From Dehalococcoidia bacterium (GTDB lineage Bacteria > Chloroflexota > Dehalococcoidia > Lucifugimonadales > UBA3495), in assembly GCA_965243255.1 (NCBI GenBank), contig CBDEUH010000004.1, positions 693,981 to 757,980 on the forward strand: a DNA stretch of 64,000 nt, in the 5' to 3' direction. This document shows, in pieces, positions 1-64,000 of the stretch (positions are counted from its first letter, which is position 1; every line of letters begins with the position of its first letter). The position numbers were made by a program, and so were the translations under genes. The notes under the pieces were generated by a model. That model ran no database searches. It had not been told where the DNA came from and saw only the letters and a program-made list of their open reading frames with translations.

Positions 1-135
1 GCTGCGGCCCAAGTGTTCCCGCAGCGCGCGGCAGGCGGCTTCCACCGGCACGCTGTCGTCAACCCGAATGTTGAGCAGCGAGCCTCGCCCGAAAGCCTGT
101 ATCAGTTCCCGATTATCAACCGCAGTTTCCGCCAT
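1..135 (-). CDS. N-terminus of a gene running off the window edge (MAETAVDNRELIQAFGRGSLLNIRVDDS...), possibly MinC-like
   Basis: Manual translation from ATG at 135, open to position 1; weak resemblance to MinC N-termini only. Confidence 0.35.
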   Translation of the reverse strand, partial: MAETAVDNRELIQAFGRGSLLNIRVDDSVPVEAACRALREHLGRS

Positions 136-221
136 AATCGGGCATAGTTATAGCAATGCCCGGCAGACGAGCGCCCTAGCGGACGCTTGCGGATTTGACG
201 AAATTCTAAAAATCCGCCGGA

Positions 222-1394
222 TTAATCCGGGCGTCCAAACACGGCTACGGAGCAGGTGAATGAGCCGGGCCGCCCGCCCAGGTTGTGGGTAATCCCCAGG
301 TCGGCCTTCTGCAACTGCCGTCCGCCAGCCTTGCCCTGGATCTGCTTGTACACCTCGTAAATCATGCGGATGCCGCTGGCGCCGATGGGATGGCCGAAGC
401 ACTTCAGGCCGCCGTCGGTGTTCACCGGCAGGTCGCCCTCCAGCGAATACGCTCCGTCGGCAACGTCAGCGCTGGCCTGGCCCCGGGGGCTGAATCCCAG
501 GTCCTCCATGATTATCAACTCGGTGATGGTAAAGCAGTCATGCACCATCGCCATGTCGATTTCCTGCCGAGGGTCGGTGATGCCGGCCTCTTCGTAAGCG
601 GCCTGGCTGGCCCGGACGGTTTCGGGGAAGTAGGTGAAGTCCCAATCGTTGCGCAGCACGCCGAAGGCGCCCACGGCCAGGCCCAGCCCTTTGACCAGTA
701 TGTAGTCGTCCCGCAGGGTGCGAGCGATTTCCGGCGTGGTAATGATGGCCGCCGCGGCGCCGTCGCTGACGCCACAGCAATCGTACAGGCCCAACGGCCA
801 GGCAATCATCGGCGCGTTGATAATCTGCTCCTCGCTGACCTCCCGCTGGAAGTGGGCCTTGGCGTTCAACGTGCCGTTGTGGTGATTCTTGGAGGCGATT
901 TGCGCCAGCGTGCGCTTGCCGTCGTAGTAGTCAATGCCGTAGTGATGGAAGTAGCGCGTCGCCGCCATGGCGAACTGCGACGGCGGCGGAGTGGGCGGTT
1001 CTACGTCGGCCCCCGGCCCGGCGGCGATGGCCAAGCCGGAAAAGCCGCTGTCTTTCAGTTTCTCCACCCCCATGGCCAGCACGATGTCGTACACGCCGGC
1101 GGCGACGGCGTAGCAAGCGTTGCGGAAAGCGTCGGTGGCAGTGGCGCAGGCATTCTCCACGCGGGTGATGGGGATGTAATCCAGTTTCAGCGCCTCGGCC
1201 AGGGGCTGCCCGGTGCGGAAACTGCTGACGGTGCCCAGCCAGGCGGCCTGAATGTCGTCCGCGTCCAGTCCGGCATCCTCGTAGGCTTCGTAGGCCGCCT
1301 CCACCATCAGGTCGGCCGCCGATGCGTCCCACCGTTCGCCGAAGCGAGTGCAGCCCATGCCGACTACGGCCACTCGGTCCCGTATTCCACTCAT
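222..1394 (-). CDS. SCP2/SCP-x-type thiolase (acetyl-CoA acetyltransferase family)
   Basis: VAVVGMG start, ENACAT (Cys), HDCF and GHPIGASG motifs; start placed at MSGIRDR. Confidence 0.9.
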   Translation of the reverse strand: MSGIRDRVAVVGMGCTRFGERWDASAADLMVEAAYEAYEDAGLDADDIQAAWLGTVSSFRTGQPLAEALKLDYIPITRVENACATATDAFRNACYAVAAGVYDIVLAMGVEKLKDSGFSGLAIAAGPGADVEPPTPPPSQFAMAATRYFHHYGIDYYDGKRTLAQIASKNHHNGTLNAKAHFQREVSEEQIINAPMIAWPLGLYDCCGVSDGAAAAIITTPEIARTLRDDYILVKGLGLAVGAFGVLRNDWDFTYFPETVRASQAAYEEAGITDPRQEIDMAMVHDCFTITELIIMEDLGFSPRGQASADVADGAYSLEGDLPVNTDGGLKCFGHPIGASGIRMIYEVYKQIQGKAGGRQLQKADLGITHNLGGRPGSFTCSVAVFGRPD

Positions 1395-1410
1395 CGCTCT
1401 ACTCCTCAAG

Positions 1411-2844
1411 TCAGGCCGGTACTGCCACCGGCGCGGGGGTGCGCCTGGGTATCGCCTTCCAATAATAGTTGTGAATCCCGTTGACCACGCGCAGCTTGCG
1501 AAAGCTCATTTCCACGGGCATCCCGACCCGTACCTCATCCAGTTCCCGGTCGGTCATCATGCACAGCACGCGGCCGCCGCCCTCAAAGTCCACCACGGTT
1601 ACCACCAGCGGAGTATCCACCGCGCCGGCGATGTAGTCCATGGAGTAGGTGAAGACCTCCCCGGGCTGCTCGCTCAATCGCACTGGGTCGCTGTTGTCCA
1701 CGCTGCGACACTCTACGCAAACCCGCTGGGGAGGATACTGCACGTAGCCGCAGGCCCGACAGCGCGCGCCGTACAGCCGAACGTTCTTGTCACCCTCTCG
1801 CCACAGCGCAGACACCGACGGCGACGCCGCGGCCGGCCTCCGGGATGCGTCGTCCAGGGTCCATACTTCCCGCCAGCGGGCGTAGGTCTCGTAGCTGTCC
1901 AGCACTTGCCGGGCAGCCACCCAGCCGGACACGCCCATGGCCGGACGTTCCGCCGTTGCCAGTGCCGGCTCGGTTCGGAAACCCAGCACGTCGCTGCCGT
2001 CGCCGTAGGATATAGCCAGGAGCAGCTCACCCGGGCCGGCCGTTTCCAGCGCCGAGGCCAGCAGCATCGGCGCAAAGGCCGCGCCGGTGTTGCCCACCAC
2101 GCCGAAAAGCGGTTCCTGCACCTGCGACTCGCTAAATCCCAGCTGCCGGGCCAGGCGAGCGTGACGGCGAGCGTCGGGAGCGTAGATGGCGGCTTTGGCA
2201 ACGTCAGCCGGGGCAACTTCGTGCCTGCGGCAATATCCGTCCAGCGCCTCCGGCACGATGCGCTCGATGCCCTCTTCGGTTGCGAAACGGTCTTCCCAGG
2301 TGCGGACGAAAGGGTCGCCAGGCGTACGCCACGCATCCAGCATATTGTCGGTGATGGAGTGGCTGCCGGCGTATTCGGCGATTACGCCGTCGGCGGCGAC
2401 GACGAATGCGGCGGCGCCGTCGCCGGAAGCGCGCTCGGTCTCGCCTCGGGGCGGCCCCTGCCGGCTGTCAGCGACTACCACTAGGACCTGCCCGGCGCTG
2501 CCGGCGGCTACGGCGTCCAGCGCCGACATGAGCGCGTTGGTGCCGGCCCGCAGTACGTTGGTAACGTCACTGGCGAAGATATCCTGGCGCAGGTCAAGCG
2601 CGGCGGCAACGATGGCGGCGCACTGCTTTTCGGCGTAAGGCGGCGTCGTGCTGGCAAAGATGATGCCATCGATGCCGCTGCGGTCACGCCCGGCCAGACA
2701 GTCCATGCCGGCGGCCACGGCCATGGTAACGCTGTCTTCGTCGAAGTTCGCTACGGCCCTCTCGTGGCGGGAGTTCCAGCCGGAGGTCTCCGCTCCCAAA
2801 CGGTAGCGGGGAATATAAGCGCCGTAGGCGGCGATTCCGGTCAA
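1411..2844 (-). CDS. HMG-CoA-synthase-like domain fused to Zn-ribbon/OB-fold (DUF35) domain
   Basis: GIAAYGAYIPRYRL, DEDSVTMAVAA, GDGAAA, VGNTGA, SYGDG; C-terminal CxxC...PP...CxxC and VGMPVEMSFR. Confidence 0.85.
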   Translation of the reverse strand: MTGIAAYGAYIPRYRLGAETSGWNSRHERAVANFDEDSVTMAVAAGMDCLAGRDRSGIDGIIFASTTPPYAEKQCAAIVAAALDLRQDIFASDVTNVLRAGTNALMSALDAVAAGSAGQVLVVVADSRQGPPRGETERASGDGAAAFVVAADGVIAEYAGSHSITDNMLDAWRTPGDPFVRTWEDRFATEEGIERIVPEALDGYCRRHEVAPADVAKAAIYAPDARRHARLARQLGFSESQVQEPLFGVVGNTGAAFAPMLLASALETAGPGELLLAISYGDGSDVLGFRTEPALATAERPAMGVSGWVAARQVLDSYETYARWREVWTLDDASRRPAAASPSVSALWREGDKNVRLYGARCRACGYVQYPPQRVCVECRSVDNSDPVRLSEQPGEVFTYSMDYIAGAVDTPLVVTVVDFEGGGRVLCMMTDRELDEVRVGMPVEMSFRKLRVVNGIHNYYWKAIPRRTPAPVAVPA

Positions 2845-2932
2845 CGCCTTCGCTCCTTCTGCAATACGTCAACCGATGCTATCAGCGGGCGTGAATCGGT
2901 GTCAACGCAGGCGCCGTGCTACAATGCCATTG

Positions 2933-4138
2933 ATGATTGAGCGAATCGTAAGCGCGCGGTTGACGCCACTGCTCGTTGCCCTCCTTTTCCTGCTGGCCGT
3001 CGCCGGATGCGGAGGGGTCAGCGCCGGCGCGGCGGCCGAGCCGATCCCGCCCAGCAGCAACCTTCAGCCGGAGCTGCTCAAGCTGGGCGAAGCTTACGAT
3101 ATCCTGCTTGAAGAGCACGTTGACCACGAAGTCATTGTGCCCGATCAGCTGGCCGACGGCGCCATCCGCGGTTTGCTCGCCGCCCTGGATGACCCCCACG
3201 CTTCATATCTGACCGCCGAGCAGCATTCCCGCGAACAGGAAGGATACCGGGGTTACTTCGAAGGCATCGGCGCGCAGGTTACGCTGACCGACGCCGGCCT
3301 TACTGTCATCGCACCCATACCCGGCGCCCCGGCCGAGGCCGCCGGCATCCGCCCTGGCGACCTCATCCTCGCCGTGGATGGCGAAAGCATTGACGGACTG
3401 GGCCTGATTGAAGCGGTCAACCTCATCCGCGGCCCGCGGGGAACCGACGTTACCCTGCTGGTGCGCCACGCCGGCAGCATGGAGAACGTAACCATAACGG
3501 TAACCCGCGGCCGCATTCCCATTGAGAGCACCGCCTTCCGAATGCTGGACGACGGCATTGGACACCTCTGGATTTACAGCTTTTCCAACACCACCGAGCG
3601 GGAGGTTCGCACCGCGCTGGAGCAGTTAGAGGACGCCGAGGGACAGGGGCTGGTGCTGGACCTGCGCAACAATCCGGGCGGCCTGCTGGACGCGGTGATC
3701 AACGTTACCAGTCTGTTCCTGGACGGCGGGCCAATCCTGTACGAAATTGACGCTGAAGGTGATCGTATCGACCATCAGGCCGGCGAGGGCGGGCCGGCGC
3801 TGGCGATTCCTATGGTAGTCCTGGTTAACGAGTACTCGGCCAGCGCCAGCGAAATACTGGCCGGAGCGATCAAGGCCGCCGGACGCGCGCCGCTGGTGGG
3901 CATGACTACTTTCGGCAAGGGCAGCGTGAACATCACCCGCGAACTTTCGGATGGTTCCGCAATCTACTTCTCCATCCGACGCTGGTATCTGCCAGACGGC
4001 ACCCAGATCGAAGGTCAGGGAGTAACGCCGGACATTGAAATCGAGGCCGAGGTACAATCTTTGCCCATCCCGCCGGAGGACGATACTGCCCTGCGCCGAG
4101 CAATGGAAATGCTGCAGCAGCCCGCGGCCGTCAGGTGA
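2933..4138 (+). CDS. S41 family C-terminal processing peptidase (CtpA-like), lipoprotein
   Basis: LAVAGC lipobox, PDZ (FEGIG), LDLRNNPGG, SASASE, TFGKG; start chosen 7 nt after TACAAT. Confidence 0.9.
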   Translation: MIERIVSARLTPLLVALLFLLAVAGCGGVSAGAAAEPIPPSSNLQPELLKLGEAYDILLEEHVDHEVIVPDQLADGAIRGLLAALDDPHASYLTAEQHSREQEGYRGYFEGIGAQVTLTDAGLTVIAPIPGAPAEAAGIRPGDLILAVDGESIDGLGLIEAVNLIRGPRGTDVTLLVRHAGSMENVTITVTRGRIPIESTAFRMLDDGIGHLWIYSFSNTTEREVRTALEQLEDAEGQGLVLDLRNNPGGLLDAVINVTSLFLDGGPILYEIDAEGDRIDHQAGEGGPALAIPMVVLVNEYSASASEILAGAIKAAGRAPLVGMTTFGKGSVNITRELSDGSAIYFSIRRWYLPDGTQIEGQGVTPDIEIEAEVQSLPIPPEDDTALRRAMEMLQQPAAVR

Positions 4139-4143
4139 ACGTC

Positions 4144-4650
4144 ATGGCCAGAAAGAACCGCAACAGCAAGAAGAAGACGGCCAGCGCACCCGGCAGCAAT
4201 AACCGCCAAATCGCCGTCAACCGCAAGGCCCTGCACGACTACGAAATCCTGGACAAGGTTGAGGCCGGCCTGGTGCTCACCGGAACCGAAATCAAGTCCA
4301 TTCGGGCCGGCAAGGTGGACCTGCGGGACGCCTACGCCCGCGTCCAGGACGGTGAGCTGTGGCTGCACGGAGCGCACATCGCTCCCTACGATTCCGGCAG
4401 CTACATGAACCACGAGCCGCGCCGCCCGCGCAAGCTGCTGGTGCATCGCAGTGAAATCGGCGACCTGGCCGCCCAGATTGCCGAGAAGGGCCTGACCCTG
4501 GCGGCCTTGCGCATCTATCTGAGAAACCACCACGCCAAGGTTGAGCTTGGCGTCGCCCGGGGCAAACGCCAGTACGACAAGCGCCGAGCGATCATCGACC
4601 GGGAGCGCGAGCGAGCCGCCCGCCAGGCCGTGAAGGAATGGCGGGAATAG
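4144..4650 (+). CDS. smpB: SsrA-binding protein
   Basis: NRKALHDY, EAGLVLTGTEIKS, RKLL, ARGKRQYDKR. Confidence 0.97.
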   Translation: MARKNRNSKKKTASAPGSNNRQIAVNRKALHDYEILDKVEAGLVLTGTEIKSIRAGKVDLRDAYARVQDGELWLHGAHIAPYDSGSYMNHEPRRPRKLLVHRSEIGDLAAQIAEKGLTLAALRIYLRNHHAKVELGVARGKRQYDKRRAIIDRERERAARQAVKEWRE

Positions 4651-4677
4651 CTGACATTATCTTGTGAGGAACCTGCT

Positions 4678-5181
4678 TTGATACGCAGTCTGCGAGGCAT
4701 TGAACCGAAAATCGCCCCCACCGCTTGGGTCAGCGAGGCCGCCTACGTCGTGGGCAACGTCGTCATCGGCGAGTACAGCAGCGTCTGGCCCGGCGTTACC
4801 ATCCGCGGCGACGGCGACGTCATCACTATCGGAAACCACGTCAACATCCAGGAGGGTTCCGTGGTTCACGGCGACGGCCTGGTCATTGAGGACTACGTTT
4901 CCATCGGCCACTGCGTGGTGGTGCACGGCGACCGCATTGGTACGGGCAGCCTGCTGGGAAACAACTGCACCTTCCTCACCGAGTCCACCATCGGGAAGGA
5001 GTGCCTGATTGCCTCCAACTCGGTGGTGCTGTCCAACGTGGACGTGCCCGACCGCAGCTTCGTCGCCGGCGTCCCCGGTTCCATCAAGCGAGAGGTCAGC
5101 CAGGCTCAAATCGAGCAAATGCGGTCCACCGCTGAGCACCTGGTGGAGCGAGCCGAATGGTTCAAGGAGAGCGGCCTATAG
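4678..5181 (+). CDS. gamma-carbonic-anhydrase/YrdA-like left-handed beta-helix protein
   Basis: VGNVVIGEYSSVWP, IRGD, NIQEGSVVH, IGHCVVVHG hexapeptide pattern. Confidence 0.85.
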   Translation: MIRSLRGIEPKIAPTAWVSEAAYVVGNVVIGEYSSVWPGVTIRGDGDVITIGNHVNIQEGSVVHGDGLVIEDYVSIGHCVVVHGDRIGTGSLLGNNCTFLTESTIGKECLIASNSVVLSNVDVPDRSFVAGVPGSIKREVSQAQIEQMRSTAEHLVERAEWFKESGL

Positions 5182-6114
5182 CCGTTCCGCCACCGGCAGG
5201 ACGTGCTCGGCCAGGTGTTCCATCACCTGGATGCAGGGGCCAATGCCGTCCACTCGGAAGTCGAAGGTCAGTTGGTCAATTCCCAGTTCGTTGCAGTAGT
5301 GCAGGTCGTCAATGACGGCTTGGGTGGTGTTGATCAGCGCGCCGCCGGAACGGACGCCGACTCCCTCTTCAGAGCCGTCCATGTCGGTGAAGTGGAGGCT
5401 GCGCTTGAGGGATATTGTGATGTCCGCCGGGTCGCGCCCAGCCCGCTCGGTCTGCTCCCGCAGGTAGGGCAGGTTCTGGGCGACGAAATCGGGAGTCTGC
5501 CGGGTGGTATGCCAGCAGTCGCCGTATTTCGCCGTGCGGCGCAGGGCGCGCCGGGTATGCCCGCCTACCCAGATGGGAATGCGGGGTTGCTGCACCGGCT
5601 TCGGCTCAAAATAGATGCCGTCAATCTGGTAATACTTGCCCTTGACCTCGGGAACTTCCTCCGTCCACAGGGCGTTGAAGATTTCCAGGAACTCGTCGGT
5701 CATCGGCCCGCGGTCGGCGTAGGGCACGCCCAGGATGTCAAACTCCTTTTCCAGCCAGCCTACGCCCACGCCGCAGATCATGCGCCCGCCGGATAGCACG
5801 TCCAGCGAGGCGAACATCTTGGCCTGCACCACCGGGTTGCGATAGGGCAGTATCAGCACCGTGCTGCCCAGGCGTATTTCGCTGGTGCACGCTGCCATGA
5901 ACCCCAGCATGGTCATCGTCTCCAGGAATGGCTCGTCCGAGGGTCGCTGAAAGGCGCCGGTTTCCGTATAGGGGTACTGGTTGGTGCCGCCCACCGGCAG
6001 CACGATGTGGTCGCCGGCCATCACCGACTCGAAGCCCAGCCGCTCGGCCCGCTGGCAGAACTCGCGGATGCCCTCAGCATCGGGCAGGCGGGGGATGCTG
6101 ACACCTATCTTCAT
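5176..6114 (-). CDS. LLM-class (probably F420-dependent) oxidoreductase
   Basis: GDH, LPYRNPVVQAK, GVGVGWLEKEF, PKPVQQPRIPIWVGG. Confidence 0.88.
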   Translation of the reverse strand: MKIGVSIPRLPDAEGIREFCQRAERLGFESVMAGDHIVLPVGGTNQYPYTETGAFQRPSDEPFLETMTMLGFMAACTSEIRLGSTVLILPYRNPVVQAKMFASLDVLSGGRMICGVGVGWLEKEFDILGVPYADRGPMTDEFLEIFNALWTEEVPEVKGKYYQIDGIYFEPKPVQQPRIPIWVGGHTRRALRRTAKYGDCWHTTRQTPDFVAQNLPYLREQTERAGRDPADITISLKRSLHFTDMDGSEEGVGVRSGGALINTTQAVIDDLHYCNELGIDQLTFDFRVDGIGPCIQVMEHLAEHVLPVAERL

Positions 6115-6181
6115 CGGGAATTCTCCTGGACCAAGGCGCTCTTGGCGCAACCGGTGTGCGCCTCCCTCGGCAACGGCGGCA

Positions 6182-6862
6182 TTATAGCACCGGGGACGTG
6201 TTCCTGCGCCAGGTTATCTCGCCCAGGCACTTGCCGCAGACCCGATTGCGTATCATCCGACGTTGCAATGTCTGGCGGAACCACTGCTGCCCGCAGCCAC
6301 ATTCGCCTACCCATCTTGGGATGGAATGCTGCACTCGGTGGCAGCGCTCTCCCTGGCAGCCGATTTCCCTGGCCTTCGCCTTCCATGCCGCGTCGTGGTT
6401 GTGCTTGGGGCCAACGATGGCGTGGGCGATTTCGTGCAGGATGGTATCTTCAATCTCAGCGCGAGTGGCGGCCAGGCAGTAGCTGACCGACAGATCAATG
6501 CGCCGCTCCCGGTATCGGCAGACACCGGCTCGGGACGGCGCCAGGTCGAATCCGAAGCTCCATCCGTTCGCCAGCGTGCCATCGGCCTGATGATGCTTCA
6601 GCAGCGCCGTCGCTATTACTGCAACCTCCCGCAGGGAGCACTCCGGCGCCGGCGCGCTGACCACCTCGGTGATGGCGCGGTAGGACACCGGCCATTGCCG
6701 TCCTTCCTCGTCAATCACGTCGGCGTGCCGGGTTCGGATGCGAACTACGTTGCCCAGCAGACTGTGGCCGTGCTTCCCTTGAAAGCGCACCACGCTGCCG
6801 GCTGGGCAGGCGGCGCCGGCAAAGTCAACGGTGATCTCGCTGACACGTCGTTTATCTGGCAT
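6182..6862 (-). CDS. SprT-like zinc metalloprotease with N-terminal SH3-like segment
   Basis: RAGVC, DTILHEIAHA (HEXXH), HDAAWK, C-terminal CxC...CxxC. Confidence 0.8.
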   Translation of the reverse strand: MPDKRRVSEITVDFAGAACPAGSVVRFQGKHGHSLLGNVVRIRTRHADVIDEEGRQWPVSYRAITEVVSAPAPECSLREVAVIATALLKHHQADGTLANGWSFGFDLAPSRAGVCRYRERRIDLSVSYCLAATRAEIEDTILHEIAHAIVGPKHNHDAAWKAKAREIGCQGERCHRVQHSIPRWVGECGCGQQWFRQTLQRRMIRNRVCGKCLGEITWRRNTSPVL

Positions 6863-7032
6863 AGGAACCCTGGGAACCGATTATACCGTTACTACCGCGG
6901 CCGGGCCCGAGTTTGGTTGAAATCATAAAAAGCGTTCTTGCCATTATCCCCGGCGATGCTATAATCGGCGCAAAGTAACCAGCCATGCCAACGTGGCGGA
7001 AATCCTATCCAATTCCAAGGGGAGGCGAGCTC

Positions 7033-7836
7033 ATGGAAAAGGGAGATACCATTATCAATGTCGGCCCGGTGGACGTAGCCCTGTCCTACCGCAAGGAAAT
7101 TATGCCCGACCAGGGTCTGATGGTTCAGGTGTACGGCGACGTCGACGGCCATGACACCGAGATTCTGCGGTTCGACTGCTTCGACCAGGACCCGCACTAT
7201 CACTACGGGCCGGAGAACATGAACATCCGGCTGCACATGGACAAGACCACCGTCGGCACCGCTCTGGGCTGGACCCTGAAGAACATCCGGACCAACCTGC
7301 CCGCAATGGTGCGGCGCGCCGGCTACGATGACCTGGCCTCCAGCATCGAGGCCGAGGGCATCGACGAGAACAAGATGGACGAAGTTGACGAGTGCGCCCT
7401 GGGCAAGTCTCGCGACGAGCGCCGGACGGTTACTCACTTCCGGGGCGACCACATCTACGAAGCCGGCAACATCCGCTTCGGCGTTGAGTTCCGCACCAAC
7501 ATCGGCGCGGCCAACGACCGCGGCGTGGCCATCCACGTGCTGACCGACCATCTGGGGCAGGAGTTCGAGCTGTTGGCCTTCGACTGCTTCGAGATCGCGC
7601 CGCACTACCACTATGGCCCCCGCAACCAGGACGTGCGGATTTACTGGGACGTTACCACCAGCGGCCACACGCTGGCCTGGACCCTGGACCAGTTCAAGTC
7701 CGGCAACCTGTCCAACATGATTGACCGCGCCGGCTATCCCACCGTCGCCGCCAACGTGGACAACGACCTGGTGCAGGCCGTAATTCCGGCCATGGAAGAA
7801 AAGGCGTGGGCCCTGGTTGGCACCAACCAGCAGTAA
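7033..7836 (+). CDS. hypothetical protein made of two tandem homologous domains
   Basis: Repeated FDCF...PHYHYGP...WTL...M..RAGY motif; GGAGG RBS before ATG 7033; TGCTATAAT promoter at about 6957-6965. Confidence 0.8.
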   Translation: MEKGDTIINVGPVDVALSYRKEIMPDQGLMVQVYGDVDGHDTEILRFDCFDQDPHYHYGPENMNIRLHMDKTTVGTALGWTLKNIRTNLPAMVRRAGYDDLASSIEAEGIDENKMDEVDECALGKSRDERRTVTHFRGDHIYEAGNIRFGVEFRTNIGAANDRGVAIHVLTDHLGQEFELLAFDCFEIAPHYHYGPRNQDVRIYWDVTTSGHTLAWTLDQFKSGNLSNMIDRAGYPTVAANVDNDLVQAVIPAMEEKAWALVGTNQQ

Positions 7837-7860
7837 CCCATCCGTCTATTCGGACCAAGC

Positions 7861-7887
7861 GCAGGGGCGGGTTTGAAACCCGCCCCT
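7861..7887. repeat. REP-like palindrome between convergent genes; possible terminator
   Basis: GCAGGGGCGGGTTTGAAACCCGCCCCT; related copies near 25385, 26785, 48274. Confidence 0.7.
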
Positions 7888-7919
7888 CCTTGGTTAACGT
7901 AATCGGGCAAATCTGACTC

Positions 7920-8717
7920 TCACATCATCGTGTAGCCGCCCGATACGCTCAGCGTCTGTCCGGTGATGAAACTCGCCGCGTCGGAAGCCAGAAACACCAC
8001 CGCGTTGGCCACTTCCGCCGCTGTGCCCATACGACGTAGCGGGTAGGCGCGTTTCACCCTCTCCAGCACCTCGTCGGTGAACAGCTCTTCCATCCCCTGG
8101 GCCCACATGCTATCGGAGCTGGCTACTTCCGACTGCGGCGGAACCACCAGGCCGGGACAGACCATGTTGAAGCGCAAGCCGTAGCGTCCCGTCTCCCTTG
8201 CCAGCGACTTGCTCAACGCGATGACGCCGGCCTTGCAGGCGGAATAAACGGCTTCCCGGTATTCTCCCATACGCCCAGCGTCGCTGCTGATGCTGACCAC
8301 TGCGCCGGACTGCCGTTCGATCATGTGCGGCAGCACTGCGTGGATGCAGTTGATGGCGCCCCACAGGTTCACGTCCACCTCTTTAGTGTGCTCGTCCCGG
8401 GTCTTGTCCATAAACAGGCGGTCAACCGTCCAGCCCACGTTGTTCACCAGTACGTCCACGCTGCCCAGCCTGGCTACGGCCTCGGCGATCATAGCGTCGG
8501 TTTTTGGCCGGTCGGTTACGTCGGCGTCAATTACGGTAGCGGTGGCTCCGCTGCCCAGGGCCGCCACCTCGCTGGCAACCTGTTCGCCGGCGGTGCGGTT
8601 CAGCTCGGCGATGGCGATGTTGCAGCCTTCCGCGGCAAAGGCCAGCACGATGGCGCGCCCGATGTTGTTGCCGCCGCCAGTTACGACTACGTTCTTTCCC
8701 TTCAGTCCCAGTTCCAA
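7920..8717 (-). CDS. SDR family oxidoreductase (BadH-like)
   Basis: TGGGNNIG, NNVGW, SSDAGR, YSACK, ITGQTLSVSGG. Confidence 0.9.
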   Translation of the reverse strand: MELGLKGKNVVVTGGGNNIGRAIVLAFAAEGCNIAIAELNRTAGEQVASEVAALGSGATATVIDADVTDRPKTDAMIAEAVARLGSVDVLVNNVGWTVDRLFMDKTRDEHTKEVDVNLWGAINCIHAVLPHMIERQSGAVVSISSDAGRMGEYREAVYSACKAGVIALSKSLARETGRYGLRFNMVCPGLVVPPQSEVASSDSMWAQGMEELFTDEVLERVKRAYPLRRMGTAAEVANAVVFLASDAASFITGQTLSVSGGYTMM

Positions 8718-8719
8718 CG

Positions 8720-9223
8720 TTATGTCCTCCCCTCGTTCCTTCGGTCAAGATACTGGCGCAAGGTGTAGAGATTTTCCACGTCGGCCCGGTTGTATTCTAG
8801 CAGCAGGTCCAGCGCCGACGAGTTTTGTTCGTCCAGGTACTTGCGCCACAGCAGAATTGCGTCGGAGCCGCCCATATCCGGCAGGTCGCCGCGCCCGATG
8901 CCCAGCGCCTGCTCGATGCGTTTCAGGCCGCCGCGCAATCCGACGCGCCGGCAGCCGTGCATCAGATCCCGGTGGTCGAATCGCCTCCGCAGGTCAATGC
9001 CGGGTCGCCAGGCCAGAAAGGGCAGGTCAAAGCTGGCCCCGTTGAACGTGTGGATAGTGGTTACGCCTTCCAGCACGTGCAGGATGGACGACGGGGTAAT
9101 GTCGTCGCCCACCAGCTGCTCCACGGTCCAGTCTCCCGGAAAATCAACGGCGATTCCAACTACCGTAGGGTAGGAATTACCGCCGATGAACCCGGTGGTT
9201 TCGATGTCCAGATAGGCGTCCAT
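8720..9223 (-). CDS. YprB-like RNase H-fold exonuclease
   Basis: YLDIETTG, TFNGASFDLPFL, GGLKRIE, YNRADV. Confidence 0.85.
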   Translation of the reverse strand: MDAYLDIETTGFIGGNSYPTVVGIAVDFPGDWTVEQLVGDDITPSSILHVLEGVTTIHTFNGASFDLPFLAWRPGIDLRRRFDHRDLMHGCRRVGLRGGLKRIEQALGIGRGDLPDMGGSDAILLWRKYLDEQNSSALDLLLEYNRADVENLYTLRQYLDRRNEGRT

Positions 9224-9237
9224 GTTGATGCAATCCA

Positions 9238-9272
9238 CCCTCACCCCAGCCCTCTCCCACCAAGGGGGGAGG
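9238..9272. repeat. CCCTCACCCCAGCCCTCTCCC-type palindromic repeat
   Basis: CCCTCACCCCAGCCCTCTCCCACCAAGGGGGGAGG at purH 3' end. Confidence 0.5.
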
Positions 9273-10811
9273 TCAGTGGCGGAAGTGGCGGACGCCGGTG
9301 AACACCATGGCGATGCCGGCCTGATTGGCAGCAGCGATTACTTCATCGTCCCGTATTGAGCCGCCCGGCTGGACTATCGCGGTGATGCCCGCCTCTGCTG
9401 CCAGTTCGATGTTGTCCGGGAAGGGGAAGAACGCATCGGACGCCAGTACGCACCCGGCCGCCTTGTCGCCGGCGGCCCGCTGGGACAGGTGCACGCTGAC
9501 CACCCGGTTCGGCTGCCCTGCCCCCATGCCGACCAGGGTACGGTCTTTCACGAAAGCGATGGCGTTGGACTTGATGTGCTTGACCGCTTTCCAGGCAAAG
9601 GCCAGGTCGGCCAGTTCGGCGGCCGTAGGCGCGCGCTCGGTCGCCGTGGCCCAGCTTGCCGGGTTTTCCTCAATGGCGTCTGGCGTCTGCACCAGGATGC
9701 CGCCGCTCAGGGGACGGACGTCGTAATCCGGCCCGCCGGGCGCGGCCTCGGCCGGCTCCACGGCCAGGATGCGGAGATTCCTCTTGCGTTGCAGGATTTC
9801 CAGCGCGTCGCCGTCATATCCGGGGGCAACGACCACCTCGTAGAAGACCGAATCCATCGCTTCGGCGGCCGCTGCCGTAACCTTCCGGTTGAACCCTACG
9901 ATGCCGCCGAAAGCGGAAACCGGGTCGCCCTGATAAGCCAACTCGTAAGCCTCGGCAATGTCATCGCGGGAGGCGAGACCGCACGGATTGGCGTGCTTGA
10001 TGACGCACACCGCCGCCTCGTCGTAGTCGCTCACCGTGCGCCAGGCGGCATCGGCGTCCATCAGGTTGTTGAAAGACAGTTCCCGCCCGTGGAGCTGCTG
10101 GGCGCGGGCCAGCCCGCCGGAGCCGCCGCTGGCCGGCACGTAAAGCGCGCCCCGTTGGTGGGGATTCTCCCCGTAGCGCAGCGATGATACTCGCGTCAGG
10201 CCGATGGTAACCTGGGCCGGCATTTCCTCTTCGGCGGCAGGGTCCTGGGCCAGGTACTCGGCGACGGCGGCGTCATAGACGGCCACGTGCTGGAACGCTT
10301 TGGCGGCGAGATGCCGACGCTGCTGCAGATCCAACCCGTCGCCGGCCAGGGATTCGGACACCCAGCCGTAGTCGTCCGGGTCAACAATCACCGCCACCGA
10401 CGGGAAGTTTTTCGCTGCCGCCCGCAGCATGGTTGGCCCGCCGATGTCGATGTTTTCCAGCGCATCGTCCAGCGTTACGCTGGTCTTGCTGATGGTCTCC
10501 ACGAATGGATACAGGTTCACGACCACCACGTCGATGGCGTCTATGCCATGCTGCGCCAGTTCCTCCATGTGCGCCGGCGAATCCCGCCGGGCCAAAAGGC
10601 CGCCGTGGATCACCGGGTGCAGCGTCTTTACCCGTCCTTCCAGGATCTCGGGCGAACCGGTAACGTCGGATACCTGTCGCACGGCCACCCCTGCATCGGA
10701 CAAGCTGCGGTGCGTGCCGCCGGTGCTGATGAGTTCGTAACCGGCATCCGCCAGGCGTCGGCCCAAATCTTCAATGCCGGTTTTGTCGAATACGCTGATT
10801 AAGGCTTTCAC
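9273..10811 (-). CDS. purH: bifunctional AICAR transformylase/IMP cyclohydrolase
   Basis: ALISVFDK, GRVKTLHP, IDIGGP, LRYGENPHQ, ASDAFFPF, QPGGSIRD, RHFRH. Confidence 0.98.
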   Translation of the reverse strand: MKALISVFDKTGIEDLGRRLADAGYELISTGGTHRSLSDAGVAVRQVSDVTGSPEILEGRVKTLHPVIHGGLLARRDSPAHMEELAQHGIDAIDVVVVNLYPFVETISKTSVTLDDALENIDIGGPTMLRAAAKNFPSVAVIVDPDDYGWVSESLAGDGLDLQQRRHLAAKAFQHVAVYDAAVAEYLAQDPAAEEEMPAQVTIGLTRVSSLRYGENPHQRGALYVPASGGSGGLARAQQLHGRELSFNNLMDADAAWRTVSDYDEAAVCVIKHANPCGLASRDDIAEAYELAYQGDPVSAFGGIVGFNRKVTAAAAEAMDSVFYEVVVAPGYDGDALEILQRKRNLRILAVEPAEAAPGGPDYDVRPLSGGILVQTPDAIEENPASWATATERAPTAAELADLAFAWKAVKHIKSNAIAFVKDRTLVGMGAGQPNRVVSVHLSQRAAGDKAAGCVLASDAFFPFPDNIELAAEAGITAIVQPGGSIRDDEVIAAANQAGIAMVFTGVRHFRH

Positions 10812-10820
10812 ATTTCCGCC

Positions 10821-11849
10821 TCATTTCGTAAAGATGACTTGAGCCTCTCCGGTCCGTTCCGCTATGCGCCCCACGTTCACGGCGTCCGAAACTCCGGCCA
10901 GGATTGCCTCTGCGCCGCTGGCGTCACACACCACGACCATTCCCAGGCCCATGTTGAACACGCGGTACATTTCATCCTCGCTGACGTTGCCGGCTTCCCG
11001 AATTGCGCCAAAGATTGGCAGCGCGGGCCACGAATCCAAGCGGAACTCGGCGGCCACGCCGCTCGGCAGCGAGGCCGGCATCTTGCCCGGCAATCCGCCT
11101 CCGGTGATGTGGCTCAAGGCTTTGACCTGGCCGAGATACGGCTCCAGCAGCGGGTAGTAAGCCCGATGGCGCACCATCAACTCGTCGCCCAGATCGCGTT
11201 CCAGGCCGGGCCAGGGACGGAACAGCGCCGCCGGGTCATCGTCCAGGTTAAACACCCGCCGCACCAGGGAAAAGCCGTTGGTGTGAACTCCGCTGGATGG
11301 TATGCCAATCAGCCGGTCTCCGGGGACCACGCCGCTGCCGTCCAGAAGGTCACCTCGTTCAACGGCGCCGACGACAAATCCGGCCAGGTCAAAATCGGAG
11401 TCGGCATAAACACCGGGCAACTGGGCCGTCTCGCCGCCGATTAGGGCGCAGCCGGCCTCCCGGCAGCCCCATACCATTCCCCGCATCAGCATTTCCAATC
11501 GGTGCTCGTCGAAGGTCGTGAACGACACGTAGTCCAGGAAAAACAGTGGGCGGGCGCCCTTGGTGAGGATGTCATTCACGTTGAGGGTAACCAGGTCTTG
11601 CCCAACGCCTTCAAAGTGTCCCAACTGGGCGGCAATCTTCAGCTTGGTGCCCACGCCGTCCGTGCTGGCCACCAGCACCGGGTCCCGCAAGTTGCCGAGA
11701 GCGAACAACCCGGCGAATCCACCGCCGCCGTCCAGCACCTCCGGCCCGTGGGTAAGCTCGGCAAAGGCCTTGATACGGTCCTTGATGCCGTCCATGGCGT
11801 CCAGGGAGACGCCGGCTGCGGCGTAGGTATCCGTGGCCGGGATAGTCAA
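10821..11849 (-). CDS. purM: phosphoribosylformylglycinamidine cyclo-ligase
   Basis: YAAAGV, DGVGTK, GGETA, SSGVHTNGFS, HITGGG, FNMGLG; TTG start inferred. Confidence 0.96.
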   Translation of the reverse strand: MTIPATDTYAAAGVSLDAMDGIKDRIKAFAELTHGPEVLDGGGGFAGLFALGNLRDPVLVASTDGVGTKLKIAAQLGHFEGVGQDLVTLNVNDILTKGARPLFFLDYVSFTTFDEHRLEMLMRGMVWGCREAGCALIGGETAQLPGVYADSDFDLAGFVVGAVERGDLLDGSGVVPGDRLIGIPSSGVHTNGFSLVRRVFNLDDDPAALFRPWPGLERDLGDELMVRHRAYYPLLEPYLGQVKALSHITGGGLPGKMPASLPSGVAAEFRLDSWPALPIFGAIREAGNVSEDEMYRVFNMGLGMVVVCDASGAEAILAGVSDAVNVGRIAERTGEAQVIFTK

Positions 11850-11869
11850 ACGAACCTCGCCCGGCGCCG

Positions 11870-13333
11870 TCAGGAAGCGGTCCGTTCCAGGGCCTGCTTG
11901 GACAAATCCAGCTGTACCGGCACCGGATAGTTCCCGGTAAAACAGGCGTCGCAGAATCCCCCCTGCTGCCGACCGCGTGACACGTCCATCAGGCCGCGAA
12001 CGCTCAGGTAGCCCAGAGTGTCCGCCCCGGTAATTTGGCAAATCTCCGGCACGGTTTTTCGCGCGGCGATTAGCTCGTCGCGGGTTGCCATGTCAACGCC
12101 GAGGTAGCAGGGATGCTTGATCGGCGGCGCGCAGACCCGCAGGTGTATCTCGGTAGCGCCGGCCCGGCGCAGCAACTCAACCACGTGTGGCGTTGTGGTG
12201 CCGCGCACGATGCTGTCGTCCACCACCACCAGCCGCTTGCCTCGCAGCACCGACGGCATGGGGTTGAACTTCTGGCGGACGCCCCGATCCCGGCGCTGCT
12301 GCTCCGGTTCGATGAAGGTACGCCCAACGTAGCGGTTTCGCACCAGGCCGTTGGCGAAGGGAATGCCCGATTCCCTGGCAAAACCAACCGCCGCCGAGGT
12401 GGAGGAGTCCGGGATGCCAATCACCAGGTCGGCGTCAACGGGGTGTTCCTGGGCCAGACGCGCCCCCATCTCCTCGCGGACGCTGTGCATCAACCGGCCG
12501 TCCATGGTGCTGTCCGGTCGGGCAAAGTAAATCCACTCGAAAACGCAGAGGGCGCGGCTGGATCGTGCCGCCCGTTCGTACACCTTGGAGCTAACTCCGT
12601 TTTCGTCGATCACCACCACCTCGCCCGGCGCCAACTCGCGCACGAACTCTGCCCGTAGGTGGTCCAGGGCGCAGGTCTCAGAGGCAAATGCCCAGCCGGC
12701 GCCGTCCTCCTCCGACAGCCGGCCCAGGCACAGCGGACGTATGCCCAGCGGGTCGCGGGTAGCAATGATGGCGTCGGGAGTCAGCAGCGCCAGGGAGAAG
12801 GCGCCCTGCATCATTCGCATGCCGTAGAAGATCCGCTCGTGCCAGTCTGCTCCGGGGGCATTGGCCAGCAGGTGAGCCACCACTTCCGAGTCCGTGCTGG
12901 TAGCAAAATGGGAATCCCATTCGGCTTGCAGATTCTCGCGCAGCTTCACCGAGTTGATGATATTGCCGTTATGCGCCACGGCCAGCGGGCCGTTCACTCC
13001 GGTCACCAGCAGCGGCTGGGCGTTGCATGGATCGCTGGCCCCGGTGGTTGAGTACCGGGTGTGTCCGATGGACATGGAGCCGGTAACCCGTTCAATGTCG
13101 CCATCCCGGAACGCGTCTGAGACCAGCCCCATGCCAGTATGGACGCGGATTTGACCTTTATCGGAGGCGGCGACGCCGGCCGACTCCTGCCCCCGGTGCT
13201 GCAGGGCGAAAAGAGCAACGGCGGTTAGCGTTGCGCTGTGAGTATTGGGTGAATATATGCCGGCTACCCCGCACGCTTCGCGCGGGCCATCAAGAGGCAA
13301 TGCCTCTGAACTGATGGACAAGCCCAGGCTCAT
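11870..13333 (-). CDS. purF: amidophosphoribosyltransferase
   Basis: EACGV, LQHRGQESAG, GHTRYST, HNGN, VVVDDSIVRGTT. Confidence 0.97.
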   Translation of the reverse strand: MSLGLSISSEALPLDGPREACGVAGIYSPNTHSATLTAVALFALQHRGQESAGVAASDKGQIRVHTGMGLVSDAFRDGDIERVTGSMSIGHTRYSTTGASDPCNAQPLLVTGVNGPLAVAHNGNIINSVKLRENLQAEWDSHFATSTDSEVVAHLLANAPGADWHERIFYGMRMMQGAFSLALLTPDAIIATRDPLGIRPLCLGRLSEEDGAGWAFASETCALDHLRAEFVRELAPGEVVVIDENGVSSKVYERAARSSRALCVFEWIYFARPDSTMDGRLMHSVREEMGARLAQEHPVDADLVIGIPDSSTSAAVGFARESGIPFANGLVRNRYVGRTFIEPEQQRRDRGVRQKFNPMPSVLRGKRLVVVDDSIVRGTTTPHVVELLRRAGATEIHLRVCAPPIKHPCYLGVDMATRDELIAARKTVPEICQITGADTLGYLSVRGLMDVSRGRQQGGFCDACFTGNYPVPVQLDLSKQALERTAS

Positions 13334-13395
13334 GATTGCATTCTATTGTGCCAGGCCAAACAGGTCAACGCCATTGTTGGCCAAACCTGTCCGGG

Positions 13396-14166
13396 TCAGT
13401 CCCGTTCCGGAATGATTTGAACCTTGCGTCCATCGCCGTAGCCGACGCTTTCCGTGCGGATGCCGTCCCTGCCGTCGAGGTACAGGTGAATCACGCGCCG
13501 GTCGGAAGGGGGCATCGGTTCCAGGGTAATGCCACGACCAGTTTGCTGCACGCGGCTGGCCACTCGGTCGGCCATCTCCCTTAGCGAATCCTCTCGGCGC
13601 TGGCGGTACTGCTCTACGTCCAGGGCCACCCTGATGCCTTCCTGGTCAAACTGCTGGCGGACGATGCTCTGCACGATGAACTGGAGCGATTGTAGCGTGT
13701 TGCCGCGCCGGCCGATCAGCAGCCCGGAGTCCGGGCCATTGATGTCGATGACCGGGCCGCCGGCGAATTCGTCGTGCTCGGCCCGGAGGATGACGTCCAC
13801 GTCGGCGCCCACGCTGTCCAGGATCCGCTCCACGGCCTCCAGGGCAGCGGCGGCCGGCGTATCCGCAGCGACGGCGACGTCCACGGATTCGTCGCGGCTT
13901 TCTTCAGCCTCGTCTTCCTCTACGACAGCAACCTCAGCAGGGGCAGCTTCGTTTTCCTCCCCGGTGGCAACATAAGGAGGGGCAGCGCCGCCGGCACCAA
14001 GACGCGTAACGCGGACCTCAGCCAGCTCGCCGCCGATGCCCAGGAAGCCCTGGCGACCCCTACTTAGTATTTCGACCTCGACCTCGCTGCGGTCGGCGCC
14101 GAGAGTTGCGAGCGCCTGCTCTTCGGCCTCTTCTACGGTTCTCCCGGTTTGTACTATCTGGTCCAT
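13396..14166 (-). CDS. jag: Jag/EloR (KhpB) RNA-binding protein
   Basis: GRTVEEA N-domain, KH (LIGRRG), R3H (RRVIH); AGGAG RBS before ATG 14166. Confidence 0.93.
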   Translation of the reverse strand: MDQIVQTGRTVEEAEEQALATLGADRSEVEVEILSRGRQGFLGIGGELAEVRVTRLGAGGAAPPYVATGEENEAAPAEVAVVEEDEAEESRDESVDVAVAADTPAAAALEAVERILDSVGADVDVILRAEHDEFAGGPVIDINGPDSGLLIGRRGNTLQSLQFIVQSIVRQQFDQEGIRVALDVEQYRQRREDSLREMADRVASRVQQTGRGITLEPMPPSDRRVIHLYLDGRDGIRTESVGYGDGRKVQIIPERD

Positions 14167-14995
14167 CACTGCTGCTCTCCTGCTGGGTGGGAACAACTTC
14201 CTCGATAGTTACCGAGGATTCCTCCTCCTGGTCGCCGCGTCGCGGGAACAGGGGGAACAACGGCCCCCAACCGGTAATAAAGTACTGGATACCGATGCCG
14301 ATGAGATTGGAGACTACCCAATACAGCGGCAAACCGCTGGGCCATCCCAGCGAGAACGCCCCCAGGAAGATGGGCATCATCCACAGCATCATGGTTTGAC
14401 TTGACTGCTGACGCGGGTCCGGTGAAGGCATCTGCGTCATCTTCTGCTGTACCCAGGTGGTTACGGCCACTAGCACCGGCATCACGATGGGCGACGGGTC
14501 CGGCCGGCTCAGGTCCATCCACAAGAATCCGTTGTTCACCGGAATTGCGGCGTGAATCGGCACGAAAGTAAGCCACGAGTACAGCTTGTCCGAAAGGTTC
14601 ACCAGGTCTTCCGGATTGTTGAACAGCGTCAGAATCAACACTCGGAACAAGCCGATGAGTATGGGCATCTGCACGATCAGAGGCCCCAGGCAGCCGATGG
14701 GGTTGACTCCGCTCTGCCGATACAGCGCCATGGTTTCCTGGGAGATGCGCTGCCGGTCGCCGGCGTAGCGCTCCTGTATCTCCCGCACCCTGGGTTGCAG
14801 GCTCGTCATCGAGCGCATCTGCCGCAGTTGCCGCACCGTCAGCGGGATGGTTACCACTCTGACCAACACGGTAAAGGCGATGATGGCCAGGCCCATCTGC
14901 GAAAAGCACAGCACGTACAACACCAACAGGGTGTTGAGCATGGGCCGGATGATGACTTCGTTCCAGAGCAGAACGAATATGGAGAAAAATTCCAC
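14060..14995 (-). CDS. yidC: membrane protein insertase YidC
   Basis: LQPRVREIQERY, GVNPIGCLGP, QMPIL, FLWMDL, GLPLYW. Confidence 0.95.
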   Translation of the reverse strand: MEFFSIFVLLWNEVIIRPMLNTLLVLYVLCFSQMGLAIIAFTVLVRVVTIPLTVRQLRQMRSMTSLQPRVREIQERYAGDRQRISQETMALYRQSGVNPIGCLGPLIVQMPILIGLFRVLILTLFNNPEDLVNLSDKLYSWLTFVPIHAAIPVNNGFLWMDLSRPDPSPIVMPVLVAVTTWVQQKMTQMPSPDPRQQSSQTMMLWMMPIFLGAFSLGWPSGLPLYWVVSNLIGIGIQYFITGWGPLFPLFPRRGDQEEESSVTIEEVVPTQQESSSDGPDSTNRENRRRGRRAGARNSRRRPQRGRGRNTK

Positions 14996-15036
14996 TGGCT
15001 TGAACCTGTATCGCTACCCGGTGAGCAGCGCGTTCC

Positions 15037-16248
15037 TCAGCATTGGGTGTTCTCTTGAGTGTTGTAACACCATTGGATGTTGATCCCCGACAGCACTTGA
15101 ACCCGGCGCACCGTGCCGTCGTCAGAGCCGATGTACACCGAATCTGCCGGAACCGGCAGGCCGGCTGACACTCGATCCGGCAGGCGCGAGAGAGGCGCCT
15201 TCACCTCGGCGTCGCCTACCGTCAGGGAAGCGATTTCCTGGGCCGCCCCGTGGCTGGCTTCCGTGGCGCGCAGGACGGACAGCTTGCCCTCAACGGTGGC
15301 CACTACCAGCCCTCGCTCCAACAGCGCCGGGCTGGATACGATGGGCGCGCCCAGGTCATATTCCCAGAGCAGCACCCCGTTTTCGTCCAGGGCGTAAACC
15401 TTCCCGTCCATCGCGGGGGCAAAGATGGTCCGGCCTGATGTGGCCGGGGTCGCCCACCACCAGTTGTTTGCCGAAAACTGCCAGCGCAATTGGCCGTCGT
15501 TTAATCCCAGTCCATACAACTGGCGGTCAAAAGAGCCGATAATCAACAGATTCTTGTGAATCAGAGGACTGGCAACCACCGCCGCGCCCGTTTCAAACTG
15601 CCACTTCACCGTTCCCGTTTCCAGGCTGACCGCATACACGTTGCCGTCCTGCGATCCGAAGTAGGCGACGCCGTTGCGCAGCACCGGCGTTGACCATACT
15701 TCCCCTCCGGTCATAAAGGGCGACCACGTCAGGTTTTCTCCCGTCAACGCGTTGTAGGCGTACAGGCCGCCGTCTTCAGAGCCGACGGCGACGATGCCAC
15801 CGGCTTCATCCAACGCAGGACTGCTCACCAACGGCAGTATGTCTTCTGACTCAACCTGTGGCTGCCGCCAGACCGCTTCCGCCGGCGCGCCGCCGTCCGG
15901 AGTATTCAGCGCGTACAAGAAACCGTCTATGCCCGACACGTACAGATAGCGACCCAGCGAGGGTGCGCTGTAGGCTCCCAGAAATCCTTTCTCACCGCCC
16001 ACCGTGGAAATCCAGCGGGTGCTCACTCCCTCCGGCCCAAGGTCGTTCAGCGCGTACACTTGCCCGTTCAGGGTCGTCGCGTACACCACTCCGTCGGCCG
16101 CGGCTACGGAGCCCCAGCCCTTGGTGGATGCCCCCAGGTTGGGAGTGCAACCGGCCAAACCCAGCAGCAGCGCTGCCACAATCAGCAGCAATGCGACCGG
16201 CGTCCGGTTCTGCGGTAGGTTGCGGAAGGGCGGGAAATGGTGAGGCAT
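15037..16248 (-). CDS. PQQ-like beta-propeller lipoprotein (BamB-like repeats)
   Basis: LGLAGC lipobox; repeated GS.DG.(V/L)YA...G...W. Confidence 0.85.
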   Translation of the reverse strand: MPHHFPPFRNLPQNRTPVALLLIVAALLLGLAGCTPNLGASTKGWGSVAAADGVVYATTLNGQVYALNDLGPEGVSTRWISTVGGEKGFLGAYSAPSLGRYLYVSGIDGFLYALNTPDGGAPAEAVWRQPQVESEDILPLVSSPALDEAGGIVAVGSEDGGLYAYNALTGENLTWSPFMTGGEVWSTPVLRNGVAYFGSQDGNVYAVSLETGTVKWQFETGAAVVASPLIHKNLLIIGSFDRQLYGLGLNDGQLRWQFSANNWWWATPATSGRTIFAPAMDGKVYALDENGVLLWEYDLGAPIVSSPALLERGLVVATVEGKLSVLRATEASHGAAQEIASLTVGDAEVKAPLSRLPDRVSAGLPVPADSVYIGSDDGTVRRVQVLSGINIQWCYNTQENTQC

Positions 16249-16276
16249 GTTTATCAAAAGCCGCTTCAAACGGACG

Positions 16277-16486
16277 TTACACCACCGGATCGTATCCCCG
16301 GCCGCCCAGGGGACGGCAGCGCAGGATTCGCCGCAAGCCCAACCAGACGCCCCGGGCCGCGCCGTAGCGTTCCACCGCGTCCGCCGTATATTGCGAACAG
16401 CTGGGGTGAAAACGGCAAACGGTCGGCAGATATGGCGATAACGCCTGTTGGTATAGGCGGATCAACAGCAGCGCGGCGGCTTTCAT
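16277..16486 (-). CDS. yidD: membrane protein insertion efficiency factor
   Basis: IRLYQ..LSP, CRFHPSCSQY, RILRCRP, GYDPV. Confidence 0.95.
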   Translation of the reverse strand: MKAAALLLIRLYQQALSPYLPTVCRFHPSCSQYTADAVERYGAARGVWLGLRRILRCRPLGGRGYDPVV

Positions 16487-16833
16487 TGCGTGGACTCCGG
16501 CACTGCTGCCGTCAGCTTGGTTCGGCGCATCAGATTGCTCACCGCCTGCCGCAGCTCGTCGTAGTCAGCCTCGCCGGCTCCGCGCCGCGCCATGATTATG
16601 GTATCCCAGCCGGGACGGAAACCGCTGCTGCGGACGCTTTCCCGCAGCCGGCGCTTGACCCGGTTTCTGACCACTGCATTGCCGACTCGCTTGCCGGCGA
16701 TGAAGCAGAATCGGCTGTGGTCCAGTCCGTTGGGCGACAGTCGGAAAACCAGCAGGCGGTTAGCGACGCTGCGCCCTTCACGGTGAATCTCCGAAATTCG
16801 GGCGTCGCCGGTAAGCCTGTGCTGTTTTTGCAT
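16483..16833 (-). CDS. rnpA: ribonuclease P protein component
   Basis: KRVGNAVVRNRVKRRLRE; position next to rpmH. Confidence 0.96.
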   Translation of the reverse strand: MQKQHRLTGDARISEIHREGRSVANRLLVFRLSPNGLDHSRFCFIAGKRVGNAVVRNRVKRRLRESVRSSGFRPGWDTIIMARRGAGEADYDELRQAVSNLMRRTKLTAAVPESTQ

Positions 16834-16872
16834 CGAAGTTTGTGGAAGACTGCGACGTTGCGGAAGGGCTGG

Positions 16873-17010
16873 CTAAACCGACAGCCGGTGCCGGCCCTTG
16901 AACCGGCGACGGCGCAGGACGGCCCGTCCGTCTGAAGTTCGGGAACGGGAGCGGAAGCCGTGCACTCGGGCCCGGCGTCGCTTTTTGGGCTGATAAGTTC
17001 GTTTGGGCAT
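16873..17010 (-). CDS. rpmH: 50S ribosomal protein L34 (absent from ORF track)
   Basis: Manual translation [45 protein letters not shown]. Confidence 0.97.
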
Positions 17011-17140
17011 TGTCTATCTCCGGCGGCATTCAATACTAACGTCATCGCCCCACTGCGTCAAGAATTCCAACGGCGTCATTCCCCCATCCGCTCTGTCGGG
17101 TTATAATTGGCCCACACCGCAATGCTCTGGATGTGCCGTG

Positions 17141-17533
17141 ATGAAAGAACGCTATGAACAGGAAATCGAGCAACTGCTCAGCGAACTGGATTCCGAGCCG
17201 GCGGACGGCTCGCGTCAGCCCGCTCCCGATAACTCCCCGCCTCCGCTGGACGACCAGCCTTCGCCCTTCGCGCCCAGGCCCAGGCAAAGCGCCCGCCTGA
17301 TTTCTCCGGGCAAGCTGGCCCTGGCCGGCGTCGCCATGGCGATTGGCGGCTTGCTCCTGCCGGTGCTCAAGTGGCTGTCCATCGCCGGGCTGGCGGTTAT
17401 GGGTGTGGCGATAGTTTGGATGTTTGCCCGCCGCTGGAGCGGCGCCCCGGCTTCAACCTACTGGCGCGGCCGACCGATTGACGACCCGCCGCAGGGAGCC
17501 TGGCAGCGCTTCCGCCGTTGGCTTTCCCAGTAG
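17141..17533 (+). CDS. hypothetical membrane protein
   Basis: MKERYEQEIEQLL, two hydrophobic helices, YWRGR; TATAAT at 17102. Confidence 0.7.
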   Translation: MKERYEQEIEQLLSELDSEPADGSRQPAPDNSPPPLDDQPSPFAPRPRQSARLISPGKLALAGVAMAIGGLLLPVLKWLSIAGLAVMGVAIVWMFARRWSGAPASTYWRGRPIDDPPQGAWQRFRRWLSQ

Positions 17534-17542
17534 GGCCGGCCG

Positions 17543-19144
17543 TTACCAGCCTACCGCTGCGCCGTCCTTGCGCGGCTCGCTGCCGCCGCTCAGCACGCCG
17601 TTGTCCGGGTTGCGGCTGATGGCCTGGCCGCCGCCCATGCCGCCGGCGCCTCCGCGGCCCGGCCCATGCATCACGTTGACCCGATGGCCCCGGCGGTGCA
17701 ATTCCATCACCACGTCGTTGTCCACGTCGCCCTCCAGCCAGACCGAATCGCCCACCACCTGGAAACGCAGCGCGTCCAGCGCTCCCTGAGAGTCCATCCC
17801 GAAGTCCACCATGTTGGTGATCACCTGGAGGTGGCCCTGGGGCTGCATAAAGCCGCCCATCACGCCGTAGCTCAGCCACAGCTCGTCGTCCCGCGTTGCC
17901 AGCGCCGGGATGATGGTGTGGAATGGACGCTTGCCGCCGGTCAACGCGTTGGGATGCTCCGGGTTCAGGCTGAATAGCGATGCGCGGTTGTGCAGCACGA
18001 TGCCCGTGCCCGGCGCCACCAGGCCGGAGCCAAAGTTGGCGAACACGCTGTTGATCAGCGAACAGGCATTGCCGTCGCCGTCGATCACGCTGATGTACAC
18101 GGTGTCGCTGCCCGGCACCATTTTGCCGTAGGGCGCGGTGTCCATGGCTCGCATGGGATCAATCAGCTTGCGCCGGCCGTCGGCGAACTTCTTCGACGTC
18201 CACATCTCGATAGGCACATCGACGCATCGCGGGTCGGCCAGGTATTCAAAGCCGTCCGCAAACCCCAGCCGGGTCGCCTCAATCAGATGGTGGTAGCGAT
18301 CGGCGCTCTGCGGCCCCATGCCGCCAATGTCGAATCCTTCGGCGATGTTCAACGCCTCCAGCGCGATGATTCCCTGTCCGTTGGGCGGACACTCCCAGCA
18401 GGTTACGCCCCGGTAGTCCGTCTTGATCGGTTCATCCCAGTCGGAATGGTGGATAGCCAGGTCTTCTTCTGTTAGCCAGCCGCCCTGTTCCTGCACGAAG
18501 TTGGCCATGGCCTGGGCGATTGGCCCCTTGTAAAAGGCTTCGCTGCCGCCTTCGGCGACGGTGCGCAGCGTTTTCGCCAGCGTGGGCAGTCGCATCATCT
18601 CCCCCTCCCGGGGAGCGCGCCCGTTGGTGAGCAGTTCCTGGCCGGAAGGCAGCGCGGCCAGCTTATCCTCCTGCTGCTTCCACTGGAACCCGATGATGTC
18701 GCTCACCGGAAAGCCTTGCTCCGCATAGTCGATGGCCGGCTGCAGGGCGTCGGCCAGGCCGATACTGCCCTCGCTCTCAAGCAGAATCTCCCACCCGTGT
18801 ACTGTGCCCGGCACCGATATGGAAAGTGGGCCGAAGGCCGGCATCTGGCGGTGTCCTTTGGCCTGCAGGTCATCAATGCTCGCCGACAGGGGGGTTCGCC
18901 CGCTGCCGTTCAACGCCACTACGTCCTTCTTCGATGCTTTCCAGATGAGCGCGAACACGTCGCCGCCCACGCCGGTGGACATCGGTTCCACCACGTTCAG
19001 GGTCGCCGCGGTGGCGACGGCGGCGTCAACAGCGTTGCCGCCGGCCATCAGGATACGCAGGCCGGCCATGGCGGCCAGCGGCTGGCTGGTGGCAACCATG
19101 CCATGGGTTGCGTGAACGGTAGAACGACGTGAATTGAAAAACAT
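17543..19144 (-). CDS. ggt: gamma-glutamyltransferase
   Basis: GGNAVDAA, SVPG, PPNGQG, DTVY nucleophile Thr, KRPFHTIIP, GVMGG, EPRKDG. Confidence 0.93.
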   Translation of the reverse strand: MFFNSRRSTVHATHGMVATSQPLAAMAGLRILMAGGNAVDAAVATAATLNVVEPMSTGVGGDVFALIWKASKKDVVALNGSGRTPLSASIDDLQAKGHRQMPAFGPLSISVPGTVHGWEILLESEGSIGLADALQPAIDYAEQGFPVSDIIGFQWKQQEDKLAALPSGQELLTNGRAPREGEMMRLPTLAKTLRTVAEGGSEAFYKGPIAQAMANFVQEQGGWLTEEDLAIHHSDWDEPIKTDYRGVTCWECPPNGQGIIALEALNIAEGFDIGGMGPQSADRYHHLIEATRLGFADGFEYLADPRCVDVPIEMWTSKKFADGRRKLIDPMRAMDTAPYGKMVPGSDTVYISVIDGDGNACSLINSVFANFGSGLVAPGTGIVLHNRASLFSLNPEHPNALTGGKRPFHTIIPALATRDDELWLSYGVMGGFMQPQGHLQVITNMVDFGMDSQGALDALRFQVVGDSVWLEGDVDNDVVMELHRRGHRVNVMHGPGRGGAGGMGGGQAISRNPDNGVLSGGSEPRKDGAAVGW

Positions 19145-19269
19145 GGCAACTGCTCCGAAGCGCGCAGGGCATCTCTCACTGTTCCGTCTTTGTACACCCA
19201 CACGCCACGATTGACAAGAACGGACTGTCAATCATGGCCATCAGCGAAGACCGACTCAATGGACGAAGC

Positions 19270-20166
19270 TCACGCCGGCAACAGTCCGGATACAAACAAT
19301 TCGTCCGGAAGCCGGCCGACGGCGTCAACAATGTCGTCCGTGTTCCCCGGAGGTTCCGCCAACGTTTTTGCAACCTTGTCGTTCAGAAACCCGTGCATTT
19401 CAGTCAAAGGTCGGTTGTTCCTGATTTGAATGAAGCCGACTTGATTGTTTTCGGCGGTTTGCCGAGCGTTGGAACGGGGTCCAATTTGGTCAAATATAAC
19501 CATTCCACCAGTTCCCACCCGGGTGATTTTGTCCTCAATGACTTCCTGATTGCCCCGTTCAATCAACCCCATCTCCACCCTGATACGCCCACGCCGGCTG
19601 GCGATTTCCACGTCGATTTCCCGAGGCACCTCTGCATCCCGCTGCATATTCAGCCAAAAATCCGTTCCTTCTTCCAAACCCAAAATGGTCAATCCAGCGC
19701 GCAGGAACGCCCTTTCCAGCGTTTTGCCGGCCGTTGACTTCCGCGAGCCACGTATGGTCAACGTAGCCGCCCCCGCCCAAAGCATCAGCATCCCGTCATC
19801 AAACGAACCGTCAGGTGAACCGTCGCTGACCTCCCTAACGTGCCGAGCTACTTCCTCCAGGTAATCTAGCTGTCCATCCCGGCGGATGCCCAGATTCTGC
19901 GCGGTTTTATTGGTAAGACCTAGCAGCCACCACGCCAGATCGTTCTCAGCTGCGTCCAACTCGGCCTCTATCGCGGTCATCCATTCCGTATGGCCGGCAT
20001 CCGCCGGCAACCGTTGCCGAACCGCCGTCAACTGCTGGTAGGCATCCAGCAACTGGTTCCGCGTCTGGCCCTCGGTGTACAGTCGGTAGTTGTAGCCTTG
20101 AAACAGCGCCGCCACTATCTGCCGCACTCCATCAGCGGAGTTCAGGTCATACAGGTTCGGCGTCAT
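19270..20166 (-). CDS. putative type II restriction endonuclease, CfrBI-like
   Basis: LGLTNK, TLTIRGSRKSTAGK.LE, E.D...EMG.I.RGN.EVI.DK; overlaps a methyltransferase. Confidence 0.7.
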   Translation of the reverse strand: MTPNLYDLNSADGVRQIVAALFQGYNYRLYTEGQTRNQLLDAYQQLTAVRQRLPADAGHTEWMTAIEAELDAAENDLAWWLLGLTNKTAQNLGIRRDGQLDYLEEVARHVREVSDGSPDGSFDDGMLMLWAGAATLTIRGSRKSTAGKTLERAFLRAGLTILGLEEGTDFWLNMQRDAEVPREIDVEIASRRGRIRVEMGLIERGNQEVIEDKITRVGTGGMVIFDQIGPRSNARQTAENNQVGFIQIRNNRPLTEMHGFLNDKVAKTLAEPPGNTDDIVDAVGRLPDELFVSGLLPA

Positions 20167-21313
20167 GTTCCGCGCTCCGGTAATACTGCAAATCGTCAAA
20201 GTCCACCGCAAAGTCAAAACCCGGCTGGCCCAGTTCCCTCCGTATCGTCTCGAAATAATCCGCCCGCTTTTCGATCACCAGGAATCGGCGCCCCATGGCG
20301 GCAGCCACCCGACCCACTGTGCCGGTGCCGGCGAATGGGTCAAGCACGCAGTCCCCTTCAAAGGAATAGTACCGGACGACCCGGCTGACCAGTTCATCCG
20401 GAAAAACGGCGGGATGAGCCCTGTGATTCGACGGGGTTATATCCCACACGTTTGTCTTGTCGTATTCGCCCAAAATCAGCGACCGTCCTACTGCCTCCGG
20501 GTCGGGATGATTATGCAGGTTCCAGTCAATCAGCCGGTCGGTTTTCTTACGATAAACCAACACGTACTCGGTTACGGTAACCGGCTTGTACTGCAACGGT
20601 TGCCGGTCGGCAGCAAAACGACGGCCCCGGCCCAGGTGCCAGCCCGCCCCTTCCGGCTTGCGCCAAATGATGTCGTCAATAAATTCAAACCCGATTCGGT
20701 CCAGTATGGGATGCAGGTCAAAGGGAATCGGCAACCTTTTGCTAGCCGTACTGCGCGAGGTCCGTCGCACCAGCACCGGTGATACGTTGACCACTAGAAA
20801 TCTCCCCTCGGCTAGTACGTCGTGGCAAGCGCCAAACGCCTCGCCCAAAAACTCCAGGTAGGATGGATAGTCAACGTACTCTGCACAGTCCGGCTTGGCG
20901 TTGTAATACGGTGGCGAGGTGAACACCAGCTGCGCGCTGTTAGCCGGAAACTCCGTCAAGACGGTGCGGCAGTCCCCCAATATCGCCTTATTGGGAATCG
21001 GCGGAAACGCAATCGGAGCTCTTTTTGCTAAGTAAAGGGGACGACGGTTATGTCGCAACTGGCGTAGCCGCTCGGACACCATGGTCGGAGCCGGAGCGCG
21101 GCAAATCTCGCCGTCGGCGTCAACTTGAACTTCTCCTACGGGATGGCTAGGCGCGGCATCGCACACCAGCGCCACCCGCCATAGGGCAAGCCGCCCGTCC
21201 CATTCCGGCAAGCCCAGAGATAAGCCGGCTCCTTCATTTGCCTGCATACATTCCTGTAGCCAACCTTGAGCCAGTCGGCGCACGTCGTCGGTCAACAATT
21301 TTTCGCCAATCAT
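20147..21313 (-). CDS. site-specific DNA methyltransferase (N4-cytosine, beta class)
   Basis: FTSPPY motif IV before HPAVFP and VLDPFAGTGT motif I; start uncertain (ORF opens at 21484). Confidence 0.9.
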   Translation of the reverse strand: MIGEKLLTDDVRRLAQGWLQECMQANEGAGLSLGLPEWDGRLALWRVALVCDAAPSHPVGEVQVDADGEICRAPAPTMVSERLRQLRHNRRPLYLAKRAPIAFPPIPNKAILGDCRTVLTEFPANSAQLVFTSPPYYNAKPDCAEYVDYPSYLEFLGEAFGACHDVLAEGRFLVVNVSPVLVRRTSRSTASKRLPIPFDLHPILDRIGFEFIDDIIWRKPEGAGWHLGRGRRFAADRQPLQYKPVTVTEYVLVYRKKTDRLIDWNLHNHPDPEAVGRSLILGEYDKTNVWDITPSNHRAHPAVFPDELVSRVVRYYSFEGDCVLDPFAGTGTVGRVAAAMGRRFLVIEKRADYFETIRRELGQPGFDFAVDFDDLQYYRSAEHDAEPV

Positions 21314-21465
21314 GGCGCTATTGTCGCAGGTTGCCAGGAACTTCCGCAAGGGCCGGCTGTCACCAGTCCCTTGCGCTATATCCGCCTTTGCCCCTAGGTA
21401 TCGTAATCGCTCCTCGGCACCGCCAACGCCCAATCCCGGCCTGCCCATCAATGTCAAAACCACAC

Positions 21466-21495
21466 TTGACAAATGCCAGAACATCAGTTCATAAT
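21466..21495 (+). promoter_or_regulatory. sigma70 promoter with LexA-type SOS box
   Basis: TTGACA-N18-CATAAT with GAAC-ATCA-GTTC at 21479-21490 overlapping the -10. Confidence 0.8.
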
Positions 21496-21529
21496 GCCCC
21501 CATCACTAGTGAAACCATCGGTACCCCAC

Positions 21530-21860
21530 AGCCTGCAACGAGGTAAATCAAGAACCATCACGGTTCCGGTCGTCAACGGCCACAACCGTCAGCAAATCCT
21601 AACAACGCACGCCGGTGCGGTCACAGCTGCCATTGACGGATAACAGATCGCCGTCACAAACACTGGAAGTGACAACGGTGCGGCCACAGCTGCCATTGAC
21701 GGATAACAGATGACCGTCATAGACACCGGAAGTGGCAACGGCGCGATACCACTGCGGCCAGTGCGGCTAACTACATGCTCGTACGAAAACACCTATGTGG
21801 AAGTGCGTAACCAACCCCCGGCCGTGGGGCTGACAACGACCACCTTACCTCTCGCAGGCT
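21530..21860 (+). ncRNA. candidate structured RNA/leader, element A
   Basis: Nested inverted repeats AGCCTGC/GCAGGCT, GAGGTAA/TTACCTC, ACGGCC/GGCCGT, ACGCAC/GTGCGT; motifs shared with 50162-50428. Confidence 0.55.
21613..21738. repeat. 63-bp tandem duplication (2 copies), each with a TGACGG/CCGTCA hairpin
   Basis: Units start at 21613 and 21676, partial third at 21739. Confidence 0.85.
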
Positions 21861-21908
21861 ACCCCCAAAATCCCGAAAACCCAATCCAACCTAAAGGAGC
21901 CAACCACG

Positions 21909-21983
21909 ATGACAACGAAACTAACGAACCCGATGGCTGCCAACCCAATCCCGCCAATTCCCAAATCCCGCAATCCCTGCTAA
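21909..21983 (+). CDS. 24-aa small ORF or gene remnant (MTTKLTNPMAANPIPPIPKSRNPC)
   Basis: AAGGAGCC RBS at 21894-21901; same position as cargo ORF of element B. Confidence 0.35.
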   Translation: MTTKLTNPMAANPIPPIPKSRNPC

Positions 21984-22163
21984 GGCGCCACCCCCCGTAG
22001 GGATGCACCCCCTGGGCTACCAACCGGCCACGTTCCGGTGTATAATCGGCAAGGTTTGCATCCTTCCGATGCTGCCTATCCAGCCTTGATATCCGGGCCC
22101 GTGTCCAACCATCCTTGGCAACCCGTCGCGGCCCGTGGCGCTGACCTTGCTGAGGAGGAAATC

Positions 22164-24392
22164 ATGCCGGAATCCGCCAAAATCATCTACACCGAAACTG
22201 ACGAGGCGCCGTTCCTCGCCACCCACTCGCTGCTGCCCATGCTCCAGGCTTTCACCAGGGGTTCGGGTATCGAACTTGAAACCTGGGACATCTCCCTGTC
22301 CGGCCGCATCATCGCGAATTTCCCCGACAATCTGACCGATGAGCAGCGCATCCCCGACTACCTGCGAATGTGCGGCGAGTTGTGCCTGGAGCCGTCGGCC
22401 AACCTGATCAAGCTGCCCAACATCAGCGCGTCTATTCCCCAGCTGAAGGGCGCTATCGCCGAGTTGCAGGCCAAGGGCTATGACATCCCCGACTACCCCG
22501 ACCAGCCAGCCAACGACGCCGAACGCGAAACCCAGGCGCGCTACTCCCGCGTCCTCGGCAGCGCCGTCAACCCGGTTATCCGCGAGGGCAACTCCGACCG
22601 CCGCTCTTCGAACGCGGTCAAGGAGCACGGCCAGCGCAACCCCCACCGGATGATGCAGGACTGGCCTGACATTTCCAAAACCCGCGTCGGCCACATGACC
22701 GACGGCGATTTTTTCAGCAGCGAGGTAGCCGTTACCACTACCGAAGCCGGCTCCGCCGCCATCCAGTTTGTCGCCGGCGACGGCAGCGTTACCGATCTCA
22801 AGTCCGGCATCCCACTGCAGGCCGGCGAGATCATCGACTGCGCCGTGATGAACGTCGGCAAGTTGCGGCAGTTCTACGCCGACCAGATGGCCCAGGCCAA
22901 AGCCGACGACGTACTACTCGGCCTCCACGTCAAGACTACCATGATGCGCGTGTCCGACCCCATCATCTTCGGACACCTGGTGTCGGAATTTTTCAAGGAC
23001 GTGTTTGACAAGCACGCCGACGCCCTCGCCCAAGTGGCCGTTGACCCGGACAACGGCGTTGCCGAGATGCTCACCAAGATCCAGGGGCTGCCCGAGGCAC
23101 AGCGCGCCGAAATCGAGGCCGACATCCAGGCCGCCTACGACAGCCGCCCCGACTTGATGATGGTCAACTCCTACCGTGGCATCACCAGTCTCCACGTGCC
23201 CAGCGACACCATCATTGACGCCTCTATGCCCGTGGTCATCCGCGACGGAGGGCGAACCTGGGGCCCCGACAACGAGCTCCACGACACCATCGCCCTGATT
23301 CCCGACCGCTCCTACGCCACCATCTACCAGGCGGTGGTTGAAGACTGCCAGCAACATGGCGCCCTCGATCCGGCGACACTCGGCAGCGTCGCCAACGTGG
23401 GGCTGATGGCCCAGGCCGCCGAGGAGTACGGCTCCCACGACAAGACCTTTACGGCCCCCGGCAGCGGCGCCATCCGCGTCGTTGACGCCTCCGGCGCAAC
23501 CCTGATGCAGCAGAGCGTTGAGGAAGGCGACATTTTCCGAATGTGCCAGACCAAGGACATTCCGATTCAGGACTGGGTGCGCCTTGGCGTTTCCCGCGCC
23601 CGGCTCACCGGCCAGGCCGCCATCTTCTGGCTCGATGCCAACCGCGCCCACGACGCCGAGTTGATCAAGAAGGTGGAACAGTATCTGCCCGAGCACGACA
23701 CTACCGGGTTGGACATCAGCACCCTGCCCCCGGTCGAAGCCATGAAGGCGACTGTTGCCCGCAGCCGGGCAAGCCAGGACACTATCGCGGTAACCGGCAA
23801 CGTCCTGCGCGACTATCTCACCGACCTTTTCCCCATCCTGGAACTGGGCACCAGCGCCAAGATGCTGTCCGTTGTTCCCCTGCTCAACGGTGGCGGCATG
23901 TTCGAGACCGGCGCCGGCGGTTCGGCGCCCCGTCACGTGCAGCAGTTCGTTGAGGAGGGCCATCTCCGCTGGGATTCACTGGGTGAGTTCTGCGCCCTGG
24001 TTGCCTCCTTCGAGCACTTCGGCGAGGTGTACGACAACGACCAGGCCAGGCTGCTGGCGGAAACCCTGGACCAGGCCATCGGTGAACATCTGGAACACCA
24101 GCGCAACCCGTCCCGCCGCGTCAACGAACTGGACACCCGGGGCAGCCATTTTTACCTGGCGCTCTACTGGGCCCAGGCGCTGGCCAACCAGACCAAGGAC
24201 CCGGCGGTGCGGGCCCGTTTCACCGATGTGGCCCGGCAGATGTCCGAAAACGAGGATAAGATTGTTCAGGAGCTGAATGACGCCCAGGGGCAGGCCATGG
24301 ACATCGGCGGCTACTATCGCCCCGACGCCCAAATGTCCGCCAACGCCATGCGCCCCAGCGCCAGCCTGAACGCCATCATCGACGCACTTTAA
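22164..24392 (+). CDS. icd: monomeric NADP-dependent isocitrate dehydrogenase
   Basis: [55 protein letters not shown]; GAGGAGG RBS. Confidence 0.97.
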
Positions 24393-24415
24393 CAGAAAGG
24401 GAGACCTCCACCGCA

Positions 24416-25357
24416 ATGCGAAGCAAAGTCACCGTAGTCGGCGCCGGCAACGTCGGCGCCACCACCGCCCAGCGCATCCACCAGCTCGGCTATGCCGATG
24501 TCGTACTGGTGGACGTGGTTGAAGACCTGCCCCAGGGCAAGGGCCTGGATATGCTGGAATCCGGCCCCATCATCGGTTCAGACGGACAGATTACCGGCTC
24601 CAACGGCTACGAAGAAACTGCCGGCTCCGACGTTGTCGTCATCACCGCCGGCATCGCCCGCCGTCCCGGAATGAGCCGTGACGATTTGCTGCTCACCAAT
24701 ATGCGGATTACCTCGGCGGTAACCGAGGAAATCGTCAAACACTCGCCCGATTGCATCATACTGGCCGTTACCAACCCGCTGGACGCCATGGTTCAGAACG
24801 TGTTCCAGACCGCCGGATTCCCCCGCAATCGGGTCTTCGGCATGGCTGGCGTGCTGGACACTGCCCGCTACCGCACCTTCATCGCCCAGGAGTTGAATGT
24901 ATCCGTGGACGACGTGCAGGCCATGGTGCTGGGCGGTCACGGCGACGACATGGTGCCGCTGGTTCGCTATACCACCGTGGGCTGCATCCCGCTCACCGAA
25001 CTGCTTTCCCAGGACCGCATCGATTCCATCGTGCAGCGCACCCGCGACGGTGGCGGCGAAATCGTCGCCCTGCTCAAGCAGGGTTCCGCCTTCTACGCGC
25101 CGTCCGCCGCCATCACCGAGATGGTCGAAGCCATTCTGCTGGACAAGAAGCGCATCCTGCCCGGCTGCGCCTACCTGGAAGGCGAGTACGGCATCAACGG
25201 CCTCTGCGTCGGTGTGCCCGTCAAGATCGGCGCCAATGGCCTGGAGCAGATCATCGAAATCAGCCTGACCGATGACGAAATGTCTGCGCTCAAGAGCTCC
25301 GCCGCCTCCGTCCAGGAGCTGGTGGATGTCATGGCCGGAGCCAAGGCCGAAGCCTGA
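24416..25357 (+). CDS. mdh: malate dehydrogenase (LDH-like)
   Basis: [30 protein letters not shown]. Confidence 0.95.
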
Positions 25358-25384
25358 CGGATTCGACCACCGTTTTGCCAGCGA

Positions 25385-25406
25385 GGGCGGGTGAAAACCC
25401 GCCCTT
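25385..25406. terminator. hairpin/REP-like palindrome after mdh
   Basis: AGGGCGGGTGAAAACCCGCCCTT followed by GTTTT. Confidence 0.6.
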
Positions 25407-25462
25407 GTTTTGTGAGCCGGGGTGTATAATTATGAGAAATCCGTCCAACGGGAGGAGCCCGA

Positions 25463-26758
25463 ATGACTGAGCGCACTGAACTGGAACGTGAACTGCTGGC
25501 GAAAGCTGCTCAATACTTTCCGGGCAACTCCACCGGCAACACCAACTATCCCGAAGAACTGAACTTTCTGATTAGGGAAGGCAAGGCCGGCCGGGTCTGG
25601 GACGTTTCCGGCAACGAATACGTTGATTGGCTGATGGGCTCCGGCCCGATGATTCTTGGGCACGCGCACCCGGCCGTCACTGAAGCGGTACGGGATGCCG
25701 TGGGCCGCGGCTCAACCTTCTTCGCCAACAACGACCAGGCGGTGATGCTGGCCGAAGAACTGGTGCGCGCCGTCCCCTGCGCCGACAAGGTCCGCTTCAC
25801 CACCAGCGGCACCGACGCCTGCTTCCAGGCCATGCGCGTCGCCCGCGCCTATACCGGCAAGGAGAAAATCCTCAAGTTCGAGGGCGGCTATCACGGCACC
25901 AGCGATTACGCCATGATGTCCGTCTTCGCCTCCGCCAGCGTCGAGTTCCCCCAGGCCGAGGCCAACAGCGCCGGCATTCCCCGCGCCCTCAGCGACTTGA
26001 TGCTGGTTTCCCAGTTTAACGACCTGGACACCACCGCCGCCATCGTTGATGCTCATAAAGACGAGTTGGCCGCCGTCATCGTGGAGCCGCTGCAACGCAC
26101 CCTGGCGCCCAACCCCGGGTTCCTGGACGGCCTGCGCAAGATCACTGCCGACGCCGGCGTGCTGCTCATATTCGACGAGGTGGTAACCGCTTTCCGCCTG
26201 GCCTACGGCGGCGCCCAGGAATTCTACGGCGTAACTCCGGACTTGTGCTCCGTCGGCAAGATTATGGGCGGCGGATACCCCTTGGCGGCAGTGCTGGGCA
26301 ACGGGGATGTGATGTCCGTCTATGATCGCTCGGCGGTGTCATCCGACAGTTATGTTGACCAGATTGGCACTCTGAACGGCAGCCCTGTGGCCTGCGCCGC
26401 CGGCCTGGCCACCCTGGCGGAACTCCGCAAGGATGGAGTGTACGACCGTCTGCACGATGTGGGCGGCCGCATCCGCCGGGCCCTCGCCGACGCCTGCACC
26501 GAGGAGGGCTTTGCGATGCAGAGCGTCGGCGAGGATGCAATCTTCGACATCTACTTTGCGGAGCGACCGGTGCAGAACTTCCGGGACGGCCTGGCCGCTG
26601 ACCCCGCTCCCCTGGGCAAGCTCAACGCCGGCCTGCTGCAGCGAGGCATCATCAAGTCATGGCCGCAGAAGTTCTATCCTTCCGTCGTGCACTCTGACGC
26701 CGACGTAGAGCAGACCGTTGCCGCGATACGCGAGGTGGTTCCCACCCTGCGGGATTAG
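25463..26758 (+). CDS. class III aminotransferase (glutamate-1-semialdehyde aminomutase-like)
   Basis: GPMILGH, KFEGGYHG, IFDEVVT, GKIMGGGYP, GTLNG. Confidence 0.88.
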   Translation: MTERTELERELLAKAAQYFPGNSTGNTNYPEELNFLIREGKAGRVWDVSGNEYVDWLMGSGPMILGHAHPAVTEAVRDAVGRGSTFFANNDQAVMLAEELVRAVPCADKVRFTTSGTDACFQAMRVARAYTGKEKILKFEGGYHGTSDYAMMSVFASASVEFPQAEANSAGIPRALSDLMLVSQFNDLDTTAAIVDAHKDELAAVIVEPLQRTLAPNPGFLDGLRKITADAGVLLIFDEVVTAFRLAYGGAQEFYGVTPDLCSVGKIMGGGYPLAAVLGNGDVMSVYDRSAVSSDSYVDQIGTLNGSPVACAAGLATLAELRKDGVYDRLHDVGGRIRRALADACTEEGFAMQSVGEDAIFDIYFAERPVQNFRDGLAADPAPLGKLNAGLLQRGIIKSWPQKFYPSVVHSDADVEQTVAAIREVVPTLRD

Positions 26759-26781
26759 CGCCAGTGAGGCCACCAATAAGC

Positions 26782-26813
26782 AAAAAGGGGCGGGTCTGAA
26801 ACCCGCCCCCTTT
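26782..26813. terminator. bidirectional terminator/REP palindrome
   Basis: AAAAAGGGGCGGGTCTGAAACCCGCCCCCTTT between convergent genes. Confidence 0.7.
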
Positions 26814-26837
26814 CGTTGTAACCCGGTTGGGGTTGCG

Positions 26838-27716
26838 CTACCGTCCCCGCATCTTCACTTCCAGCGGGCCAGTGCTGATGATGTGCCGCTTCAGGCCGAG
26901 CTCGTTGGGCGACATGCCCATGGCCAGGCCAATCAGCTGCGGCATATGCAGGATGGGCAGGTCGATGGAACGCCGGGCCTGAGAAGCGGCCTTGGGCTGA
27001 AACCCGTCAAGGTTCAGGTGGCAGAGCGGACACGGGGTAACCATGGCGTCGGCGCCCAGGTCTTTCACTTCAGACGTGTGCTTGCCCACCATGGCCATGG
27101 AGTTTCGCTGGTTGATGGTCAGTATCGGGAAGCCGCAGCACCGGGTCTTGCCCTCAAAGTCCACCAGGGTCGCGCCCAGCAACTGGATCAGCATTTCCAG
27201 GGACTGCTGCCGTTCCGGATGGTCCTCAATGTCCAGCGCTTCGGTAGGCCGCACGATGTAACAGCCGTAGAACGGCGCGATTTTCAGCTCGCTCAGCGGA
27301 CGGGTGATCAGCGCGCCCAGGCGGTCCAGGCCGTAGTCCTCGATCAAAATCCACAGCAGGTGTTTCGGCTCGCTGTTGCCGCTGTACTCCAGCCCTTCCT
27401 CGGCCAGGTGCGAGTTGATTTCGGCCAGGTACTCCGGATTGCGCATCCGGTGGTTGGCCTGGGACATCACGCCCTGACAGGTACTGCATATCGTCAGAAT
27501 GGGCAGGCCCATCTGCTCCGCCTTGGCGAAGTTGCGCGCGTTCAGGGTGTCGCCGAACAGTTGGTTCTTCTCCTGGATGACGCCGGCCCCGGTGCACGTC
27601 CAGCCGGGAATCTCCTCCAGTTCGATGCCCATGCGGTCGCAGACCATCCGGGCAGCCGGGTAAAGTTCGGGCGCGCCGCCTTGGGAAACGCAGCCCGGGA
27701 AAAAGGCGTACTTCAC
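26838..27716 (-). CDS. HdrB-like CCG-domain subunit (type E SDH anchor)
   Basis: [31 protein letters not shown]; follows sdhB. Confidence 0.88.
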
Positions 27717-27742
27717 TGGTTGATTCCTCCTCTTGAATCGCC

Positions 27743-28747
27743 CTAGCCGAACGGCGAGTTGTTGCTGACCTGCGGGCTGGCCGGTTCCGGTTGTGTGCGG
27801 CTGAATATCCGGCGCACCGCTTCCACGTTCTCCACGTTCTGGTGCATGATGGGCGGCATCTTGCCCCGGCGCATGGCCCGGAAGGCTACGGGCATATAGT
27901 CCATCAGCGCCGGCAGATTCATCATCCCCACCGACTTGATGGGCAGCCGCAGCTCGTCCAGCCGGCCGCTGTGTCCCACGGACTCGGTGAAGGCGTCGGT
28001 ATGGCGGGCGCCGTTGTTGTTGTCATAGCCGGCTTCGATGGCTTGCTCCCGCATGGCCATGATGCGGTCCATCGGCGCCACGCCCTTGGGGCACGCCTGG
28101 ACACACTCATTGCAGCGGGTGCAGTCCCAGATCCCGGTAGGCTCACTCAGTCCCCACAGGCGTTCCATGGAAACGCCGTCGGCGTCGCCATCCCGAGGGT
28201 CTGCGGTGAAGCGGTACGCCTTGGCCAGCGCCGCCGGCCCCAGGAACGTCGGGTCAACTTCCAGCACGGTGCAGTCCGAAACGCAGGCGCCACACATGAT
28301 GCAGGCGGTAACGCTGGACAGGTGCAGCATGGCGTCGTTGGAGACGATGTACTCGCCTTCCGGTTCCTGCCCCATGTGCTTCAGGTAGGGGTCGACAGCT
28401 TCGATTTTCTCCCAGAACATATCGAAGTTGACCACCAGGTCCTTCACCACCGGCATGACGCCGGCCGGCTCCACGGTAATCACGCCGTCCTGCACCACCG
28501 TATTGGCGATGGTCTTGCACGCCAGCCCGGCGTGCCCATTGATGCGCATGGCGCACGAGCCGCAGATGGCGCTGCGGCAGGAGCATCGGAGCGACAGCGT
28601 GCCGTCGTCATCTTCACGAATCTGAATGAGCGCGTCCAGGACGGTGGCATTGTCCGCGATGGTAACGGGGTATTCCTGCCAGTAAGGCTGGCGGCGTTCG
28701 TCCTGCGCCTCCGGGTCCTGTCGCTTTACCCTGATGGTAACGTCCAT
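27743..28747 (-). CDS. sdhB: succinate dehydrogenase/fumarate reductase Fe-S subunit
   Basis: [33 protein letters not shown]. Confidence 0.93.
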
Positions 28748-28750
28748 TTC

Positions 28751-30439
28751 CTAGTACTTCCTCTCTTCGGGTGTCCACTTGGTGATGGTCACGGGCAGTT
28801 CCGATATTTCGGGACCGCCTTCGCCTCTGGTGAGCACAATGTGGTGCAGCCATTCCTCGTCGTTGCGGCTGGGGTAGTCAACCCGGAACTGCGCGCCCCG
28901 GCTTTCCTTCCGCTCCAGCGCCCCCACCGCGATGGTGTCGGCGCAGTCCAGCATATAGCCCAACTCCAGCGCGAAGACCAAATCGGTGTTGAAGGTCTTG
29001 CCCTTGTTGTGGACGGGCACGTTTTCGTAGCGTCGGCGCAGCTGGTGCAGGTCTTCCAGAGTTTCCTGGATGCCCTCTTCGTTGCGGAACACGGCGACGT
29101 TCCGGTTCATGGAGTCGCCCATGTCCTTGCGGATGGTGGCCCAGCGGTCGCCGTTGTCGGGGCGGTCCAGCATTTCCTGGATGCGGCGATGCTCCCGAGC
29201 CAGGGTGGAGTTGACGTCAAAGTCAGCGTAACCCATGCCGCGCACCGCGTCGGCGCAGTGGTTGCCGGCCCGCTCGCCGAACACGATGGTATCCAGCAGC
29301 GAGTTGGCGCCCAGGCGGTTGCCGCCGTGCACGCTGACGTTGGCGCATTCCCCGGCGGCATATACTCCAGGCAGGTTGGTCAGGCCGTCAATGTCGGTCT
29401 TGATGCCGCCCATGATGTAGTGCATACCGGGCCGAATGGGGATCGGCTCCTTGATCATGTCCACACCGGCCAGGTCAATGCCGATCTCGCGGATTTGGAT
29501 CAGCTTCTCCATGATCAGGGCTTCGCCCAGGTGGGTGCAGTCCAGGTAAACGCAGCCGTCCACACCGTTGCCGGCGTTGATTTCCGTCTGTTCGGCGCGG
29601 GATACCACGTCGCGGGAGGCCAACTCCATCATGCTGGGAGCGTACTTCTCCATGAAGCGGTTGCCGTCCTTGTCCCGCAGGTAGGCGCCCTCGCCGCGGG
29701 CGGCTTCGGAAATCAGCACGCCGCTGCCGGCCAGCGTGGTGGGATGGTATTGCACCATCTCCATGTCCATCAGCTGTCCGCCGGCGTTGTACACCAGACC
29801 CATGCCGTCGCCGGTAACGATGAGGGCGTTGGTGCTGGGCTCAAAAAGCCGGCCGCAACCGCCGGTGGCCAGAATCACCGTCTTGGCACGGATGACGTGC
29901 AGGTCGCCGGTGCGAATCTCCATGGCGATAACGCCGGCGGCCCGTCCCTCTTCCATAATCAGCGAGGTTACGAACCATTCCTCGTAACGACGAACGCCGG
30001 ACTTGATGAGCTGCTCAAACATGACGTGGAGCAAAGCCTGGCCGGTGAAGTCGCCGACGAAGAAGGTGCGGGCGCGCCGCTGTCCGCCGAAGGCGCGGGT
30101 TCCCAGGCGGCCGTCATCGTCCCGGTTGAAGGTGACGCCCATGTGTTCCATGTCAATCAGGGATGCGCCGGCCTGGCGACACATCACTTCGATTGCGTCC
30201 TGGTCGCCCAGAAAGTCGCTGCCCTTGATGGTGTCGTAGGCATGGTCCTCCCAGTCGTCGCCACGGTCCAGCAGCGCGGCGTTGATTCCGCCCTGGGCCG
30301 CGTTCGAATGGCTCCGCACCGGGTGAACCTTGCTAATGATGGCGGTGTTGGCCCCGCCGTCGCGGGCGGCGATGGCGGCCCGCATACCGGCCAGACCGGC
30401 GCCGACGACTAGCACGTCGTGTTGCAAATCCTCTGGCAT
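28751..30439 (-). CDS. sdhA: succinate dehydrogenase/fumarate reductase flavoprotein
   Basis: [45 protein letters not shown]. Confidence 0.95.
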
Positions 30440-30521
30440 TTGTTACTTCCTCCGACCGGATTGCCGCAATCCGGCTAGTTGTGGCGCATCAGCGGCAAAG
30501 CGGCGCGCCGATTTCCGACGG

Positions 30522-31088
30522 CTAATTATCCCCCAAGACACGCATCGCAAGCAACAGGGCGGTGATGCTCTTGGCGTCCCGTATCTCACCATTGGCGATT
30601 TTGCCCGGTATATCTGCCCACGGAACTGGGATTACTTCAATGAATTCGTCATCATCAGCTTCCAGTCGCGCCTGAACCAAATCGGTTGCCAGGTAAGCGT
30701 GCATCATCTGGGTGCACCAGCCGGGAGCGACGTAAAATGATCCCAGTGCCTGCAAGTGGCCTGCCGTGTGCCCGATCTCTTCCTGCAACTCGCGTAGGGC
30801 GGTCGTGTCCGGGTCCTCTTCCGCTTCCATCTTTCCGGCTGGCGCTTCCAGCAGGAACGATTCCACCGCCTTGCGGTATTGACGCACCAGCAGCACGTTG
30901 CCGTGGCAATCGACCGGTACAATGCAAACGGATGACGGGTGAGAAACGATTTCGCGGACGGCTTCTTTTCCGTCCGGCAGGCTGACGGTATCAACCCGCA
31001 CGGTGATGAGGTCACCCTGATAGGGAGTTGCCGTTGCCACCGTCGGCTCCGGGACGGCGCGCGTGGGTTTGTTCTTGGTCGGCGGCAA
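30522..31088 (-). CDS. NUDIX hydrolase (ADP-ribose pyrophosphatase-like), copy 2
   Basis: PAGKME...ALRELQEEIG, DAKS. Confidence 0.9.
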   Translation of the reverse strand: MPPTKNKPTRAVPEPTVATATPYQGDLITVRVDTVSLPDGKEAVREIVSHPSSVCIVPVDCHGNVLLVRQYRKAVESFLLEAPAGKMEAEEDPDTTALRELQEEIGHTAGHLQALGSFYVAPGWCTQMMHAYLATDLVQARLEADDDEFIEVIPVPWADIPGKIANGEIRDAKSITALLLAMRVLGDN

Positions 31089-31090
31089 TG

Positions 31091-31636
31091 TCAGCCTTCC
31101 AGAAGCCGCATCGCCAGGAGCAGCGAAGCCACGCTCTTGGCGTCTCTGATCTCACCGCTGGCGATTTTGCCCGGAATTTCCGTCAACGGAACCCGTACCA
31201 CCTCGATGAACTCATCCTCGTCGGCATCCAGCGCGGCGGGGGTCAAATCTGTGGCCAGGTAAGCGTACATATACTCGGAGGCCCAGCCGGGAGCCAGCCA
31301 GAAGGCGGTTAACTCCCTGAGATTACCGGCGGTGTGGCCGATTTCCTCCTGCAGTTCCCGGCGGGTGGCTTCTTCCGGAGTTTCGCCTTTCTCTATTCCG
31401 CCGGCCGGAACTTCCAGCAGGAAGCTCTCAGTGGGCTTGCGGTACTGGCGCACCAGCAGCACGTTGTTGGCGTCGTCCACCGGCACCACGCAGATTGACG
31501 GGTCGTGGTCAACGATTTCCCGGGTGGCCTCCCGGCCGTTGGGCAGCCGGATAGTATCCACCCGCACCTCAATGATGCGGCCCTGGAATATGGAGCGGCT
31601 GGAGATGGTCGGTTCGTTGTTGTCGGCGGTAGTCAT
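31091..31636 (-). CDS. NUDIX hydrolase (ADP-ribose pyrophosphatase-like), copy 1
   Basis: PAGGIEKGE...RRELQEEIG, DAKS. Confidence 0.9.
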   Translation of the reverse strand: MTTADNNEPTISSRSIFQGRIIEVRVDTIRLPNGREATREIVDHDPSICVVPVDDANNVLLVRQYRKPTESFLLEVPAGGIEKGETPEEATRRELQEEIGHTAGNLRELTAFWLAPGWASEYMYAYLATDLTPAALDADEDEFIEVVRVPLTEIPGKIASGEIRDAKSVASLLLAMRLLEG

Positions 31637-31643
31637 GGCGATG

Positions 31644-32501
31644 TCAGCGTCCCTGGCCGACGAAACCCAGGCGACGGGTCAGAGTGGCCCAGAAGTAATT
31701 GTGCTCATTGGCGCGCAGGAAACGAGCCAGGAACGGGCTGCGGGTAATGCGAACCCAGTCACCCGGTTCAATCGGGTGGTTTTCGAAACCGTCCACGCTG
31801 ATGATGGCCTCCTGCGTGCCTTCCAGGTGAAAGTCAACGCTGCTGGTGGGACGCAACACCAGGGGAGTGGTCAATCCTACGTGGGAGGCCAGTGGCGTCA
31901 GCACCACGTCGTCGGACAAGGGGTCGATGATTGGGCCGCCGGCCGCGAAACTGTAGCCGGTGCTGCCCGTTGCCGTGGCGAGGATTACGCCGTCGGCGCG
32001 GAAGGTGGACACGTCGGCTCCGTCGATGACAGCGCGCACGGTGATCACTCGCGACACCCGGCTGCGGGACAGCACGACATCGTTCAGCGCGTGGTACGGG
32101 CCTTGGGGTGCGTGCGCGCCGCCGTCGCCATTGCCACGGCGGTACACCACCGCCTTGAGCATACTGTGCTCCGACACCCGCACGTCGCCTTCAAGATATT
32201 TTGGCAATTGGTCCATGGCGCCGGGCACGGTCAACTCGGTCATGAATCCCAGCCGGCCCATGTTGATTCCCAGCAGGGGAATGCCCCGGGGCGCCACGGC
32301 GCGGTTCACCCGCAGAATGGTGCCATCGCCGCCGATGGTGATCACCAAGTCGGTGTCGGCGGCCCGCCGGGCCAGATCATCGACGTCCTCGGCGCGCAGG
32401 ATCCAGCTGTTGGCTTCCAGGTTCAACTCGCCGACGATGGCGTTCGCCAGGTCCAGAGCCTCCGGGATGAGGTCATTGTATGCGATGCCGATGGTCTTCA
32501 T
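31644..32501 (-). CDS. nadK: NAD(+) kinase
   Basis: GGDGT, GRLGF, ALND, ADG..ATATGSTGYS..AGGP. Confidence 0.94.
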   Translation of the reverse strand: MKTIGIAYNDLIPEALDLANAIVGELNLEANSWILRAEDVDDLARRAADTDLVITIGGDGTILRVNRAVAPRGIPLLGINMGRLGFMTELTVPGAMDQLPKYLEGDVRVSEHSMLKAVVYRRGNGDGGAHAPQGPYHALNDVVLSRSRVSRVITVRAVIDGADVSTFRADGVILATATGSTGYSFAAGGPIIDPLSDDVVLTPLASHVGLTTPLVLRPTSSVDFHLEGTQEAIISVDGFENHPIEPGDWVRITRSPFLARFLRANEHNYFWATLTRRLGFVGQGR

Positions 32502-32507
32502 GGTCGG

Positions 32508-34016
32508 CTATCCGCCGGACAGGACGGTTACTGCCGTCTCCGCCGCTCCCAGCAGTGTATCCGGTGCCACGCCCAGCCAGAGCAGCGCCAGCGTCGCCAC
32601 ACCGAGGGCCACGTTGGCCGGCCAGGACGCGTCCAGCCGCTGGGTGTGCAGCGGAGCTTGCAGGAACATTACCTTGATGATGCGCAGATAGTAGTATGCG
32701 GACACTACGCTGTTGACCACACCGATAATTACCAGCCAGGTCATCAGAGACTCGCCGGTATTGATGGCGGCGGCGAATACGTAAATCTTGGCGAAGAACA
32801 GGCCGGTGGGTGGTACACCGATCAGCGCAATCAAGGCCAGCGCCAGCGCTATCGCCAGGAAGGGAGCGCGGCGCAGCATTCCGGAATAGTCGGTGATTTC
32901 GTCGCTGTTGATGCGGTTGCCGATGCAGACGATGGCGAAGAAGGCGGTGAGATTGGCGGCGGTGTAGGCGGCGAGGTAGAACAGCACGCTGCTGGGTCCG
33001 AAGGTGGCCGTTCCGCCCGCTGAGGCAAAGGCAGCCACGCCCACCAGGATGTAGCCGGCATGGGCGATGGTGCTGTATCCGAACAGGCGCTTGATGTTTC
33101 GCTGGGCAATAGCGACCAGGTTCCCGACGGTCATGGATAAGGCGGCCAATCCGACCAGCAGCACCCACCAGTCTCCGCCCAGCGCGTCGAATCCAACGTA
33201 GAAAACCCGCAGCACCAAAGCGAACGCCGCCGCTTTGCTGGCGACGGAGAGGAACGCAACCATCGGCGTGGGCGCGCCCTCGTACACGTCGGGCACCCAC
33301 ATCTGGAACGGAGCGGCGGACATCTTGAACCCGAATCCCGCCAGCAACAGTACTATCGCCAGCAGAACCGCCATGCTGCCAAAGGGGAACGCTCCTGCCG
33401 CCGAGCCGGCGGACAGCGCGGAGGCGATTTCATCCAGACGGGTCGAGCCGGTAAAGCCATAGATCAGGGCCATGCCGTATAGCATCAGCGCGCTGCTCAA
33501 CGCGCCAATGATCAGGAACTTCATACCCGCTTCGCTGGAGCGCCCGTTGGGCAGGAAGGCCGCCATTGCCGCCAGCGGCAGCGTGGTCAACTCCAGCGCG
33601 ATGTACATTGTGATCAACTCACTGGCGGATGCCAGCAGCATCATGCCGGTGGCCGACAGCAGCAGCAGTCCGAAGAACTCGCCCTGCAGTCGTTCCATCC
33701 GCCGCACGTAATCGGTGGAAGCCAGTATCACCAACCCGGCGGCGGCCAGAATCAGGAAGTTGAAGAACAGGGAAAAGCGGTCGATGGAAAGGGTGTACAG
33801 CACCACCGATCCCTCGGCCGACAGCCGGCTGTCTCCAGCGCCGACCAATTCCGCCAGCTGCCACGCGCTGAGCGCCGCCGGCGCGGCCAGACCGACGAAG
33901 GCGACGCCCACCAGCAACCCGGTGCGTCGGGTTAGCAAATCCACCACGATGACCAGCATGGCCAGGACTGCCATGGCCAGCAGTGGGGCGACGAGATACA
34001 GGTCGTAAGCGGTCAT
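32508..34016 (-). CDS. nuoN: complex I subunit N
   Basis: EAGMKF, GFKMSAAPFQMWVPDVYEGAP, KRLFGYSTIAHAG. Confidence 0.95.
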   Translation of the reverse strand: MTAYDLYLVAPLLAMAVLAMLVIVVDLLTRRTGLLVGVAFVGLAAPAALSAWQLAELVGAGDSRLSAEGSVVLYTLSIDRFSLFFNFLILAAAGLVILASTDYVRRMERLQGEFFGLLLLSATGMMLLASASELITMYIALELTTLPLAAMAAFLPNGRSSEAGMKFLIIGALSSALMLYGMALIYGFTGSTRLDEIASALSAGSAAGAFPFGSMAVLLAIVLLLAGFGFKMSAAPFQMWVPDVYEGAPTPMVAFLSVASKAAAFALVLRVFYVGFDALGGDWWVLLVGLAALSMTVGNLVAIAQRNIKRLFGYSTIAHAGYILVGVAAFASAGGTATFGPSSVLFYLAAYTAANLTAFFAIVCIGNRINSDEITDYSGMLRRAPFLAIALALALIALIGVPPTGLFFAKIYVFAAAINTGESLMTWLVIIGVVNSVVSAYYYLRIIKVMFLQAPLHTQRLDASWPANVALGVATLALLWLGVAPDTLLGAAETAVTVLSGG

Positions 34017-34035
34017 AATGCGCTTGGTCCAGCTT

Positions 34036-35574
34036 CTAGCGTCCGGTTCCGGCGATACCCGTGTTGTAGCTGCTGACAATGGGTGCCAGGCCGTCCCGGA
34101 ATACTTCGGTAAGCCACGCCGGATAGATGCCCACGGCGACGATGCTGATGACCAGCAGGGCTACCGGCACAGCCTCCACAACGGATGCGTCGGTGAGGCT
34201 GTCCCAACGGGTTTGGCGCGGGCCGAACATAGTCCGTTGTATCATCCACAGGATGTATCCTGCCGCCAGGATTATGCCCAGCACGGCCAGGATGGTCAGC
34301 GCCGGGAAAGCGCGGAAACCGCCGAAGAACACCAGCAGTTCCGATACAAATCCGCTCAGCGCCGGCAGTCCCAAGGAGGCCGCGCCGGCCAACAGGAACG
34401 CGCCGGCGACTATAGGCATCCGGTTGGCCAGGCCGCCCAGGTCGGGAATGTGCCGGGTGTGGGTCTTCTCGTAGAGAATGCCCACCGCTACGAACAGCAA
34501 TCCGGTGATGGTGCCGTGGGTGAACAGTTGCATCGCCGCCCCGGTGAGGCCGGCGTCAGTGAGCGCGCCGCCAATCACGGCCACGGAGCCGATGCCAACC
34601 AGCACCAGGCCCATGTGGCTGACGCTGGAATACGCGATGAGCCGTTTCAAGTCGGTCTGCTGTATCGTCACCACCGCGCCGTAAAGGACGCTGATTACGC
34701 CGAGGACGACTATGGGCAAGGCGTAGGAGTGCAGCTGTTCCGGGAACATTCCGGCGTTGACGCGGAGCAGGCCGTAGCCTCCCATCTTCAGCATAACGCC
34801 GGCCAGCATCACGCTGCCGGCCGTGGGGGCGTCGGTGTGGGCGTCGGGCAGCCAGGTGTGCACCGGCCAGGTCGGCAGCTTGACGGCGAATGCAACAAAG
34901 AAGAGCCAGAACAGCACGCCCATGGGCAGCGCGGCCCGGGACGCGTCCAGCGCGCCGCCCGGCTCCAGCAGCAGCGTCATGTCAAAGCTGTTCACGCCGG
35001 AGCTGACGAACACCGCAACGATGGCCACCAGCATGAACGCGGAGCCGAGGATGGTGAATATCAGGAACTTCATCGCTGAGTATTCCCGGCGACCCGTGCC
35101 CCAGGTGGAAATCAGCAGGTACATCGGCACCAGCTCGATTTCCCAGAACAGGAAGAACAGCAGGAAGTCCAGCGCCGTGAACACTCCCATCACCGCCGTT
35201 TGCAGCACAAACAGCCAGATGAAGTATTCCTTGACCCGGGTGTTGATGTGGAAGGAGACGAAAACCGCGCACAGGCCCAGCAACCCGGTGAGCATTACCA
35301 GGGGCGCGCTAATGCCGTCCACTCCCAGCAGGTAGCCGGCGTGGACGGTTCCAGTGTCGATCCAGGTAAAGCGGTCAACCAGCTGGAACCGTTCGCCGCC
35401 CGGCTGGAACAGTACGAACACGATGACCGCCAGCACCAGGTCGGCAAAGGCGACGGCGCCGGCAAACCAGCGAACCATCCGGTCGTCACGGGCGATCCCC
35501 AGGGCAAGCAGCAGAGCCGCCACCGCCGGCAGAAAGACGGTGGCAGTCAGCAGTCCGTTAAATTCGCTTGCCAT
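34036..35574 (-). CDS. nuoM: complex I subunit M
   Basis: GVDGIS, WE..LVPMY, HTWLPDAH, LKMGGYG, KRLIAYSSVSHMG. Confidence 0.95.
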   Translation of the reverse strand: MASEFNGLLTATVFLPAVAALLLALGIARDDRMVRWFAGAVAFADLVLAVIVFVLFQPGGERFQLVDRFTWIDTGTVHAGYLLGVDGISAPLVMLTGLLGLCAVFVSFHINTRVKEYFIWLFVLQTAVMGVFTALDFLLFFLFWEIELVPMYLLISTWGTGRREYSAMKFLIFTILGSAFMLVAIVAVFVSSGVNSFDMTLLLEPGGALDASRAALPMGVLFWLFFVAFAVKLPTWPVHTWLPDAHTDAPTAGSVMLAGVMLKMGGYGLLRVNAGMFPEQLHSYALPIVVLGVISVLYGAVVTIQQTDLKRLIAYSSVSHMGLVLVGIGSVAVIGGALTDAGLTGAAMQLFTHGTITGLLFVAVGILYEKTHTRHIPDLGGLANRMPIVAGAFLLAGAASLGLPALSGFVSELLVFFGGFRAFPALTILAVLGIILAAGYILWMIQRTMFGPRQTRWDSLTDASVVEAVPVALLVISIVAVGIYPAWLTEVFRDGLAPIVSSYNTGIAGTGR

Positions 35575-35580
35575 GATGAG

Positions 35581-37620
35581 CTATCCGAGAATCAAGTACA
35601 GGGCGATGATCAAAACGCCCCCGGCGGCGGCCACCAACGGGTACACCTGGGTCTGGCCGTTCTGCGCCAGCGCAATCAGGCCGCCGACGTTTCGGGAAAT
35701 CCAGCCAATCAATCCAACCGCGCCGTCAACAATGTTGCGGTCAATCCAGTCGGTAATAGCGACGACGATTCGGTAGAAAAATCGCCCGACAATCAGACCC
35801 TCGTACAGGTGGTCAAGGTAGTATCTCTGGGACAGCAGGGTGTGCACCGGCCCGGCCCTGGACAGCGGGTCCAGGTTGACAAAGGGACGTGGCCAGGCGT
35901 AGGCCAATAACGCCAGCCCGATGCCGGCCAGGGCCACCGCGTTGGATATTACGGCCATGGCTATGCTGAAGGGCGGCGCATGGTGTCCGTCGTGCAGACC
36001 CGACGCGAAGTACTCGGTGAGCCAGTGAGACGGTATCAAGCCGAATATGCTGGAGACGCCGATGGGGTTTGCAATCCAGCCGGCGACAACGGCGCAGAAT
36101 CCAAGCAGGCCCATGGGCGCGACCATCACCCAGGGCGACTCGCCCAGGTGGACGTGGTGGTCAACCCCCACCGGCGCCGGCTGGCCGGCTTCCTCAACGT
36201 CGTGTAGCTCCTGCTCGCCACCGCCGCGAAACTCGCCGTGGAAGGTGAGGTGCACCATGCGGTAGGTGTAGAAGGCCGTGAGCAGGACGCCCACCAGCAG
36301 CATGACAAACACGAGCAGGCTGATTGAGGCGGGCACCGGACCCTTGCCCAGCCAGGCCTCCAGCAGGATCTCGTCCTTGCTCCAGAAACCGGCCAGCGGG
36401 AAGATGCCCACCAGGCTCAACGCGCCGATGACGGTTAGCCAGTACGTCCAGGGCATCGCCTTGCGCAGGCCGCCCATGTACATCATGTTGAAGGTTCCGG
36501 CGGCGTGATTGACGCTGCCGGCGCCCAGGAACAGCAGGGCCTTGAAGAAAGCGTGGGTGAACAGGTGGAACAGAGCCGCGTTGTAGGCGCCGATGCCCAG
36601 CGCGGCCATCATGTACCCCAGTTGGCTCACCGTTGAGTAGGCCATGACGCGCTTGATGTCGTTGGCGGCCAATCCCATGGTAGCGGCGAAAACGGCGGTG
36701 AACGCGCCAATCAAGGCCACCACCATCATCGCGCCTTCCGACTCGGAAAACACCGGGAAGAACCGGCCCACCAGGAACACGCCGGCGGCCACCATGGTGG
36801 CCGCGTGAATCAAGGCGCTGACCGGCGTCGGGCCTTCCATGGCGTCCGGCAGCCAGGTGTGCAGGGGGAACTGGCCGCTCTTGCCGGCCGCGCCGGCGAA
36901 CAGGCCGAGGCACAGCCAAAGCAGCGCGCCGCCGGCTACAATCCCGGCGCCGCCGGCGGCGATGGGAATGGCGGCCTCCCAGATGTCCGGTATGTGCAGG
37001 GCGTTGAGACCATGGGCGGCAAAATCGTCGGCCTGGAAGAAGAGATAGATGATGGCCAGCAGAAAGCCCACGTCGCCGATGCGGGTGATGATGAATGCTT
37101 TCTTTGCCGCGGCCGCCGCCGATGGGCGGTTGTGCCAGAAGCCAATGAGCAGATACGACGACAGGCCAACCAACTCCCAGAACACGTACATCTGCACTAC
37201 ATTGGCGGCCAGCACCAGCCCGATCATGGAGGCGCTGAACAGGGACATGTAGGCGTAGTAGCGGGCGAAGCTTTCGTCGCCATCCATGTAACCGAGGGAG
37301 TAAATCTGGACCATCAGGCTGACGCCAGTAACCACCACCAGCATGACGTTGGTCAGCGGGTCCAGCAGCAGGCCCATCTCGATGGTCGCGCCCGGAGCGA
37401 GACTCAGCCACAGGTGGGGAGCGAAGTGGTAGGTGGTCGCGCCGGCCGCCGACCCCAGCAGCCACAGCGAAAGCAAGAACCCCAAGCCCAGCGCCCCAAT
37501 AGTTGCGTAGCCGGCCAGCCTGGCATAGCTGCTGCCCAGGGGCCGAATCACCAGCCCGCTCAGCAGGAAGGACGCCACGGGCGCCAGAAAAATCACCCAT
37601 ACCAGGGCTTCGGTCAGCAT
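35581..37620 (-). CDS. nuoL: complex I subunit L
   Basis: WELVGLSSYLLIGFW, GKSGQFPLHTWLPDAMEGPTPVSALIHAATMV. Confidence 0.96.
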   Translation of the reverse strand: MLTEALVWVIFLAPVASFLLSGLVIRPLGSSYARLAGYATIGALGLGFLLSLWLLGSAAGATTYHFAPHLWLSLAPGATIEMGLLLDPLTNVMLVVVTGVSLMVQIYSLGYMDGDESFARYYAYMSLFSASMIGLVLAANVVQMYVFWELVGLSSYLLIGFWHNRPSAAAAAKKAFIITRIGDVGFLLAIIYLFFQADDFAAHGLNALHIPDIWEAAIPIAAGGAGIVAGGALLWLCLGLFAGAAGKSGQFPLHTWLPDAMEGPTPVSALIHAATMVAAGVFLVGRFFPVFSESEGAMMVVALIGAFTAVFAATMGLAANDIKRVMAYSTVSQLGYMMAALGIGAYNAALFHLFTHAFFKALLFLGAGSVNHAAGTFNMMYMGGLRKAMPWTYWLTVIGALSLVGIFPLAGFWSKDEILLEAWLGKGPVPASISLLVFVMLLVGVLLTAFYTYRMVHLTFHGEFRGGGEQELHDVEEAGQPAPVGVDHHVHLGESPWVMVAPMGLLGFCAVVAGWIANPIGVSSIFGLIPSHWLTEYFASGLHDGHHAPPFSIAMAVISNAVALAGIGLALLAYAWPRPFVNLDPLSRAGPVHTLLSQRYYLDHLYEGLIVGRFFYRIVVAITDWIDRNIVDGAVGLIGWISRNVGGLIALAQNGQTQVYPLVAAAGGVLIIALYLILG

Positions 37621-37633
37621 TTGGCCTTCATCC

Positions 37634-37828
37634 TCACAGCTTCCGGACGATTTCCTCGGCCACGTGCTCCCGTCCCTTGGGCACGTAGATGCGGAAGGGC
37701 ACGCGCTCGCTCCAGTCGCGGATATCGCCCTCAGGCAGGATGCGGCTGGGCAGGCCCTCGGCCTCCAGGGCTTCTTTCCAGATTTCGGCGGCCATCAGGT
37801 TGGGCGCGCGTTTGAATTCTACCCACAT
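37634..37828 (-). CDS. small DUF2007-like (GlnB-like) protein inside nuo operon
   Basis: AEIWKEALEAEGLP...IYVP...A pattern; fills the nuoK-nuoL gap. Confidence 0.65.
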   Translation of the reverse strand: MWVEFKRAPNLMAAEIWKEALEAEGLPSRILPEGDIRDWSERVPFRIYVPKGREHVAEEIVRKL

Positions 37829-37836
37829 AACGATTG

Positions 37837-38166
37837 TCAGTGCCGCAGCGCCGCGGCGTCGGTGAGGTCAACGCTCTCGTTGGTTCGGTATAACGCGAAC
37901 ACTATGCCCAGCCCCAGCGCAATCTCCGCCGCGGCCACGGTGATGACGAACACGGCAAAGACCTGTCCGGTCAAAACGGCGGACAACTGCTCCTGCACGG
38001 TGTAGGGAGCGAGCCAGCGGCCCATGGCAACCAGCGTCAGGTTCACCCCGTTGAACATCAACTCGATGGACATCAGGACCGCGATGAAATTGCGTCGGGC
38101 CAGGGCTCCGTACAGGCCGATGCAGAAGAGGATGGCGGCTACCACCAGCATAGCTTCCAGCGACAC
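37837..38166 (-). CDS. nuoK: complex I subunit K
   Basis: LFCIGLYG, LMSIELMFN, AAAEIALGL; GTG start. Confidence 0.94.
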   Translation of the reverse strand: MSLEAMLVVAAILFCIGLYGALARRNFIAVLMSIELMFNGVNLTLVAMGRWLAPYTVQEQLSAVLTGQVFAVFVITVAAAEIALGLGIVFALYRTNESVDLTDAAALRH

Positions 38167-38170
38167 GGCC

Positions 38171-38755
38171 CTACCTCCCTCGCCCGCGGGCCAACGCCAG
38201 CCCGCCGATAGCTGCGGCCAACAGCAGCAGGGAGACCGCCTCGAAGGGCAGGACGAACTCGCCAATCAGCAGGTCGGCCAGCCCTCCGTCTGCGACGCTT
38301 TCCACTTCCTCGGCGCTCAGTCCGGCATGGGCCAACTCCGTCGCGTCGGGTATGCCAACTGCCTGGGTTTGAGCGATTTGCGCCTGGTTTTCCCGTCCCG
38401 CGCCGGCCAGCGTCGTCCAGTCGGTGGTAACCGCGGTGAAGACCATTGCAGCCAGGAGGAGGGCCGAAATCACGGCCGCCGGAATTTGCAAGCGGTTGGG
38501 CGTATTGCCCCGCTGAACGTCCCGGGTCAGCATGATGCCGAAGATGAACAGCACGGCGATGGCGCCCACGTATATGAGAATCTGCACCACGGCCAGGAAC
38601 TCGGCGTTCATCATCACGAAAAAACCGCCCACGGCGACGAACACCATGGACAGCAACAACGCGGCCCGGAACAGGTCCCGCACCAGCACCACGCCAAGCG
38701 CGCCGCCGATGGCTACCACCGCCAGGGCCCAGAAGACTATTTGCTCAAACCACAT
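38171..38755 (-). CDS. nuoJ: complex I subunit J
   Basis: AEFLAVVQILIYVGAI, LPFEAVSLLLL. Confidence 0.94.
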   Translation of the reverse strand: MWFEQIVFWALAVVAIGGALGVVLVRDLFRAALLLSMVFVAVGGFFVMMNAEFLAVVQILIYVGAIAVLFIFGIMLTRDVQRGNTPNRLQIPAAVISALLLAAMVFTAVTTDWTTLAGAGRENQAQIAQTQAVGIPDATELAHAGLSAEEVESVADGGLADLLIGEFVLPFEAVSLLLLAAAIGGLALARGRGR

Positions 38756-39343
38756 TTAGGCGTCGCCCTGGGCGCCCGGCCCGTTGCCGTTGCCGTCGTG
38801 CAGGCGCATTCCCGCCTTTTCGTGCTGGTGCCAACGCCAATTCTCCCGGCCCACTTCCCGCCATCCCAAGGAACGGCTGACGCCAGGACGATATTCCATG
38901 CTTTCAAGCTGGGGACGGAACCAGGTGCTGGGATGCTTGTCGGCGTGGCGCAGCCGGTCGATGCTGATGACCAGGTCGGTGCGCTTGTACTGGCCTTCCT
39001 CAAAGCCGCTGCCCATGAACAGCGCGTCGTAGGGGCAGGCTTCCACGCACAGGCCGCAGAACATACACCGTTGCAGCTCAATGTCAAATACCTCCAGCCG
39101 GTACTTGTCTCCCTGCAGCGGCGCCGTCTCACTGGGCGACGTAACGATTTTGATGATGCCCAGCGGGCAATACTTGGCGCACGACGCGCATCCAGTGCAT
39201 CGCTCTTCGTACCAGGTGAACTCCTCGCCGCGGAACCGGGGATGCTGGCGCAATCGCTGCTCCGGGTAGGAAGTCGTGAACGGCTTTTTCGCCAGGTTGG
39301 TCAACGTAACCAGCAGGCCCTTGGCCATTTCAAGCCCGTACAT
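38756..39343 (-). CDS. nuoI: complex I subunit I
   Basis: YPE, CTGCASCAKYCP, CMFCGLCVEACP. Confidence 0.94.
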   Translation of the reverse strand: MYGLEMAKGLLVTLTNLAKKPFTTSYPEQRLRQHPRFRGEEFTWYEERCTGCASCAKYCPLGIIKIVTSPSETAPLQGDKYRLEVFDIELQRCMFCGLCVEACPYDALFMGSGFEEGQYKRTDLVISIDRLRHADKHPSTWFRPQLESMEYRPGVSRSLGWREVGRENWRWHQHEKAGMRLHDGNGNGPGAQGDA

Positions 39344-39361
39344 TGCAAGCCCTCCCAGTCC

Positions 39362-40609
39362 TTACCCTGCCCCAGCGGTGGGCAATCCGCTGGCCACCGG
39401 ATTGGCGGAGCGCATACTGCCGGAACCGCTCCGTACTTTTTCCTTGATGAGGTTGCCGAAGAACGCGATGGACACCACGGCCAGGACGGTGTTAATTGCC
39501 GCCATAATCCACAGGTCGGCGGTGGTCAGCGCTCCGTTGGCGTCGCGCAGGAAATAGACTTCCAGCACAACGGCCGCCAGGTTGATGAAACTCAGAGGCA
39601 TCAGGAACTTCCAGCACACGGCCATGATTTGGTCCAGCCGCAGGCGCGGGAAAGTGGACCGAATCCAGACAAACAGGAAGATGCCGATAAAGGTCTTAAT
39701 CAGGAACCAGAGCCAACCCAGCCAGTCGGCCACCGGACCGGCCCAACCGGCGAGGAACAGAGTGGCTATCAGGCCGGATACGAAGAGCGCGCCGCCAAAT
39801 TCCGCCGCCTGGATCAGCGCAAACTTGATGCCGCTGTACTCGGTGTGGTAGCCGGCGATGATTTCCGACTCGGCTTCGGCAACGTCGAAGGGCGTGCGGT
39901 TCAGCTCGGCGGACATGCCGGCCAGGAAGACGAAGAAGGCCAGGGGCTGCACCAGGAAGAAGGGCACTGCCTGCGCCACCACAATGTCTCCCAGGGACAT
40001 TGACCCGGCGACGATCACTACGCCCAGCAGCGAAAGGACCACTGGCACTTCGTAGCTGATCAGGACCGCCACGGCGCGCCCGGCCCCGAACAACGCGTAA
40101 CGGTTGTTCGACGCCCAACCGGCCGTGAAGATGGCGATGGACGTGAGGGAACTTACGGCGAGCACAAACAGCACGCCTACGTTCAGGTCAACCAGGGCCA
40201 CGTCTTTAGCGAAGGGAATCACCGCCGTGGCCAGCAGCAGAGAGGCCACCATGATCACCGGGACCGCGGTGAAGGCCAGACGGTCGGCGCCGTAGGGAAT
40301 GATGTCCTCTTTGGTAATCAGCTTGGCCAGGTCGGCGATGGGCTGCAGCGCCCCGAAGGGGCCCCACCGATTGGGGCCCACCCGGTTCTGGAATCGGCCC
40401 AGCAGACGGCGCTCGCCCCAACTGACGATAGCTGCGCCCAGCAGCACCGCGTTGATGAGTATCAGCATGATGACGCCGCCGGCGATGACATAGGACAGCC
40501 AGCAGGGCGCAACGTTGGCCGCCAACCCGTAAATCCAGTAAAAGAGCGGATTGCCACCCAGCACGCCGTCCGGGCTGATCATCCCATCGGTGAGGTTGCA
40601 GGGTGTCAT
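39362..40609 (-). CDS. nuoH: complex I subunit H
   Basis: ERR..GRFQNRVGPN, NRTPFD..EAESE..AGYHTEYSG, PRLRLDQ. Confidence 0.95.
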   Translation of the reverse strand: MTPCNLTDGMISPDGVLGGNPLFYWIYGLAANVAPCWLSYVIAGGVIMLILINAVLLGAAIVSWGERRLLGRFQNRVGPNRWGPFGALQPIADLAKLITKEDIIPYGADRLAFTAVPVIMVASLLLATAVIPFAKDVALVDLNVGVLFVLAVSSLTSIAIFTAGWASNNRYALFGAGRAVAVLISYEVPVVLSLLGVVIVAGSMSLGDIVVAQAVPFFLVQPLAFFVFLAGMSAELNRTPFDVAEAESEIIAGYHTEYSGIKFALIQAAEFGGALFVSGLIATLFLAGWAGPVADWLGWLWFLIKTFIGIFLFVWIRSTFPRLRLDQIMAVCWKFLMPLSFINLAAVVLEVYFLRDANGALTTADLWIMAAINTVLAVVSIAFFGNLIKEKVRSGSGSMRSANPVASGLPTAGAG

Positions 40610-41712
40610 CGGTCAACCTCGCCCATGTTGATGTCAACGCTGCCCAAGGAGACGATCATATCCGCCAGCTTCCAGCCCAGCAGCAAGTGTTCCGTGATGG
40701 TCAGATTAATCAGGGAGGGCGACCGGATCTTGCAGCGATATGGGGACACTCCGCCGTCGCTGACCAGGTAGAAACCCAGTTCGCCCTTGGAGGCTTCGAC
40801 GCGGCCGTAGGCTTCGGCGCCGGGTTCGGCTCGCAGCACCAGGGGCAGCTCCAGGCGCACCGGCCCCGGCTCAATCTGGGCGATGCACTGGCGCACGATG
40901 CGCAGGCTTTGGCGGACTTCCTGCATTCGCACCCAAAAGCGGTCGTAGTTGTCTCCGTTGCTGCCCAAAGGCACGTCAAAATCAACGAGGTCGTAGGCAT
41001 CGTAGGGCGCTATCTTGCGCCAATCCCAGCTGACGCCGCTGGCCCGCAACACGGGGCCGCTCACTGAGCAGTTGATGGCAACGTCCTTGGGCAGCGGGCT
41101 GACGCCGCGGGTGCGAACCATCAGAATCTCGTTGTTCAGCAGCAGGTTTTCAATCTCTTCCAGTTCGCCCTCAAAGTCGTCCAGGAACCGGTCCAGGGCC
41201 GGCCAGAAGTCGGGCGGGGCGTCGGAGAAAACGCCGCCGGGTCGCATATAGCTCACGGTGATGCGGGCGCCGCAGAGCATCTCGAAGAGGTCGAGGATGC
41301 GCTCGCGACTGCGGAAGGTGTACATCAGCGGCGTGCCGAAGGCGCCCAGCTCCTGCACGAAAAAGCCGACGGCGATAAGGTGGCTGGCGATGCGCTGCAA
41401 CTCGGCGGTGAGCGTCCGCAGGTACTTGCCCCGGGGCGGCGGCTCGATGCCCAGTAGTTGTTCCACCGCGAGGCAATACGCCTGGTTGTTGATCATGGAT
41501 GAGGTGTAGTCCAGCCGGTCCGTCAGCGTAACCACTTGGACGTAGTTGCGTTCCTCGGCCAGCTTCTCGGTGCCCCGGTGCAGGTAGCCCAGCACCGGCT
41601 CCACTTCGACGATGTCCTCACCGTCGAAGGTTATGCGCACTCGAAACACGCCGTGCGTGCTGGGGTGCTGCGGCCCCACGTTGACCGTCATCGGTTCGGT
41701 GCGTATCGTCAT
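40606..41712 (-). CDS. nuoD: complex I subunit D
   Basis: GPQHPSTHGV, GYLHRGTEK, DRLDY, GEVDR. Confidence 0.96.
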   Translation of the reverse strand: MTIRTEPMTVNVGPQHPSTHGVFRVRITFDGEDIVEVEPVLGYLHRGTEKLAEERNYVQVVTLTDRLDYTSSMINNQAYCLAVEQLLGIEPPPRGKYLRTLTAELQRIASHLIAVGFFVQELGAFGTPLMYTFRSRERILDLFEMLCGARITVSYMRPGGVFSDAPPDFWPALDRFLDDFEGELEEIENLLLNNEILMVRTRGVSPLPKDVAINCSVSGPVLRASGVSWDWRKIAPYDAYDLVDFDVPLGSNGDNYDRFWVRMQEVRQSLRIVRQCIAQIEPGPVRLELPLVLRAEPGAEAYGRVEASKGELGFYLVSDGGVSPYRCKIRSPSLINLTITEHLLLGWKLADMIVSLGSVDINMGEVDR

Positions 41713-41736
41713 CGCAGCAGCGTCCCGGGCCCGGAC

Positions 41737-42180
41737 CTAGAGAAAATCCTTGCGCAGCGGATGGCCTTCAAAGCCTTCCCACAGCATAATCCGCTTCATG
41801 TTGGGGTGGCCCTCAAAGCGCACGCCCATCAGGTCCCAGATTTCCCGCTCCTGGAAGTCGGCCCCCCGCCAAACGTTGACCACCGAGGCGGCGCTGGGTT
41901 CTTCCCTTCCATAGACCCGACTGCGGATAACGGCGGTATGCCCCTTGGCCATGGAGGTGAGGTGATAGACGAGCTCGAAGTACTCCACGAAGTCAATGGC
42001 GCTGACGGCGTTGAGGTAGGTGAAATCCAGCTCGGCGTCGTTATGCAGGAAGCTGGCCACGTCGCCCATGGCTTGCGGCCGAACCCATACCGACGAATCG
42101 TTCCATTCAATCACTGCATCCGGCGTTGCTTCCTGCAAGCGCCGGGCCAGTGTTTCGCCGGATAGGGCCACCAGCGTCAC
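41737..42180 (-). CDS. nuoC: complex I subunit C
   Basis: [12 protein letters not shown].., GHPLRKDF. Confidence 0.95.
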
Positions 42181-42827
42181 GGTTTGAAACTCCCGCTGCC
42201 CAGGTTGCGGTACTTCTTGATTTTCTCGTGGAGCTCCATGATGCCGTACAGCAGGGCGTCCGGGCGAGGCGGGCAGCCCGGAACGTACACGTCAACAGGG
42301 ACAATGTGGTCGACGCCGGGAACCACGCTGTAGGAGCCGAAATAGGGGCCGCCGCTGGTGGCGCAAACGCCCATGGCAATCACCCAGCGCGGTTCCGCCA
42401 TCTGCTCGTAGATGCGCTTGATGGGCGGCGCCATTTTCCAGGTAACCGTGCCGGCCACGATCATCAAGTCGGCCTGGCGCGGCGATGCCCGGAACACCTC
42501 CATCCCGAACCGGGAGATGTCGAAGCGCCCCATGGCGGTGGCCATCATCTCGAAGGCGCAGCAGGCCAGCCCGAAGGACACCGGCCACAGGGCCGACTTG
42601 CGGCTCCAGTTCACCAGCGCGTCCACCGAGGTAACCATCAGGTTGCGCTTCAGGTCGTCGGGCACTTCGATAGCTGGCAACTGGATGGGGGACTGGGAAG
42701 CGGCGATGAGGTCATTCACCGTCTGGCCTTCGGAGCGGTCTATCTCCCACGTGCGGTTGTGCAGCGGGCCGCCGACGCTGGGCAATTCAAAGTGTGTTGA
42801 TTCTGCCACTGCTCCTACCCCTGCCAT
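42177..42827 (-). CDS. nuoB: complex I subunit B
   Basis: [22 protein letters not shown]. Confidence 0.96.
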
Positions 42828-43201
42828 TCCAGGTCACGTTTGCGCCAGGCGTAGGCCCACGCCAGCAGCAGGATACCCACGAACACGGCCATCTCGATCA
42901 GGGCGAATAGCTCCAGCGTAAGGAACTTGGTGGCCCACGGATAGAGGAAGACCACCTCAACGTCGAAAATGACGAAGAGGATGGCGAACATATAGTAGCG
43001 GAACTGGAAGCGGTTCCAGGTGCCGCCGATGGTCTGCACACCGCACTCGTAGGTGTCGTGCTTCACCGGGTCAGGCCGGGCGGGTCGGATTCCGAACCTG
43101 GCCAACCCGTAGGAGGCCACCAGCATACTGCACGGCACTACCACCGAAAGGGCAAGGAAGATGGCAATTAGACCGTATTGGCCGAAGTAGTCTTCAAGCA
43201 T
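42815..43201 (-). CDS. nuoA: complex I subunit A
   Basis: YECG, FVIFDVE..FLYPWA, LEW. Confidence 0.95.
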
Positions 43202-43382
43202 AATCGCGGCATCCCACGCCGGTTCCCTCTAGCGTCCGGCTGAATGGGCGGCGGCATTATAGCATAACCAACAACTGATGGCAGGAGATTTTGGCCGGGA
43301 TTGACCGGTACCGCGAAAGATACTAACTTAGCTGGTCGTTGGCTACTCGCCGCACCAAATCTCCCTCCGTGAGCCCCGCCTT

Positions 43383-44267
43383 ATGTCCACCAACCATAGC
43401 ACCGACGATTGGGTTAGCCGCTACGTCGAAGCCAACGGCATCAGCCATCATTACCTGGAATGGGGCGACCCGGACGCTCCGCCCGTGTTGATGCTCCACG
43501 CCACGGGCCTCTGCGCCTGGCCCTGGAAACCAATAGCTCGCCAGTTGGCCCGCACCTACCGCGTTTTGGCCTTCGACCAGCGGGGGCACGGCGATACCGA
43601 CGCCTCGGACAAGGGTTATCGCTTTGAGTATGCTGGCGAGGATCTGGCGGCCATCGTTGACGCTATGGAGTTGCCGCGTCCGCGGGTTATCGGCCATTCC
43701 TCCGGCGGTCTGGCCACCATCATCGCCGCCAACCTGCTGCCCAATCGCTTTGGCCCGGTGGTGCTGGTGGAAACCCGCGTCAGCAACGACGCTGCCACTG
43801 CGCCGACCCAGGACCTGAACCGGCGGGCCGAGCGCACCCGCATGAAGCGCTCGGTGTGGGAGTCGCGGGCGGCAATGTACGACGGTTATCGCAACCGCGC
43901 CGCGTTCAAGGACTGGCAGGATGAACCATACCGGGAGTTTATCGAGGGCGGCACCCGGCTGTTGCCCGATGGCCGCGCCGAATTGAAATGCCATCCGGAA
44001 ACGGAAGCAACCTTCTACGGTATCCGTGATGGCCTGCCGGTGCAGAACTACCTGCATGGATTGTCCGGCGATTGGCTCCTGCTGCTGGCCGATTATCCGG
44101 GATGCCAGAAAATCGATGACCCCGGCATAGGCCAGTTCCGCCAACTGGTGGCCGGCTCGGCAGTCAAACCCATGGGCAAGGGCAGCCACTTCTTGCCCAT
44201 GGAATATCCTGACGACGTGCTGGCGGCGGCGACGGCCTGGTTTGACGCCAAACCCGATGCGCCGTAA
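43383..44267 (+). CDS. alpha/beta hydrolase
   Basis: DQRGHG, GHSSGG nucleophile elbow, HFLPME. Confidence 0.87.
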   Translation: MSTNHSTDDWVSRYVEANGISHHYLEWGDPDAPPVLMLHATGLCAWPWKPIARQLARTYRVLAFDQRGHGDTDASDKGYRFEYAGEDLAAIVDAMELPRPRVIGHSSGGLATIIAANLLPNRFGPVVLVETRVSNDAATAPTQDLNRRAERTRMKRSVWESRAAMYDGYRNRAAFKDWQDEPYREFIEGGTRLLPDGRAELKCHPETEATFYGIRDGLPVQNYLHGLSGDWLLLLADYPGCQKIDDPGIGQFRQLVAGSAVKPMGKGSHFLPMEYPDDVLAAATAWFDAKPDAP

Positions 44268-44312
44268 CATCGCGGCAACCGGCACTTCGCTTTAGTGTTT
44301 CAGGATATCAAC

Positions 44313-45563
44313 ATGACCGACGGCTCCGCCGCCAACGCCGCTGCTACATCCTCCGGGCCTCTCGCTGGGCTGCGCGTTCTTGACCTCTCTATCATCGTCG
44401 CTGGGGGCACGGCGTCGTCGCTCATGGCCGATTTTGGCGCGGAGGTAGTCAAGGTGGAACGCCCCGGCGCTGGCGACCCGCTGCGCAACTGGGGGCCCTT
44501 CTACAACGGGGTATCGCTGTGGTGGAAAGTCCATTCGCGCAATAAGCAGTCCATCACGTTGAATATGGCCTCTGCCGAAGGGCAGGACTTGCTGAAGCGA
44601 ATGGCCGCCCAGGCCGACGTGCTGATTGAAGGCTTCCGGCCCGGCACGTTGGAACGCTGGAACCTGGGGCCCGCGGACCTGCACGCCGCCGACGTGAACC
44701 CCGGGTTGGTCATGCTGCGGTTCTCGGGATTCGGGCAGACCGGTCCCTACAAGGACCGGCCCGGCTTCGGGACCATCGCCGAGTGCATGAGCGGTTACAT
44801 CGGCATGACGGGCTTCCCGGACACTCCGCCCAACCTGCCGCCGATTCCCCTGGCCGATGAGATCGCCGGCGTCTTCGGCGCCATGGCGGGCATGATGGCG
44901 ATTTACCGCCGGGATACCGACCGTCGCAACGGACTGCCCGGCGCCGGCCAGGTGGTTGACCTCAGTCTCTTCGAGCCACTGTTCCGGCTGTGCATCCCGC
45001 ATCTGACCATTTACGACAAGCTGGGCGAAATCCGCGAGCGGGTGGGCAACGATTTTCCGGACGCCGCGCCGCGCAGCCTCTACCGCACCGACGACGAACG
45101 CTGGCTTGGGCTGTCGGCAACGTCGCAGAACACCTGGGAGGGACTGGCCCGGGCCATGGGATTGGACGCGCTGCTGGGCGACCCACGTTTTACCAACAAC
45201 GCCGCTCGCTTGAAAAACAAGGATGCCCTCAGCGAAATCCTGCAAGGGTGGCTGGGTAGCCGCCAAACCGACGACATAATGGACGAGCTGATCCCGGCCG
45301 GCGGCGTGGTCGGCCCGGTGTATAACAGCGCGGACATTATGGAAGATCCGCACTACCAGGAGCGGGACGATATCGTCGGCATTGACGACCCGGAGCTGGG
45401 CAGCACGAAGATGCTGGGCCTGGTGCCCAAGTTCAGCGATACTCCCGGCGAACTTCGCCACCTGGGGCCGACGGTCGGGCAGCACAACGCCGACGTATAT
45501 GGCCGTTGGCTGGGATTGACCGGTGACGATCTGACCGCCCTGTCCGCCGAGGGTGTCATCTGA
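44313..45563 (+). CDS. family III CoA transferase (CaiB/BaiF)
   Basis: PLAGLRVLD, GAEVVKVE, RNKQS, FRPG, SGFGQTGP. Confidence 0.92.
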   Translation: MTDGSAANAAATSSGPLAGLRVLDLSIIVAGGTASSLMADFGAEVVKVERPGAGDPLRNWGPFYNGVSLWWKVHSRNKQSITLNMASAEGQDLLKRMAAQADVLIEGFRPGTLERWNLGPADLHAADVNPGLVMLRFSGFGQTGPYKDRPGFGTIAECMSGYIGMTGFPDTPPNLPPIPLADEIAGVFGAMAGMMAIYRRDTDRRNGLPGAGQVVDLSLFEPLFRLCIPHLTIYDKLGEIRERVGNDFPDAAPRSLYRTDDERWLGLSATSQNTWEGLARAMGLDALLGDPRFTNNAARLKNKDALSEILQGWLGSRQTDDIMDELIPAGGVVGPVYNSADIMEDPHYQERDDIVGIDDPELGSTKMLGLVPKFSDTPGELRHLGPTVGQHNADVYGRWLGLTGDDLTALSAEGVI

Positions 45564-45564
45564 T

Positions 45565-46164
45565 ATGTCGGCGCCCACTCTCCTCGTCGCCACTCGCAAC
45601 CCGGGCAAGATGCGTGAGTACCGGGAGCTGCTGGCCGACTACTCCGGCCGCCTCATCTCGCTGGACGATGCGGGAATCCCGGACGAAGTGGAGGAAACCG
45701 GCGACACCTTCCTGGCCAACGCCCACCTCAAGGCGGCCACCTACGCTGCCCTCTCCGGCCAGCTGACCGTCTCGGACGACTCCGGGTTGGAGGTCCATGC
45801 CCTGGGCGGCGCGCCCGGCGTTTATTCGGCCCGCTACGGTGGGGATGCCTGCCACTCTGACGCTGATCGGGTGGATCTGTTGCTGCGTAACCTGGAAGGA
45901 ATCCCCTGGGTGCGGCGCATGGCGCGCTTTCGCTGCTTCACCGCCATCGCCTCGCCTCACGGGATTGTCGCCACCGTCGTCGGTTCCATCGCCGGGGTGA
46001 TACAATACGAACCGACGGGAGAGCACGGCTTCGGCTATGATCCGGTTTTCCATCTGCCATCCTACGGCAAATCCATGGCCGAGTTGCCTTTGGAGCAGAA
46101 GAACCTGATCAGTCACCGCGCCGACGCCGCCCGCAAAGCTCGAAACATCCTGAACGCGCTATGA
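45565..46164 (+). CDS. rdgB: RdgB/HAM1 non-canonical purine NTP pyrophosphatase
   Basis: ATRNPGK, DDSGL, PGVYSAR, GFGYDPVF, SHR. Confidence 0.94.
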   Translation: MSAPTLLVATRNPGKMREYRELLADYSGRLISLDDAGIPDEVEETGDTFLANAHLKAATYAALSGQLTVSDDSGLEVHALGGAPGVYSARYGGDACHSDADRVDLLLRNLEGIPWVRRMARFRCFTAIASPHGIVATVVGSIAGVIQYEPTGEHGFGYDPVFHLPSYGKSMAELPLEQKNLISHRADAARKARNILNAL

Positions 46165-47180
46165 TTACCGACCTCTTTGGACGTTCCCTCCGCGACCTGC
46201 GGATATCGGTTACCGACCGATGCAACTTCCGCTGTCCGTACTGCATGCCGGCCGAAATCTTCGGCGAGGCGTACCAGTTCCTGCCCAAGGACGAAATTCT
46301 CACCTTCGAGGAAATCGCCCGCCTCGCCGGGCTGTTCGTGCAGCTGGGCGTCGATAAGCTACGCATCACCGGCGGCGAACCGCTGCTGCGGGTTGACCTG
46401 CCGAAGCTCATCGGCCAGTTGGCTGCCATCCCGGGCGCCGACGACATCACCCTCACCACCAACGGGTATCTGCTGGCCCAGCAGGCCCACCAGCTGGGCG
46501 ACGCCGGTCTGGGCCGCATCACGGTGAGCCTGGACACGCTGGACGATGAGATATTCAAGCGGATGAATGGCCGGGGCTTTGGCACTCGCCGAGTCCTGGA
46601 CGGGATCAAGCGGGCCGCCGACGCCGGGTTGACTCCGGTCAAGATTAACGCCGTGGTGCAGAAAGGCGTCAACGATCACACCATCGTTGACCTGGCCCGG
46701 CATTTCAAGGGCACGGGGCACATCGTCCGTTTCATCGAGTACATGGACGTGGGCAACCGCAACGGCTGGAAGCTGGATGAGGTTGTGCCGGCGTCGGAGA
46801 TTGTGGCCCGTATTGACGCCGAGATGCCGCTGGAACCCGCAGATGCCAACTACGTCGGGGAGGTTGCCCGACGCTGGCGCTACCGGGATGGCGACGGCGA
46901 GATCGGCGTAATCGCATCGGTAACGCAACCTTTCTGCGCGGACTGCACCCGGGCCCGGTTGTCCACCGACGGACGGCTCTATACCTGCCTCTTCGCCACG
47001 GATGGGGTTGACCTGCGCGGGCCGATGCGGGACGGCGCGACGGACGCCGAGCTGCTGGAAATTATCACCGGCATCTGGAGCGTGCGCCAGGACCGGTACT
47101 CTGAAATCCGCACCGAAATCACCGCCGGCGAAAGCGGTGAAGGCCGCCCCAAAGTCGAGATGTACCAGATTGGAGGGTAA
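46161..47180 (+). CDS. moaA: GTP 3',8-cyclase
   Basis: [25 protein letters not shown]-terminal IGG. Confidence 0.97.
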
Positions 47181-47190
47181 CGTCCCAGCC

Positions 47191-47700
47191 ATGACCGCCG
47201 AGAACCCTGCCAAACCCGCCGATCAGTTGACGCACCTGGCCGAGGACGGCAGCGCGCGCATGGTGGACGTGGGCTGGAAGCCGGTAACCGACCGCATGGC
47301 CCAGGCGGCCGGCCATGTGGTGATGCAGCCGGAGACGCTGGCCTTAATCCGGGACGGGCTGATGAAGAAGGGGGACGTGCTGACCATCGCGCAGTTGGCC
47401 GGCATCATGGGGGCAAAGCGCACGTCGGAACTGATTCCGCTGTGCCATCCGCTGCCGTTGAACAAGGTGGACGTTGAGCTGGAGCTGGACGAAGGCGGCA
47501 GCCGGGTCAACATCGTGGCCACCGCCACCACCTCTGGCAAGACCGGCGTGGAGATGGAAGCCTTGACCGCCGTCAGCGTGGCGGCGCTGACCATCTACGA
47601 TATGTGCAAGGCGGTGGACCGGGCGGTGCAGATTGACGGTGTGCGGCTGTTGCGCAAGACGGGCGGGCAGTCGGGGGATGTTGATCTCACGGGCGATTAG
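47191..47700 (+). CDS. moaC: cyclic pyranopterin monophosphate synthase
   Basis: LTH...[28 protein letters not shown]. Confidence 0.96.
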
Positions 47701-48062
47701 CCCCCGCGCCGGCGTAGTTCCTCCGAGAGGGCGCGGATTGCGGCAGCCAGGTACACCAGGTACTCCTCGGCGGTGACGTCGTCGAGGGGTTTGAACTCCT
47801 CAACCTGGTCAACCTCCAGGACGCCGACGACGCCGGGAATGGCCGCTACGTCCAACTCGGCGATCATGCCATCGGGAGTTACGACGACGCAGCCGCGGTC
47901 GGTGCGGGGCGCGAGGGCCGGTTCCAGCTCCACGGCCTGGATGGTGCTCATGCCCAGGAAGGCGGGAAAGGGGTCCAGGCGAGCGCACAGTTCGGCGAGG
48001 GCGGTTTCGAGCCTGGCGATGGACTCGGCGAGGAGGTCGTCAACTGTGGTTGGGGTGGTCAT
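47697..48062 (-). CDS. hypothetical protein
   Basis: Normal-looking ORF converging on moaC; LDPFPAF..M, GCVVV.PDG. Confidence 0.6.
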
Positions 48063-48168
48063 CTGAAGGCGGTTCGGCGGGCGGCTCGCAATTGACAATC
48101 CGGCGACCCGCCGATTACCATATTCGGGTGCACGGCAGCAGCGGCGACTGGCCCGGGCCGTGCCGGTG

Positions 48169-48243
48169 GGCGACGTAGCTCAGTGGCAGAGCGGGCGCTT
48201 CATAAGCGCTAGGTCGTTGGTTCGAATCCATCCGTCGCCACCA
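48169..48243 (+). tRNA. tRNA with CAT anticodon (probably elongator Met)
   Basis: GGCGACG/CGTCGCC acceptor stem, TTCATAA loop, GTTCGAATC, encoded CCA. Confidence 0.93.
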
Positions 48244-48273
48244 TGCGAAGGCATCGGGTTTCTGCGAAAAATC

Positions 48274-48301
48274 AGGGGGCAGGTTTCAGACCCGCCCCTG
48301 C
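48274..48301. repeat. REP-like palindrome between tRNA and convergent gene
   Basis: AGGGGCAGGTTTCAGACCCGCCCCTGC. Confidence 0.65.
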
Positions 48302-48318
48302 AATCATGTCCGGCGCCG

Positions 48319-49230
48319 TCAGCTTTGCCGGTCATCGAATTCCTCGCCGAGTTCGCTGAGGAACTGCTCGATTTCGGGAGATAGCTCCACCGCTTCGCCG
48401 GCGGCATCGTTCTCGCTGGACTCCACGGTCTCGGCCTCGTTGGAGTCGTAGTAGTCCTCCATCTGCTTGATGAGGCTTTGCAGGTCGGAGTTGCGTTCCA
48501 CGGCGGAGTTCAGTTCGCGGTATTGGCGCTGGCCGCGCCGCACGGGGGCCAGGTCTTCGGGGATATCGGCGTACACCGAGGAGATGGCTTCAATCATCCG
48601 GGCGGTGCCGTTGAAGTCCTCGTCCAACTGGACGTACTGGGGCAGATGGACCATGAAGTTGATGGATTCGACGCCCAGGCGGTCGATGCCGTCGGATACC
48701 AGGTTCATAATGGTGGTCGGGCCCTGGTAGGTGCTCCGCCGGAGTTTGAGGTTGGGGACGGGACGAATCTGTTCGACCGTGCCCAGTGAGCCGGTCACCA
48801 GCAGCGGGCGGGTGTGGGGGACGGTATCGTACATGGCGCCGACGCGGCAGTAGCGCTTGACGCCGAAGGTTTCGACGACTTCCAGGATGGAGTCGGTGTA
48901 GGCTTCGCTGTTGGCGTGGGGTTCGCGCAGGTGCAGGAACAGGAAGTCCGGCCCGTTTTCGGTGGTGGCGTAGCGGATGATGCTGTTGGGGATGCGCACC
49001 CGACGCTCGTTGTCCACCAGCCGCATACTGGGCCGGTAGCGGGTGAAGTCGAAAAACTCGCCCGGGCGTTTCAGGCGGCCCAGCTCCTTGGAACCGAGGT
49101 ATCGCTCCAGCCGGTTCAGGGTCAGGGTGCCTACGCTGCCCACGTCCACCCACGGACGAATCATTGCGAAAACGTGGGGGTCCCGCAGGTCGGGCAACGG
49201 TTCTTGGATGTCAAATGCGCCAATCATCAT
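48319..49230 (-). CDS. PAC2-family (proteasome assembly chaperone-like) protein
   Basis: WVDVG, FFDFTRYRP, EP, VPHTRP, YQGPT, VHLPQY. Confidence 0.82.
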   Translation of the reverse strand: MMIGAFDIQEPLPDLRDPHVFAMIRPWVDVGSVGTLTLNRLERYLGSKELGRLKRPGEFFDFTRYRPSMRLVDNERRVRIPNSIIRYATTENGPDFLFLHLREPHANSEAYTDSILEVVETFGVKRYCRVGAMYDTVPHTRPLLVTGSLGTVEQIRPVPNLKLRRSTYQGPTTIMNLVSDGIDRLGVESINFMVHLPQYVQLDEDFNGTARMIEAISSVYADIPEDLAPVRRGQRQYRELNSAVERNSDLQSLIKQMEDYYDSNEAETVESSENDAAGEAVELSPEIEQFLSELGEEFDDRQS

Positions 49231-49285
49231 AATTGACTATCTTGCCAGACGAGGGCCGGCAATTCAAGACGGGGAAGAGTGCAAG

Positions 49286-50074
49286 TCAGCAGGATAGCTG
49301 GAGTGGGTCGGGGCGCTTGGTGCGGAAGGTTTTTTCCAGGGCGCGGCGCCAGAGAGGGGACAGGGTGATGCGGCTTTGGCTGACGGAGTTATGCCGGTCC
49401 CACAGGTCGGCGTGGCAGGGACAGCGTATAGGGGGACTGCCGAGGTCGTACCAGCCATGGGGGTCGGGTTCGGCGGCCAGGGGCGCGTCGAAGAGGTTGA
49501 AGCGGCTGCGGATTTCGGCGTAGTTGGGCAAGGTGAGGATGTCGCGGGCGGAATGGAGGTCGGGCAGTAGGGGACGGTCGGGCTTGCGGAGCCAGAGCTT
49601 GTGGTAGTGGACGGGTTTGGGTTGGCCGTTGATGAAGGCGGCGACGGCGGTGAGCATGGCGGCAACGCGGCGGCGCAGCCGTCGGAGGGTGATGGCGGTT
49701 CGGGCGCTGGATTCCGGCCGGGGCGGGAATGAAGGTGAGGGGCGTCCTTCGACAGGCTCAGGACGAGCGGGTGGTGCAGGGGGATGGTGAGCGGGGGGTG
49801 AGGCCAGGCGTTGAGGGAAGGAGTAGGTTTGCCGGAAGGTTTTGAGATGGCTGCGGCTGAGGCGCCCGGCAGCTACGGAGAGCTGAAGGGCGTACTCCAG
49901 CCGGCGGCGGCTGTTGTGTTTGAAGCCGTTGTGTACGGCCAGGGCGGTGGCCGCGTGGGAGGCGGCGCGGGACAGGGCCTGGGCGGCCTGGGCTGCGTCA
50001 TCGTGGGACATGGCCCGGTCGGCGCGCTGAAGGAACTCGGTGGCTTTGGCCTGGTGGTATGGGACGGCGCCCAT
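49286..50074 (-). CDS. orphan protein with PaREP1/HEPN-like N-terminus (cargo of element B)
   Basis: A.EFL..A...D..QA...AA.HA..A.A..G pattern; AAGGAGCC RBS at 50084-50091. Confidence 0.6.
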   Translation of the reverse strand: MGAVPYHQAKATEFLQRADRAMSHDDAAQAAQALSRAASHAATALAVHNGFKHNSRRRLEYALQLSVAAGRLSRSHLKTFRQTYSFPQRLASPPAHHPPAPPARPEPVEGRPSPSFPPRPESSARTAITLRRLRRRVAAMLTAVAAFINGQPKPVHYHKLWLRKPDRPLLPDLHSARDILTLPNYAEIRSRFNLFDAPLAAEPDPHGWYDLGSPPIRCPCHADLWDRHNSVSQSRITLSPLWRRALEKTFRTKRPDPLQLSC

Positions 50075-50161
50075 GGTAGTGAAGGCTCCTTGACAGGGGT
50101 TAGGGTTTTTTCATGGATTCACGGAATGGAGGGGATTGTGGGTTGTTCGGTTGGTTGGTGG

Positions 50162-50428
50162 CAGGGTCGATGAGGTTCAGGATGTCGGCGCTACGGCCAG
50201 AGAGCGTGGGCTGCGATGTTGCGTCCTAGAATCCCGCGTGCTGACCGGGGCCGGCTATCCTTCGACAAGCTGGGGATGAGCGGCTAAAGCGGCCCTCGCG
50301 GAGCGGTGGTGACACCCACCGTACTGGTCTATGCCATGCCGGTTAATAGGGCGGCCTCAGGCGATAGCCAGCGTTGCATGGAATCCGACTGATGGTTGAC
50401 CGTGTTGACCTGAACCTCGATGACCCTG
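50162..50428 (-). ncRNA. candidate structured RNA/leader, element B
   Basis: Closing helices 50162-50181 with 50409-50428 and several nested helices; motifs shared with element A. Confidence 0.55.
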
Positions 50429-50510
50429 GTTGTGGCGTGGTTGGATGAAGATGACGTCATCGGTCGGGCGTTGGGCCTTGTACTTCGGCTTTTGGCCTGA
50501 CGTTGGGTAC

Positions 50511-50540
50511 AGCATAGGGAACAGATGTACTGTTATACAA
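50511..50540 (-). promoter_or_regulatory. sigma70 promoter with LexA-type SOS box
   Basis: Minus-strand TTGTAT-N18-TATGCT with GTAC-ATCT-GTTC (50519-50530) in the spacer. Confidence 0.65.
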
Positions 50541-50665
50541 GGGGCCGGTGTCAGTAAAAAGGTTGAAACGATGGGGCGGTTAACCTAGAATGTGGGGCGG
50601 ATTGATCCAGAAATTCGCTTACCGCTCTGGCGCGCTTGCGCCGCTTACCATTGGGAGGCACCGGT

Positions 50666-51865
50666 ATGGCCATTACCACTTTCGACAGCCTGTACGCCGG
50701 CCACGTTGACATGGATAACGTTGGTTACGCTGGCACCGCGGTGAACGACCGCACCTTCTCAGACGAATACCTGGCCACCGCCTTCGACAAGGGCGTGGCC
50801 ATCGCGCAGTGCCTGGACCGCAACGGCTATGACAGCTTCTGGATGGCGGAGCACCACTTCCAGCCTGAGGGCTACGAGTGCATCCCCAACCTGCTGATGT
50901 TCATCGTCCACCTGGCCCACGTTACGGAACGGCTGCGCTTCGGCTGCGGCTTCAACATCGCGCCGATGTGGCATCCGCTGCGACTGGCCGAGGACTTCGC
51001 CATGGCCGACTGGCTGACCAACGGGCGGGTCATCTTCGGCGTCGGTCGGGGCTACCACACTCGAGAGGTGGAGGTTTTTGGCTCTCCGCTGATGGACCAG
51101 CCGGCCAACCGGGACCTCTTTGAAGAACAGGTTGAGGTGCTGTTCAAGGCCTTCCACGAGCGTTCCTTCTCCCACCAGGGCACGCATTACAACTTCCCGC
51201 CCCAGGTTCCCTACCGGGGCTATGAGCTGCAGGAGCTGACGCTGGTGCCGCGCCCCAAGAACCTGCCGGTGGAGTGCTGGCAGCCCATCCAGGGCGGCAC
51301 CGGTCGCGCCCTGGAGTTCATGGCGAAAATGGGCATCAAGGGCGTCATCGGCGGCGGTTCCTCCGAGGGCGGGGCGATGGACGGCATCATGCACGGCTAT
51401 CGGGACGCTCTGCGGCGTCACGGCAAGCCCGACGCCGAGCTGGGCGAGGACCTGGCCGTCGGCTTCCACTTCCAGATCGCGCCCACCGTTGAAGAGGCGG
51501 CGCGCCAAGCGGCGGGCTACTACGAGGAGAACCTCAAGATGTTCGGCCCGCTGCGGCTTACGCGGGGCTTGACCGAGCAGCAAATCCTCGACATTAGCAA
51601 CCCCAAGGTCGCCCCCAACGCTGGGCTGCCCACCATCGGCGACGCCATCGAAAACGGCAGCGTCCTGGCCGGCCCGCCGGAACGGATTATCGAACAGCTG
51701 AAGGGCGTTGAAGAGCGCTATCCGGGTCTGAGTCGGGTGCAGGTCGGGCAGCCGGTGGGGACGCCGCAGTCGGTCATACTGGAGCAGCTGCAGTGGTTCG
51801 CCGAAGAGGTGATGCCCGCCTTCAAGGACACCAAGGTTGAAGCGGTGGCCGTCGCTGACAACTAA
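50666..51865 (+). CDS. LLM-class flavin-dependent oxidoreductase
   Basis: WMAEHHF, WHPLRLAED, FGVGRGY, F.EEVMPAF. Confidence 0.9.
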   Translation: MAITTFDSLYAGHVDMDNVGYAGTAVNDRTFSDEYLATAFDKGVAIAQCLDRNGYDSFWMAEHHFQPEGYECIPNLLMFIVHLAHVTERLRFGCGFNIAPMWHPLRLAEDFAMADWLTNGRVIFGVGRGYHTREVEVFGSPLMDQPANRDLFEEQVEVLFKAFHERSFSHQGTHYNFPPQVPYRGYELQELTLVPRPKNLPVECWQPIQGGTGRALEFMAKMGIKGVIGGGSSEGGAMDGIMHGYRDALRRHGKPDAELGEDLAVGFHFQIAPTVEEAARQAAGYYEENLKMFGPLRLTRGLTEQQILDISNPKVAPNAGLPTIGDAIENGSVLAGPPERIIEQLKGVEERYPGLSRVQVGQPVGTPQSVILEQLQWFAEEVMPAFKDTKVEAVAVADN

Positions 51866-51941
51866 TTGATGACGGGCGCAAGGGGACCCAGGCCGGGTCG
51901 TATGATACGCTGGAATGGCAAATCATACCCGGAGGTTTCCG

Positions 51942-52742
51942 ATGCCTGAAATTACCCAATACGCTCCCGGCACGCCGTCGTGGGCCGACCTGCTGGCCCG
52001 CGATGGACAGGCGGCCAAAGACTTTTACACGGCGCTTTTCGGCTGGACCTACGACGACCACCCGGCCGGGCCGGACATGGTGTACACCATGTTCTCCCAC
52101 AACGGCATGGCGGCCTGCGCGTCGGCCGAGGCCGGGCCGGGGCAGGAGAACCTGCCGCCCCACTGGAGCGTGTACGTAACGGTGGACGACCTGGAGGCGG
52201 CGGTGGAGCGGGCGACCAAGGCCGGCGGAACCGTAGTCCTCGGCCCCATGGACGTAACGCCCATGCCGGACCATACCGTAGGCCGGATGGCGATAATCCA
52301 GGACCGGGAAGGCGCGTTTCTGCGGCTGTGGTATCCGGTGGCCCACACCGGCGCCGGGGTGATGATGGAACCGGGGGCGCTGTGCTGGTTCGAACTGGCG
52401 ACGACCGACCCGGAGTCGGCCAGGGACTTTTATCAGCAGACGTTGGGCGTCGAGATCAATCTGGACGAGAACATTGAGGAATATTCCTACTGGCTGATGA
52501 CGGTCAACGACCAGATGGTGGGCGGCATAATGCAGATTGGCGAGGACTGGGGGCCGGTGCCGCCGAACTGGGGCGTCTATTTCGGCGTGAACGACGTGGA
52601 GGCAACGGTGGCCAGGGCGCAGGAGTTGGGCGGCCGGCTGGTGCACGGCCCGGCCGACATCACCGACTTCGCCCGATTCGCGGTGCTGGGCGACGCCGAG
52701 GGCGCCGTCTTCACCGTCATCAAGCTGAACGACTGGGGATAA
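51942..52742 (+). CDS. two-domain VOC/glyoxalase (CFP32-like) protein
   Basis: W.DL...FY..LFGW, W..Y..V.D, GG.V..GP.D repeated twice. Confidence 0.88.
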   Translation: MPEITQYAPGTPSWADLLARDGQAAKDFYTALFGWTYDDHPAGPDMVYTMFSHNGMAACASAEAGPGQENLPPHWSVYVTVDDLEAAVERATKAGGTVVLGPMDVTPMPDHTVGRMAIIQDREGAFLRLWYPVAHTGAGVMMEPGALCWFELATTDPESARDFYQQTLGVEINLDENIEEYSYWLMTVNDQMVGGIMQIGEDWGPVPPNWGVYFGVNDVEATVARAQELGGRLVHGPADITDFARFAVLGDAEGAVFTVIKLNDWG

Positions 52743-52750
52743 CCCGACTT

Positions 52751-52777
52751 GGGGGCGGCCGGTGCGTCGCCCCTACA
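52751..52777 (-). repeat. GTAG-type REP palindrome
   Basis: Reverse strand GTAGGGGCGACGCACCGGCCGCCCCC between convergent genes. Confidence 0.55.
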
Positions 52778-53678
52778 GCGTTCCCGGAGGGTAGTTTTCC
52801 AGCCACCATTTGGCGATTTCGTCACGGCGGGCGAACCAGACGCCCGGATGATTGCGGGCATAGCGCAGGAAGCGATCAAGGGCCCGGGAGCGGGCCGGCC
52901 GGCCGGCGATGCGGCAGTGCAGCCCCACCGACATCATCTTGGGGTGGGTGCGGCCCTCTTCGTAGAGCACGTCGAAGGTGTCTTTGAGGTATTCGTAGAA
53001 ATCGCCGACGCTGTTGAGGCCGCCGCGCCAGAACCGGGCATCGTTGGTCTCGAAGCTGTAGGGCAGCACCAGCCAGGGGCTGCCGCCCACGTCGGTGTAG
53101 TAGGGCAGGTCGTCGTTGAAGACGCCGCTGTCGTAGATGAAGCCGCCCTCGTTGACGACCAACTCGCGGGTGTTGACGCTGGGGCCGTAGCGGGTAAACC
53201 AGCCGAGGGGACGAACGCCGGTGGTGGCGGTGAGCGACTCCACGGTCATGCGGATGGCCTCGGCTTCTTCGTCGCGGGTCTTGCTGTGGTATTCCTCCCA
53301 GCGGTAGCCGTGGCCGCAGACTTCGTGGCCGCGTTCCACCACGGCGCGGGCGACTTCCGGGTTGCGTTCCATGGCCACGGCGCAGCAGAAGAAGGTGCTG
53401 GGGACGTTGTACTGGTCCAACAGGTTCAGGATGCGCCAGACGCCGACGCGGCTGCCGTACTCGAAGAAGGACTCGTTGAAGAGGTCGCGCTGGCCGGCGG
53501 GAATAGGGGACGGCACTTCGTTGTTGGACTCGTGGCGGTCGTCGCCGTCCAGCAGGGAGGTTTCGCTGCCCTCCTCGTAGTTCACGACGACGGAGACGGC
53601 GATGCGGGCGCCGTTAGGCCATTGGATGGGGGGAGGGTTGGGGCCGTAGCCGACGAAGTTGCGGGGTTGGTTAGTCAC
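52773..53678 (-). CDS. polysaccharide-deacetylase family protein, allantoinase PuuE-like
   Basis: RNFVGYG, WPNGARIAV..VVNYEEG, EYGSRVG.WR, HGYRW, MMSVGLH.R..GRP.R. Confidence 0.85.
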   Translation of the reverse strand: MTNQPRNFVGYGPNPPPIQWPNGARIAVSVVVNYEEGSETSLLDGDDRHESNNEVPSPIPAGQRDLFNESFFEYGSRVGVWRILNLLDQYNVPSTFFCCAVAMERNPEVARAVVERGHEVCGHGYRWEEYHSKTRDEEAEAIRMTVESLTATTGVRPLGWFTRYGPSVNTRELVVNEGGFIYDSGVFNDDLPYYTDVGGSPWLVLPYSFETNDARFWRGGLNSVGDFYEYLKDTFDVLYEEGRTHPKMMSVGLHCRIAGRPARSRALDRFLRYARNHPGVWFARRDEIAKWWLENYPPGTL

Positions 53679-53701
53679 CAGGAGCACTCCTCGATAAAGG
53701 T

Positions 53702-54799
53702 TTATCCCGGCATCCGGATTGGGCGTGTTGCCGGGCGGTTGTAGGGGCGGGCCGGGCAAAACGCCGACCTGGAGCGGGCCGGGTCGCCGGCGACTACTAT
53801 CATTATATTGTTGGGGTCGCGGACGATGGGCAGCATGGGGTCCGGTTCGGTGGGGTCCTCAACATCCAGCCACTTGGGCCAGAAGTAGGGTTCGCCAGCT
53901 TCGACGTTTCGCCCGTACCGTAGCTCTTTGTACCGGCGGACCCGTTCAATTGGGACCCTGGCCCGCTCGTACAGGTACAGTTGCACGTCGCGTTTCGTCC
54001 AGCCTTCCGCATGGAGGCCGTGGGCAATCAGCGGGCTGATCACCACCAGGGTATGCCCGCCGTGAATCATGTTGGGATTCAGGTTGCGCAGCGAGTCGGC
54101 GAGCACCCACAGGGCGAACTCCATGCTCCCCGATCCCGCCGGATTGTTGCCTCGTGGCCCGTCCGCCGCGAACACGGTTACGCAGCTTTCCTCCGGGTCG
54201 AAGCCGAAGTCGGTGTGAATCGGCGCCCAGGGCGTGTCCGCGTCTGCGCCCATGCAGTAGGAGTATTTGGACGGCGAACCCATCGTTGATTTGTCGCCGG
54301 TGTCGGGGCGGCCGTCGCCGAGGTTGATCATCATCAGGCGGAGGGCGCGGCCGACAGTGGCGTTAGCTCGGCTGCCGTGTCCGAAGAGGCCGACGCCGTG
54401 GTTAATTCCGATCTGCTCCACCACCGGGCCGCTCACGATTACCAAGGGCGCCGCCGGGTCGCTGGTAGCTTGCAGTCCGCGTATGTCCAAAACGGGATCC
54501 AACGCCGCCTCAGCCGCGGCCAGGACGATGGGCATATACTCGGGTCGGCAGCCGGCCATCACCGCGTTCGTCGCCGCCGCTTCCACCGTAACTACCCCCA
54601 TCCGAGGTGGCATCAATCCCAGGACCTCCGAGCCGTCGCGTCCCGATGCCGCTACGAAATCGGCGACGGCGGGCTCGGTGGGCGGTACGATGGGCAGGCC
54701 GTCAGTCCATCCGTTCTCGAAGTAGGTTTCGATGGTGTCCAGGGCGCCCTGGACGGTATCGAGGCCGGTGAGGCGTTGCGGGCTTTCCTCGGTTAGCAT
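53702..54799 (-). CDS. UGSC-associated hypothetical protein
   Basis: GWTDGLPIVPPT, NAVMAGCRPEY, RANATVGRALRL, GWTK. Confidence 0.75.
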   Translation of the reverse strand: MLTEESPQRLTGLDTVQGALDTIETYFENGWTDGLPIVPPTEPAVADFVAASGRDGSEVLGLMPPRMGVVTVEAAATNAVMAGCRPEYMPIVLAAAEAALDPVLDIRGLQATSDPAAPLVIVSGPVVEQIGINHGVGLFGHGSRANATVGRALRLMMINLGDGRPDTGDKSTMGSPSKYSYCMGADADTPWAPIHTDFGFDPEESCVTVFAADGPRGNNPAGSGSMEFALWVLADSLRNLNPNMIHGGHTLVVISPLIAHGLHAEGWTKRDVQLYLYERARVPIERVRRYKELRYGRNVEAGEPYFWPKWLDVEDPTEPDPMLPIVRDPNNIMIVVAGDPARSRSAFCPARPYNRPATRPIRMPG

Positions 54800-55380
54800 A
54801 CGCTGCTCTCGGAGCGGGCCGGCTGGGGCTCGGAGGTGATGGCGGCGACGACCTGGGCGGCGACGGCGCGGGCGCGGGCGGCGGCTTCTTCCCGGTTGCC
54901 CAGAGGGTGGGGGATGGTAACCAGGGGCAGGGTGTCCAGGTGGTTGGCGCGGGCGATGGAGGTGGCCAGGCGGACGAAGTTAGTGGTGGCGACCACTGCG
55001 GCCGGCTTGCCGACGCCCTCGAAGTTCACTGCATCGAGCATACTGCCCGACGTGCAGGAGCCTCAAAGGGCGACGCCGGAGATAAGGAAGTCGGCCTCCT
55101 CGCCAATCTCGGCGATGAGCGACGGCTCGGCGGGGCGGGTCGAGGTGAACTTGGTGCGCAGGACGACCCGGCTGACGCCGTACTCGGCTTCCAGTACCTC
55201 GGCGAGGCTGGTGAAGAAGTAGCTGGAGGTGTCGTTGCCGTTGTCGAGGAGGCCGGCCACTTTGCCGGCGACGCTGGGCAATCGGGGCGTCAGTTGACGC
55301 TCCACCTGATGCACGTAGCCGGTGGGGTTGAGATAGGTTACGCGGGCGGTGTCCTGGGCTACGGCTGCTGGCGTCGTCAT
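54793..55380 (-). CDS. UGSC-family thioredoxin-like selenoprotein (joins two track ORFs)
   Basis: In-frame ...SGVAL-TGA-GSCTSGSMLD...; TGA at 55063-55065 forms a UxxC motif. Confidence 0.85.
55029..55057 (-). promoter_or_regulatory. bacterial SECIS-like hairpin
   Basis: CUGCA-CG-UCGGGCA-GUA-UGCUCGA-UGCAG, apical loop 19 nt downstream of UGA, starting with G. Confidence 0.65.
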
Positions 55381-55494
55381 GGTGCACCTCATCGGTAGTT
55401 TCGGCCATCATACCACGCTGGACAATTCGGTCGTTACGGTACAGAATGGCGACAATTGCCGGAGCATCCACGCGCTAAACCCGGAGACTGTTTT

Positions 55495-57114
55495 ATGCCA
55501 ACCAATGCGACATCGGGCAAGCTAAGTCCGCTGCTTTTCCTGGAACGGAGCGCGGCGGTTTATCCTCACCGGGCCGCCTGCATCTACAACGGCGGCGTTA
55601 CCACCTACGGGCAGTTTTACCAGCGGGTGCGTCGCCATGCCGCCGCCCTGCGCAGCGTGGGCGTTGAGGCCGGCGACCGGGTGGCATATCTGCTGCCGAA
55701 TTTGCCGGCGATGCTGGAGGCCAACTTCGCGCCCATGGGCATCGGCGCGGTGCTGGTGGCGTTGAACATCCGGCTGTCGCCCCGGGAAATCGCATACATC
55801 CTGAACCACTCCGGCGCGAAGGTGCTGGTCTTCGACTCCGATCTGGCCGACACGGTGCGCCAAATGCGGGATGATTGCCCCGGCGTGGAGACCTACGTGC
55901 AGGTGCGGGATACGGCCCCGCTGGCTGGCGACATCGACGGGCCGGAGTTCGAGCAGTGGCTGGCCGGCGTGGAGCCGCTGGCAGAGCTGCCGGGCGCGGC
56001 GTCGGAAACGGACACGGTGACCATCAACTACACGTCGGGCACCACCGGGATGCCCAAGGGGGTGGAGTACACGCCGCGGGGCGCTTACCTGAACGCGCTG
56101 GGCGAGGCGATGGAGATGGGGATGGACTGGCGGAGCGTGTATCTGTGGACGCTGCCGATGTTCCACGCCAACGGGTGGTGCTTCCCCTGGGCGGTAACGG
56201 CAGTGGGCGGGACCCACGTTTGCCTGCGCCGGGTTGATCCGGCCGAGGTGTATCGGCTGATTCGTGAGGAATCGGTGTCGCACCTCTGCGCCGCGCCGAC
56301 GGTGCTAACCGCGCTGTACGCCGCGCCGGAAGCGGCCTCCGCCGACCTGACCGGGCTGTCGATTATGACGGCCGGCGCGCCGCCGGCTCCGCAGGTCATC
56401 CGCACCATTGAGGGAATGGGGGCTCGCATCATCCACGTGTACGGGCTTACCGAGACATACGGCCCTTGCACGGTGGCCGCGCCGCAGCCGGAATGGGCGG
56501 CGATGGACTCTGAGGAGTTGGCGCGGGCCAAAGCGAGGCAGGGGGTGCCCTTCATGGTGTACGGAACCGGCCTGCGGGTGGTGGACGAAGGGATGGCCGA
56601 CGTGCCTCGGGACGCCGAAACCATGGGCGAGGTGGTGATGCAGGGCGACGCGGTGATGAAAGGCTACTACAACGATCCCGACGCCACCGCCGAGGCATTT
56701 CGGGGCGGGTGGTTCCACTCCGGCGACCTGGCGGTGTGGCATCCGGACGGGTACATTGAGCTGCAGGACCGTTCCAAGGACATCATCATCTCGGGCGGCG
56801 AGAACATCTCCAGCCAGGAGGTGGAGAAGGTGATCATGGAACATCCCGCCGTGTTGGAGGTGTGCGTGGTGGGGGTGCCGGATGACCGGTGGGGCGAAGT
56901 GCCCAAGGCCTTCGTCGTTCCCAGAGACGGTGGAGCCATTTCAGCCGAGGAGATTATCGAGTTCACCCGCGACCGCATCGCGCATTTCAAGGCGCCCAAG
57001 AGCGTGGAGTTCGGCGAATTGCCCAAGACGGCCACCGGCAAAATCCAGAAGTACATCCTGCGGGATAAGGAATGGCAGGGCCAGGAGCGGCGGATCCAGG
57101 GGTCGCAGGTTTAG
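55495..57114 (+). CDS. acyl-CoA synthetase (AMP-binding)
   Basis: YTSGTTGMPKGV, YGLTE, FHSGDL, DRSKDIIISGGENI, PKTATGKIQK. Confidence 0.93.
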   Translation: MPTNATSGKLSPLLFLERSAAVYPHRAACIYNGGVTTYGQFYQRVRRHAAALRSVGVEAGDRVAYLLPNLPAMLEANFAPMGIGAVLVALNIRLSPREIAYILNHSGAKVLVFDSDLADTVRQMRDDCPGVETYVQVRDTAPLAGDIDGPEFEQWLAGVEPLAELPGAASETDTVTINYTSGTTGMPKGVEYTPRGAYLNALGEAMEMGMDWRSVYLWTLPMFHANGWCFPWAVTAVGGTHVCLRRVDPAEVYRLIREESVSHLCAAPTVLTALYAAPEAASADLTGLSIMTAGAPPAPQVIRTIEGMGARIIHVYGLTETYGPCTVAAPQPEWAAMDSEELARAKARQGVPFMVYGTGLRVVDEGMADVPRDAETMGEVVMQGDAVMKGYYNDPDATAEAFRGGWFHSGDLAVWHPDGYIELQDRSKDIIISGGENISSQEVEKVIMEHPAVLEVCVVGVPDDRWGEVPKAFVVPRDGGAISAEEIIEFTRDRIAHFKAPKSVEFGELPKTATGKIQKYILRDKEWQGQERRIQGSQV

Positions 57115-57130
57115 CCTGTCGGCGGCGGGT

Positions 57131-57212
57131 GGATTCCCGCCTTCGCGGGAATGACGTGCTGGATACGGGAATGACGAGCTGGATGCGGGAATGACGAGTT
57201 GGGCGCGGGAAT
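57131..57212. repeat. ATTCCC-N8-GGGAAT (dRS3-like) palindrome followed by 20-bp-period tandem half-sites
   Basis: GGATTCCCGCCTTCGCGGGAATGACG, then CGGGAAT at 20-nt spacing four times. Confidence 0.75.
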
Positions 57213-57245
57213 TAAAGAAGCGGGAGTTGCCTGAGGAGGACCAGT

Positions 57246-58289
57246 ATGGAGTTCGGATTGTTCCTGGAATTTCCCCGCCCGGTTGACGGCGACCATCACG
57301 ATGCCTTTACGCAGTCGTTCCGACTGGTGCAGGAAGCCGAAGACCTGGGGGTCGCGTCCGTCTGGCTGGCGGAGTATCACTTCAACATGGAGCGGGTGCT
57401 GGCTTCGCCGGTGATGATTGCCACTGCCATCGCCGCCAGGACCAGCACGATGCGCATCGGGACGGCGGTGTATTGCCTGCCGCTGGGCCATCCCATCCGC
57501 GTTGCTGAGGAGATGGCGACGCTGGACCACATCAGCGACGGGCGCGTGGAGCTGGGGGTGGGTCGTGGCACGTTCCCCAACGTTCACGAAGGGTTCAACG
57601 TGGGATTCGAGGAAAGCCGCAGCCGGTTCGACGAGTTCCTGGAAATCGTAGTCGCCGCGTGGACGAAGGAAACCTTCTCCTTCGAAGGGGAGCACTATTC
57701 CTGCGAAGAGCTGACGGTTACGCCCCGGCCTTTCCAGCAGCCGCATCCGCCCATCAGCGTGGGCGTAACGTCGGCGGAGAGCTTCCCCATCATCGGCGCG
57801 ATGGGCTACCCGCTGATTGTGAATCCGTCGCGGGTTTTCATGCTAGACGAGTTGGCCGGGCCGATGTCGGAATACCGGGCCGCGTGGAAGGCGGCGGGAC
57901 ATCCGGGCAATGGCAAGCTGGGGCTGCGGGTGCCGATTTATGTCAACGAAGACGCCGAGCTGGCGTACCGCAATCCGATGGAATCGGCGATGCACTCGGT
58001 AACGAGGCTGGGCAATCGGGTCGGTTCCTACGCCGGACGGGAGGGAACCACCGGGGACTGGGGCGAGCAGAGCCGGCGCATCCTGGGGATGGAATACGAC
58101 GACTGGCTGCGGGACAAGGTGGTGTACGGCACGCCGGACCACGTTGCCGAAAGGCTGGCGCAGCTGGAAGAAACGCTGGGCCTGGACCAGTTAATCTATG
58201 AGGTCAACTTCGGCAACCTGATGTCGGACGAACTGCAAACGGATTCGCTGCGGCTGTTCAACAAGAAAGTGCTGCCGAGTCTGACCTAG
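57246..58289 (+). CDS. LLM-class flavin-dependent oxidoreductase
   Basis: WLAEYHF, HPIRVAEE, LGVGRG, PFQQPHPP. Confidence 0.9.
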   Translation: MEFGLFLEFPRPVDGDHHDAFTQSFRLVQEAEDLGVASVWLAEYHFNMERVLASPVMIATAIAARTSTMRIGTAVYCLPLGHPIRVAEEMATLDHISDGRVELGVGRGTFPNVHEGFNVGFEESRSRFDEFLEIVVAAWTKETFSFEGEHYSCEELTVTPRPFQQPHPPISVGVTSAESFPIIGAMGYPLIVNPSRVFMLDELAGPMSEYRAAWKAAGHPGNGKLGLRVPIYVNEDAELAYRNPMESAMHSVTRLGNRVGSYAGREGTTGDWGEQSRRILGMEYDDWLRDKVVYGTPDHVAERLAQLEETLGLDQLIYEVNFGNLMSDELQTDSLRLFNKKVLPSLT

Positions 58290-58320
58290 AGGGTGGAACT
58301 CTGAAGTTGTTGCTGCGGGG

Positions 58321-61281
58321 GTGGCTCGGAAAGGACAAGACAGGCTGGCCCCAAAAACGGGTACGCGTCGAATGGTATCCACAGGACGAGACAGACTCAT
58401 TCCCGGCGTCCTGCGGTTGCTTGTCCTGGGCAGCGCGATAATCACACTATTGGCGGCGGCTTGCGGCGACCAGCCTCTCTCCACCGACGGGGAGAGGATT
58501 GGCCGGGAACTTTCTGATGACCGCAAACCGCTGGTCGCCTTGTACAATGCCACCAACGGCGCCGAATGGAGGAACAGCTCTCGATGGCTAACCGAGGAGT
58601 CTGTGGGATTTTGGCACGGTGTCATGTGGGGGGATCGCCAACGGGTTTCCGGTGGTCCCACTGGCAGCACCTTAATTATTGATGAAGGAGTTACGGAGCT
58701 GCACCTGGATAACAACGGATTGACAGGGGAAATACCCTCGGAGTTGGGCAATTTGGATTTTCTGGGGAGGCTGTTTCTTGGAGGAAACCGGCTAAGTGGG
58801 GAGATACCTTCCCAGCTGGGCAACCTCAACTCCTTGACGCATCTATTCCTGAACGGAAACGGATTGAGCGGGGAGATACCGAAGAATCTGGCTAAAGCCC
58901 GGTACCTGTCGTACCTGCATCTTGGCGGAAACCAGTTGAGCGGTGAGATACCCTCCGAACTGGGCGACTTGAGGGACCTGATTTCTCTGAGCCTCAGCCA
59001 CAACAATTTGACCGGCGAAATCCCCTCCAGCCTGGGCAGTCTGCGTCGGCTGTCAAACCTTCACCTCACCGGAAATCAATTGGCCGGCCAGATTCCTGAC
59101 GAGTTGAACCGTTCCGATTTCGGTAGCATATATCTGGGTGGGAATCAGCTCACCGGTTGCATACCTGGCCGTCTGGCTTCCGCTGCGAGGCACGACCTCT
59201 TGAAGCTTCGCCTGCCGCTCTGTGGGAGTGGAGCTGTGTTTCAGCCGGAGGGTGACGTGGCCGCGTTGACCGCACTGTATTTTGCCACTGACGGAGAAAA
59301 CTGGACTGACGACAGCAACTGGATGATTACCGACGGGCGGACAAATAAGCCTGTACCTCGGTGGCACGGCGTGAGGATAGCTCCCGGAACCGGTTACCCC
59401 GTGGAATCGCTGTTGCTGCCGGGGAATCACTTGAACGGCTCAATCCCTCCCGAACTGGGAAATCTGGCGTACATCCGATTGCTCAATCTGGCGCAAAACA
59501 ACCTGAGCGGTGAGATTCCCCCGTCGCTGAGCAATTTGCAAACACTCTGGGAACTGAACCTTTCCGATAACAACCTAAACGGTCAGATACCCGACGAGTT
59601 GACCGGCATGGTGAATCTGATTGACGTGGACCTGAGCGGGAATCAGTTGATCGGAGAGATACCTGCGGGGCTGAGCGACCTGAGCCGTTTGGCCCACCTT
59701 GACCTTAGCGGAAACGAACTGACCGGCGAGATTCCGCGAGAGCTGGTCGACATTCGGCTGGCAACGCTGCGCCTGGCGGGAAACAGGTTTACGGGGTGTA
59801 TCCTCGGCGGCCTGACTCGGGTTCCCAAAAATGACCTGTCCGAGATCGGGTTACCCTACTGTGATGAACGGGGGAACCAGGTCTTTCCGGCTCGAGACCG
59901 GGCCGCGCTGACCGCGCTTTACCACGCCACCGGCGGAGAAGACTGGAGGGATAACACCAACTGGCTGACAGACAAGCCGCTGGGGACCTGGTATGGCGTC
60001 GGAGCCGCGTGGGATTCAAACAGCGTTACGGCGCTAAACCTGAGTCAGAACAACTTGCGCGGGGAAATTCCGCACCAGTTGGGCGATATTGATAATCTTC
60101 GGAAGCTGGACTTGTCGAAAAATTACCTTACCGGGAAGATTCCGTCCGAACTGAGCAAGCTGGATAAAATGCTGGACCTAGAGCTGTACTGGAATGAGTT
60201 GAGCGGTGGGATACCCGTTCAGCTAAGCGACCTCTCGTCACTGCAAAGGCTGTCTCTGGGGAGAAACAAATTGAGCGGGGAGATACCGGCCGAGTTGGGC
60301 AACCTGCACGGTCTCGAGGATCTGCGACTTTCCGGGAACAATTTGAGCGGGGAGATACCGGCCGAGTTGGGCAACCTGCACAGTCTCGAGGGGCTGCGAC
60401 TTTCCGGGAACAAATTGAGCGGAGAGATACCGGCCGAGTTGGCAGGGGCCCGGAGCCTGGTCAAGCTTTCTCTCGGTGAGAACGAATTGTCAGGGTGCAT
60501 TGCCAAGGAGTTGTACAGTATCGATGACAACGACCTGAAAACCCTCAAACTGCCGACCTGCGTAAAGCGAGTTACCTCCGCTCCTCCTGGCAGCGTCCTG
60601 GCTGCCCTGATCGCCCTCTACAATGCTACCGGGGGAGAAGACTGGCAGGACAACACCAACTGGTTGACGGACCAGCCGATAAAAACGTGGTACGGGGTCA
60701 GCACCGATTTGAATTCAGGCAACGTCATTGCGCTACACCTCGATGGGAACAACCTGAGCGGGCAAATGCCGCCCGAGTTGGGCAACCTCAAAGACCTCCA
60801 GCATCTGAATCTATCAAGAAACGCCTTCACGGGAAGGATACCTGCCGAGATTGGCGAACTCTCGTCGCTGGAATACCTGGATCTGCGGGACAGCAACTTG
60901 ACCGGGACGATTCCGCCACAGTTGGGCCGGCTGGCCCATCTGTACCGGCTCTACCTGAATGGGAACCGACTGACAGGGCAAATTCCTGCCGAGATGGGCA
61001 ACCTGCATAGCCTGTTTGACCTATCGCTTCGGGACAATAATCTGAGCGGGCAAATTCCTCCGGCAATGGGTAACCTCCATAACCTGGGGGTGTTGAAACT
61101 TCAGAACAACAACCTGAGCGGAGAAATACCGGCCGAGTTGGCCGGCGCCCGCAGCCTGGGGGTAGTTTATCTCGGTGGAAACCCGCTTACCGGGTGCATC
61201 CCCCGGGGCTGGCCGAAACTCGGACACAGCGACTTCGCGACGATTCAAATGCCCTTGCGGTTCTGTCGAGAATCGCAATAG
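58321..61281 (+). CDS. four-module plant-type leucine-rich-repeat lipoprotein
   Basis: LLAAAC lipobox; four ALY.AT.G..W..W...W.GV caps; 24-aa L.L..N.L.G.IP.ELG repeats; GCI caps; start may be 58372. Confidence 0.9.
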   Translation: MARKGQDRLAPKTGTRRMVSTGRDRLIPGVLRLLVLGSAIITLLAAACGDQPLSTDGERIGRELSDDRKPLVALYNATNGAEWRNSSRWLTEESVGFWHGVMWGDRQRVSGGPTGSTLIIDEGVTELHLDNNGLTGEIPSELGNLDFLGRLFLGGNRLSGEIPSQLGNLNSLTHLFLNGNGLSGEIPKNLAKARYLSYLHLGGNQLSGEIPSELGDLRDLISLSLSHNNLTGEIPSSLGSLRRLSNLHLTGNQLAGQIPDELNRSDFGSIYLGGNQLTGCIPGRLASAARHDLLKLRLPLCGSGAVFQPEGDVAALTALYFATDGENWTDDSNWMITDGRTNKPVPRWHGVRIAPGTGYPVESLLLPGNHLNGSIPPELGNLAYIRLLNLAQNNLSGEIPPSLSNLQTLWELNLSDNNLNGQIPDELTGMVNLIDVDLSGNQLIGEIPAGLSDLSRLAHLDLSGNELTGEIPRELVDIRLATLRLAGNRFTGCILGGLTRVPKNDLSEIGLPYCDERGNQVFPARDRAALTALYHATGGEDWRDNTNWLTDKPLGTWYGVGAAWDSNSVTALNLSQNNLRGEIPHQLGDIDNLRKLDLSKNYLTGKIPSELSKLDKMLDLELYWNELSGGIPVQLSDLSSLQRLSLGRNKLSGEIPAELGNLHGLEDLRLSGNNLSGEIPAELGNLHSLEGLRLSGNKLSGEIPAELAGARSLVKLSLGENELSGCIAKELYSIDDNDLKTLKLPTCVKRVTSAPPGSVLAALIALYNATGGEDWQDNTNWLTDQPIKTWYGVSTDLNSGNVIALHLDGNNLSGQMPPELGNLKDLQHLNLSRNAFTGRIPAEIGELSSLEYLDLRDSNLTGTIPPQLGRLAHLYRLYLNGNRLTGQIPAEMGNLHSLFDLSLRDNNLSGQIPPAMGNLHNLGVLKLQNNNLSGEIPAELAGARSLGVVYLGGNPLTGCIPRGWPKLGHSDFATIQMPLRFCRESQ
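60271..60441 (+). repeat. near-identical 72-bp tandem LRR-coding repeats
   Basis: TTGAGCGG.GAGATACCGGCCGAGTTGG at 60271, 60343, 60415. Confidence 0.85.
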
Positions 61282-61354
61282 GCGCATGCTGAACCCGGCC
61301 GCCCATCTACGCGGGTTATGCCAGTTGCATTCGGTGTCCCTGTGGTTATGGGAA

Positions 61355-62959
61355 TCAGGGGTCGATGAGGACGCCGGGGTTGAGGATGCCGTTGGGGTCA
61401 ACGGAGCGCTTGACGGCGCGCAGGGCGTCGGCGAAGGGGTCGGGCCGCTGCTGGTCGTACCAGGGGCGATGGGTTCGGCCCACGGCGTGATGGTGAGTGA
61501 TGGTGCCGCCGGCGGCCATGACGGCGTCGGAGGCGGCCTGCTTGATGGCGGCGTGGGCTTCCAGTTCGCCGCCGACCTGGCCCAGGCCCTCGAAGGTGTA
61601 GTAAGGCGCCGGGCCGTCGGGATAGACGTGGGTGAAGCGGCAGGAAACGCGACCTCCGCCGCAGGTGTCTTGCAAGGCGTCCTGCAGGGCAGAGCGCACC
61701 ATTTCATCCATGGCCGGCCAGCGTTCCCAGGTGATGGAGGTTTCCAGCGTTTCGGCGACGATGCCGAAGCCGATGGTGGCGTTGCGCTCGTAGGGGGCGT
61801 TGATGAAGGAGTTGCGCCAGCTGCCTACCGCGCCCTGGCGTCCGGCGGATGAACCGGAGTTCTCGGCGGCGTCGGCAACTACGATGGCCTCTTCGTCGAT
61901 GGACCCACCGGCGTCGCGGGCGATGGCGACGGCCTGGCGGATGTTGTCGCCCTGGGGCAGTTCGGCGGACTCGAAACCTACAATCAACAGGGCCTGCTTG
62001 CCGTCCAGGCCGGCGAAGTCCTGCGCCTCGGCCGGGTCGAGCATACGGAGGTTGGCGGGCCACTGCTTGGCCTGGGCGATGAGGCGCGCGCCCTCGGAGG
62101 CGGCGGCCATGCCGTCGAAGACGACGCCGGCCGAGGCTCGGAAACGGGGGCGGGCCTGAATCCGCATCCAGGCTTCGGTGATGACGCCGAGGATGCCCTC
62201 GCTGCCGATAATCATGCGGTCGGGCGACGGGCCGGCGCCGCTGCCGGGGAGGCGTCGGGACTCCCAGACGCCGGAGGGGGTTACCATGCGAACGGACTCA
62301 ACGAAGTCGTCGATGTGGGTGTGGTTGGTGGCGTAGTGTCCGCCGCTGCGGGTGGCGATCCAGCCACCCAGGGAGGAGAACTCGAAGCTCTGGGGGAAGT
62401 GGCGCAGGGTGTATCCGTGGGGACGGAGCTGCGCTTCGAGGGCCGGGCCGAGGACGCCGGCCTGGATGCGGGCGGCGCGGGAAGTGTCGTCGATCTCCAG
62501 CACCTGGTCGAGGCGGGTCAGGTCGATGGTAACGACGGCGTCGGCTGGCGGGGGTTCGACGCCGGCGACGACGGTGCTGCCGCCGCCGTAGGGGATGGCG
62601 ACGATGTTGGAGTTGGAGCACCAGTCGAGAACGGTTACCAGTTCGGCTTCGGTGCGGGGGTAGGCGATAACGTCGGGCGGGTTGGGGAAGTCGCAGTTGA
62701 AGCCGCGGATGCGGTCGCGGAAGCTGCGGCCATAGGTGTGGGCGGCGCGGTCGTGGTCGTCGGTGGAGCAGAACTCGGCGACCAGGGGATGAGGCAGGAT
62801 GCGAGGCGGGCGCAGGTTGAGGTCGTCGTCGGTAGGCGGCTGGGGCGGCGTAAGGGTTGCGCCGTAACGCTGGTAGATGCGCCGGGCCATGGCGTCGTAG
62901 TCGGCGGGGGTAGGCTGGGTGTCTTCGTTGCCCCAGGCCCAGAAACTGCGGCGGGTCAT
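61355..62959 (-). CDS. FAD-linked oxidase, alkyl-DHAP-synthase-like
   Basis: PYGGG, HFPQSFEFSSLGGWIATRSGG, GSEGILGVIT, THHHAVG, LNPG. Confidence 0.88.
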   Translation of the reverse strand: MTRRSFWAWGNEDTQPTPADYDAMARRIYQRYGATLTPPQPPTDDDLNLRPPRILPHPLVAEFCSTDDHDRAAHTYGRSFRDRIRGFNCDFPNPPDVIAYPRTEAELVTVLDWCSNSNIVAIPYGGGSTVVAGVEPPPADAVVTIDLTRLDQVLEIDDTSRAARIQAGVLGPALEAQLRPHGYTLRHFPQSFEFSSLGGWIATRSGGHYATNHTHIDDFVESVRMVTPSGVWESRRLPGSGAGPSPDRMIIGSEGILGVITEAWMRIQARPRFRASAGVVFDGMAAASEGARLIAQAKQWPANLRMLDPAEAQDFAGLDGKQALLIVGFESAELPQGDNIRQAVAIARDAGGSIDEEAIVVADAAENSGSSAGRQGAVGSWRNSFINAPYERNATIGFGIVAETLETSITWERWPAMDEMVRSALQDALQDTCGGGRVSCRFTHVYPDGPAPYYTFEGLGQVGGELEAHAAIKQAASDAVMAAGGTITHHHAVGRTHRPWYDQQRPDPFADALRAVKRSVDPNGILNPGVLIDP

Positions 62960-62986
62960 GCTATCACTCCTGTGCGGGGATAGCGA

Positions 62987-63062
62987 TGGTCGGGGTGAGT
63001 GGATTCGAACCACCGACCTCCACGTCCCGAACGTGGCGCGCTAGCCACTGCGCTACACCCCG
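62987..63062 (-). tRNA. tRNA-Pro(CGG)
   Basis: CGGGGTG acceptor, CCACG-TTCGGGA-CGTGG anticodon arm, GTTCGAATC, CCA. Confidence 0.95.
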
Positions 63063-63096
63063 ACTATGTTTTCATTGTAGCATATGAACTATCGGA

Positions 63097-63133
63097 ATCA
63101 GGATTCTGGGGATTAGAGGATTTACGGGATTGG
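63097..63133. repeat. 9-bp-period GGATT (AATCC) repeat
   Basis: ATCAGGATTCTGGGGATTAGAGGATTTACGGGATT. Confidence 0.6.
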
Positions 63134-63146
63134 GTGGGGGAGCTGA

Positions 63147-64000
63147 TTAGTTGAGCGCTCCTGGACGGGGTGGGAAGAGGGTTGCGGCCAGGATGCCCAG
63201 GGAGGTGAGGGCGGCTACGGTCAGGACGCCGGTGGTGAGGGAGTCGGCAGCCTGGGCGACGGCGCCGGCGAGCACCGGGCCGGCGCTGAATCCGACGGCG
63301 CTGAAGGTGAGCACCAGGGCCGTGAGCATTGAAACCTGCCGGGGGGCGATGCCGGCGAACTCGAAGGGCAGCACCTCCATGGCCGGCACGAAGACCCAAA
63401 CAAGGCCCAGGCCCGTCAAGGCCAGCGCCGCCAGGGTGAAGTTGCCGGAGAGCAACGCGCCGACGGTGAAGGCGGTGTTGAGCGCAGCCGGCAGCAGCAC
63501 CATGATCCGGCGGTTGGTTACGTGCTTGAATATCCGGCTGCCGACCGGGGCGCCGGGAATCAGGGCGTAGTAGAGGAAGCCGAAGAGGATGCTGCCGGCG
63601 GAGATGGCGATGCCGCGTTCGACCTCAAGGATGGTGGGCAGGAAGGTGAGCACGGTGGTCCAGGAGGCGGACAGGCAGAGCATGATGCAGCCGAGGAGCC
63701 AGGCATGGGGGTAGGCGCGCAGGGTGCTGATGAGGGAGGGGGTGTTCGCATCCGCAAGGGGAGATGGGGTGTCGTGCCGGTTCTCTTCGTCAGGGGGCGC
63801 GGGGGTGTCGGTTTCGAGTGGTGGCGGAGGGTTGCGGGTGATGAATGCCCAGATGATGAGTTGGACGGCCAGCAGACCGGCTTGCAGGAAGTAGGCCAGC
63901 CGCCAACTGGCTAGAGCGACGATAATGAGGGGGCTGAAAGTGAGGGTGGCCGCCATCCAGGTGGAATGCGCCGAAAGTCCGACGGAGGTTATGGTGGCGT
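63147..64000 (-). CDS. MFS transporter (5' end beyond window)
   Basis: Multiple TM helices, WR motif, central loop, FLPT..., GPVLAG.VA. Confidence 0.75.
   Translation of the reverse strand, partial: ATITSVGLSAHSTWMAATLTFSPLIIVALASWRLAYFLQAGLLAVQLIIWAFITRNPPPPLETDTPAPPDEENRHDTPSPLADANTPSLISTLRAYPHAWLLGCIMLCLSASWTTVLTFLPTILEVERGIAISAGSILFGFLYYALIPGAPVGSRIFKHVTNRRIMVLLPAALNTAFTVGALLSGNFTLAALALTGLGLVWVFVPAMEVLPFEFAGIAPRQVSMLTALVLTFSAVGFSAGPVLAGAVAQAADSLTTGVLTVAALTSLGILAATLFPPRPGALN

Follow-up and report, generated by a model that had tools for sequence, protein, structure and literature searches.

A gene-less cassette with a LexA-type operator and a folded RNA, dispersed in the genome of a Dehalococcoidia bacterium

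What is the intergenic segment at 21466-21983, in which a promoter is followed by a long leader with nested inverted repeats and a very short ORF, and what is its relation to the isocitrate dehydrogenase gene downstream of it? The segment was analyzed within a window, i.e., the whole stretch of 64,000 nt from one contig of a Dehalococcoidia bacterium, to which all coordinates refer. The original prediction had described the segment, named Element A, as an SOS promoter with a structured leader and a tiny cargo ORF, and had proposed it as the first copy of a candidate new element family in which the RNA itself may be the product. Every motif that it had listed was found in place. The analysis revealed a cassette without genes, of which Element A is one copy and in which a promoter bearing a LexA-type operator is followed by a folded RNA of ~360 nt.

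The repeat family and its promoter

A total of 27 copies of the cassette are dispersed across the 3.17-Mb host genome, of which 26 were recovered by BLAST (10 loci at 88-100% identity, 10 at 77-83% and 6 short forms) and the 27th was found in addition. Element A shares 77-96% identity with the other copies over 270-460 nt (BLAST), and the identity within subfamilies ranges from 88 to 96%. Across the family the RNA measures 215-400 nt and the repeated unit about 340-450 nt, with most of the BLAST matches beginning at 21465/21466 and a few at 21447-21462. A 16-nt core was detected in 32 of the 54 genomes of the genus, with 1 to 68 copies per genome, while a reversed control pattern of this 16-mer gave 0 matches in the same 54-genome search. 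Within the genus, conservation is highest in the 3′ core of the RNA (21803-21860), which has many invariant columns. Most of the named records with matches are Dehalococcoidia or Chloroflexota MAGs, and no match was obtained when Element A was compared by BLAST with 16 genomes from other families of the order. The proposal of a new element family is borne out by the 27 genomic copies and the homologues across the genus. A search of the openly available literature (main texts) returned no account of this RNA, nor of any LexA-box repeat in Chloroflexota. The RNA family is previously undescribed, and its hosts are sponge-associated Dehalococcoidia.

Sequencing reads and assembled transcripts were also inspected. 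In three DNA-type read runs, the word depth on Element A was far above that on its flanks, as expected of a repeat. Pieces from one sponge metatranscriptome cover 21612-21899, with zero depth over 21300-21484 and 21929-22002; these are contigs only, to which many copies and organisms contribute, and they cannot give transcription, transcript ends or strand for Element A and are not counted as evidence.

The promoter region of Element A contains the following features.

21449..21465, plus strand: promoter-proximal block, ATGTCA here and TGACACC-N5-6 before TTGACA in most copies, marking the 5′ limit of the repeat
21466..21471, plus strand: -35 hexamer TTGACA, with TTGAC in 27/27 copies (by reading of aligned rows)
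21479..21490, plus strand: LexA-type operator GAACATCAGTTC (GAAC-N4-GTTC), between the -35 and the -10, overlapping the -10 by one base
21490..21495, plus strand: -10 hexamer CATAAT, at an 18-nt spacer from the -35
21503..21512, plus strand: 10-nt perfect palindrome TCACTAGTGA at the predicted 5′ end of the RNA

The hexamers at 21466-21495 form the sole sigma-70-like site in 21300-22300, with 11 of the 12 positions matching and 0.4 expected in shuffles, and from their spacing transcription of Element A would start near 21502. Other copies carry different palindromes at the 5′ end, such as CGCTAGCG, CACGCGTG, GTGCAC and CACGTG.

A single GAAC-N4-GTTC box alone is not significant; the window has two perfect boxes where 0.95 would be expected, a quarter of the shuffles (25/100) contain at least as many, and the 44 perfect boxes found genome-wide are close to the composition-based estimate of about 41. 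Of these 44, 24 are located inside cassette copies, and a perfect box stands between TTGACA and the -10 in 24 of the 27 copies, with variation in the N4 and in the spacer from the -35 to the box. The half-sites and hexamers are preserved across copies, with the neighbouring bases scrambled, and the right half-site is often degenerate in the copies of relatives. In the same genome, an IMS-family (Y-family) polymerase gene carries TTGACT-GGC-GAACGTTCGTTC-TTTATCAT, a promoter layout as in the cassette; a radical-SAM/HhH gene is preceded by a perfect GAAC-N4-GTTC box; and recA has near-consensus boxes with one mismatch, namely GAACGCCCGTGC, adjoining TATTAT, and GAACAAGCGTGC. Both lexA (G000:C4, at about 1392085-1392276 in contig coordinates) and recA are present in the genome, and the upstream region of lexA is without a perfect GAAC-N4-GTTC box. 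The LexA of Dehalococcoides uses a GAAC-N4-GTTC operator, and the box of Element A agrees with the Firmicutes/Chloroflexi-type operator consensus. The same palindrome is given as the B. subtilis LexA consensus in one report (PMC4234289). Because the box recurs in 24/27 copies with a variable N4, and because the polymerase gene has it too and recA a near-consensus form of it, control of the cassette promoter by LexA is plausible, and the SOS-type box of the original prediction is upheld.

A conserved and covarying RNA core with a pseudoknot

The leader between the promoter and the short ORF is organized as follows, with all features on the plus strand.

21530..21546: 5′ strands of the closing helix P1, AGCCTGC (21530-36) and GAGGTAA (21540-46)
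21552..21566: small variable hairpin GAACC-ATCAC-GGTTC, missing in subfamily 2
21568..21581: 5′ strands of P2 (GGTCGT, 21568-73) and P3 (ACGGCC, 21576-81)
21588..21593: 5′ strand of the pseudoknot helix, GTCAGC, pairing with GCTGAC at 21829-34
21605..21610: 5′ strand of P4, ACGCAC, with the inner pair A-U in 17 sequences, U-A in 8 and C-G in subfamily 1
21613..21802: variable inner domain with 63-nt hairpin modules at 21613-75 and 21676-738, plus a degenerate third
21803..21860: conserved 3′ core, with P4 GTGCGT (21803-08), CCCCC, P3 GGCCGT (21820-25), GGG, pseudoknot GCTGAC (21829-34), P2 ACGACC (21836-41) and the P1 3′ strands TTACCTC (21845-51) and GCAGGCT (21854-60)
21861..21893: A/C-rich, G-poor linker with one G in 33 nt
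21894..21983: Shine-Dalgarno-like AAGGAG (21894-99) and 24-aa ORF (21909-21983)

The nested helices of the original prediction are real and covary over 39 sequences, and an extra helix, GTCAGC/GCTGAC, was found to cross the ACGGCC/GGCCGT helix, forming a pseudoknot. In the alignment of these 39 sequences, pairing is kept in 89.6% of the cells of 45 pairs, compared with 25.3-38.1% in slid controls, a comparison that favours the structure, since the latter was derived from the same sequences. The observed value of cells paired was reached in 0/500 shuffles, and the same holds for the double-change cells (67 against 27.6 ± 5.0) and for the covariation score (0.127 against 0.093), while double changes affect 10 pairs, a number that matches the shuffle mean of 9.8 and was reached by 302/500. 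Among the single helices, the pseudoknot is paired in 100% of cells, P2 in 97.0% and P3 in 94.1%. One pseudoknot pair is CG in 30 sequences and UA in 9, and the helix exists in three covarying states (GUCAG/CUGAC, GUUAG/CUAAC and GUCGG/CCGAC). RNAalifold independently recovered the GUCAG/CUGAC helix; it swapped P2/P3 for the local hairpins GGUCG..CGGCC and CCCG..UGGG and did not call P1. Diverged paralogues preserve the helices through double changes, as in the leader of the HHL1 paralogue, where P2 is CUUCG/CGAAG, and in subfamily 2 the P1 strand GAGGTC is paired with GACCTC, which is a compensatory change. Many G-U pairs are compatible with the plus strand only, and runs of invariant unpaired bases sit between the helices. 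A conserved multi-helix core of P1-P4 with a pseudoknot, covarying on the plus strand, is therefore shown.

The folding energy, which the original prediction had named as a test, was no better than that of shuffles, with z = -1.37 on the plus strand (10/100 shuffles fold equally well) and z = 0.00 on the minus strand. For this reason, the case for a structured RNA rests on covariation, and the features of Element A are considered non-random because they are conserved and covary over the 27 genomic copies and relatives.

The inner domain contains a tandem repeat of 63 nt × 2.1 copies at 21613-21745, which had been absent from the original prediction. Repeats are found only in some subfamilies, and 55 modules of 21 sequence types were counted over 20 copies, their outer stem being GCCAC/GUGGC or GUCAC/GUGAC. 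The differences between 63-nt modules, as well as those between subfamilies, keep the pairing by compensatory or G-U changes. By reading, the differences between the two 63-nt units are not adenine-specific, and template and variable repeats of the DGR type were rejected.

The same invariant segments can form two mutually exclusive pairings, which would suit a riboswitch-like cis regulator, whose junction binds a ligand or signal and toggles the long-range P2/P3 against local hairpins, so that either a ribosome-binding site or the G-poor linker, where Rho could load, is exposed or hidden. Such a device would be consistent with the invariant unpaired strings between helices, with the linker (one G in 33 nt; C/G = 2.9 over 130 nt), whose A/C-rich counterpart follows the RNA in the other copies inspected, and with a genome that encodes Rho, no intrinsic terminator or RNA 3′ end having been found at Element A. 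We consider it very improbable, as known aptamers do not resemble an RNA of 215-400 nt whose inner domain can be exchanged freely, no pathway is common to the downstream genes, and some targets have their own leader (a T-box) between the cassette and the gene.

Origin, targets and mobility of the cassette

The tiny ORF provides a lead to the source of the cassette. Its ATG is kept in about 6 of the 26 aligned copies (by reading), the rest having ACG or ACC, and the peptides at this position differ between copies. In relatives, the homologous positions form the start (M/V-N-P-x-H-H-L) of a lineage-specific, HEPN-like gene of ~190 aa, which is named HHL here. Instead of the cargo that had been proposed, AAGGAG and the 24-aa ORF are an unconserved vestige of the ancestral HHL translation start. 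The cassette leader precedes HHL in 7 relatives and dinB in 5, with no HHL gene adjacent in the latter, and the host genome has three HHL paralogues, each with its own diverged leader. One such leader, Element B, is located in the window.

49286..50074, minus strand: HHL-family gene behind Element B, with the Shine-Dalgarno sequence AAGGAG at 50091-86 and E = 6.8e-54 to the family profile
50162..50553, minus strand: Element B, a diverged cassette paralogue upstream of the HHL gene
50553-47, 50530-19 and 50517-11, minus strand: Element B promoter, with TGACACC, box GTACATCTGTTC and -10 CTATGCT, respectively
50428-09 with 50181-62, and 50403-398 with 50198-93, minus strand: Element B helices P1 and P3 (ACGGTC with GGCCGT)
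50389-85 with 50188-84, minus strand: Element B pseudoknot, GTCGG with CCGAC (GUCGG/CCGAC)

Element B was located only through its HHL gene and is too diverged for blastn or nhmmer; a comparison of Element A with the rest of the window by blastn (word size 7) and nhmmer gave nothing significant. The view of Elements A and B as two copies holds in that B, which lies on the minus strand, is a diverged paralogue, and fails in the sense of a close copy, as neither BLAST nor nhmmer matched them. At the level of sequence, these relationships show that the cassette descends from the 5′ region (leader) of HHL/dinB.

The gene in front of which Element A stands has a control region of its own.

22039..22046, plus strand: extended -10 of icd, TGTATAAT, conserved in G058 and G050, relatives without Element A
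22164..24392, plus strand: icd, monomeric isocitrate dehydrogenase (Pfam PF03971, E = 0), co-oriented with Element A

The insertion before icd is also found in the relative G041, while G058 is without it and keeps the icd promoter. In the host genome, a Pfam-supported, co-oriented gene lies downstream of 27/27 copies, where random insertion would leave about half of the copies co-oriented. These genes belong to unrelated Pfam families and include icd, polA, relA/spoT, clpC-like, selB and panB, and the target of one copy has a T-box leader downstream of the cassette (L010:3963-4208, 104 bits). The suggestion that the RNA itself is the product is not supported; all 27 copies point at a gene, and Element A is located upstream of the conserved icd promoter.

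A different picture was obtained from G021, the relative with 68 copies, of which 20 were sampled. Only 12 of the 20 point at a Pfam-supported gene, 7 face the 3′ end of a gene on the opposite strand and 1 is unresolved, so a role as leader is not general. In G021 the cassette rides an element with TIRs of ~25 nt and 9-bp TSDs; TIR-like motifs were observed on the left side in 14/20 copies and on the right side in 16/20, target duplications of 9 bp in about 10 of the 12 both-ended copies (by reading of flanks), and one deletion junction is common to 13/20. Inside this element, the RNA of the RNA and HHL unit is nearly invariant, with the ORF truncated or frameshifted. In the host genome, 19 of the 27 copies were examined for flanking or terminal inverted repeats, none of which exceeded the length seen in shuffles, and the G021-type TIR motif was absent within 600 nt of any copy. 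A MITE or non-autonomous TIR transposon was accordingly rejected for the host genome, as the terminal inverted repeats it requires were not found (19/27 copies).

These data bear on whether the cassette is selfish or duplicated DNA that carries a promoter by chance, with its conservation reflecting recent spread and gene conversion, and with the RNA fold of importance at most in the ancestral leader of HHL. The TIRs, target duplications and common junction in G021 would agree with this, as would the 88-96% identity inside subfamilies and the types of promoter and RNA body, which are reassorted among copies (by reading of alignments), suggesting recombination. It appears quite unlikely to us in view of the co-orientation of 27/27 copies where about half would be expected, the half-sites and hexamers kept amid scrambled neighbours, the subfamily and module differences that preserve pairing, and the failure to find any TIR beyond shuffles (19/27 examined) or any G021-type motif within 600 nt in the host.

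On balance, we lean towards the reading that Element A is a gene-less SOS-type expression cassette that came from the HHL/dinB leader and was copied to at least 27 genomic places. Its order is a sigma-70-type promoter with an operator, a pseudoknotted core round a variable domain, a linker, and a decayed ribosome-binding site with the first codons. LexA may keep this promoter shut; upon DNA damage, the structured RNA would be made and transcription would continue towards icd, which would retain its own promoter besides the read-through. The pseudoknotted core may act as a recognition surface for a partner that would set the fate of the transcript, be it HHL itself or some other factor or ligand. 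For Element A, we infer LexA binding, transcription, read-through and the effect on icd. Counted against this reading are the folding energy and the number of doubly changed pairs, which are no better than in shuffles, the local hairpins that RNAalifold prefers to P2/P3, the G021 copies that do not point at a gene, the lack of a perfect box before lexA, the degenerate right half-sites in relatives, and the separate control regions that lie downstream of the cassette at icd and one or more further targets.

Alternatively, the RNA may stand alone and form a cognate pair with the HHL (HEPN-like) protein. It could then neutralise (as an antitoxin) or regulate a HEPN-type effector, or belong to a mobile RNP like HEARO/omega-RNA, and the ORF-less copies including Element A would be orphan RNA genes whose proximity to genes is incidental. 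Each of the three HHL paralogues has its own diverged leader, and RNA and protein are thus seen to change together; in G021, the RNA with HHL forms a unit inside the TIR/TSD element in which the RNA stays near-invariant and the ORF is broken, and 7/20 copies there face no gene. Searches with the HHL protein matched no family in Pfam (HEPN included) or NCBIfam, and 59/59 homologues are unnamed or labelled "hypothetical"; a search with its profile at the level of the order matched 9/150 other genomes, weakly and in the N-terminal part only, and 0/4 genomes from other genera of the family. A HEPN domain is recognized by the HEPN fold with an R-x4-6-H catalytic motif. The predicted HHL model (pLDDT 86.8) had HEPN domains as its top Foldseek matches, including the HEPN toxins of HEPN-MNT pairs, and an atlas search gave weak HEPN/PaREP1 leads, but the best fold match is only E = 0.02 (TM 0.50/0.73) and helical bundles match easily. 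With no RNA 3′ end or terminator found, the same leader standing before dinB without a neighbouring HHL, and 27/27 host copies co-oriented with genes, we regard the cognate pair as unlikely. A bolder and distinctly improbable version would be that the pseudoknotted RNA and HHL form an unknown SOS-controlled RNA-protein system of mobile origin, with an RNA-neutralised or RNA-directed HEPN effector, whose RNA spread without the ORF and was co-opted here to wire housekeeping genes to DNA damage.

Significance and comparison with known systems

If the favoured reading of a copied expression cassette is true, a new family of large, pseudoknotted structured RNAs (215-400 nt, up to 68 copies per genome) tied to SOS exists in uncultured sponge-associated Dehalococcoidia, and a DNA-damage regulon has been enlarged by duplicated regulatory DNA and not by point mutation. 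It would exemplify the copying of an entire promoter-and-leader unit to sites before dozens of unrelated genes. The source is traceable to the leader of a HEPN-like gene and dinB, and the sister species G021 moves the cassette as a classical TIR/TSD element, so the route from gene leader to mobile cassette is directly open to study.

No known Rfam family corresponds to the cassette, in agreement with the original prediction. With Rfam 15, only two tRNAs were detected in the window at gathering thresholds, three chance-level matches (12-16 bits) in 21300-22250 at E up to 10, and a T-box outside the cassette as the sole match among 12 family loci at E up to 0.1. Known families (HEARO, T-box, 6S, OLE and riboswitches) were rejected, with no covariance-model match near the gathering score. 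A CsrA sponge of the CsrB/RsmZ type, with GGA in hairpin loops, was also rejected because the genome (95% complete) has no CsrA gene (PF02599).

HEARO, the omega-RNA of IscB, is a large structured multi-copy RNA linked to mobile DNA, with a cognate ORF in some copies and none in many. The cassette RNA is likewise multi-copy, structured and in part ORF-linked, a likeness assessed by Rfam only, and differs in its ORF, which is ~190 aa and HEPN-like instead of an HNH/RuvC nuclease, and in having its own LexA-box promoter. Were it an RNA-protein system, the proliferation of the RNA without an ORF (27 copies here, 68 in a relative) would resemble that of HEARO/omega-RNAs before their nuclease partners were understood. 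T-box leaders (RF00230) are also long structured 5′ leaders with many copies before different genes, but no similarity to the cassette was found, and their targets are functionally related whereas those of the cassette are not.

In type III toxin-antitoxin systems (ToxIN), a repeat-array RNA and a terminator precede a gene for a ToxN/AbiEii-type endoribonuclease, often on mobile DNA. The cassette shares with them a non-coding RNA, with tandem repeats in some versions, placed directly before a small protein gene under one promoter. Unlike ToxN, HHL is HEPN-like; membership was rejected on account of the missing terminator, the lack of a Pfam/NCBIfam family for HHL and the restriction of repeats to some subfamilies.

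Among small dispersed repeats, pneumococcal BOX elements are built of modules whose internal units vary in number, and mycobacterial REP13E12 repeats carry a LexA/SOS box. Correia, ERIC and REPIN are promoter-bearing small repeats (PMC3575422). With these, the cassette has in common that it is intergenic, dispersed and promoter-supplying, with BOX-like modules and an SOS box like that of REP13E12; it is much larger, contains long-range covarying helices, is co-oriented in 27/27 copies and shows no terminal inverted repeats in this genome (19/27 copies).

A further comparison is with the putative mobile promoters of Matus-Garcia, Nijveen and van Passel (2012). These are sequences with ≥80% identity over ≥50 nt upstream of unrelated genes in one genome, with RNA motifs in some of them and no established mechanism of movement (PMC3575422). 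The cassette resembles them in having ≥80% identity over ≥50 nt and non-paralogous downstream genes. It differs in its far greater length, in its defined operator, in an RNA that is pseudoknotted, covaries and has no Rfam family, and in having a source gene that can be named.

Element A and its copies in the genome

All the motifs of the original prediction for Element A, a gene-less cassette upstream of the monomeric isocitrate dehydrogenase gene (icd), were found in place, including the five nested inverted repeats. Two features had escaped it, a tandem repeat with a 63-nt unit (21613-21745) and a sixth complementary pair, GTCAGC (21588-21593) and GCTGAC (21829-21834), which crosses the ACGGCC/GGCCGT helix.

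Features of the Element A locus
Upstream neighbour, minus strand: CfrBI-like endonuclease
20147-21484 as listed, minus strand: DNA methylase ORF, upstream neighbour
21479-21490, plus strand: LexA-type box GAACATCAGTTC
21894-21899, plus strand: SD-like AAGGAG
21909-21983, plus strand: 24-aa ORF
22164-24392, plus strand: monomeric isocitrate dehydrogenase, downstream, with malate dehydrogenase next, also plus strand

The endonuclease and the N6/N4 DNA methylase make up a type II restriction-modification pair (19270-21484, minus strand). Since the listed methylase start lies inside the LexA-type box, the true start is probably further in, with the ATG at 21448 as an alternative.

TTGACA-N18-CATAAT (21466-21495) was the sole sigma-70-like site in 21300-22300, matching at 11 of 12 positions against 0.4 expected from shuffles. 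Several features of Element A, each on its own, were not above chance: two GAAC-N4-GTTC boxes were counted in the window versus 0.95 expected, and the folding energy of 21496-21908, proposed as a check on the predicted structured RNA, stayed within chance (z = -1.37 on the plus strand and 0.00 on the minus strand).

The proposed element family was borne out by a search of the organism's own genome (3.17 Mb in 4 contigs, 95% complete) with 21466-22163, which yielded 26 loci. Ten of them, the window's included, share 88-100% identity over about 360-465 nt, another ten share 77-83%, and the remaining six are short forms, with a different segment of ~150 nt in place of the inner ~200 nt; a more diverged 27th copy was located via its LexA-type box. 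Most matches start at 21465/21466, so that the promoter opens the repeat, with ~17 nt of lower conservation ahead of it. A by-eye reading of the alignments shows new combinations of promoter type, 5′ palindrome and RNA body from copy to copy, which makes the family a mosaic.

A phased A/C-rich repeat, with AATCC about every 10 nt and the end ATCCTGATTCTGAC, borders many copies on one side or on both, and is also seen at about 63070-63140 (minus strand) of the window. It occupies 38 sites in G000:C4, a sequence of the window organism's genome; 23 lie ≤300 nt from a copy and share its strand in every case, and other sites lie immediately upstream of promoters or next to a tRNA gene. The window also carries a 986-aa ORF (58321-61281) of 72-nt (24-aa) leucine-rich-repeat-like units, with eleven copies detected, and a GC-rich hairpin, GGGGCGGGTTTGAAACCCGCCCC, at three gene ends (7861-7886, 26786-26811 and 48274-48301), which resembles a terminator or REP-like element common to them.

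Promoter and downstream genes

TTGACA, GAAC, GTTC and the -10 are retained across the 27 copies, while the 5-7 nt from the -35 to the box and the N4 (ATCA, GTCC, GTGC, GCAC, ACCT, ATTC, GTAC or ATAC) vary freely. The spacer (21472-21478 in the window) is almost randomised though copies are 93-96% identical overall, and the first ~10 transcribed bases (21503-21512) form a perfect palindrome in every copy, with a sequence that differs between copies. Perfect GAAC-N4-GTTC boxes occur in 24 of the 27 copies, more than half of the 44 found genome-wide. We take this motif to be used as a LexA site in Dehalococcoides. Beyond the cassette copies, the same layout recurs at a Y-family (IMS) polymerase gene (TTGACT-GGC-GAACGTTCGTTC-TTTATCAT), a perfect box comes right after a -10-like site at a radical-SAM/HhH gene, and recA has two one-mismatch boxes, one abutting TATTAT; no box was found in the region upstream of lexA itself. 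Box conservation in the copies, the boxes at other genes and the match to the B. subtilis LexA consensus, GAAC-N4-GTTC in the excerpted text of PMC4234289, make LexA control of the cassette promoter a reasonable reading. In relatives, the right half-site is often degenerate, with GAAC-N4-GTAC in 15 of 20 copies from G021. A separate three-copy repeat with CGAACGTATGTTCATAAT, a perfect box plus -10, was observed at G000:C4 1956885, 2807227 and 2807908 (loci L196 and L197), near AAA_19 helicase-like genes, and one of the boxes is followed 572 nt later by a 620-aa TnpB/Cas12f-like gene.

All 27 copies have a same-strand Pfam-supported gene downstream, starting roughly 90-650 nt after helix P1 of the RNA, and none of three opposite-strand alternatives tested contained a Pfam family. 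These genes are unrelated to one another, and include two isocitrate/isopropylmalate dehydrogenases, three TPP enzymes, PolA, a ClpB/C-type ATPase, RelA/SpoT, SelB, PanB, SppA, an aminotransferase, an E1 dehydrogenase, a CoA-transferase, a penicillin amidase, and a phage-type prohead protease and capsid, among others. The co-orientation bias is not general: of the first 20 copies in G021 (68 in total), 12 point at a Pfam-supported gene, seven at the 3′ end of a gene on the opposite strand, and one was unresolved. The element is an add-on rather than the primary leader of the downstream genes. The icd extended -10 (TGTATAAT, 22039-22046) and the sequence from about 22016 on are conserved in relatives G058 and G050, where different DNA precedes this region; in G041 the element-to-icd distance is the same as in the window. 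One copy has a bona fide T-box leader downstream (L010:3963-4208, G000:C4 about 105636-105881, 104 bits), located between the copy and a TPP-enzyme (acetolactate-synthase-like) gene.

RNA structure and covariation

No Rfam family matched the element, in line with the candidate new family of the original prediction. The part best conserved between species is a 3′ core, ...UUGCGUAA-CCCCC-GGCCGU-GGG-GCUGAC-AA-CGACC..., the 16-mer of which was detected in 32 of 54 genus genomes at 1-68 copies each, with no match to a reversed control pattern. Matches in a scan across species-representative genomes came mainly from Dehalococcoidia or Chloroflexota MAGs; isolated single hits in further taxa, most of them high in G+C, were taken as chance. 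Seven helices (those below plus P4, inner P5 and inner P6) were written down from 39 aligned sequences, comprising the window, 10 further copies of this genome and 28 sequences from 24 relatives.

Principal helices
P1: GCCAGAGGUGA/UCACCUCUGGC in relatives, split in two by a small internal loop in the window genome
P2: GGUCGU/ACGACC
P3: (C)ACGGCC/GGCCGU(G)
Pseudoknot: GUCAG/CUGAC

Cells were paired at 89.6%, versus 25.3-38.1% with partners slid by 1-3 columns, a contrast inflated because the structure was derived from these same 39 sequences. Double-change cells numbered 67 versus 27.6 ± 5.0 in shuffles and the covariation score was 0.127 versus 0.093, neither value being reached in 500 shuffles; pairs with a double change were not above shuffles (10 versus 9.8, with 302 of 500 reaching 10). 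The pseudoknot helix is 100% paired, with one pair C-G in 30 sequences and U-A in nine, a third state (GUCGG/CCGAC) in Element B, and recovery in a blind RNAalifold run. Numerous G-U pairs are compatible with the plus strand only. The 63-nt modules (55, of 21 types) keep their outer stems (GCCAC/GUGGC or GUCAC/GUGAC) and, through A-U or G-U, their inner hairpin.

RNAalifold left P1, whose register differs between subfamilies, uncalled and placed local hairpins instead of P2 and P3. The invariant P2/P3 segments (alignment A1 columns 216-229 and 572-583) can alternatively form GGUCG..CGGCC and CCCG..UGGG hairpins, which are incompatible with the long-range helices and would allow a conformational switch. 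Two diverged paralogues favour P2/P3 over the local hairpins, namely the HHL1 leader, with CUUCG/CGAAG where others have GGUCG/CGACC, and Element B, which is unable to form the local hairpin. A ligand-sensing switch between the two pairings seems improbable to us. We lean modestly towards a mechanism in which a LexA-gated promoter would make the structured RNA, transcription would read on towards the downstream gene, and the conserved core would offer some partner a surface to bind. No terminator was found, the A/C-rich linker after the RNA has one G in 33 nt, and a Rho gene is present in the genome.

Origin, mobility and known relatives

Where a relative has one or a few copies, the RNA lies in front of either HHL, a lineage-specific HEPN-like gene (G049, G017, G057, G050, G062, G014 and G018), or dinB (G045, G053, G059, G067 and G008, with a Pfam check for one of the five). 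HHL proteins (~190 aa, N-terminus M/V/L-N-P-x-H-H-L-x-R-S) matched no Pfam or NCBIfam family and have 59 homologues, all unnamed or "hypothetical"; a profile search showed them to be essentially genus-confined. The model is a helical bundle (pLDDT 86.8), and its top fold matches are HEPN domains with weak E-values (best 0.02). That the RNA is a stand-alone partner of this protein is, in our view, unlikely. The window genome has three HHL paralogues, each behind a diverged leader, one of them in the window.

HHL locus in the window
49286-50074, minus strand: HHL-family gene
About 50162-50553, minus strand: leader of this gene, box GTACATCTGTTC, core GGCCGTAGCGCCGAC

This leader is evidently Element B of the original prediction, a diverged paralogue of the cassette and not a close copy; its position directly upstream of an HHL-family gene is the ancestral arrangement. 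Downstream of Element A, the SD-like motif and the ORF correspond in the alignment to the HHL SD and initial codons. The predicted 24-aa ORF is present but is a vestige of the HHL start, with ATG in about 6 of 26 aligned copies by eye, ACG or ACC in the rest, and differing peptides. In G008, G053 and G059 (L048, L070 and L074), the element precedes an intact dinB, and a degenerate fragment like the first ~35 dinB codons lies about 60-200 nt upstream of its -35, which suggests that an older dinB received an insertion of the cassette, either alone or together with a dinB gene.

In G021 (L212-L231), the cassette is the cargo of a transposon-like element with 68 copies, in many of which the HHL remnants are truncated or carry frameshifts. 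Terminal inverted repeats of ~25 nt close the unit, GG(C/T)AGCGTTCCGTT... at one end and ...AACGGAACGCT(G/A)CC at the opposite end. A TIR-like motif occurs on the left in 14 and on the right in 16 of 20 copies, and of the 12 in which both ends are present, about 10 show 9-bp target duplications when read by eye. Thirteen of the 20 share a junction directly after the first HHL codons, and seven keep longer remnants, often frameshifted. In the window genome this motif is rare, with none ≤600 nt from any copy, and flanking inverted repeats at the 19 of 27 copies examined fell within the shuffled-control range. Selfish DNA without a present RNA role is a doubtful reading of the family; it overlaps with the others, and our likelihoods are not to be summed to one as for exclusive cases.

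The closest known concept to the cassette is the "putative mobile promoter" (PMC3575422). HEARO/omega-RNA, BOX/Correia/REP13E12 repeats, type III toxin-antitoxin RNAs and T-box leaders each have some traits in common with it, but each differs in at least one defining trait. The element appears to be a new structured-RNA family carried by a repeated promoter cassette.
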